From: the human T2T-CHM13v2.0 reference genome, Homo sapiens
Direction: 5' to 3' (one strand)
Assembly: GCF_009914755.1 (NCBI RefSeq)
Contig: NC_060927.1
DNA: 64,000 nt
The translations under genes were made by a program, and so were the position numbers. The notes below the pieces were generated by a model. The model was not told the DNA's origin and made no database searches. It was given only the letters and a program-made list of their open reading frames with translations. Of this stretch, positions 1 to 64,000 are shown piece by piece; positions within the stretch are counted from its first letter, which is position 1, and each line of letters begins with the position of its first letter.

Positions 1-91
1 ATAGTTTGCTGAGAATGATGATTTCCAATTTCATCCATGTCCCTACAAAGGACATGAACTCATCATTTTTTATGGCTGCATAGTATTCCAC
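1..91 (-). mobile_element. L1PA 3'-region fragment (continues outside window)
   Basis: ttcatccatgtccctacaaaggacatgaactcatc is the antisense L1PA ORF2 C-terminus. Confidence 0.85.
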
Positions 92-624
92 GGGTATCAC
101 CCACATTTCTAATCTTTCAGCTGAAAACATACAAAATGTAAACAGTGAAACAGCTCTTCCTTCTGTTAGAGTTTTTGAGATTGCAGAATCATGGGATATT
201 GTCTTAGACTGTTTAGAGCTAAAAGGAACCTACTCCAGTGGTTCTCAGACTTGATTTAGTATGAGATCTCTTTAAATAAAATCTTATGAAGAAGTCCAAT
301 TCCTATGTGAACAGAAAGCAGAGCTGCTTTTGTTGCAGGAGTGTTCTGGCTGGGCAATGACTCTCCTGTTTGTCAGCCTCTAACACAGGATTATCTGAAT
401 CACTTCTTTGAACCTCTAGGACCAAGAAGAGCTAAGTCTGAAAGTCATGATTAAATGAATTCCTCCATTTTACAAAGGACAAAAATGAGTCCCAGAGGGT
501 TAACAATTAATTTAGTAGAGTGAAGTAGAGTGAGAGACCCTTAGGGAGGGTGCATAGAAATAAGCTGAAGGTCACTGGTTCAAATTAATGGTACAGAATA
601 GAGATTAGAGATATTTAGGATCTA

Positions 625-854
625 GGCTCACCGTATCCTCCACCTCTCAGGTTCAAGCGATTCTCCTGCCACAGCCTCCTGAGTAGCTGGGATTATAGGC
701 ATGCACCACCAAGCACGGCTAATTTTGTATTTTTAGTAGAGATGGGTTTTCTCCATGTTGGTTAGGCTGGTCTCAAACCCCTGACCCCAGGTGATCCACC
801 CACCTCGGCCTCCCACAGTGCTGGGATTACAGGCATGAGCCACCACGCCTGGCC
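625..854 (-). mobile_element. AluS lacking its 3' end and tail
   Basis: Antisense Alu body ending ...cacgcctggcc; no polyT. Confidence 0.85.
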
Positions 855-1493
855 AAGAAGAAGGTTTAATTTAGATCTAGAGAAGGATTTCCAATAGAAA
901 TGGATACAAAACTTTGCAACTTGGAAATCACTGACCTGGAATCTGTTCAATGTAGCAAAGCTGCATATCTGTCTAGAGAGAATGAAAACTAGTTTTAATT
1001 ACAGCCTTATATTCAGGTGGAGACTATCAAACAGCTGTTAGTCACCATCATCTTTGGCATTATCAAACATCCATTAAAGGTCTTTACAAGTTAGACACAA
1101 AGGCGCTTTTCTTTCTGGACACAGTTTTTGCAGATCCATAGTTTAGACAGACAACAACATGGTGATTTTCTGATGACTTATGGGAGGAATATTACCCAGT
1201 TCCAAACTTTTTCTCTTTCCACTCTGTGTTGAAAATTAAACTCAAAACTCACTTGGTTCAGGAAATGTCTACCCACGTGACTCTGCTTGCCATTGTAGCA
1301 ACTTTTATTCTTAATTTACTTTGTTGAACCTCTGTTCCTCACCCATAAGATAGCAATAAGAAAATTTCTCACTGTTTTTGTATGAAAAAAACGAAACAAC
1401 CTATCTTAGCTGTTTAGCACAGTGCCTGACACTTAGCAATTATCTAAAAACTTTTAGTTTCTCCTCTGATGTGAATCACTGATGACTTATTAA

Positions 1494-1799
<306 letters not shown>

Positions 1800-2323
1800 T
1801 GACTCAGTCAAATATTCTATCAAAATAAGAAATTTTCTTATTATTCCTATCTTACCGGTGCATAACAGAGGTTCAGCAAAGTAAATTAAGAATAAAAGTT
1901 GCTACAGCAGCAAGTGGAATCAGGTGGGTAGACATTTCCTGACCTGTTAAGTTTTGAGTTTAATTTTCAACACAGAGGGGAAACAGAAAAAGTCTGGAAC
2001 TGGCTAATGTTCCTCCCATGAGTCGTCAGAAAATCGCCATGTTGCTGTCTGTCTAAACTATGGATCTGCAAAGAATTACAAAAAGATCAAATTTCTCTTT
2101 ATCTTCCCATCTTTTCTTTTAGAATCCACTCTAATTTCTAGGCCCTGTTACTTTTTGTTTCATCCATTCCTCCCTTTTTTCTTTTATTCTGGAATAATAA
2201 CAACAATGTTAACTGATGATATAAAGAAAGTGGAGACTAAAGTTGATACCCATATTCAACACTGTAGTTTATCTTTAGTTACAAAGCTTTTAGAATTTCT
2301 TTTCCTAAAACATTCACATTTCT

Positions 2324-2645
2324 TTTTCTTTTTCTTTTCTTTTCTTTTTTTTTTTTTTGGGGGGGGGGGACAGGGTGTTACTCTGTTGCACAGGCTGGAG
2401 TGCAGTGGTGCAATCTTGGCTTACTGCAACCTCCGCCTCCCAGGTTCAATTGATTCTTCTGCCTCAGCCTCCTGAGTAAGTGGCATTATAGGTGCCCACC
2501 ACCACACCCAGCTAATTTTGTATTTTTAGTAGAGATGGTGTTTCTCCATGTTGACCAGGGTGGTCTTGAACTCCTAACCTTAGGAGTTTGCCAGGCTCGG
2601 CCTCCCAAAGTGCTGGGATTACAGGTGTGAGCATCGTGCCCAGCC
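2324..2645 (-). mobile_element. AluS
   Basis: Full body; TSD AACATTCACATTTCT. Confidence 0.9.
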
Positions 2646-2799
2646 AACATTCACATTTCTAATGCTTCTTTCATCTTTAGGTGGTTAGAAAACATCTTTT
2701 ATCTTTAGTTAATAAATTCTATAGCTTTGACCAAGGGTAAGTATCTCTGAAGATAAACTTATGGTCAATTCAGATGAGCAAAACTTTACCCATGTTATT

Positions 2800-4575
2800 C
2801 AAGTGGAAATTCTAGAACTGAAAAATTCAATATCTGAAATGAAAAGTTTGAAGACGCACTTAACAACAGATTCAAGATTTCAGAAGTCTGGAGATTGAGG
2901 TTCTTGAGATTGAGGACAAATCAATAGAAATTATCTAATCAATATAATAGAGAAGAAAAAAAGATTGAGATAAGAATGGACAGAGCCTCAATGACGTGTG
3001 GGACAATATCAAGAGATCTATATATCCTTGTAGTCACAGAGAGAGAGACAGAAATGGGGAAATGGGGCAGAGAAAATATTTGAAGACATGATGGCTCTAA
3101 TCCCTCTAAATTTGGTGGAAAACATCAGTTTACAAATATAAGAAGCTCAACAAACACCAAGAAGTATAAATACAAAGAAAATCACACTTTGGAATATTAT
3201 AGTCAACCTCATGACCACCAAAGATAAAGAGAAAAGCTTGGAAGCAACCAAACATGAAGGACACATTCATACAAAAAGAAAAATAAGATGAACAATGGTT
3301 GACTTCTGACGGAGGCCAGAAGACAATGGAATGACACACCCAGAGTCCTAAGAGAAAAACAAATCAATCAACCCAGAATTCTATATCCAGTGAAAATATT
3401 CCTCAAAAATTAGGGTAAAATGAAGACTTTTTTTCAGATTTAAAAAAGTGGAAGGAATTAGTCACTTTCAGACTATAAAAAATGACTTTTTTTCATAATA
3501 TTTTTGAAAAAACAACCAAATGATTAAAGCTAAAACAACAAAAATGTGTGACTGATTTCATAACATATGTGTGTATGTATATATATATATACATATATAT
3601 AATGACAACAATAGCACAAAGGATGAGGGAGGAGGCATACTGGATTATTCTGTTGTAAAGTTCTTAACTGTATATAAAGTAACTGTATATATACAGTATA
3701 TACTGTATATATACTGTATATATACAGTATATACTGTATATATAACAGATGATTATACTTAGGATAATAGTATTTACTTGAATACAAAGTATATACTGTA
3801 TATACAAAGTATATACTGTATATACAGCATATACTGTATATATACAGTATGTACAAAGTATATACAGTATATACCTGGTATATATACAAGGTATATACAG
3901 TATATACAGCATATACCTGGTATATACTTTGTATTCAAGTAAATACTATTATCCTATATTATATACTGTATCCTATATATACAGTATCTATACTTTATGT
4001 ATACTGTATACATACTGTATGTATACTGTATAGATACTGTATCGATACTGTATAGATACAGTATAGATACTGTATCGATACTGTATAGATACAGTATAGA
4101 TACTGTATCGATACTGTATCTATACAGTATACTGTATCGATACTGTATCTATACAGTATACTGTATACTGTATCGATACTGTATCTATACAGTATCGATA
4201 CTGTATCTGGATACAGTATCGATACTGTATCTATACTGTATCGATACAGTATCTATACTTTATATATACTATATATACTGTATATACTTTATATATACAG
4301 TATATATAAAGTATATAGTATGTACAGTATATATGGTATATAACTGTATATACAGTATATAACTGTATATAATGTAACACAATACTAATTCTAAGTAGAT
4401 TATGATAATTTAAGGATTAATACTGTAATCACTAGAACAATCACTTTAGAAAACAAACGGCTAAATACATAGTAGATAAATGAAGATAGAATACCAAAAA
4501 CAATTTGATTAATTCAAAAGAAGGAATAGAGGAGTAAAGACATGGAAGAAACAGAAATCAAATAGCAAGATGACC
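2800..4575 (+). mobile_element. Old L1M ORF1/inter-ORF fragment interrupted by a TA-rich expansion
   Basis: L1 ORF1-type sequence (gaagctcaacaaacaccaag; caacccagaattctatatccagtgaaaatattcctcaaaaat); boundaries approximate. Confidence 0.7.
3665..4372. repeat. Complex TA-rich quasi-palindromic minisatellite (TATATACTG/CAGTATATA, GATACTGTATC units)
   Basis: Read directly; source of the Y/I/T-rich spurious ORFs. Confidence 0.9.
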
Positions 4576-6247
4576 CTTCTCAATCATTTCAAATAGTAGA
4601 ATGGAACACTCCCTTTTCTGAATCCCTTATCATTCTCACAAATTTTTTTTACATTATACCTTGCATGATAAGTATTTGTTTATTATTTTTTTCCTCCTAC
4701 TAAAGTTCCTCGAGGATTAGTACTGTGGTAAAATAGAAGAAGAGATGAAAACTATGCAGACCTTCAAATTCACTAGCAATTCAATTTAAGGGTCTTCTAG
4801 AAGTCTTGTTTGCTCCTATTTGGATAAAAAACCATAAGTAGCCAAGAGTAGGTTCAAGCAATTTTACAATTTCTTGTCATATTTCAAATAATTTTTTTGC
4901 CTCCTGACCCATTCATTGATCTAATCATTTCCACATAGTCCCAACTGATCAAGAGGTCACCATAAGCTACATCTAAATCAGATAGCAAAGAGGTTTCTTA
5001 TTGATGAGGGCCAATTCCAATTAGACATAGTTGCTTTAATGTCAGCCATGGGTATTGTATGGGAGTGGGAAGTGACAGCATGACTGGTGTATATGATGAT
5101 CTCAATTTCAGGTGTGATGATGCTAATGTTTACTGTGACCAAAATTCCAGAACAAATCCTATAAGTATGTGCTTAGTTGTCAGACATGTGTTCAAATCTG
5201 GGAATCAGGAAACAGATGATTATACTTAGGATAATAGTATTTACTTGAATTAGCATGGAAGTTCCTAGAAACAGTCTTATTCAAAAGTTTATCAGTATTT
5301 TAGTGTCCATAATGATTCTTCAGATGATGAGATAAAACTTGCTAATTTTGGTCCAAGAGTAAGTGAACTCACTCTATTATTATTATTGATTGTTCTAGCA
5401 AGTGCTCCCTAGAGAAGTAGTTTGTAAATAAACACTTTGGAAAAAGTAATGTTTTTATTTGTAGCCTCGATAACCTAGGTATAGATCTATTGAATGTTTT
5501 ATCAGTAGAAGTTCTTTTTTAGTCCCTTAATTTTCATGCCATATTTTAAAAATCAAAAGAAATGAATTTGCTATTGACTACATAGAAATTTTTAGAATGA
5601 ATTGATCCTCCTTAAAGCTTACTAAGATGAAAAACTAACTCTAAAGTCATAACCAAATGTTATACAATGTGAGAAAATCAGAATACCCAGAACTAAAACC
5701 AGAAAATTAGTATTCGTTTCACTCACACTCAAATATCCTTTTACTCAGTGTCTAGTTCCATTACATTTTTCAAAAATTCTGCCACAGAAGCAGCCAATAA
5801 CTCTATCAATGTTCATTATCAGGCTTCTGATCAGAGGAGTATCAAGAAGTCATTTTCTAATTCCATTTAAAAAAATAAAGCAAATAATTTTCCTTGAAAT
5901 TTAATTTGCTCTTGAGAGTCTGATTTTTAAAACCTTATAATCATATGACTCAATGTTCAAAATATGAAATCATCTAAATGTTATGCTTTTCTCTAAAAAC
6001 ACAAAAAGGATAGATGCAAATATGAAAAACAACTCATTTTCATCAAAAGAAGAAAGGGATTACTAAAAACAGCATGAATGTTTGCTTTTTTTTTGACACT
6101 ACAAGTCTCACTTTCTTTGAACTACTTTTGTACTTACAATTAATGCAGTTTATAAGTTACTTTTGATTTTTACACATAACAGATTTATTAATAATTTTAT
6201 GAAGATGTAATTCACGTACTACACAATTCACCCATTTAAAATATCTA

Positions 6248-9200
6248 AATATCTGTTAAGTCCATTTGTTTTATGGTATAGTTTAAGTCCATCGTTTCTT
6301 TGTTGACTTTCTGTCTTGATGACCTGTCTGGTGCTGTCAATGGAGTATTGGAGCCCCCCACTATTATTGTGTTGCTATCTCATTTCTTAGGTCTAGTAGT
6401 AATTGTTTTATAAATTTGGGAGCTCCAGTGTTTGGTGCATATATATTTAGGATTGTGATATTTTCCTGTTGGACTAGTCCTTTTATCATTATATAATGTC
6501 CTTCTTTGTCTTTTTTGACTGCTGTTGCTTAAAAGTTTGTTTTGTCTGATGTAAGAATGGCTACTCCTGCTTGCTTTTGGTGTCCATTTGCATGGAATGT
6601 CTTTTTCCATCCCTTTACCTTAAGTTTATGTGAGTCCTTATGTGTTAGATAAGCCTCTTGAAGATGGCAGATACTTGGTTGGTGAATTCTTACCCATTCT
6701 GCCATTCTGTATCTTTCAAGTGGAGCATTTAGGCCATTTATTAATACGTTCAACGTTAGTAATGAGATGTGAGGTACTATTCTATTCATTGTGTTATCTG
6801 TTGCCTGAATAACTTGTTGCTGCTGTTGTTGTTTTATTGTGTTTTTGTTTTATAGGTCCTGTGAGATTTATGCTTTAAGGAGGTTCTATTTTGGTGTATT
6901 TCAAGGATTTGTTTCAAGATTTAGAGCTCCTTTTAGCAGTTCTTGTAGTGCTGGCTTGGTAGTGATGAATTCTCTCAGCATTTGTTTATTCATTTATAAA
7001 GATTAGTTTTGCTGGATACAAAATTCTTGGCTGATAATTGTTTTGTTTAAGGAGGCTAAAAATAGGACCCCAATCCCTTCTAATTTGTAGGGTTTCTGCA
7101 AAGAAATTAGCCATTAAGCTGACAGGTTTTCCTTTATAGGCTACCTACTGGTTTTGCCTGACAGCTCTTAAGATTATTTTCTTTGTCTTGATTTTAGATA
7201 ACCTGATGACTATGTGCCTAGGTGATGATCTTTTTGCAATGAATTTCCCAGGTGTTCTTTGAGCTTCTTGTATTTGGATGTCTAGATCTCTAGCAAGGCC
7301 AGGGAAGTTTTCCTCAAATATTCCCTAAAATAAGTTTTCCAAACTTTTAGATATCTCTCCTTTTTTGGGAACACCAATTATTCTCAGGTTTGTTCATTTA
7401 ACATAATCTCAAACTTCTTGGATGCTTTGTTCATTTTTTAAATTATTTTTTCTTTGTCTTTGTTGGAGTGGGTTGATTCAAGAGCCTTGTCTTCCAGCTC
7501 TGAACTGTTTTCTTCTACTTGTTCAATTTTATTGCTGAGAATTTCCAGTGTATTTTGCATTTTTCTAAGTGTGTTCTTCATTTCCAGAAGTTGAGATTTT
7601 TTTTATTTATGCCATCTACTTCTCTGGAAATTTTTCCATCCATGTCCTGTAACATTTTTAAGATTTCTTTAAGTTGATATTCACCTTTCTCTGGTGCCTC
7701 CTTAAGTAGCTTAATAATCGACCTTCTGGGCCAGGCATGGTTGCTCATGCCTGTAATCCCAGCACTTTGGGAGGCCAAGGCGGGCAGATCATCTGAGGTC
7801 GGGAGTTTGAGACCAGCCTGGCCAACATGGCAAAACCCTATCTCTAATAAAAATACAATAATTAGCCGGGTGTTGTTGCGTGTGCCTGTAGTCCCAGCTA
7901 CTCAGGAGGCTGAGGCAGGATAATCACTTGAAGCCGGGAGGCAAAGGTTGAAGTGAACCAAGATTGCACCACTGCACTCCATCCTGGAGGACACAGTGAG
8001 ACACTGTCTCAATAAAATAAAATAAAATAATAAAATAAATCGACCTTCTGAATTCTTTTCCTGGCAATTCAGAGATTTCTTCTTGGTTTGGATCCATTGC
8101 TGGTGAGCTGGTATGATCTTCTGGGGGTGATTTAAAAAACAAAAAACAAAAAAAAAAAAACCTTGTTTTGTCATGTTACCAGAATTGTTTTTCTGGTTCT
8201 TTCTTATTTGGGTAGACTATGTCAGAGGGTAGATCTGGGGCTCAAGGGCTGCTTTAAGATTCTTTTGTCCCACAGGGTGTTCCCTTGATGTGGTGCTGTT
8301 CCCCCTTCCCCTAGGGATGGGGCTTCCTGAGAGCTTAACGGCAGTGATTGTTATTTCTCTTCTGGGTCTGGCCACCTAGTGGAGCTTCCGAGTTCTGGGC
8401 TGGTACTAGGGAGTGTTGGCAAAGGGTGCTGTGATGTGATCTGTCTTCAGGTCTTTCAACAGCAATAGTATAGGGAGGATACAAGTTTGCCCTAGGGTTG
8501 TCTGGATAAGTTTTGTGTTGGTTGGCCTCCAGCCAGGAGGTGGCGCTTACAAGAGAGCATCAGCTGTAGGTAGTATAGGGAAGGAGGATACAGGCTTTCC
8601 CTAGTGACACCTGGATAAGAATTTGGGTTTCTCAGGTGGTGGGTGGGGCCGTAGAGCTCCGGACAGATTATGTTCTTTATCTCTGGCTACCAGGGTGGGT
8701 TGAGAAAGACCATCAGGTTGGGGCAGGGTTAGGGGTGTCTGAGCTCAGACTCTCCTTGGGCAGGGCTTGCTGCAGCTGCTGTAGGGGATAAGGGTGTGGT
8801 TCTCAGTCCAATGGAGTTATGTTCCCAGGGCAATTATGGCTGTCTGTGCTGTGTCATGCAGTTCACCAGGGAAGTGGGGGAAAGCTAGTGGTTACAGGCC
8901 TTACCAAGTTCCCACACAGCCAGAAAGGCCAGTCTCACTCCCACCCTGCCCCCACAACAGCACCAAGTTTATAGCCAGGCGGCCAGTGAGCAGGGCTGAG
9001 AACTTGTCCCAGGCTGCAAGCCCCTCCACTGAGAACGAAAGCAGGGCTTTCAGGTTTCATGCCTCCCCGCCTGCCACAGCTTCTGTGCTGAGTCCGCACT
9101 CTCAGTTCCTCCCTTTCTCCGGGTTCCGTCCCAAAAACTTCACATTGGGTTGAAATTGTTACAAAGCTCAGCTGAAAGTTTCCTTCTCCCTGTGGTCTTT

Positions 9201-9665
9201 CCCCAATTTCACAGGCAGCCCTCCCTAAGGACCCCTGTGAGCAAAGTCAGAAATGGCTTTCCTGGGGACCGAGAGTGCCCACAGTGCTCTTCCTGTTGCT
9301 TAGAAGTAGAGACCCCTGTATTTCACTGGCTCTCTAAATTTGTCTCAGCTCCAGGTAAGGTCAAATACTTCTCCCATGATTTGGGCCTTCAGGTTCCCCA
9401 GTGAGGATGTGTGTTTGTGGGCAGAGCAGATGATCCCCCTTTCACACTTTCACACTTTGGGCACTCACAGTTTTTCAGCTGTCTCACGGAACCTGCAGCG
9501 CCAATCCACTTCCTTTACAGAGTCTGTGGATTCTCTCGGCACTCCTGATACATTCCTGTGGTAGTTCTTAGAGCAAAAGTTCGCAGTGTGAGTCTCCACA
9601 TGCTGCTCTGTCCATCCAAGTGGGAACTGCAAGTTAGTCCTGCCTCCTATCTGCCATTTTTTTGG
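6248..9665 (-). mobile_element. L1PB-type element: 5'UTR, ORF1 and start of ORF2; 3' part missing
   Basis: Minus-strand ORF 6529-6789 is the L1 endonuclease N-terminus (HISLLTLNV..NGLNAP..WKKTFHANG); GC-richer 5'UTR at 8200-9665. Confidence 0.85.
7729..8039 (+). mobile_element. AluS inserted in L1
   Basis: Full body, (TAAAA)n tail, TSD AATCGACCTTCTG. Confidence 0.9.
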
Positions 9666-9789
9666 TACCATCATTTTTAAATATATTATAATTGAAAGGA
9701 ACTGGTAAAGAAAACATAGGATTTCTCTGCATTATTTCTTACAACTACATGTTAATCACAATTATGTTAAAATAAAATACAATTTAAAA

Positions 9790-10200
9790 AACTCCTAGCA
9801 AAGTAGGGATAGGTTAGAACTTCCAAATTTGATTTAAAAAAATAGTTCTAAATACATACAACAAACATTATACTTCATGTGAAAATATTAAAAGTTTTTC
9901 TTCAATATCATGAACAAGACAAGTACCTGTTCTCACCACTTTTATCCAGCACTCTATTAGAAGTTCTAGCTAGTGCAATAAAGCAAGATAATGACATAAA
10001 AATTATAAGATCAGGAAAAGAAGAATTAAAACTGTCAGTATTCACAGATAACATGGCTATACATGTAAAACTTCCAAAAAAAGGAGAGATAATTTTTTAA
10101 TTAATAGATGCATTTGCTAAGATATTGGATGCAGAGTCAATACATAAAAATAAATTCTATATGCTAGAAAAAAATTTGAATATGTCATTTTCAATCTAAT
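9790..10200 (+). mobile_element. Old L1M ORF2 (RT) fragment
   Basis: ORF 9879: SPLLSSTLLEVLASAIKQ...KEELKLSVFTDNM (L1 RT motif). Confidence 0.75.
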
Positions 10201-10224
10201 CAAATAACATTAAATCCTTCAAAG

Positions 10225-11005
10225 GTTCATGTCACCTCACCAGGTAAAGAACCACAGCCAACTGAGGGACTTGCTGAGGCAAAGGGAATATTGGAGGTAG
10301 AGTGGAAGAAGGTAGGTAGTTACAAATACCAGCTATGACCACATGACCAGTTACCAAAATCAGAACTATAATTGTCATATTTGCTCATTTTTGTTATAAA
10401 TACATTTGTATGTGTGTGTACAAAGCAAATATTTTTCCTTTCTTATCACCTTAACATGTAACATAAGATATATTGACTTTATATCATAGAATTTAAGTAT
10501 TATTAATGTTGCATCACAGTGTGTAAGTTACAGGACATCAAGAAGAGTAAATATCAGCCAAAGACTTTGCATCTTCTTCTGGGGAAAGGATTGGTGCATT
10601 TTCAGTTGTACCCACATAATTCCATACCTCATGTTAGGTAGAGGTATAACCTTATTATTGTCCTTATTTGAAGATTTAAATATGGTTTAGGAGATGGGTA
10701 TGAGTGCCAAGGTGACAAGGAGTGAGCTTGTGATGGTTAATTTTCTGTATCAACCCTTCTAGGCCACAGTGTCTGGATAGTTGGTCAAATGTTATTCTGG
10801 ATATTTCCAAAAGGGTGTTTGTGGATGAGATCAACATTTAAATTGGTGGATTTTGAATAAAGCAGATTGTCTTCCATAATGTGGGTTGGGTTCGTACAAT
10901 TAGTGGAAGGCCTTAATAGAAGAAACAACTGACTTCCCCCAAACAAAAGGGAATTCTGTCAGCAGGTGGTCTTCACATTTCAACTGCAACATGGACTCTT
11001 CCTGG
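10225..11005 (+). mobile_element. ERVL internal 3' end plus partial MLT2 LTR
   Basis: PPT-like gacaaggagtg before TGTGATGGTTAATTTT (10729); MLT2-type body. Confidence 0.7.
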
Positions 11006-11253
11006 CTGTTTGTGGAGCAGGTAGAAGAGGGACAATGGGGGAACTGTACTTTCTGCTCAGTATTTCTGTGGACCTAAACACTTCTGTAAAAAATAAAGTC
11101 TTTTTAAAAAGGAAAATAATACTTTTCTAACATTATGAAGAAACACACTAAAGGCTTAGAAAAAGGGAGGCTGGTTAAAAGGTTAATTCAATGAAGTAAT
11201 AAGGGTTTTAGCTGAGATACGCTACAAGAAGTTGGTGAATATACCTCCTAACC

Positions 11254-11549
11254 TTTTTTTTTTTTTTTTTTGAGATGGAGTCTTGCACTGTTGCCCAGGC
11301 TGGAGTGCAATGGCGCAATCTTGGCTCACAGCAACCTCCACCTCTCGGGTTCAAGTAATTCTGCCTCAGCCTCCTGAGCAGCTGGGATTACAGGCATGTG
11401 CCATCAGCCCTGGCTAACTTTTGTATTTTTATTAGAGACAGGGTTTCGCCATGTTGGCAAGGCTGGTCTTGAACTCCTGACCTCAAGTGATCCTCCCACT
11501 TTGGCCTCCCAAAGTGCAGGATTACAGATGTGAGCCACTGTACCCAGCC
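11254..11549 (-). mobile_element. AluS
   Basis: PolyT plus full body. Confidence 0.9.
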
Positions 11550-11889
11550 TCCTCTTAACCTTTCTAATGCTATTTAACTGTCTGCCTTTTAACTGTGAGA
11601 AGAAAGATAAATTTAGCCTTATCCTTTTCTGAATTGATGAAAATGAATTTTGAATTGCCAACCTACTAATTAACAAATTTCAGACATATTTATAATGGAA
11701 ACAATGCTACAACTGAAATAGCACAAGTTTCATATGTATTGACTTAAAGCATGGCAATAAATTTGTTTATTGATGGACTCTATATTTTTAAAAAACTGTG
11801 ACTAGTCCCACATTACCAACAGTAATCCTAATACCTTGAGACATAAAAATACAGTAATAAGAAGTTATCTTTATTATTTTTTTAAAAAA

Positions 11890-13395
11890 TCATTATTTAA
11901 AGTCATATGGTTGTATGTGTAAACATTCCAAAAGAATTACGGGTAGTTTTAGAATTTGTAAGTGTATTAGCAAAGAAACTAGATGTGAAGTCAATATACA
12001 AAAATCAATTCTATACACTAGCCAAAAAAGAAAAAAAGAAAATATGCCATTTACAACATAATCAAATAATGTTAAACACTTAGAGATATATAACACAAAA
12101 TGTATGTACAAGGCCTCTACATAAAAAACTATAAGCATTATTGTGAAAAATTAAGGACGATCAAGTAAATTAGAGAATATAAGACATAGATTTTTAAATC
12201 AATATTATAAAAATGTCAACTTCTGGAACTGACCCATGGAGCCAATATAATCCTAGCCAAAATCCCAATAAGTTATTTTTGTTGTTATTAAGAAATAGAC
12301 AAGCTGATGATATAATTTATATTGAGGCAAGTATAGTCAAGTCACTGTTAAAGAAGAACACCAGAGGAGAATTTGCTCTACTGAGTACCAAGTCCTATTG
12401 TAAAGCTACAGAAATTAAGCGTGTAGTACTGGCACAAAAACACAGTCAGACTATTGAAACAGACTAAAAAATGCAGAAACAGACTATGCAATTGTGACAA
12501 AAGTAACTGCAAGAACAATGGGTAAAGATGGTTTCTTTAATAAATAATGCCAGGCCAATGTGTTAATTTTCTATAGCTGTTGTAACAACCACAAACTTAA
12601 TGGTTTAAAACAGTATCAGTTTACTATTTTAATGTTAGGTCAGAAGTATAGCACAGGTCTCACAGGGCTAATATCAAAGTGTTTGTAGAGCTCTGCTGTT
12701 TTCTGGAGGTTTTAGGAGTGAATTATTTCCTTGCTATTTCCAACTTCTAAAGACCACTCACGTTCCCACCATGTGCCACACCAGATCATGACCCCTTTCT
12801 CCATCTTCACAGTGAGCAATGTTATATCTCTCTGTCATTCCCTAGTCACAGTCCCCTCTTACTACAGCGTGAAATTGTTCTTGCAATTTAAGGACCCGTT
12901 TAATTAGATTGGGTCCACTGACATGATCTAAGATAATCTCCTTATCTCGAGATCACATCTGCCAAGTCTTCTTTGCCATGAAAGGTAACATATTCACAGT
13001 CTCCAGTGATCAGGACATGGACATCTTTGTGGGGCCATCATTCCGCCTAGCACAGTCAATTATACATTCCTATGTAAAAAATAGGAAACATTTCTCTATC
13101 TCTCACCACACACAAAAATCAGTTCCAGATGGACTGTAACTCTCAATGTGAGAGTGAAAAATAAAGGTTTAGAAGATATAGAAGGATGTCTTCATGATAT
13201 TGGGGTAGTGAAGAATTTCATAGCCAGAATACAAAAAACAAAAACAAAAAACAAAAAAAAACCCTTAAGATTGAGAAAATGACCTAGATTAAAATTAAGA
13301 ACATCTTTTTATTAAAAGATTCTATTAAAAAGTGAAATGAAAGCCACAGAGTGAGAGAAGGCATATGGAGCAAATGTCATCAATGAAGGACTGTG
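11890..13395 (+). mobile_element. Old L1M ORF2 fragment split by an MLT1 LTR
   Basis: Degenerate L1 ORF2-like sequence on both sides of the LTR. Confidence 0.65.
12559..13054 (-). mobile_element. MLT1 (MaLR) solo LTR
   Basis: TG...CA termini, TSD GCCAA/GTCAA, MLT1-type body. Confidence 0.75.
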
Positions 13396-15219
13396 TCTAA
13401 GTTTGGGATTCACTGAAAGCAGGGGCTGAGAAAAGGGCTGTGTGCAGGAGCTTCCAGAGATTCTGGTATGCTTATACTTCACAATTCAAATTAACAGAAA
13501 ACAAAGGGGAAAAATCTGGTCTTACATGTAACAGTTAACATTTACTAAATGCTTTCTATGTGCAAAGCTTAGTTCTAAGCATTATTTTGTGCATCGATTC
13601 TCTTAACACTTCAATCAGGCCGAAGAAGTGGGGACACTTACAATTCCTACTGCAAAGGAAGCTGAGTTACAGACTAGTTAGTGTCCTAAAGCTGGTAAGC
13701 ATGGTTTATGAAAGCAGGGATTTTTGTCTATTTCATTTGCTGCTGCATTCCTAGTGCCCAGAAAATTGCCTTGAATAGAATACAAAGAAAGGATTCAAAC
13801 CCAGACTATCTCTGGTAAAGCCTGCATTCTTAACCATGGCATTACATAGCTCACAATATCACTCATTCATTTAAAATCTCCTATTCAGATCCAAGTTATA
13901 AGAATCAAGATAATACAAGTATAGGAAAATAAAAAATAATCACAAAATTTCATCCATTAATCTAGATTTCTTAGAGGAAAGGAGGGTGAGAGAAATCAAA
14001 GACCTGAAGAATGTTTTAAAATACTTCTCTTCCCCACCTTTTAGCCCTTGCCAATGAACTTCACAGATTACAGAAACCCACCTTCATCACTCTTCTCCCA
14101 ACACCTTAACCTAATACCCGCATGACCCTTTTCCAGGTGAAGGACATGTTGGTGTTGGCTGTTAGTTCAGCAGTCCTGTTTCCAGCCCCTGGGTCATATT
14201 AAGCTGAAATCAAAACCAAATACATATTCCTCTAAGATGCAGACAGCCAGGGTCTTCACACTGAATATTGAGCATTTCTTCCTCAGCAGTCCAGGAACTC
14301 CAGGAGTTCAAGGATGCTGGCCAAGAAATGAGTGTCCAAACTATCGATCATTGTAGAAGTGTCTTGTTGACGGTGGTGGTGGTGGCAGTGGGGAGGTGTT
14401 TGAAACAGACGTAGAAAAGTTCATGCAATAGTGTACTCCTATTTTAAGAGATGATTACCAGTATAAGTTTATAGAATACAGACAAGCCTCTTTTGAGATA
14501 TCACAATTTCCCTTCTCTAGGGAGATGGCCATGTTGTATTTTGATGGATGAGGGAAATATTCAAATTATTATTCATAATTTTTCATTAAAATGTACATTT
14601 AAGTGGATCACAAACCAACATTTGTCAATTGAAGTGGCTATTACAGTGACTTTAGATACAAGTTTTTGGTATCTGTGATTATGTCTCCAGAGAAACCACA
14701 GTCTAAAATACTAACGAGTTTCAATTTTCTGTTCATTTTATTTTCTATGAAATATACTTATGTGTATATATATCCATCATCATATGAAATTAATATGCTT
14801 GTTTATTGCTATTTCACTGAGCCTATTGAAAGTGAATTATGTATAGTTTTCTTAGAATGCGTTAAGCTTATATACAGTAATCTTTCATTCAGTCACAAAA
14901 CTATATTTATTTTGAAAGCTCTAATTTCACATGCTTTTATTTGGACTATATATAATAAAGTTCCAGGCTGTAGACAATAATTTAGAAGAAACATAGGCAT
15001 ATTTAGAGGACTAAGAAATAAATTTCAATATTGTACATAGGAGTATTTACTATTTATCAAATTGAATATTTTGTTTACTATATTTTCATTTTTTAATATA
15101 GATGAGTTCATAAGTATCACTAAATGCATTTTAAATTTTTGTATCCTAATAGTTCTTTTCATATTTTAACATTAACAAATCAGAAAAAGAAAGCATTTAT
15201 TTGAATACAATGAGATGAA

Positions 15220-15395
15220 TGATATATTAGAAAGAACCTGGATTTTTAGAGTCAAAGCTGGATGAGTTCAAATATTGACTCTGCCACTAACTAGCTGTGC
15301 AACTGTAGGTGAGTAACTTGACCTCTCTTAGATTTTGTTTTTCACCGTCACAAAAGGAGTAATAGCAGCTGCCTAGCAAGGTTGTTGAAAATGAT
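15220..15395 (+). mobile_element. MIR
   Basis: ctctgccactaactagctgtg...aacttgacctctct core. Confidence 0.7.
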
Positions 15396-15773
15396 TTTAT
15401 GCATCAATTTTTCAACACTTAAGCATTTCTAAATCTTACAACTCTATAACACAAGCATTGAAATAAATAAACCTCTCCTTCACCCAGTTATCCTACAGTT
15501 GTCAATGTCTCAAAAATGTAGTGCCAAAATTAAAATATAAACATAACAAAAATGTGACACCTGAAATAAAATACAAATATGACGAAATAGTAGGCAAAAC
15601 CTTCTCAAGTCCTTATTTATCTCTTATTACCATGTAGCACTGGTCACCTACTTCTGCGAGGCCCTAGGTATAAGTGTGTGTTAGATGGCTGGACCCTTAG
15701 AATATGAGTCACTGCATGGTTACAACAGGATGAGCATCTCTTAGAATCCGGTCACTAAACTGCTTCTTGAAAA

Positions 15774-16438
15774 ATGAACAACAGCCCTGAAGCTTCAGAA
15801 GAGGCTCACCTCCAGAGTCCTCTGCTGCTAAAAGGAGGACTGGTTAGACCTGGGCAAGACCAATGTAATCACCAAAACCAGTGCCCATCAGCAGATCCAG
15901 AAGCTGACAAAAGATGGCCTGAACACCAGCAAGCCTGTGACTGTTCATTCTAGGATTGATGCCAGAAAAATACCTTGGTCCCCTGAAAGGGCAGCCATAT
16001 AAGTGAAGGTAAGCAAAAGGGGACTGTCAATGCTTGACTGCCTAAGAAGTTAACTTGAATGTGAAGGATGAGATTTCTGCACCTGCTGCTCAGAAAATGC
16101 TGTGGATCTAGTTTAACCCCACATGTTTCATAGCTCATACTTAAACACGAAAGGAAATGTGTTCAAAAACAAGTGGATTCTCATGGAACATGTCTACACG
16201 TTGAAGGCCTACAAGGGCTTCTGGCTGACTAGGCTGAGGCTCACAGGTCTAAGTTCAAAGGAGCAAGTAAGTACCATGAGGAGCATCTTCAGACCAAGAA
16301 GGAGGAGATCATCAAGGCTAAATCAAGAAATAAATAATAAGTAAATAATCCCCTCTCTTGTCTGTACATAGTGGCTTCATCAATTATATAAGTCAATCAT
16401 TCAATAAAACAATTCTATCTACCTGAGAAGGAAAAAAA
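15774..16438 (+). pseudogene. Degenerate processed pseudogene of ribosomal protein RPL19 (eL19)
   Basis: LKLQKRL..., [31 protein letters not shown] match RPL19; intronless with frameshifts and stops; RPL19-like 3'UTR (ttgtctgtacata...aataaaac) and A-tail remnant. Confidence 0.9.
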
Positions 16439-16586
16439 TGAATTGTATTTGCTTTTCTGTCAACTCTCTGGTCATATTGACCAGTCAACCAAGTAAAAAT
16501 CTAGGTCATTTTCACATGAACTACTGTTTAATAAGATATCCTCTTTCTATTGATAAGATATTGATTTACCAATCTGAAATATAGGA

Positions 16587-16811
16587 TTTTTTTTGGGGGG
16601 GGGACAGAGTCTTGCTCTGTCACCCAGGCTGGAGTGCAGTGGTGCAATCTTGGCTCACTGCAAGCTCCGCCTCCTGGGTTCACGCCATTCTCCTTGCCTC
16701 AGCCTACCAAGTAGCTGGGACTACAGGTGCCCGCCACCACGCCCGGCTAATATATATATATATATATATATAATATATATATATATATAATATATATATA
16801 TTATATATATA

Positions 16812-16849
<38 letters not shown>

Positions 16850-16971
16850 TTTTTAGTAGAGACAGGGTTTCGCCGCGTTAGCCAGGATGGTCTCAATCTC
16901 CTAACCTTGTGATCTGCCCACCTTGGCCTCCTACAGTGCTGGGATTACAGGTGTGAGCCACCGCATCTGGC
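16587..16971 (-). mobile_element. AluY with a (TA)n expansion in the middle linker
   Basis: AluY diagnostics (caagctccgcctc, ttcacgccattc); TSD CTGAAATATAGGATTTT. Confidence 0.9.
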
Positions 16972-17803
16972 TGAAATATAGGATTTTATGTTTATTTTTA
17001 CTTATGTCTAATGATATTAACTTTAGCCTATTTGGTTTAACCTGTCAAGTTCTGTAGACCTTGTTTCTGTCACTCAGCATGCTAATTATTCCTTTCAGAT
17101 TTGTGAAATTTTTACATCTAATTAGATGTTAAAACTCAATGCAGCTAAATTTTTCGCTTAGAAAAAAGGACATGACTGATGCAATGCCTTATATCATATC
17201 ACCAAAACTTTTGCTAAATTATTCCCAATCCAATAAATAGCCTTCTTTGATTTTCAGATGCCAGTTGGCCTATGTTATCATCCAGTGCAAATGTCTGCAT
17301 CTTGCCATGAAGATATCATAAAAGTCTTTAGTTGTATTTTGGCATTTCCCTCCAGTATTCTTTAAACATTACCAATAGCGCTTCCCAAGTCACTTCTGGA
17401 AGTCATTATTTCAACCAAAGAATAAAGCTCACTTAGACCTGGACATGTATCCTGATGTAAATCATCTAGACACTTTGGTTTGGTTTTGGTACTACCCTAC
17501 CTGGACTTCTCTTCTACTGTATTTATGTTTCTCTGTTAATATCTGAGGGACCTTTTTTTACATATGATTCTCTCTGTTATACAACTCTAGTTGCTCTGCT
17601 TTCTCTCCCTCCTTGGTAAATGTTGCACTTTTTGTCCTATTAGTGTCTGTCTCCCTCCCTACCTTGTTCTTCTTGGTCAAAAATTTTCCCTCTTCTAGAC
17701 CTACCATATACTTCCCTCTTCAAAACTCTTTTTGTTGGCCTTAGCTTTAAAAATACACATATATTACCTGAACACACATGAAAGTTTATATTTTCTGATA
17801 TTC

Positions 17804-18103
<300 letters not shown>

Positions 18104-18273
18104 TATGTGGAGCTTCTATTAAGGAAAGGCATGGTGCTAATTCTCTAGAAAAGGCATTTGTTAGGTTCCTTTTTCAAAATGAATAATATATATATATATG
18201 ATTATAAAAGTTTGAAAAATATGGAAAAGAGAAAAGGAAAAAAGTCACCTGTAAATATACCATAATAGCACAC

Positions 18274-18321
18274 TGTTACTGATGTTGATGATGTGGTTGT
18301 TACTGATGTTGATGATGTGGT
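18274..18321. repeat. Perfect 24-bp tandem duplication TGTTACTGATGTTGATGATGTGGT
   Basis: Two adjacent identical copies. Confidence 0.85.
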
Positions 18322-18333
18322 TTTTTTCCATTC

Positions 18334-18633
<300 letters not shown>

Positions 18634-18719
18634 CCATTCTTTTCTTCTACAAATTGCTAAGGTTGGTTTTAAGTGTTTAGATAGCAATATTTCTTAATAA
18701 TGTCTAACCACAAGAACAG

Positions 18720-19101
18720 TGTGTTTGTTCCTTCGTGCTGCCATATAGGAATACCTGTGGCTGTGTAATTTATAAAGAAAAGAGGTTTGTTTGGCTGATA
18801 GTTCTGCAGGCTGTACAAGAAGCATGATGAGGGTCTCAGGAAGCTTTTACTCATCTTGGAAGGCAAGGGGAGCCAGCATGTCACATGGCAAGAGGGCGAG
18901 CAAGATTGAGAGGACAGGGAGGTCCCAGAGCCTTTTTAACAATCAGATCTCCCATGGAGTCATTACCACGGGGAGGGCACCAAGCCATTCATGAGGGATC
19001 CACCCCCATGACCCAGACAGCTCTCAGTAGGCCCCACCTCCAATACTGGAGATCACATTTCAATATGAGATTAGGAGGGAACAAATATCCAAACCATATC
19101 C
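18720..19101 (-). mobile_element. MST (MaLR) solo LTR
   Basis: gtaatttataaagaaaagaggttt...aaaccatatc; TSD AACAG. Confidence 0.85.
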
Positions 19102-19680
19102 AACAGGGATAATTTATTCATATGTATCTAGCACTGTGTTTGGCCCAGGTGGCATGATGGAATCCTGGAATGTCTACATGGAAGAATACAATAGATCACC
19201 CAGAAATATCCAAACTCTCATAACATCTCCCAGTAGGTAAAATCTGTATCTTTCAGATTTAGTATCTTGTAGATTTAATAGTAACAGTAATAATTCAGAT
19301 TTCATTGACACTTGTTCATCTGCTCACATAGGATCCTAATCTCCTTAAAATGTCCCCAAATTTTGGAGGAAGTTCAGGTAATGTTTTACATATACTATGA
19401 AAAAAAAAACAATTAATTATCTAATGAGTTACCACTTTATTTCCTCTTCACCTGCTGTAACCTCATAGGCGGGATACTGCAGAGTGCCCTGGAGCTGCTG
19501 CCTCCCCAGAGATGCTGCCATGAAGGTCCTGTGAGCTCTCACATGCCAAGGCAGTACAGGGGTCTGTGGAGAAGAAGCATAGACTGTTCTCTTTTCCTCT
19601 ACTATTACAGGGTCCACTGGTAGTGCCATTTCTGTCTTATGGAATTTTTACTGAAACAACTTTTTAGGAATGTACTTAAA

Positions 19681-19828
19681 CCATTACTACTCAAAGTGTA
19701 GTCCATGGACCAATAGCATTCGGCAGCATTGTTAGAAATGCAGAATCTCAGGCCTCCACAATCAGAATCTGCATTTTAACAACAGCCCCAGGTGATTCAT
19801 ATGCAAGTTACTCTTTGAGAGGCACTGA
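19681..19828. mobile_element. MER5A-like hAT-Charlie MITE
   Basis: ctcaaagtgtagtcc...gttagaaatgcagaatctcaggc...ttgagaggcactg. Confidence 0.75.
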
Positions 19829-20759
19829 CTCAAAGCACCTCTCTCTTCTTGGGACTAAGGCATTAAATTCAACTGGGGACAAGAGCAGTCAGGAAACAAA
19901 AGTTCTCAGGAAGCTGCCTCACTCCTCACTGCCTCAAGAGATAGACTTTGGTGACCTGCCACTTCTAATGAGGTTCAAGCAGACTCGGCTTAGGCTCAAA
20001 CTAGGAATCCACCAGATGCATGAGAAATCTTGCTCTTTACTTACACATGAAATATATTTTTATTTAATCAACATTGTTTCAGCATGTATTATTTACAAAA
20101 TACTCCATTATGGGTTGTACATATACCAAAACAAGTGAAACAGTCTTTGCCCTCAAAGGATGCAAATTAAGGTGTATGTTGGGGCAGGTGGGGACCTTTG
20201 GGATATAGTAAAAGGAGGGGGCCAAAATGTTCCCAGCTGAAACAGTCTTCTGTAGTTTGGAGAAACCACTAACACCTCTCATATTTACAGCCTATGTAGG
20301 CTTGTTTTCCAGGTGGAATGCCCATCTTCCATTTCCATTTCTCTACGTTCTTGTTTACTTTCCAGGGCCAATTTAAAATGCCAATTTACTAATAAAACCT
20401 GCCCTATTCCCCTCAGCTAATAATGGTGTTGACATCTCAGAACTCCCATCATATCCCACCTTAAGATCAGTTATGTGTGTTGGGGTCTTATGGAGAAAGG
20501 AGGGAGATGTAATGGTACCTCATAGACAAAATGCATTTTAGCCAGTCTTCTTAGATTCACCATGGGATCCAGCATGTGGTGCCATAATAGTTTTTGAAGA
20601 AAGAAAAAAAAAATAAAGGTAATGCATCCTTTCTGTTAATGCCTCACTACTCAGGAAATATATCAGAGAGAACCACAATCAGAGAGAAGAAGAGAGAAAA
20701 CACTGAACACTGACTGGGATAGTAAGAGCACTAACCCCCTTTCTCTTCACTGTTTTCTC

Positions 20760-20940
20760 TGGTTTGATTGGTTCTTTCACCTAGAAACAATGTCCTCGTT
20801 GGTAGATTAGTAGCTGTTAATCTCAGCTGAATGGAATTTCAGCTTATAAGAAGTGGGCTGGCTATATTCCTATTAGTATTTAAGAAGTCCCTTACCTTAG
20901 TGGGTGGTACTTTTTATGGCTGGATTTCCCTAAAGCTGAG
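20760..20940 (+). promoter_or_regulatory. Putative proximal promoter/5'UTR of the ferritin-like gene
   Basis: Non-repetitive stretch with reverse CCAAT (ATTGG 20767), E-box CAGCTG (20824), TATA-like TATAAG (20845) and a uORF at 20916-20933; motif-level evidence only. Confidence 0.35.
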
Positions 20941-21042
20941 ATGGAATATGAAATCCACGGTCCCTTCTCTGAAGAATGTGGAGTTGCTATTAACCGAGTA
21001 GCATCTTATGAGCTGCATATCAGTGATGCTTACTTATCCATG
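20941..21042 (+). CDS. Ferritin-like gene coding exon 1 (helix A)
   Basis: AINRVASYELHISDAYLSM vs FTH1 AINRQINLELYASYVYLSM; donor ATG|GTTAGT at the same codon as FTH1 intron 1. Confidence 0.88.
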
Positions 21043-24000
21043 GTTAGTATGGGTTCTTGAGCAACTGAGAGGGAGGTTTCAGCTCTGCTCTGGGTGATAA
21101 TATAACTTCTATCTTCTTAATAATAGTTCTTATGGCCATATTGGTAGTTGGATACCAGATGAAACAGCAACTCAGTGGTTGGGATATTGCTGCTCTGTGG
21201 CCCTATATTAAAAGCTATGGGCTTTGATAGGGAAAGTTACAGTTCTTTCCAGTGTGTTGCCAAAACTACATGGGCATCAAACACTGGTGATAGACTGAAT
21301 AAACAATTTTATACCTATATGCTATTTCAAAATTAACATAGATGTGTTAGGATTGATGAAATAGATTTTTAAAATGTAAATTTATGCTAGATTTGTGTCA
21401 TATCTACACAATTAAAGGATATAAGTGCTAGCATCTAAGTTCAAAACTATGACCCTTGAAGAAGCCATAAGAGCAAGACATTAGGCACCAGTATATTAGG
21501 ATCTGGATGGCTGATCTTTGAGGTAGACTAGGTTCTGGGGGACAGCCAGAGCCTTCTGAAGTCAAAGAACAAACAGGATCCAAGACTGACCAAAGAAGGC
21601 CTCTTCCTGGACAACCACTGAGACAACAAAGTGAGTTTGTGTGCAATTCAGGTCTTAAAACTATTTTACCTCATCCTCAGCCTCCCCCTTTTCTTACATT
21701 TGACCAGGCCTGTTATTACAGTGAAGATATGAGAATGCCTCCTTTTGCCAAGTTCTTCTCGGAGCAGGCTGAGTTGAAAAGGGAGCATGCAAAGCAGTTC
21801 CTAAGATATCTAAGAAAACGTGAGGGTATTATCTGCCTTCCAGTTATTAAGGTGAATGTCAAACTTTGTTTTGACTTCTGTGGGGCCTTTTCCAGGTCTA
21901 GAGAATTAAACTGATTAGTTGCTATGTAACATTTTAGGTTACTCATGTTCCTACATGGGCTTCTTAGCAACTAACTGACTCTGAAAGCAAGTATATGTCA
22001 ACATCATTTGGGGTAAATTTTAGCCACTAAATGCTTGTTTGGCTTGTCTTAATGAGCGTCACAAAGTTTGGTCGCTGGGTTGTCAGCATCACCTGGGGAC
22101 TCACTAGAAATGCAAATTTGTGGCTCTCACCCCAGACATAGGCCCAAAGAGCTACAACTTAACAAGCTCTCCAGATGATCCTAATGGTATGTGTAGTTTG
22201 AGAAGCGCTACTCTAATGCCTTCTTCTCAGAGGTGTTAGCGTCCTATTTCAGATTGTTAATCTAATTCAGGTACATGTTCAGGTATTTAATATGGCTGTC
22301 TCTTTAAAGTAGTAAAACAAACTTTTTTTGTTTGGGCACACACTCCAAAGAAACAACCTGAGCCTTAGTTGGGACTATTACATCCAGGAACATCCCTAAT
22401 TTTCCTAAGGTGGTTGTTTTGGTTGTTTTTTAACTCCTGCTTTATAAAAAGAAGTAAATGTCTGCTAATGAGAGATGGACCACCATCATAGAATTCCAAA
22501 GCTAATGCAATACTTGTATGTGTACCTGTGCTAGTAGTACCCTTGCTCTGTAGCACATTAAAATCACCTGGGAATCTTTTAAAACTCATGATGCCCATGT
22601 TGCATCCCATACCAATTAAGTCACAGTGTCTACGATTGAGAGCCAAGTATTAACATTTAAGATTCTCAGCTGATTCCATTGCACCTCAAAGTTTGGAGAC
22701 CATTACACTATGCAAACCTAGTCATGGTCCTATGCAGGAAGCAGAATGCAACAAAACTGTGCCTGAAGTAAAAAAGCGACTCTCCTGTTCCTCTTCAACA
22801 GAGGCCCAACATAGATAACTGGGGAAATGGCTTACAAGCCCTGAAGTTTGCTGTGCAGTTGGAGAACACATTAACCAATGTCCTACAAGACCTGAAAATC
22901 ACAGCTACTAAGGATGATGAAACTGGTGTAAGTAGTTAGCTGGTTCTGACAAACAGTGTCATCTTTCACTTCTGGATTATGATTTGCTTCTGAGAAAGGG
23001 GACCAAGGCAATAGATCACCCAACATGTGTTTTTTTCCCTGGAAGGAAGTCTGGGAACTTATTTCTAGGAGTAGTTCGGGAGTGGGCAGATAGCTGTCCT
23101 GGTGAAGAAAAGTGAAATTTACTGTATGGTGAAAACATCTTCCTAGGAGTAATGCACTCTGTAAAATTAAATAAAACAATTGTTCTGTTGCTGTTGGCTT
23201 GTAAATATCCTAAACCAGAAATGCTTAAGCTTTACTGAGCACAAGAATCACTTGGAGTGCTTACTAAAACACACTTCTAGGGCTCACTCCCAAAAGTTGT
23301 TTATTGGGTTGGTTTTGTATAGGTCTCAAGAATGTATTTCTAACAAATCTAGGTGGTGATACAGCTGGCTGATGGCCACAGTTTGAGAACTACTGTTCTA
23401 GACTGTTACTGCAAAAGTAGGTGTTAATGGTGACCTATTACAATACAGACCTCTCTGAGGTCTTCCTGGTTATTGGTAAGCACTCTACCTCAAAGTGATA
23501 ACTTCTTTCTAACTTCCTAGCTTCTCAGGAAGTCAAAGTGAAGAAAATGGGCCTAGTTACAATAGTTTTCAACTCCAGACACATGTTGGACTCAGTGAGG
23601 AGCTCTGAAATGGTACAAATGCTCGAACCTTATGCCAGATCACTTAAATTTTAATCTTTAGGAATGAGGTCTGGGCAGCTACTCAAAATCTCTATGTGAT
23701 TCAAATAATCAGGATTGAAAACCATTGCAGTAGTAGCCTGTTAAAGTAACCTGTACTTTTAATAAGACAACCTAATACTCATACCCATTGAAAGTAGGTG
23801 CTTGTATTCACCTAAAGGTCTTGAATATCTTAGATCAGTGCTGCTGGATCTTCAATATGCATATGAATCACCTAGTCTTTCTTAAAATTCAGAGGCTGGT
23901 TTAGTAAATCTGGAGTGGAGCCTGAGATTTTGAATTTCTGACATGCTCCCAGGACTGCTGGTCCCTGGGCTACAATATAGGTAGATTCTTGTTGCAGACA

Positions 24001-24193
24001 TGGTCCTCAATGTGGGTGCTTCCCTGTTTTATTTCTATAGCTCATAGACTTCGTAAAGGAGTTCATAGATAAACAGACAGCAAGCATAGCTTTTCTGGAA
24101 TACCATCAGAAGCTATTAGAAGAGTCCCTCCAGCAGAAAGGCCTGTCTGAAAAGTCTGCTGAGTCTGCTGAGACATCAGTTGAAGAGACCTAA
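20941..24193 (+). CDS. Four-exon ferritin-like (ferritin-domain) gene, join(20941..21042,21708..21851,22802..22927,24041..24193), 174 aa; candidate orthologue of mouse Ftdc1/Ftdc2
   Basis: Spliced ORF without stops or frameshifts: MEYEIHGPFSEECGVAINRVASYELHISDAYLSM|ACYYSEDMRMPPFAKFFSEQAELKREHAKQFLRYLRKREGIICLPVIK|RPNIDNWGNGLQALKFAVQLENTLTNVLQDLKITATKDDETG|LIDFVKEFIDKQTASIAFLEYHQKLLEESLQQKGLSEKSAESAETSVEET*. About 30% identity to FTH1 by hand alignment; phase-0 GT-AG introns at FTH1 positions; Kozak gagATGg; AATAAA at 24334. Confidence 0.88.
21708..21851 (+). CDS. Ferritin-like gene exon 2 (helix B, BC loop)
   Basis: Acceptor with pyrimidine tract ...tttgaccag|; FAKFFSEQAELKREHA vs FTH1 FAKYFLHQSHEEREHA; donor AAG|GTGAAT. 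Confidence 0.9.
22050..23980. mobile_element. Cluster of about five MER5A/MER5B-like MITEs in introns 2-3 of the ferritin-like gene (~22050-22212, 22535-22705, 23215-23400, 23560-23730, 23835-23980)
   Basis: Recurrent atcacctgg...aaatgca and aagtttgagaa(c)cactg motifs. Confidence 0.65.
22802..22927 (+). CDS. Ferritin-like gene exon 3 (helix C)
   Basis: Acceptor ctcttcaacag|; 126 nt/42 aa, the same length as FTH1 exon 3; RPNIDNWGNGLQAL vs KPDCDDWESGLNAM; donor GGT|GTAAGT. Confidence 0.9.
24041..24193 (+). CDS. Ferritin-like gene exon 4 coding part (helix D plus divergent acidic tail)
   Basis: Acceptor ttttatttctatag|; LIDFVKEFIDKQTASI vs FTH1 LCDFIETHYLNEQVKAI; TAA at 24191-24193. Confidence 0.87.
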   Translation, partial: LIDFVKEFIDKQTASIAFLEYHQKLLEESLQQKGLSEKSAESAETSVEET

Positions 24194-24294
24194 CTTCTGA
24201 AGGCAGCAGCACAGCAAGTCTTGCCATTATAGTGATCTCAGAGTCAGCTACTTAAGAGTCTTGGTCAGTTCCACTTGCCTGAAGACTGCTTTCC

Positions 24295-24339
24295 TTTTTA
24301 TCTAGTTTCCTAATCCTCTTTGCTGTGCATGCAAATAAA
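24295..24339 (+). terminator. 3'UTR CPE (TTTTTAT 24295-24301) and polyadenylation signal (AATAAA 24334-24339) of the ferritin-like gene
   Basis: Both motifs read directly, 100-145 nt after the stop codon. Confidence 0.65.
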
Positions 24340-25024
24340 TCTGCTTTGCATTATAACTATGTGTAAAAATATTGGTAGAACTAATGCTTCCAGTGCTCCA
24401 ATAGCAATGTGGAATTGGTATAAAAAGCTTCCTGAGACAGTGGGTGTGTTAGGCTAAAAAAAAAATCTTCCCTCTACCATGCCCCCACCTTACCTTAGCA
24501 CCCAGAGTCAGGATTTGGTAAATGCAAGCAGTACAAGTGGATATACTAGAAATTAAGTGGTGAAACCTTAAGTCTCAATGTTCTCCTCTTATTTGTATAT
24601 GTACTTTAAGTATACAATATAATAGGGGTTCCTTCATATTAAACGCAGACCTAAGATGGAAAACAATTCTTGGTCTAGAAAGGGTGACTTTCACGTGAAG
24701 GATGGTGCAGTGCCATTTCATAGCCAAGGTAGGTGTAGGCAACAGGAGGGTACACAGAGGCAATTAATGCATTGCAGCCAAGTGTGTGGATGCCCCTATC
24801 CATTCCACTGTAAGCCAATTAGCAGCTACTAGGGTAATTACTTTCAGGAGCAAAGAATGAGCATGCAAGCTTGAGTCAGGCTTCTCAGGGCCTCATGTGA
24901 CTAGTACCCTCTAGGAAGAAATAGGGGCTCTATAGGATTGTGCGCTGGCTCCAAAACTTACTAACTCCTTGGCCTTGAGTTTATACCTCTTCATTGCCTC
25001 AGTTTGGTCATCTGTAAAGTGAGG

Positions 25025-40266: not shown

Positions 40267-41899
40267 GTCTCCCAGCCACGGATACCAGCATCTGCTCTGG
40301 TGGAGGTGACAGGGGAGAGAAGTAGACTCAGAGTCCTTGGTTGTAGATGGGTTTAGTGTGCTGGCTTTCTCCAATGCTGGTTATGCTAACAGTGAAATTG
40401 TCACGTGGACAGACTCAGGGCCACTGGTTATGCAGGATGTTGTAGACTGTGGAATTAGCTGTTGTTTAATCCTTATTTGGAGCGGGGTTATTCTGTCATG
40501 AGTTGCTGTAATGTCATGAGTTGGTTGGCCTCCAACCAGGAGGTGGCACTTCTGAGAGAGCACCAGATCTTGATAGTAGAAAGGGGATATAAGCTCGCCC
40601 TAAGTTGACCAGGATAAGTATTTGGGTTTCTCAGGTGATGGGTGGGTCGTAAAGCTTCCAAGAGTTTTTGTCTTTTGTGATCGGCTACCAGGGTGGATAG
40701 AGAAATACCATATAGTTGGGGCAGGGGTAGGCTTGTCTGAGCTCAGACTCTCCTTGGGCAGGGCTTGCCATGCCACTTTGAGGGATTGGGGAGTGGTTCT
40801 TGGGCCAGTGGGGTTATGTTCCAGAGGGGATTATAGCTGCCTCTGTCACCAGGGAAGTGGGGGAAAGCCGGTAGCAACAGGCCATACCCACTTCCTACAC
40901 AGTTGGTGAGGCCGGTTTCACTCCTGCAGTGTCCCGCTCACAATGCCAAGTGTATCTCCAGGAAGCCTGCACGTGGGACTCAGACCTAGCCCCAGGCTGT
41001 AAGTTTCCCCATTGAGAAAGCAAGCACGGCTTTCAGGCCACACCCCTCCTCATCTGCCCACACTGTCAGTGACGACTCCTGCTCTCCTTTCTGCATCAGT
41101 TCCCGTTGGCTCCAGATTCTGCTCAAGAGAGTTTGCACCCAGTCAAAATTAGTACACATTTCAGTTGTAAGCTTCTTTCACCCTGTGACCCCTCCCAAAT
41201 TCTGCTGGCTGCCTTCCCACAGGTCCCCTGTGAGATACAGCCAGGGATGGTTCCCCTGGGCTCGAGCTGGAGATGGGGAGTGCCTACGAGGCTCTTCCCA
41301 CTGTGCTTCTACTTTTATATTTCATTCTAAATCCATTTCAGCTCTAGGTAAAGTTAAATTCTTCTCCTGTAATCTGGATTTTCGAGTTCCCCAGTGGCAA
41401 CATGTGTTTGGAGGCAGGTTTCCCCACACCTCACACTTTGGGAACTCAATTTTTCACCTGTCTTGAAGAATTTGCAGCAGCCTGCAGCTTCTTTTGAAGG
41501 ATCCGTGAATTATTTCGGTTTCCCTGGTACACTCCTGAAGTGGTTCCTGTATCATATGTCCATGGTGATAGTGTCCACACACTGTTCTGTCCATCCAAGT
41601 GGAAGCTGCACATCAGCCCCATCTCCTACCACCATCTTCCTTGTCTGCCAAGTCACGAGCTTTTCCTAAAAAGTTATTATTGATTGAAATAAAAACCCAA
41701 AAAGGACAGAAGTAAAACTATTAAATACAAATACTACAATGCAAAAATCAATTAGATACAAAGAGAAATGTAGCAGTGTATAAAGATCAATCCATTTTGA
41801 TAAATAAAATATAACTCAAGAATAGAAGTTTCGGCAATACACAACATTGTAAGATTATTGAGGAGAGGCTTATATGTAGTCATTTAATAATCACAATCA

Positions 41900-42215
<316 letters not shown>

Positions 42216-43031
42216 TGATTTTTAAAGCTCTTAGCAAACTAGAAATAGATGGAGAGACTTGAGCCTAATAAAGAATCCTTATCAAGAACCTACATCACAT
42301 GTGGTGAAACTTTAAAGGTATTCTCACTGAAGTCTGCAACAAGGCAAGGGTTCCTGTTATAACTACTTTGTTTAATTTTATCCTGGAAATCTTGCCAATA
42401 CAACAAAATTAAATATAAAGAAAACTTCTGATAGGCTTGTGTCATCTGCTTGGTGCTGAATATTTCTACTATTCCTCCCAAAATAATTCAAATTTTAAAA
42501 GGGACAACAATGAAGACAAATACCCATAAAACATAACTTTTATGAAACTAAGAGACAGAAAAAAATCCTGCAAACTCAAATTACAGATGCACCAAAAGCA
42601 ACTGCTATCAGCCGAACTGGGGGAGAAAACCACAGGAGCAGGATGGATGTGGTGAAGAACAGGGAGGTCATCTGTCAATACTGGCATATGTGGAAACATT
42701 CACTGTCAAACAGATATCTATGACTATTATATTTTACTGTGGATTTATTATAGTCTATCCTCTTTCCCTTCCCAACGTGAACTCTTCTTTGCCTAGTATA
42801 GTGCTTTCTTTGATATGGAAATCCTAAGCTTTCATTCATCCATCTTTTTACACTTTTAGTCAGAATGATATTTTACTTTTGGTGTAATTTTATAAATGGT
42901 AAATGAAGCATATTTATACTTACCAGTATGACAGATATTCAGGTGTATTTTGTCACATTACTCTATATTATTTTTATTATGTATGCACAGTATTAAGAGT
43001 ACAGAACATACAGGTAAACACTAAGACCAAA

Positions 43032-43404
43032 TGTATTAGTCTTCTGGGACTGCCATAACAAAATACCGCAGTTTGGATGGCTTTCTCACAGTTCTGGAAG
43101 CTGGAAGTCAGGTGTCAGCAGGTTTGGTATTTCCTGCGGCATCTCCTTGGCTTGCAGAGGGCTGCCTTCTCAATGTGTCCTCACATGGCCTTTGCTTTGT
43201 GTGTGCGCACATTTCTGGTGTCCCTCCTTATGTCCAGATTTCCTCTTCTTATAAGGACTCCAGTCAGGTTGGATTAGGGCTCACCTAAAGAGCTCATTTT
43301 AACTTAATTACCCCTTGAAAGGCCCTACCTCCAAATACTGTTACATTCTGAGGTACTGGACTTCAATATATGAATTTTGTGAGAACACAAGTCAGCCAAT
43401 AACA
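43032..43404 (-). mobile_element. MLT1A-type solo LTR
   Basis: tgtattagtc...gccataacaaaatacc...cagccaataaca. Confidence 0.8.
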
Positions 43405-43711
43405 AATGATAATTTTGTTGACTAAAATTGAGTAGTGAAAGCTAGGGAGAAAGGTGAGGAGGAAGAAGTTACAAGGTAATTCATGTGATGCTAGTAGAAA
43501 TCAATGGATACTGTCTGAAACAAAAGGGGTTAAGGGTACTATATAAATTTCTCATTATAAATGCAGACACTAGATTAAAAATATCATAAAAACTACAATT
43601 TAAAAAAGGCTCTAAAGTCTGAAAGTTTATATAATACAACGTTCATATTTACATTGTATTTTCCAAACTTTATATTAGACATTGTTTTAGTCCTAGTTCT
43701 ATTTATAGGTA

Positions 43712-45313
<1,602 letters not shown>

Positions 45314-45461
45314 TATATTCAATGTTTATCTCAGTCCTTTTGCTGAGGTTACTCTGATCATCTTATGGTTGGGTGAATCTTATACTCTGGGAGATGATTC
45401 AGTAAGAGCTAATGTGAACAATATTTCCTGAGTCCTTGAATTTGTAGAAATGTTTCACTGT

Positions 45462-45861
<400 letters not shown>

Positions 45862-46084
45862 CTATAGCTGTGCCATCTTGGCTTCTTTCCCTTAGAAAAG
45901 ACACAATGTTTTTTGCCCAGATGCCCAAAGTTTGTTACTAATATTAGTAGGACATGTCTAGTGTTTGTAAGATATGTATTAGTAGGATATATCTACTAAC
46001 CAATGTTACTAGCTTTGATATTGATAATTCTGGGACAGATTTGTCAGATCTTGGATATAGCATCTAATATAAAGATTCAAATCT

Positions 46085-46370
46085 GCCAGGCATGGTGGCT
46101 CACGCCTCTAATCCCAGCACTTTGGAAGGCCGAGGCAGATGGATCACCTGAAGTCAGAAGTTCAAGACCAGCCTGGTCAACATGGTGAAACTCCATCTCT
46201 ACTAAATATACAAAAATTCGCATGGCATGGTGGTGGGTGCCTGTAATCCCAGTTACTCAGGAGGCTGAGGCAGGAGAATCCTTTGAACCCGGGAGATGAG
46301 CTGAGATCGCGCCATCACACTCCAGCCTGGGCAACAAGAGCAAAACTTCATTCCAAAAAAAAAAAAAAAA
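46085..46370 (+). mobile_element. AluS with a small internal deletion
   Basis: TSD AAAGATTCAAATCT. Confidence 0.9.
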
Positions 46371-47917
46371 TGGAAAAGATTCAAATCTTAGTTTAAGAAT
46401 ACTTTCTAATGTTTGTTTTCTATTCTTTTGGCTTTTCTCTGGAGAAACTACAATTACTAATATTTTAGATCATTTATTGTCGTTTATAACTTTCACTTTC
46501 TCTCTTTAAAAATTATTTTTGCTTCTCTTTAATTTCCTTCACTTTTCCCATGTGTATACTCCGTCTTGCTGTGCTTTCTGTGGTGTCTATTTTCCTATAT
46601 GACCGTTGTAATTTAGTCTTTACTTATGAAATGATTCTGTCTGTTTCTCCAATTTCTTTCCTAAATTTTACCAATTACCATTTCATATCCTTGTATTGAC
46701 TGACCATTACCTTCTGTTGACTGGCCATCACCTTTTTTTTTTTTTTTTTTTGGACATGTCTTCCCTGAGATCTTTTTTGTTTTTTTTGTTTTCCTCCCTT
46801 ACTGCAATTACATCATATTTTCTCCTTTATGCATGTTGAAATATTGTGTTACAATTTTTCTCTGCTTTGGAGCAATATTTTGTTAGCAAGTATTCTTAGT
46901 CCTCAGGGAAGTTTTGCGTCTATTTTCAGTTCCTTTTTTGCCCTTTTAATTTCCTAGAATATCTTTCTTTGGATGTTCTAGTTACACAATTACTTTGTCA
47001 ATCATATTTGAAGGAGTTGACATTTTTTCAGCTGAAAGAAGGATCTCTTGAAGTGAGGGAAGGAGTAGCTTTTCCAGTTTCTCAGCTCAAGAGCTCACTT
47101 CAGGTAACAGGTCTCACCTGAATTTCAGATCTTAACTTCCTCACAGAAGCTCTTGCAATTAGTTCCACACTTCTACAGTTCCTTCACCACCTCCAGGGAA
47201 GCAGCTACCTTCATCAACGGATCCTGTTCCAAACTTCCACTAACTTCTCCCTCTTATAAGTGCTATTTTCTTGAATCTATCACTTCTGGTTGCCTCCTCA
47301 CCCAAACACATTCTAACCCTTCTATCTTCAACTCTCCCGTTGCACCTGCTGTCTTCAATTACACCAGTCTCACTGAGGATGAGGCCCCATTTTTTTGGGA
47401 GTGCATATTCACTGTTGATTTCTCAGATCTTCCACTTCTAAAACTTTTTGGTACATCCTGTTCTTAAACACACCTGCAATGCTCTTGTGGCTTTTTATAC
47501 CAAAACTGCTAAATTCAGATGTCAAAAACAGTTATTGCCTGGAATACACAAAGGAAGGGAGGTTCAGAAGAGAGAAACCATTAGTCATAAAACACAAACA
47601 ATAAAACATATACTTTCTACATGTGAGCAATTCCTCTTGAGGGCAAAATCCATACCCTTTGTCCAACAAAGAGGGCCCATGAACAGGACTGGATGTGACA
47701 GAAGGCCCCTCTGGAACCAGTTAAGTACATAAATGCAAAGAGACAAGGTTCATAAAGAATCATGAAGATAAAATTGAAGAAGGCCAGTTGATTTTCTGAC
47801 TGTGGAAAATAAAGCATTAGGAAAATAAAAATCTCTCAGCATAGATTGTTATCCTGGCCCCTACAGGAAATTCTTACAAATAGATGATCCAGAAATCTCT
47901 AACTCAAACAACAATGA

Positions 47918-48050
47918 CAGGAGGAGGAAGAAGAAGAAGAGGAAAAGAAGGAGAAGAGAAGAAAAGGAGGAGAAGAAGAAGGAGGAAGAAAAGGATGAGG
48001 AGGAGGAAAAGAAGAGAAGAGGAGGAGTAGAAGGAAGAGGAGGAGGAGAA
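47918..48050. repeat. GA-rich (GAG/GAA)n low-complexity tract
   Basis: Read directly. Confidence 0.85.
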
Positions 48051-48277
48051 ATAACATGACACCTATATAGGTAGTATTAAAGAAAAAGGGAGACGAATTA
48101 AGCTCAATTTATTAACATATAAGGAATACTTTAACATGGAACAGATGAAAACCATAAACAAATATTTTATCTTTAGCCATTTTGTGAGTGTGTAGTATAT
48201 CCCATTGTAGTTTAATTTCCATTTCCCTATGACTGTGAAAAGAAAATGTTTAAAACTGTTAGAAAATTATATAAGCA

Positions 48278-48609
48278 AGCCAGGCATGTTGGCTCACACC
48301 TGTAATCTCAGGCCTTTGGGAGGTCAAGGCAGGTAGACCGCTTGAGTTCAGGAGTCCAAGACCAGCCTGGGCAACATGGTGAAACCCGGTTTCTACAAAA
48401 AATGCAAAAATTATCTAGGTATGGCGGCAGGCACCTGTAGTCCCAGCTACTAGGGAGGCTGAGGTGGGAAGATTGCTTGAGCCTAGGAGGTCAAGGTTGC
48501 AGTAAGCCATGAGCATGCCAGCCTGGGTGACAGAGTGAGACCCTATTTAAAAAAAAAGAAGAGAAAAAAAAAGAAAGAGAAAGAAAGAAGGAAGGAGAGA
48601 GAGCGAGAG

Positions 48610-48668
<59 letters not shown>

Positions 48669-48797
48669 AGGAAGGAGAGAGAGTGAGAGAGAAAGAAAGA
48701 AAGAAAGAAAGAAAAGAGAAAGGAAGGAAGGAAGGAAGGAAGGAAGGAAGGAAGGAAGAAAGGAAGAAAGAAAGAAAGAAAAAGAAGGAAAGAAAGA
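48278..48797 (+). mobile_element. AluJ with an expanded (GAAA)n/(GGAA)n tail
   Basis: AluJ diagnostics; ~240-bp purine tail at 48560-48797. Confidence 0.88.
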
Positions 48798-49602
48798 TTA
48801 TGTAGACAAATATGCTGTGGTCCTCTATGGGAACAGAACTGAGTCTGATTATGAAGAAAATAATCTCACTGCAATCTCTTGGAAGGGCAACACGAAACAC
48901 TTGAAGACCCTCCAGCACACTGCTTGTTATCAAAAGATTACTGGGCCACAGCTTGGAGGTTTGCTTGTGTTTGCAGATAGTTTTATTACCATTATCATTG
49001 TGTTCATTTTAATACTAAGAGAAATAAGAGCAATTATGTCTTTGCAAATAATTTATCTGTGCCTCTGGTTAACTTCCAGCAATATGATGTTACCAGTAGA
49101 AAGTAATTTCTTTAAAACATTGCAGAGAGACAGCTTCTTACACATCAGAAACAAAATTGTTAGATTTTGTACCTCTTCAGTCATACTAAATCAGTTCAAT
49201 TAAACAAGTTATTGAGCACCCCCTATTCATTATGGGATTCTATTCATCTAGAAGATGGGAATACAAAGTTAAAATAGGCCTTGACATCAAGACATACATA
49301 ATATAATAGAGAACACATATATATATTTGCAAAGAACTAGAATTCTGTTTGGTAAATGCAATAGTAAAAGCCTATGTGAGGCAGAGAGGAACATAGAGCA
49401 GCATGACCAATTGTGCCTGGCTAGCGACGGGTGCGCAGCATAAAAAAGCTCCTGAGTAGGATTAAATGAATAACCCAGAGGTCAGTTGGATGGGATTGAG
49501 GGATCAAGCATTTCAGGCTTAGCCAATGGCATTGAGTCAGATCAGGAAGTGCCTGTCATGCCGTCTTAACATGCTTGAGTTTCATTCTTTAAGAAATGAG
49601 AA

Positions 49603-49877
49603 GGCTGGGTGCCGTGGCTCACACCTGTAATCCCAGCACTTTGGGAGGCTGAGCCATGGGATCACTTGAGCCCAGAGTTCGAGACCAGCCTAGGCAACAT
49701 AGCAAAATCCAGTCTCTACTAAAAGTAGAAAAATTAGCTGGGTGTGGTGGTGTGCACCTGTAGTCCCAGCTACTTGGGAGGATCACCTGAGCCCAGGAGG
49801 CAGAGGTTGCAGTGAGCCAAGATCGTGCCACTACACTCCAGCCTGGGTGACAGAGAAAGACCCTGTCTCAAAAAAAA
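49603..49877 (+). mobile_element. AluJ
   Basis: Full body (cacttgagcccag). Confidence 0.88.
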
Positions 49878-50007
49878 GAGAGACAGCAATGCAAGGAGTT
49901 TTAAACATAGACATGATTTGATCAGATTTGCCACTTATTAGATGACACAATCTGTCGTAGCACTGTAGCTGATGGATTGGATTTGGAGGTCAAGCATAGA
50001 CACTAGG

Positions 50008-50167
50008 GGCTGGGCTCAGTGGCTCACACTTGTAATCCCAGCATTTTGGTAGGCCTAGGAGGGAGGAGCACTTGAGCCCAGGAGTTTGGAGGTTGCAGTG
50101 AGCCAGGATTGTGCCACTGTACTCCAACCTGCACAACAGAACAAGACCCCACCTCCAGAAAAAAAAA
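50008..50167 (+). mobile_element. Monomeric Alu (FRAM/FAM-like)
   Basis: Single monomer with right-arm features and an A tail. Confidence 0.75.
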
Positions 50168-50778
50168 GAGAGTGACTAGGGTTCAACTGCAGTGGTTCAG
50201 TGGGAAAATAGTGCTGGCAGTGGAGAGGTAGGAAAAGACAGATTCAAAATATATAATCTAGGCCTCGTCAGTAGGATCTTGTGATTTATTAAAAGTCAAG
50301 GATCCTTGAGTATAAGATCATTTTGTTTTCTTTCTTAAAGACTTTTTCAGTCCTATGGTTTTAGTTTGTGTTCAGTCTTTTTTTTTTTAATAGTTTGTTT
50401 TCCTCTGGTAGAAAAATCAAGACAACTTACATTCAAATGTGGAGGAAATGGACTGCTTCATGCAGTACCTTACAGGAGGCAGTGCTTCACCATTTTCACA
50501 TACTGTGCACCACACAATCACTCAGTTCTATCAGTTCACAAAGAGGTAATCAGAATCCAGCAGACTGACTTGTCAAGCTGGTCAAATGCAAGAGACTTAT
50601 AAATTGGAATTCCATTGTGTTCATTTACAATAAATACCTAAGCCCAATTACAGAATTTACCCAATATCGTCACATGATTCTCCCTTTTTCCTATTAAAAA
50701 AGTAATAAACTAGCATTCAGAAGATTGTATGTTTAGCAGACACTGAGAATAATGTTTCCAAATGTCTGAAAAGTGTTA

Positions 50779-51107
<329 letters not shown>

Positions 51108-51975
51108 GACATTGGTACTCAAGATTTCTTGAAACTTCTCAAAACAACAAATTATTTGTAAAATGCTTCCAACATTCTTCATACTCTTTTCTTCCTATTA
51201 TGAATAGCCAAAAGTTGTTTAATAAATAAAAAGTTATATATTTTAAAGCACTCACAAATAAGTAAATCCTATAGCAAATATTCGAACTCTGGTAAACACC
51301 AATGAACATTAATGATTTATATGTAAGCAACATGACACTCAAATCTTGTAGCAAGATTAATAGCACTACACAGAATCACACGGAAAATGCCAATCTAAGG
51401 ACTTACTTTCTTGCTACACTTGTTATTTCTTGGAACACCACTGGTAGGATTTATAGAAAGTATACTGCATATTTGAAGTTATTAATTTTTTTATTTTTAG
51501 GCATGGCTCACTGTTAGTAGAAGACAGGGCCACAAATTTACGCTTACACCATGGCAACAGCTACAAATAAAACGGCCTGATTAGCTCCACCCAGCCCTTG
51601 TCTCATTTCCAGATACGTCAGTCTTAACTTCTGACTCCATGAGTAAATATTTCCTGTGTCTGCTCTTACATGACCACAACAGATGCCCTTCTCTATGTTG
51701 ATAGTTAAGCTTTAATTATACTATTTTATGAAAAACACTGATCAGAGTGGAAAATGCATTTCTTAGGGCCCACTACTCTGTTTGAAAATTATAATGCAAG
51801 TGTTTATCAATGTGAGTTAGACTCAAATACCACTTACTTACCAACTACTAAGCAATGGACATAATGATCAATGCCAATGGTTCAGTTGTCACTTCTTAGA
51901 TCAGAGAAAATGAAATCAAAACCCACTCTCTTTTCATTCCTAGTAATATACTTCAAATTTAAAAATAATTTTATA

Positions 51976-52304
<329 letters not shown>

Positions 52305-52597
52305 ATTTTATAAACTTGAATTTCCATTGTCATGTTTGTTTAATTTTCCCACATGATTTGAATAAATTTTGGTCAATAGTGGTTCTCTCTCACACTCTCT
52401 CACATTGCTTTCTCTCATCCATTTCTTCTCAAATTCTGATGGATAGGACTTTGTTAAATGTGATGTAGGTTGATAGTATTCAAACTTTTGCTCACAAATT
52501 TACTAAAACTATTTTGTAAAAATATGTGACTCCATCACACATTTCAAAGTTAATGTCTCAATTTTTTATCATAACTTTATAGTTGTAAAGGACATAA

Positions 52598-53275
<678 letters not shown>

Positions 53276-53548
53276 TCCGATGAAATTTAAATACATAATG
53301 ATTTGATATAAATTTTCATTTGTATAAAAATATACAAACTAGTCTTCCATATTGCCCAGAGCAGAACTTGTTTCTGTAACAATTTATAGGAAAACATCAT
53401 GAATCCCAAAGCCCTTGATATTCTGCAGGTAAAAGAGGAATTGTGCCTATTCCTTCCGGCAGGAGCTCATTTAAGTACAGATGGAATAATGTGACATACA
53501 AGTGGACCACAAACACAGTATCACTAATCATCAGAAAAATGCAAATCA

Positions 53549-57706
<4,158 letters not shown>

Positions 57707-58627
57707 GAAGTGACATTTATCAGCCTCTGGAATTCAATGCTGTTCTTTTCTTATGTTTATATCTTTGCAAGACATAGATGAGCTGAAGCCTCCATTTTGT
57801 AGGTATTCCATAAAATCTTATGGTGCTTTGTGGCTTGCAGGGAAGATTAACCACCAACAAACAACATAGGTAGATATCACAAAATAGTAAAAAGGGTAAA
57901 AACAATACATTTGGTAGCATCAAAGTACTTATGGATAGATAGAATATTGACCAAATGGGAAGAACTGAAAGGTGGAATAAATTATAATGTCTTCTGTTCC
58001 AAAAATGAGGAAGATTATGCCTTCCTTTCTTTTTCTTAATATTTCAGATAGATACTTCACATAACAGCATAACTCATCAATTCCATATTGCCATAAAATT
58101 AGTCCATACCTAAATTTTCATTTCGCTTTTGGATCAGAACAACAACAACAAACTATGATAGCTAAATATTTCAAATAATACTACCAAAGCAAGGGAAATT
58201 ACATTGATACAGACACATGTATATCATGCTGGCAGTGTTTTAAATACATTCCATATTTTTTGGAAATAACTTTTTTATCACATATTTGTGTAGTATTTTC
58301 AATTATTTTTCTTGGCTTTAGAAGTCACATTTTGTTGAAATTAATAAGGCATTTATTAGTGGGGCTAGTTTTTGTTCAAAGATTCTGAGATGGTATCAGC
58401 TACTGATAGGTAATCTATCTCATCATTTTATAGAAACAGAGCAATTTCAATGGAAAACTATTAGGAGATCTAAACCTGATAGTTTTTGTAGTAAATTTTG
58501 TTTGTGAAATTTTAAACTTCTACTTCTCTAACTTATTTTAAAATTTACAAAATGGTTTCAAGAAAAAAGACCAAATCTTAATACATCTCTATAGTACTTA
58601 ACTGAATTAGAAACCCAGCAAAAATAA

Positions 58628-59356
<729 letters not shown>

Positions 59357-59944
59357 AGCATATTTTATTTTCTTAAAAGAGGCTCATATCCTTAATTCCC
59401 ACATGAACTTGAACTCATTGTTAACGATATCCTAGGTTGGGTCAGGCAAAAAACTTCATACTACAGCAGATGACATGGAATGAAAGTCCTGATGAGAAGC
59501 TCAGTTCCAACAATGACTTTTGGCAAGTCCTGTTACCTTTCTAGGATCAGAGTTCTCACCTCTAAGATGGGGAGGAGGGTGGCTGGCTCATCAATTCTAA
59601 ACCTCATTTCTCCTGTAACACACATAACAGATGATCATGTCTATGAACAAAAAACACTCACTGAGGAAACCCAAAACATTTCCCAAGATATAAAGCAAAG
59701 AGCAAGGAGAATTTTTTTATGTTCTTTACAGTTTTGTTTTAACATAATATGAGGGGTTATATAATACTTCACTGAGAGCCAAATAAAAGAACAGCAAATG
59801 AATTTTATTTCCTTCTAGTAAAGTAGTATAATGGTTTATGTAGACCAGTTTGGTTTGACATGGCATTCCAAAAAGCACTTATGAGCTTATAAGTAAATAA
59901 AATTGCTATTTATTTCACAAGGAAAAAAATGGGCCTAACTAAAT

Positions 59945-60140
59945 TCTTATTTTTTTCTTAATTTTTAAAATTTTTGTGGGTACATAGTTGGTATATGTAT
60001 TTATGGGGTACAAGAGATGTTTTGATACAGGCATTCAGTGTGACATAAGCACATCATGAAAAATAGGGTGTTTATCCCCTCAAGCATTTATCCTTTGAGT
60101 TACAAACAATTCAACTGTACTCTTTAAGTTATTTTAAATA
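59945..60140 (-). mobile_element. L1MA 3' end fragment
   Basis: gtgggtacatag...gatgttttgatacaggcat...cccctcaagcatttatcc. Confidence 0.75.
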
Positions 60141-60258
60141 AATTCTTAAATGTTTAAAAAATGAATTTTGATATTTTATTATCCTCTACCCCAAGATAAA
60201 CTAAATTGAGCAGATCTATGTGTTGGCATATTTAATATTCTGATATGTGTGACTTTCT

Positions 60259-60904
<646 letters not shown>

Positions 60905-61854
60905 GTGACTTTCTAATAGGATAATGGAGCACACAGCAGGTACTCCCTGGATCAGCGTCCTGAGACAACAGTTTGGGAAAAGCTTGTCAAGTGCTAAGAA
61001 CCTAAGATTTGGAGCTAGAGACCTGTGGCTTGGTCCTAATTCTTCCACTCACTGTGTGATCTTCCACAAATCACTTGACTTCTGAGGTTTCAGCTTTATC
61101 ATATGTAATCACGGATAATTACACTGTACCTCTAGAGATTGTAGTGAAACAAAAGAAGCTAGTAATTTCTTAATGACTAACATATTGTTGTTGGATGATA
61201 AATGCTGTCATTAGAACCTTTTCTTTCTAGTTTTCACTAGAAAGACAGACTCTTATTTCTACTATAAACAGACCCAGCCTGATACCACATCTGAAATATC
61301 CTCCTACTGATCTGGAATCATGAAAATATTCCCAGTACTAAATTTTTAATTCCATTTAATGAGCACATATTAACCACTTCCTTTATACTATGAAAGTACA
61401 TGATATAAGAATAAGACATCATTTTAGCCTTTGAATTTCTTACAATCCAGTTGCCACAGTTTACTCTGCAGTCTTAATTTAAACTCCTCAATGCTAATGC
61501 AAAAGTTATATTAATTTCACCCCACTTTTTTTTTTAGCAAATTCTTATTTAAATATATAGAATGAAGATATGGCCAAATAATAAATATAGATGGGCATTT
61601 GCACCAACATTCTACACAATTTGTAACTACATTTAGGAAATGAGATAAGCCATGCTTTTAAAGTTTTCAGTATTGTCTTAATTACCTGGGGAAGTTATAA
61701 TCAGCTTTAAAACAACAAGGAAAGAAGAAATTGTACTGCAAACAGGAAAAAAATAAATGTAAGAAAGAAAAGTAAGGGAAGCAGCTCATTGTTTTTATTT
61801 AGAAAAGTTGTAAAAGCATGTTTCATTTTGGTTTAACTGAGAGTTAGCAGTATT

Positions 61855-62830
61855 TCATCTTTTTAATATATTTTGACAAACAAAAGTTGTGTATGTTTAT
61901 TATGTACAACATGATGTTTTGATATATGTATACATTGTGGAATGGCCAATTCAAGCTAATTAACATACACATTATTTTACTTTTTTTGTGGTGAAAACAC
62001 TTAAAACCTACCCTCTTAACAATTTCAAGTATACAATACATTGTTAACTATAGCCATCATGTTTTACAACAAACTTTGGGTCTAACCGAAATTTTACGCC
62101 TTTGACCATCTCTACAACCTCCTCCGAAGTGCCTTGAAACCACCATTCTAGCCTCTGTCTAGTCTCTGGTCTATGAGGCTGACAATTCTACATATAAGGG
62201 AGATCATGTGGTATTTGTCTTTCTGTGTCTGACGTTTCCCTTAACATAATATTCTCTAGATTTATCCTTGTTGTTGCAAATGACAGGATTTTATTATTTT
62301 TGAAAGCTAAATAATATCCCATTGTGTATATATACCACATTTTCTTTGTCCATTCGTCCACTGATAGATATATTATAATACTTAAGTTGATCCCTTAGCT
62401 TGGCTATGGTGAATGATGCCACAGTGAACGTGGGAGTGCAGAAACTAATTTCATTTAGTGGAATTGCTGGATTATATGGTAGCTCTAGTTTTAATTTTTT
62501 GAGCAACCTTCATATTGTTTTTCATAATGGCTGTACTAATTAACATTTCCACCAACAGTGTAGAAGGGTTCCCTTTTCTCCACATCCTCACCAACATTTG
62601 TTATCATTTTTTTTTTGATAATAGACATTCTAACAGGTATGAGATGATATCTCATTGCAGTTTTAGTTTGCATTTCCCTGATGATTAGTGATGTTGAGCA
62701 TTTTGTCATATACCTGTTTGTTGTTTGTATGTATTCTTTTGAGAAATGTGTATTCAAATCTTTTCCCCATTTTTTAATCAGGTTATTTGTTTTTTTATTA
62801 TTGAGTTGTTTGAGTTCCTTATATATTCTC
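61855..62830 (-). mobile_element. L1MA 3' segment
   Basis: Minus ORFs HFSKEYIQ...[17 protein letters not shown] and LELPYNPAIPL. Confidence 0.85.
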
Positions 62831-62859
62831 TTTCAATCTCTCAAAATATATTATTGAAC

Positions 62860-62945
62860 TGTACTCGCCTATTTTTGGACTGTGATTGACTACAGGTAAC
62901 TAAACCATGGAAAGCAAAACTGCAGCAGATAAGGAGGGACTACTG
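62860..62945. mobile_element. MER8/Tigger-type terminal fragment
   Basis: Ends gataaggagggactactg followed by TA. Confidence 0.55.
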
Positions 62946-62947
62946 TA

Positions 62948-64000
<1,053 letters not shown>

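What the first reader, a model, noticed from the sequence alone, without database searches (positions are those of the whole stretch)
20941..24193. Ferroxidase centre, 3-fold channel and E-helix are remodelled: probably a repurposed, non-iron-storing ferritin
Hand alignment to FTH1 numbering: E27, Y34, H65, E107 and Q141 are retained, but E61>L and E62>K (codon 21777-21779). Lys at this position is the L-ferritin-type change that abolishes ferroxidase activity. Channel and transit residues change (H118>K, C130>I, E134>K, E140>K), and the E-helix YLFDKHTL that forms the 4-fold axis is replaced by an acidic tail (SEKSAESAETSVEET). Helix B ends in a new basic patch, KQFLRYLRKR. Inference: a four-helix-bundle scaffold or adaptor that may not form a 24-mer cage, possibly nuclear or nucleic-acid/protein binding.
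Basis: partly seen in the sequence, partly recalled or inferred. Interest (0 to 1): 0.75.

Follow-up and report, generated by a model that had tools for sequence, protein, structure and literature searches.

The report
Unannotated human oocyte pseudo-ferritin gene
This is an intact human gene, missing from RefSeq but transcribed in early embryos, for a ferritin-fold protein that lacks a key iron-oxidising residue and likely works as a protein-binding maternal factor, like its mouse oocyte counterparts, rather than as an iron store.

Summary
The observation mostly holds. Four exons form an intact 174-aa reading frame with the same three intron positions as FTH1 and FTL. E27, Y34, H65, E107 and Q141 are kept; E61 is Leu and E62 is Lys, the ligand set of the ferroxidase-dead FTHL17. 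K62 (39 of 40) and loss of the E helix (40 of 40) hold across placental orthologues. E134>K is really a one-residue deletion of uncertain position, and the basic patch is partly inherited. The locus is already in print as RNA: primers for NOVELG000067783 (Torre 2023, expressed in 1- to 8-cell human embryos) map to it exactly. It is single-copy in human, syntenic with mouse Gm813/E330017A01Rik, and probes for oocyte-specific E330017A01Rik translate to a member of the same clade. From memory, these mouse genes are Ftdc1/2, published as DNMT1 cofactors; I could not retrieve that paper. Loss of ferroxidase activity is well supported. Loss of the 24-mer is plausible but unproven, because E-helix loss alone does not stop cage assembly. 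Nuclear or DNA binding is untested. Value: a candidate maternal-effect gene invisible to RefSeq-based screens.

The parts
20824..20829 (+). E-box CAGCTG, candidate FIGLA-type site (inferred; this hexamer occurs 0.33 per kb in the window, so weak alone)
   Evidence: mouse relative is lost in Figla-null ovaries
20877..20883 (+). TATA-like element (inferred; start site not mapped here)
20916..20933 (+). five-codon out-of-frame upstream ORF in the 5' UTR; published RT-PCR forward primer lies at 20918-20939
20941..21042 (+). coding exon 1 (aa 1-34; helix A with E27, Y34 and family-fixed D32, FTH1 numbering)
21708..21851 (+). coding exon 2 (aa 35-82; helix B and start of BC loop); Pfam Ferritin PF00210 above cut-off on its own
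21774..21779 (+). codons Leu57 and Lys58 = FTH1 positions 61 and 62 (ferroxidase bridging Glu replaced by Lys)
21792..21821 (+). basic end of helix B (aa 63-72, net +5; partly ancestral)
22802..22927 (+). coding exon 3 (aa 83-124; helix C with E107 and H118>K)
24041..24193 (+). coding part of exon 4 (aa 125-174, stop; helix D with one-residue deletion and Q141; no E helix; acidic tail)
24194..24339 (+). 3' UTR with published reverse-primer site (24262-24281), CPE-like TTTTTAT (24295) and AATAAA (24334)

Best explanation
An intact, single-copy, four-exon human gene, transcribed in early embryos, encodes a ferritin-fold protein with Lys in place of the iron-bridging Glu62 and no E helix; it is predicted to have no ferroxidase activity and likely acts as a small oligomer that binds and stabilises partner proteins, with DNMT1 the likely partner by analogy to mouse (recalled, untested). 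Shown: gene structure, residue changes, family-wide conservation, single copy, identity with a published embryo transcript, and kinship with mouse E330017A01Rik. Predicted: four-helix bundle with helix D running on instead of turning into an E helix. Inferred: K62 pairs with the invariant E107 inside the bundle as in L chains, making the old metal site structural; the conserved helix A, helix B and BC-loop face is a re-engineered two-fold interface (homodimer in human, which has one gene; possibly a heterodimer in mouse, which has at least two); the three-fold and four-fold contacts of the cage have decayed. Recalled only: mouse Ftdc1/Ftdc2 bind and stabilise DNMT1.
For: Gene and introns. K62 39 of 40 (R in 1), hydrophobic 61 in at least 39 of 40, E107 40 of 40, Y34 40 of 40, Q141 39 of 40. 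E62K suffices to abolish activity (PMC7760355 passages); L chains replace the site with a salt bridge (PMC4642653 passages). Of 42 positions conserved in 13 canonical ferritins, 13 are kept, 7 switched to another fixed residue, 22 lost or variable; helix A, helix B and BC loop are the most conserved segments of the family (0.77-0.83) while N-terminus, AB loop and DE/E region are the least (0.37-0.46). AlphaFold2 models of macaque and rhinoceros orthologues: four helices, helix D to residue 163-167, no E helix; ferritins are the top fold matches. Divergent members that group with squirrel have also lost E27 and H65. No IRE match in 18500-26500. Transcript. Mouse link. Human and orangutan identical over 133 of 133 residues.
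Against: No biochemistry on any family member was seen. E-helix loss does not prevent 24-mers in human H or L chains, and FTHL17 has the same ligand set yet is described as a ferritin. Positions 57, 60 and 64 remain acidic, as in an L-type nucleation surface. The run-on of helix D has falling confidence (pLDDT 77 then 56 in macaque; 83 then 57 in rhinoceros). The mouse-like member is only 34% identical to the human protein, so function may not carry over, and an exon-by-exon genome search with it did not find this locus. Human-macaque shows 17 changes in 168 residues against about 22 expected if neutral (P about 0.14; divergence figure recalled). The DNMT1 paper could not be retrieved. No peptide evidence for the human protein was found.
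Confidence: 0.55

Rival explanations
1. It is a catalytically dead but cage-competent subunit, like FTL or FTHL17, that forms or joins 24-mers in the oocyte and changes iron nucleation, pore size or cage turnover.
For: Same ligand set as FTHL17. Acidic 57, 60, 64 kept. Cages tolerate E-helix loss (entries 5xb1, 3kxu, 4v6b among fold matches). Bundle superposes on ferritins at about 1.4 A over 141-146 columns.
Against: Y32D, Q83P, D84V, loss of the QNY, DDVAL and RGG motifs, H118K and the helix D deletion change every other contact class; only 30-33% identity to the four human ferritins; no IRE.
Confidence: 0.25
2. It is a nuclear nucleic-acid-binding adaptor that uses the basic end of helix B on DNA or RNA.
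For: Net +5 in human, family median +4; FTHL17 is partly nuclear.
Against: Three of the five basic positions are ancestral; range falls to +1 in the family; the protein is acidic overall (pI 5.0). From recalled ferritin structure these positions lie at the end of the two-fold interface, facing the partner's acidic AB loop and position 32.
Confidence: 0.08
3. The human copy is transcribed but no longer makes a needed protein (relaxed or decaying gene).
For: Absent from RefSeq; weak constraint in the human-macaque comparison; non-coding and alternatively spliced isoforms reported; 8 database models skip exon 2, including chimpanzee.
Against: Intact frame and splice sites; 0 changes in 133 residues to orangutan against about 8 expected (P about 2e-4; divergence figure recalled); strong RT-PCR bands at 1- and 8-cell stage.
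Confidence: 0.08
4. It keeps a single-metal site (E27, H65, E107, Q141) and acts as a zinc or iron sensor or buffer without cage or catalysis.
For: E27 37 of 40, H65 34 of 40, E107 40 of 40, Q141 39 of 40.
Against: K62 would occupy the site; divergent members lose E27 and H65 while keeping E107 and a basic 62.
Confidence: 0.04

Closest known systems
NOVELG000067783 (Torre et al. 2023, PMC10616205)
   Same: The same locus: both p1 primers match the window exactly. Reported as an unannotated, early-expressed chromosome 3 gene with ferritin-domain isoforms, also expressed in macaque and marmoset embryos.
   Different: In the passages read, the paper gives no residue analysis and no mouse link, and suggests a recent origin; the family is in fact present from afrotherians to bats and keeps the FTH1/FTL introns.
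Mouse Gm813 and E330017A01Rik (Ftdc1 and Ftdc2; these names and the DNMT1-cofactor role are recalled)
   Same: Same interval between Cpox and St3gal6; E330017A01Rik oligonucleotides translate to a member of the same clade; oocyte expression.
   Different: Human has one copy; the mouse-like member is 34% identical and has also lost E27 and H65.
FTHL17
   Same: Identical ligand pattern E27, Y34, K62, H65, E107, Q141; germ-cell expression, no ferroxidase activity.
   Different: FTHL17 is an intronless X-linked FTH1-type copy with E helix and cage motifs intact; 29.5% identity; K62 most likely arose independently.
FTL (L ferritin)
   Same: K62 with E107; three phase-0 introns at the same columns.
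   Different: FTL has Y27, G65, E141, E61, an E helix and the three-fold residues; 30% identity.
FTH1 / FTMT and vertebrate M-type ferritins
   Same: Fold, intron positions (FTH1), five of seven centre residues; highest identity is to a python M-like ferritin (40%) against 32% to FTH1.
   Different: No E61/E62, altered three-fold channel, no E helix, no IRE.

Membership tests
Ferritin fold (PF00210) | four-helix bundle with long BC loop; Pfam score above cut-off | tested here: met
   (82.9 bits for macaque orthologue)
H-type ferritin (FTH1/FTMT) | ferroxidase centre with E27, E62, H65, E107, Q141 | tested here: not met
   K62 in human and 39 of 40 orthologues
H-type ferritin (FTH1/FTMT) | three-fold channel H118, C130, D131, E134 | tested here: not met
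   K118, I130, deletion at 134-136; D131 kept in human, variable in family
Canonical animal ferritin (H, L, M) | C-terminal E helix at the four-fold axis | tested here: not met
   motif in 0 of 40; absent from both models
Canonical animal ferritin (H, L, M) | three phase-0 introns at conserved positions | tested here: met
   intron columns identical to FTH1 and FTL
Canonical animal ferritin (H, L, M) | iron-responsive element in the 5' UTR | tested here: not met
   no IRE among 17 Rfam matches at E<=5 in 18500-26500; no CAGTGN in 20700-20943; a distant upstream exon is not excluded
Canonical animal ferritin (H, L, M) | 24-mer cage and iron mineralisation | not testable with these tools
   needs SEC-MALS, EM and iron-loading assays
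L-type ferritin | K62 with E107 | tested here: met
   the salt bridge itself is inferred
L-type ferritin | Y27, G65 and acidic nucleation residues 57, 60, 61, 64 | tested here: not met
   E27 and H65 kept; 3 of 4 acidic, 61 hydrophobic
L-, H- or M-type lineage | descent from one named lineage | tested here: inconclusive
   outside the H and L clades, but AU tests reject none of four sister groupings (p 0.27-0.68)
FTHL17 | intronless X-linked FTH1-type copy with E helix | tested here: not met
FTDC (mouse Gm813/E330017A01Rik; name recalled) | position between CPOX and ST3GAL6 | tested here: met
   hub gene table; PMC11913378 passage
FTDC (mouse Gm813/E330017A01Rik; name recalled) | same protein clade | tested here: met
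   probe 10 of 15 and primer 7 of 7 residues match P0135, best of 251 proteins; P0135 lies in the 27-row clade with human, support 100/100. Gm813 itself was not tested by sequence
FTDC (mouse Gm813/E330017A01Rik; name recalled) | oocyte or early-embryo expression | tested here: met
   from print, tied to this locus by primers; oocyte stage in human not seen directly
FTDC (mouse Gm813/E330017A01Rik; name recalled) | binds and stabilises DNMT1 | not testable with these tools
   recalled from a 2025 Cell Death Differ paper not held in the library

The most novel reading that the evidence does not exclude
This is the sole human FTDC gene: an old third intron-bearing mammalian ferritin lineage that gave up both catalysis and the cage and became a dimeric maternal cofactor protecting DNMT1. 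Because it is missing from RefSeq, its loss-of-function alleles are an unseen cause of early embryonic arrest, multilocus imprinting disturbance or molar pregnancy.
Probability: 0.35. Interest if true: 0.82.

Novelty: new member of a known kind. Interest (0 to 1): 0.55.

Why it matters
A 2020 review counts four functional human ferritin genes and calls all pseudogenes processed; this is a fifth, intron-bearing gene with an intact frame that RefSeq RS_2025_08 does not list. It joins two lines that I found nowhere joined in print: a highly expressed unannotated human embryo transcript and the mouse oocyte genes at the same locus. Variants here are not scored by RefSeq-based pipelines, so it is a directly testable candidate maternal-effect gene. 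Structurally it would be a natural case of a ferritin chain that lost catalysis and perhaps the cage.

Tried and rejected
Four-copy complex prediction of the macaque orthologue gave no verdict (score 0.26, mark 0.32); it is no evidence either way. Second paralogue: none in the window by profile or by tblastn with 135 proteins (4 hits outside the gene came from non-ferritin ends of mis-modelled proteins) and none in the genome (4 of 33 matches are this gene's exons at 75-89%, the other 29 are 26-40% identical). Processed FTH1 pseudogene: rejected (introns, own clade). Recent primate origin: rejected. Descent from M-type ferritin: attractive by identity but unresolved. ESM Atlas gave only generic ferritin clusters. 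Literature searches for Ftdc1/Ftdc2/FTDC and the DNMT1 paper found nothing relevant (ids tried in 18, 57). The locus was not found by word search in the PhyloCSF new-gene paper (PMC6886504, main text and 9 supplementary files; 2 files not searched), a human oocyte isoform table (PMC13233917; cut, no coordinates) or a mouse oocyte proteome (PMC10347836 supplements). Searches returned nothing specific. Earlier scan findings were not available.

Full report
Observation. Four exons at 20941-21042, 21708-21851, 22802-22927 and 24041-24193 splice at GT-AG sites, all in phase 0, to a 174-residue frame with no internal stop; AATAAA follows at 24334. Exon 2 alone scores above the Pfam Ferritin cut-off. 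I fetched human FTH1, FTL, FTMT and FTHL17 from the same genome and aligned them: the three introns fall in the same columns as in FTH1 and FTL, and identity is 32%, 30%, 33% and 30% over about 149 columns, against 40% to a python M-like ferritin. In FTH1 numbering E27, Y34, H65, E107 and Q141 are kept, 61 is Leu, 62 is Lys, 118 is Lys, 130 is Ile, 140 is Lys. FTL and FTHL17 also carry K62, and FTHL17 matches six of the seven centre positions (it has Asp at 61). Helix D lacks one residue; the gap lands on 134 and 135, so E134>K is not a firm statement. The basic end of helix B is net +5 against +2 to +3 in canonical chains, with two new basic positions.

The family. Searches found relatives named from primates, tree shrew, squirrel, bats, carnivores, ungulates, whales, pangolins, mole, elephant and manatee, mostly labelled ferritin-like; chimpanzee and orangutan have partial database models. 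From 120 hits I kept 40 near-full-length proteins and dropped fragments, exon-skipped and fused models and the canonical ferritins. In these 40: K62 39 (R 1), hydrophobic 61 at least 39, E27 37, Y34 40, H65 34, E107 40, Q141 39, K118 33; position 131 is variable. None has the E-helix motif and 35 have a net acidic tail. Of 42 positions conserved in 13 canonical ferritins, 13 are kept, 7 are fixed for another residue and 22 are lost or variable; helix A, helix B and the BC loop are the most conserved parts, the N-terminus, AB loop and DE/E region the least (41 rows with human). A 46-protein tree puts human, 18 named mammalian and 8 divergent unnamed proteins on one side of a long branch with 100/100 support, roughly following placental phylogeny. 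The sister lineage is unresolved. No clearly non-placental member appeared among the best 150, which carry no names, so this is weak. The human genome holds one copy.

Structure. AlphaFold2 models of the macaque (pLDDT 84.6) and rhinoceros (86.1) orthologues are four-helix bundles in which helix D continues to residue 167 or 163 with no E helix; confidence falls past residue 150-160. Top matches are ferritins (TM about 0.8; Z about 21). The human spliced protein itself was not folded; macaque differs at 17 of the first 168 residues and shares L57/K58.

Expression and identity with print. Torre et al. 2023 (PMC10616205; passages, Supplementary Data 9 and part 2 of the review file read) highlight NOVELG000067783, an unannotated early-expressed chromosome 3 gene with ferritin-domain isoforms, seen also in macaque and marmoset embryos, with strong RT-PCR bands at 1- and 8-cell stage. 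Its primers match the window once each, at 20918-20939 and 24262-24281, so it is this gene. The authors suggest a recent origin; the family range and shared introns argue against that. In mouse, Gm813 and E330017A01Rik lie between Cpox and St3gal6 (PMC11913378, passages). E330017A01Rik is ovary-specific, oocyte-localised and nearly absent in Figla-null ovaries (PMC1906760, section 8) and falls early in a mouse ovarian-insufficiency model (PMC9513667, passages). Its published probe and primer translate to peptides matching P0135 at 10 of 15 and 7 of 7 residues, best of 251 proteins; P0135 scores 82 bits against the human protein and at most 42 against the four human ferritins. Against this, an exon-by-exon genome search with P0135 returned only weak intronless X-linked matches and missed this locus, probably because short exons score low. 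From memory, these mouse genes are Ftdc1 and Ftdc2, reported in 2025 as oocyte cofactors that bind and stabilise DNMT1; I saw nothing of that paper.

Selection. Human and orangutan are identical over 133 of 133 residues where about 8 changes would be expected if neutral; chimpanzee differs at 1 of 126. Human-macaque is less telling: 17 against about 22. The neutral divergences used are recalled figures and no codon data were available.

Mechanism. E62K is stated to be enough to abolish ferroxidase activity (PMC7760355, passages), and L chains turn the site into a stabilising salt bridge (PMC4642653, passages); with invariant E107 the same is inferred here. No IRE was found, so iron control of translation is unlikely. 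Cage loss is less sure: deleting the last 22-23 residues of human H chain left oxidation and shell largely intact, though a bacterial protein fell to dimers (PMC13207978, passages), and an L chain with a scrambled E helix still forms 24-mers. The better argument is the pattern: the face that forms the two-fold contact (recalled from ferritin structures) is conserved but re-engineered, while three-fold and four-fold motifs have decayed. I therefore favour a non-catalytic dimer or small oligomer acting as a maternal protein cofactor (0.55), ahead of a dead but cage-competent subunit (0.25), a nucleic-acid adaptor (0.08), a decaying gene (0.08) and a single-metal sensor (0.04).

Novelty. The transcript is known and the mouse genes are known; RefSeq lacks the human gene. 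In ten searches of the held library I found no paper that links the two or analyses the active site, but subscription papers and current GENCODE or HGNC records were not visible. Verdict: new member of a known kind, interest 0.55.

Noticed in passing
window about 25020-28070, minus strand: Broken, internally deleted ERVL-type provirus with LTR-like ends (class recalled: HERV-L/MLT2), convergent with the gene and starting about 700 bases past its poly(A) signal; many stops and frameshifts; four open pieces gave no Pfam match. Only partly repeat-masked in the hub table.
   Followed up: partly
window 21708-21851: Eight database proteins (chimpanzee, three bats of one search plus Phyllostomus-type model, porpoise, deer, sheep) join exon 1 to exon 3 in frame, removing helix B. 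Real isoform or modelling error not resolved.
   Followed up: partly
window 21681-21707: In-frame alternative acceptor 27 bases upstream of exon 2, used by the douc langur model P0002 (adds 9 residues).
   Followed up: partly
window about 21940-21965: The paper's second forward primer lies in intron 2, marking a minor exon or retained intron; not validated by PCR in that paper.
   Followed up: no
proteins: Many paralogues in bats (Molossus, Myotis, Eptesicus), two with vomeronasal-receptor fragments in the model, suggesting copies at other loci; fast-evolving tandem or multi-copy forms among rodent-like proteins (P0121, P0122).
   Followed up: no
P0111 (Saguinus oedipus): A TCEAL8/BEX-family model whose C-terminal part matches exons 3-4 of this gene, a possible retro-fusion.
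   Followed up: no
P0140 (unnamed): An M-like ferritin with E helix intact that shares K62 and L73 with this family and sits next to it in one tree (93/76); possible early relative.
   Followed up: partly
window 19697-19805, 22083-22179, 23867-23964: mir-544-like matches below gathering score, probably small DNA-transposon remnants.
   Followed up: no
window 53397-56650: WWP1P1 processed pseudogene keeps long open pieces (246, 187, 294 aa) over WW and HECT regions; already annotated.
   Followed up: no

What the first reader, a model, noticed from the sequence alone, without database searches (positions are those of the whole stretch)
20941..24339. Hidden intact four-exon ferritin-fold gene, mostly invisible to the ORF track
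Seen in the sequence: four short exons with canonical splice sites join into a 174-aa ORF with no stop or frameshift, a strong Kozak context and a polyA signal. Established: FTH1 has three phase-0 introns after YLSM, after ..DIK and after ..NDPH, and a 126-nt exon 3; this gene has introns at the same three codons and a 126-nt exon 3. It is therefore an old genomic duplicate, not one of the many intronless ferritin retrocopies (FTMT, FTHL17, FTH1 pseudogenes). Inference: about 30% identity to FTH1 with the frame and all six splice sites intact, amid heavily decayed repeats, implies purifying selection. From memory, mouse has oocyte-expressed ferritin-domain genes (Ftdc1/Gm813, Ftdc2/E330017A01Rik) in the Cpox-St3gal6 interval; this may be the poorly annotated human counterpart. 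I cannot confirm its annotation status.
Basis: partly seen in the sequence, partly recalled or inferred. Interest (0 to 1): 0.92.

Follow-up and report, generated by a model that had tools for sequence, protein, structure and literature searches.

The report
Unlisted intact human ferritin-like gene
An intact four-exon gene for a ferritin-like protein lies unannotated between CPOX and ST3GAL6, where mouse has egg-cell genes, and may be a fifth human ferritin-family gene that cannot oxidise iron.

Summary
Exons 20941-21042, 21708-21851, 22802-22927 and 24041-24193 (+) join through GT..AG, phase-0 introns into a 174-codon frame with a stop and an AATAAA signal. The joined protein scores 112.5 bits against a profile of 11 canonical ferritins; the best of 1000 shuffles scores 6.1.

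I mapped FTH1 and FTL in the same genome. Their three introns fall in the same alignment columns, so this is a DNA-level paralogue, not a retrocopy.

It is single-copy in this genome. It belongs to a fast-evolving family; all named members are eutherian. That family is predicted automatically in about 100 other mammals. No Homo sapiens protein appeared among the hits, and RefSeq lists no gene here.

The orang-utan model equals human at 133 of 133 residues (neutral expectation 8-9 changes). Human-monkey divergence is near neutral, yet the frames stay open.

Position Glu62 is Lys or Arg in 19 of 19 family rows, and no E helix or IRE was detected. I predict a ferroxidase-dead, probably oocyte-restricted subunit.

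Human expression, GENCODE status and the fold could not be tested.

The parts
20824..20884 (+). Putative core promoter: CAGCTG E-box (20824-20829) and TATA-like tataa (20845-20849) and tatttaag (20877-20884). CpG-poor.
   Evidence: Read directly. The 500 nt before the ATG have GC 0.394, CpG o/e 0.05 and 1 CpG. The motifs were seen only and not tested; the transcription start is unknown.
20941..21042 (+). Exon 1 coding part, 34 codons (helix A; carries E24 = H-chain E27 and Y31 = Y34). Ends ...YLSM|gt.
   Evidence: 18.3 bits alone against the canonical ferritin HMM. Identical to the chimpanzee model P0060 at 34 of 34 residues.
21043..21707 (+). Intron 1, phase 0, gt..ag. An alternative in-frame acceptor (AG at 21679-21680) would add 9 codons.
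   Evidence: The Pygathrix model P0002 uses the upstream acceptor (insert PPPFLTFDQ). The same frame is open in human (P0001).
21708..21851 (+). Exon 2, 48 codons (helix B and the start of the long loop; L57-K58 replace E61-E62; H61 = H65).
   Evidence: Pfam Ferritin 28.7 bits, cut-off 24.5. PDB ferritins at E 6e-8. FTH1 and FTL exon 2 are 147 nt.
21852..22801 (+). Intron 2, phase 0, gt..ag, with decayed interspersed repeats.
22802..22927 (+). Exon 3, 42 codons = 126 nt, as in FTH1 and FTL (helix C; E103 = E107).
   Evidence: 26.6 bits alone against the canonical HMM.
22928..24040 (+). Intron 3, phase 0, gt..ag, with decayed interspersed repeats.
24041..24193 (+). Exon 4 coding part, 50 codons plus TAA (helix D with Q136 = Q141, then an acidic Ser/Glu-rich tail in place of helix E).
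   Evidence: The canonical HMM match ends at profile position 152 of 172.
24194..24360 (+). 3' untranslated region with AATAAA at 24334-24339.
   Evidence: The cleavage site was not determined.

Best explanation
This is the intact, single-copy human member of a fast-evolving mammalian ferritin-like gene family; every named member found is eutherian. In mouse, the same CPOX-ST3GAL6 interval holds Gm813 and the oocyte-expressed E330017A01Rik.

Shown: the gene arose by DNA-level duplication of a four-exon ferritin gene and keeps all three ancestral phase-0 introns.

Inferred: it encodes a 174-residue, roughly 20-kDa four-helix-bundle subunit that cannot oxidise iron. The bridging Glu62 of the di-iron centre is Lys and Glu61 is hydrophobic throughout the family. 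Lys58 and Glu103 occupy the positions of the Lys62-Glu107 salt bridge of L chains. The C-terminal helix E that lines the four-fold pore is replaced by an acidic Ser/Glu tail. No iron-responsive element was found in or near the gene.

Most likely it is made in oocytes or early embryos from a CpG-poor promoter. There it would act as an L-like, catalytically silent subunit, self-associating or joining FTH1/FTL shells, rather than as an iron oxidase.

It has probably escaped human annotation because expression is confined to cells that cDNA libraries rarely sample.
For: Shown:
- Exon structure and open frame.
- Ferritin homology: 112.5 bits against at most 6.1 for 1000 shuffles. Pfam PF00210 scores 60 bits for P0006, which equals human residues 42-174.
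- Intron columns are identical to FTH1 (114/147/126/165) and FTL (102/147/126). The locus is 102/144/126/153.
- Single copy: of 23 genome matches to P0006, 3 are these exons at 84-100% identity and the other 20 are at 28-39%.
- Family: 123 proteins at E<=1e-10, of which 120 were listed. All named family members are eutherian; named non-mammal hits at the bottom of the list (python, shrimp, fish) are canonical ferritins. There are 35 representatives at E<=1e-30. The clade has 100/100 support.
- Short unnamed contigs of 713-2598 nt carry spliced family coding sequences.
- Constraint: Pongo is identical at 133 of 133 residues, where 8.1-9.2 changes are expected (P 1e-4 to 3e-4). Pan differs at 1 of 126.
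- Frame survival under neutrality has P=0.022 for a path of d=0.05 and 4.9e-4 for d=0.1, yet macaque, Pygathrix and Sapajus models are open.
- Active site: E27, Y34, H65, E107 and Q141 are kept; E61 is L and E62 is K. Position 62 is K/R in 19 of 19 family rows and E in 4 of 4 canonical rows. It is K/R in 32 of the 33 top representatives that have a residue there.
- Passages of PMC7760355 say Glu62Lys suffices to abolish ferroxidase activity in FTHL17. Passages of PMC11396501 describe the L-chain Lys62-Glu107 salt bridge.
- No IRE at E<=1 in 20000-24600. The control found IRE_I in FTH1 (54.1 bits) and FTL (57.1 bits).
- Synteny and oocyte expression in mouse.

Inferred: oocyte expression in human, lack of catalysis, and assembly behaviour.
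Against: - No human transcript, junction read or peptide was seen.
- Protein divergence from monkeys is close to neutral: macaque 17 of 168 against 20.7-22.5 expected; Pygathrix 17 of 174 against 23.2; Sapajus 44 of 171 against 38.6. These use recalled genome-wide divergences.
- Differences are spread evenly over exons in primates (chi-square p 0.19-0.83).
- On the human branch alone, zero changes since the chimpanzee split is not significant. My estimate is about 2 expected, P about 0.12, by the method.
- The Pan model lacks exon 2 and the Pongo model lacks exon 1. This could mean damage in those species; no primate DNA was available to check.
- RefSeq predicts the gene in apes but not in human.
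- Family members often lose E27 or H65, so even metal binding is doubtful.
- The mouse proteins were not compared.
- No structure could be predicted.
Confidence: 0.6

Rival explanations
1. A silent relic. The family is functional in other mammals, but the human copy is no longer expressed or needed and simply has not yet acquired a disabling mutation (a unitary pseudogene in waiting).
For: - No gene model in RefSeq here (hub table) and no human protein among the relatives found.
- Near-neutral protein divergence from monkeys.
- With loss of constraint only after the human-chimpanzee split, an intact frame and zero changes would be unremarkable (about 2 changes expected; method).
- Ape models are partial.
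Against: - Human equals Pongo at 133 of 133 residues, where neutrality predicts 8.1-9.2 changes (P 1e-4 to 3e-4). Both lineages were therefore constrained for most of the time since their split.
- All six splice sites, the ATG context and the polyA signal are intact.
- Oocyte-restricted human genes are known to have been missed for lack of cDNA: CCDC201 and H2BE1 (section 7 of PMC6886504).
Confidence: 0.2
2. A functional protein with a role unrelated to iron storage. For example, a nuclear or regulatory role like that proposed for FTHL17, or a structural egg or embryo protein, acting as a monomer or dimer rather than in a 24-mer shell, possibly outside the oocyte.
For: - Family members frequently lose E27 and H65 as well as E61/E62.
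- Channel residue E134 is K.
- No E-helix-like motif in 33 of the 35 top representatives.
- The best-conserved block is the basic stretch of helix B and the long loop.
- Passages of PMC7760355 describe FTHL17, also Glu62Lys and germ-line restricted, as partly nuclear and possibly regulatory.
Against: - Y34, E107 and Q141 are invariant in 19 of 19 family rows, and acidic residues persist at cavity positions 57, 60 and 64 in most. That fits retained metal or mineral contact.
- Passages of PMC6917665 report that an FTL mutant with a disrupted E helix still assembles into 24-mers.
Confidence: 0.15
3. A chance open frame or a mis-joined set of fragments.
For: Exons 1, 3 and 4 alone give no Pfam family.
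Against: - 112.5 bits against at most 6.1 for 1000 shuffles.
- Collinear exon matches and intron positions identical to FTH1 and FTL.
- Orthologue models in many mammals use the same exon boundaries.
Confidence: 0.01

Closest known systems
Mouse Gm813 and E330017A01Rik (recalled current names Ftdc1 and Ftdc2, 'ferritin domain containing')
   Same: Same chromosomal interval between St3gal6 and Cpox (passages of PMC11913378; hub table for human). [quoted passage not shown] Other rodents carry clear family members (Acomys, Lemmus, Arvicanthis).
   Different: Mouse has two or three genes there; human has one. The rodent proteins seen are very divergent (38-30% identity to macaque) and have lost E27 and often H65. 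The mouse proteins themselves were not retrieved, so orthology rests on synteny plus other rodents.
FTH1 (ferritin heavy chain)
   Same: Four exons and three phase-0 introns in the same alignment columns; exon 3 is 126 nt; E27, Y34, H65, E107 and Q141 are conserved.
   Different: Only 31.6% identity. E61 is L and E62 is K; E134 is K. No E-helix match. No IRE, whereas FTH1 has one. The promoter is CpG-poor.
FTL (ferritin light chain)
   Same: Lys at position 62 opposite Glu107. Acidic residues at 57, 60 and 64. Exon-1 coding length of 102 nt and a 50-codon last exon. Both lack a complete ferroxidase centre.
   Different: Keeps E27, H65 and Q141, which FTL has replaced by Y, G and E. 29.1% identity. 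No E helix and no IRE. A clade with FTL is neither supported nor rejected (AU p 0.149 and 0.183).
FTHL17
   Same: Germ-line-restricted ferritin-like protein with Glu62Lys and no ferroxidase activity (passages of PMC7760355).
   Different: FTHL17 is an X-linked intronless retrogene within the FTH1 clade. This locus is autosomal, keeps the introns and forms its own long-stemmed clade.
CCDC201 and H2BE1
   Same: Precedents for conserved human coding genes missed until 2019 because transcription is limited to female reproductive or early developmental cells. The mouse counterpart of CCDC201 came from the same FIGLA study (section 7 of PMC6886504).
   Different: These are unrelated proteins and are now annotated. 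The present locus was not found in that paper's Supplemental Data S1-S5 or in the stored part of S6.

Membership tests
Ferritin-like domain (Pfam PF00210), eukaryotic ferritin type | Significant match to the family profile | tested here: met
   Exon 2 alone scores 28.7 bits against a 24.5 cut-off. P0006, which equals human residues 42-174, scores 60 bits over profile positions 30-140 of 142. The joined protein scores 112.5 bits against my HMM of 11 canonical ferritins.
Vertebrate intron-containing ferritin genes (FTH1/FTL type) | Four coding exons with three phase-0 introns at conserved positions | tested here: met
   FTH1 is 114/147/126/165 nt with introns after YLSM, QDIK and NDPH. FTL is 102/147/126 nt. 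The locus is 102/144/126/153 nt with introns in the same alignment columns.
H-type (catalytic) ferritin | Complete di-iron ferroxidase centre: E27, Y34, E61, E62, H65, E107, Q141 | tested here: not met
   5 of 7 residues are kept; E61 is L57 and E62 is K58. Position 62 is K/R in 19 of 19 family rows. Glu62Lys abolishes activity in FTHL17 (passages of PMC7760355).
L-type ferritin | Lys62-Glu107 pair replacing the metal site, plus cavity glutamates 57, 60, 61 and 64 (the residue list is recalled) | tested here: inconclusive
   K at 62, E at 107 and E at 57, 60 and 64 are present, but 61 is L and 27/65/141 remain H-like. The salt bridge is described in passages of PMC11396501.
Shell-forming ferritin | C-terminal helix E lining the four-fold pore; three-fold channel residues D131 and E134 | tested here: not met
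   The canonical HMM match stops at position 152 of 172. The tail is an acidic Ser/Glu stretch with 3 hydrophobic residues in 24. D131 is kept; E134 is K.
Shell-forming ferritin | Assembly into dimers and 24-mers | not testable with these tools
IRP-regulated ferritin mRNAs | Iron-responsive element in the 5' untranslated region | tested here: not met
   No IRE at E<=1 in 20000-24600 and none in the whole window at gathering score. The control found IRE_I in FTH1 and FTL. A distant non-coding first exon cannot be excluded.
Processed ferritin copies (FTMT, FTHL17, FTH1P/FTLP pseudogenes) | Intronless, continuous match to the mRNA | tested here: not met
   There are three introns of 665, 950 and 1113 nt. 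The retrocopies appear as continuous matches elsewhere in the genome.
Orthologue of mouse Gm813 / E330017A01Rik | Conserved position between CPOX and ST3GAL6 | tested here: met
   Hub gene table for human; passages of PMC11913378 for mouse.
Orthologue of mouse Gm813 / E330017A01Rik | Sequence relationship to the mouse proteins; oocyte expression in human | not tested
No human expression data are on hand.

The most novel reading that the evidence does not exclude
Humans have a fifth, functional ferritin-family protein-coding gene that is missing from RefSeq and from the ferritin literature. That literature lists FTH1, FTL, FTMT and FTHL17 and speaks of one intron-containing H gene. The new gene would encode an oocyte or early-embryo subunit that is ferroxidase-dead and lacks helix E. 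It may descend from a third vertebrate ferritin lineage rather than from FTH1 or FTL; the best tree groups it with a python 'heavy chain A-like' ferritin and unnamed relatives at 89/92 support, and frog M ferritin is its best PDB match. It would have passed through a burst of change on the ape stem followed by complete protein stasis in human and orang-utan.
Probability: 0.45. Interest if true: 0.78.

Novelty: new member of a known kind. Interest (0 to 1): 0.64.

Why it matters
Reviews of the human ferritin family name four coding genes and call all other copies processed pseudogenes (passages of PMC7760355 and PMC4794146). An intact, intron-bearing fifth member would revise that list.

It would also add a candidate to the small set of oocyte-restricted human genes. 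That bears on maternal iron handling, oocyte quality and unexplained infertility. Peptides or variants at this site are at present discarded as non-coding.

The gene is also a clean natural experiment. A ferritin fold has been kept for the whole eutherian radiation without its catalytic glutamates or pore helix.

The claim is cheap to test with existing human oocyte RNA-seq and ribosome-profiling data.

Tried and rejected
There is no fold, no fold search and no test of self-association.
- P0005, an unnamed 877-nt record whose first 46 residues match exon 2 plus four intron codons, looked like a possible human transcript. Its other parts match chromosome 3 at 89.4 Mb (80%) and chromosome 1 at 178.3 Mb (90%), so I treat it as chimeric and not as evidence.
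- Origin of the family: AU tests reject neither a clade with FTH1/FTMT/FTHL17-like (p 0.066 and 0.118) nor one with FTL (p 0.149 and 0.183). In some searches I left out P0171, P0130, P0144 and P0135 from the careful tree as long or odd rows.
- A second copy in the window or genome: none.
- Pfam on the five longest minus-strand frames inside the locus: 0 of 5 had a family.
- The repeat finder saw only one 31-nt inverted pair upstream.
None of the listed papers describes a human gene at this site. 'Ftdc1' and 'Ftdc2' occur only as bacterial strain labels in the listing.
- PhyloCSF paper (PMC6886504): Supplemental Data S1-S5 and the stored part of S6 (cut when stored) hold none of 'ferritin', 'FTH1', 'E330017A01Rik', 'Gm813', 'CPOX', 'ST3GAL6'. 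They also hold no chromosome-3 coordinate starting 98624-98629, which is my rough GRCh38 estimate. Its PDF supplement could not be read.
- The 1986 FTH1 gene paper was not held under the id I tried, so I derived FTH1 introns from the genome instead.
- A Monte-Carlo neutral simulation timed out and was replaced by an analytic Poisson count.
Full report
**What is in the sequence.** On the + strand an ATG at 20941 (context gagATGG, in-frame stop upstream at 20881) opens a frame. It runs through four exons: 20941-21042, 21708-21851, 22802-22927 and 24041-24193. Together they give 525 nt, or 174 codons plus TAA, with no internal stop.
- All three introns are gt..ag, follow a pyrimidine tract and are phase 0.
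- AATAAA lies at 24334-24339.
- The exons sit in stop-to-stop frames of 58, 130, 55 and 50 codons. This explains why an ORF list shows little.
- The five longest minus-strand frames in the locus match no Pfam family (0 of 5).

**It is a ferritin, and not by chance.**
- Exon 2 alone passes Pfam's Ferritin cut-off (28.7 against 24.5 bits). Exons 1, 3 and 4 alone give nothing.
- Exon 2 hits solved ferritins at E 6e-8.
- Against an HMM that I built from 11 canonical animal ferritins, the joined protein scores 112.5 bits over profile positions 5-152 of 172. Exons 1, 2 and 3 alone score 18.3, 32.2 and 26.6 bits at collinear positions. The best of 1000 shuffles scores 6.1.
- P0006, an orang-utan model identical to human residues 42-174, scores 60 bits in Pfam. 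It finds 234 solved ferritin sequences at E<=1e-5; frog M ferritin is best at 1.2e-18 and human H chain follows at 2.4e-14.

**The intron argument, tested in the same genome.** The window's assembly can be searched.
- A fish ferritin located FTH1 exon by exon on chromosome 11, and FTL on chromosome 19.
- Mapping two FTH1 retrocopies on the FTH1 locus gave coding exons of 114/147/126/165 nt, with introns after YLSM, QDIK and NDPH.
- FTL is 102/147/126 nt, and its 175 codons leave 153 nt with the stop.
- The locus is 102/144/126/153 nt. In the pairwise alignment its three introns fall in the same columns as those of FTH1, and identity is 55 of 174 = 31.6%.
- Identity to FTL, FTMT, an X-linked FTHL17-like copy and an FTL retrocopy is 28.5-31.6%.
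- This is therefore a DNA-level paralogue. The retrocopies appear instead as continuous, intronless matches.

**Relatives.**
- A search with exon 2 returned 8 proteins among 10 candidates. One is the window's own frame. The others include primate, tree-shrew and bat models.
- A profile search returned 123 proteins at E<=1e-10, of which 120 were listed. The named family members are bats, artiodactyls, carnivores, perissodactyls, pangolins, a mole, elephant, manatee, squirrel, spiny mouse and primates. Their automatic names include 'ferritin, heavy subunit-like' and 'soma ferritin-like'. The named non-mammal hits near the bottom of the list (python, shrimp, fish) are canonical ferritins. No listed name is Homo sapiens.
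- An exhaustive HMMER search found 35 representatives at E<=1e-30, ahead of a continuum of ordinary ferritins.
- In trees the family is one clade (100/100) on a stem of about 1.1 changes per site, and it roughly follows mammalian orders.
- In the human genome only this locus matches closely: 3 of 23 matches, at 84-100% identity. The other 20 are at 28-39%.
- Short unnamed contigs of 713-2598 nt carry spliced family coding sequences, which are transcripts from other mammals.

**Origin.** The best tree joins the family to a python 'ferritin heavy chain A-like' protein and unnamed relatives (89/92), apart from the FTH1 and FTL clades. AU tests reject neither alternative: p is 0.066 and 0.118 for the FTH1 group, and 0.149 and 0.183 for FTL. 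The origin is unresolved.

**Selection, for and against.** The expectations below use recalled genome-wide divergences (0.0123, 0.030-0.034, 0.060-0.065, 0.11) and a recalled indel ratio, and were computed. The orang-utan sequence is a cluster representative.
- Human equals the orang-utan representative at 133 of 133 residues. It differs from a chimpanzee model (exons 1, 3 and 4) at 1 of 126 residues, and that change lies on the chimpanzee side.
- From the human codons, neutrality predicts 8.1-9.2 changes against orang-utan (P 1e-4 to 3e-4) and 3.2 against chimpanzee.
- Against this, macaque differs at 17 of 168 residues (20.7-22.5 expected), Pygathrix at 17 of 174 (23.2 expected) and Sapajus at 44 of 171 (38.6 expected). 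These ratios are 0.73-1.14.
- Differences are spread evenly over exons in primates.
- There are 12 sites where both Old World monkeys differ from human. Of these, 3 are derived on the ape stem, 4 in the monkeys and 5 are ambiguous.
- A neutral frame would stay intact with P 0.022 over d=0.05 and 4.9e-4 over d=0.1, yet all these models are open.
- My reading is that the frame and a core block are under selection. That block is helix B to the loop, with 12 of 48 exon-2 columns invariant among 16 non-rodent rows against 3 of 50 in exon 4. The rest evolves fast, as in many reproductive proteins, with stasis in great apes that I cannot explain.
- A loss of function confined to the last few million years of the human branch is not excluded.

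**Predicted biochemistry.**
- Mapped on H-chain numbering, E27, Y34, H65, E107 and Q141 are kept. E61 is Leu57, E62 is Lys58, and channel residue E134 is Lys.
- Position 62 is K/R in 19 of 19 family rows and E in 4 of 4 canonical rows. Position 61 is non-acidic in 18 of 19.
- I examined 60 of the 150 listed representatives. Of the 35 at E<=1e-30, 33 have a residue at position 62 and 32 of those are K/R. Only 2 of the 35 have an E-helix-like motif.
- Passages of PMC7760355 state that Glu62Lys suffices to abolish ferroxidase activity in FTHL17.
- Passages of PMC11396501 describe the L-chain Lys62-Glu107 salt bridge, and FTL in this genome indeed has K at 62.
- The tail after residue 150 is acidic and Ser/Thr-rich.
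- Passages of PMC6917665 report that an FTL mutant with a disrupted E helix still forms 24-mers, so shell formation is not excluded.
- No IRE is found, while the same search finds it in FTH1 and FTL.
- The 500 nt before the ATG are CpG-poor (o/e 0.05).

**Comparison with what is known.**
- Passages of PMC11913378 place Gm813, Gm49701 and E330017A01Rik between St3gal6 and Cpox in mouse.
[quoted passage not shown] PMC9513667 lists it as falling in a mouse ovarian-insufficiency model.
- That these mouse genes are ferritin-domain genes named Ftdc1 and Ftdc2 is recalled, not shown. The mouse proteins were not retrieved.
- Reviews of the human family list FTH1, FTL, FTMT and FTHL17, call all pseudogenes processed, and speak of one H gene with three introns (passages).
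- The hub's RefSeq table has no gene between 16412 and 53550.
- My ten literature searches found no description of a human gene here.
- The searchable supplements of the PhyloCSF study do not list it.
- Section 7 of that paper gives the precedent of CCDC201 and H2BE1, oocyte-restricted genes missed for want of cDNA.

**Verdict.** The locus is a new (human) member of a known but uncharacterised mammalian family. Whether it is expressed and needed in humans is open.

Noticed in passing
window 22060-22210(-), 22550-22700, 23235-23400, 23850-23990: Four decayed copies of one old interspersed repeat lie in introns 2 and 3 (mean column identity 55%). Two of them give sub-threshold Rfam mir-544 matches: 36.9 and 22.5 bits against a gathering score of 66.5.
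   Followed up: partly
window 21681-21707: An in-frame alternative acceptor lies 27 nt upstream of exon 2 (AG at 21679-21680). A Pygathrix gene model uses it, adding nine residues, and the frame is open in human too.
   Followed up: partly
window 55202-55762 and 55766-56647 (+): The annotated processed pseudogene WWP1P1 keeps long open pieces. One has two WW domains (76.5 bits). The other is a 294-residue stop-free HECT domain covering profile positions 14-302 of 306 (292 bits).
   Followed up: no
L020 = G000:C20:4054868-4055377 (+): An FTL retrocopy has an intact 175-codon frame that differs from FTL at only a few residues.
   Followed up: no
P0005 (unnamed 877-nt record); L041-L043: This chimeric record has residues 1-46 matching exon 2 plus four intron codons of this locus. 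Its later parts match chromosome 3 at 89.4 Mb and chromosome 1 at 178.3 Mb.
   Followed up: yes
family members in bats (for example P0009, P0015, P0020, P0030 of Molossus; P0011, P0045, P0058, P0059, P0067 of Eptesicus): Several bat species carry many distinct family members, some on one contig and some fused to a V1R-type domain (PF03402 in P0036 and P0067). This suggests lineage-specific expansion.
   Followed up: no
window 50808-50924 (+): This is the only Rfam match at gathering score in the whole window. It matches Metazoa_SRP at 71 bits against a gathering score of 70, as expected of an Alu element.
   Followed up: no
primate orthologue proteins (P0006, P0060, P0003, P0002, P0004): The human and orang-utan proteins show complete stasis, but divergence from monkeys is near neutral, with at least three substitutions fixed on the ape stem (G14, N85, F98). 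This is unexplained.
   Followed up: partly
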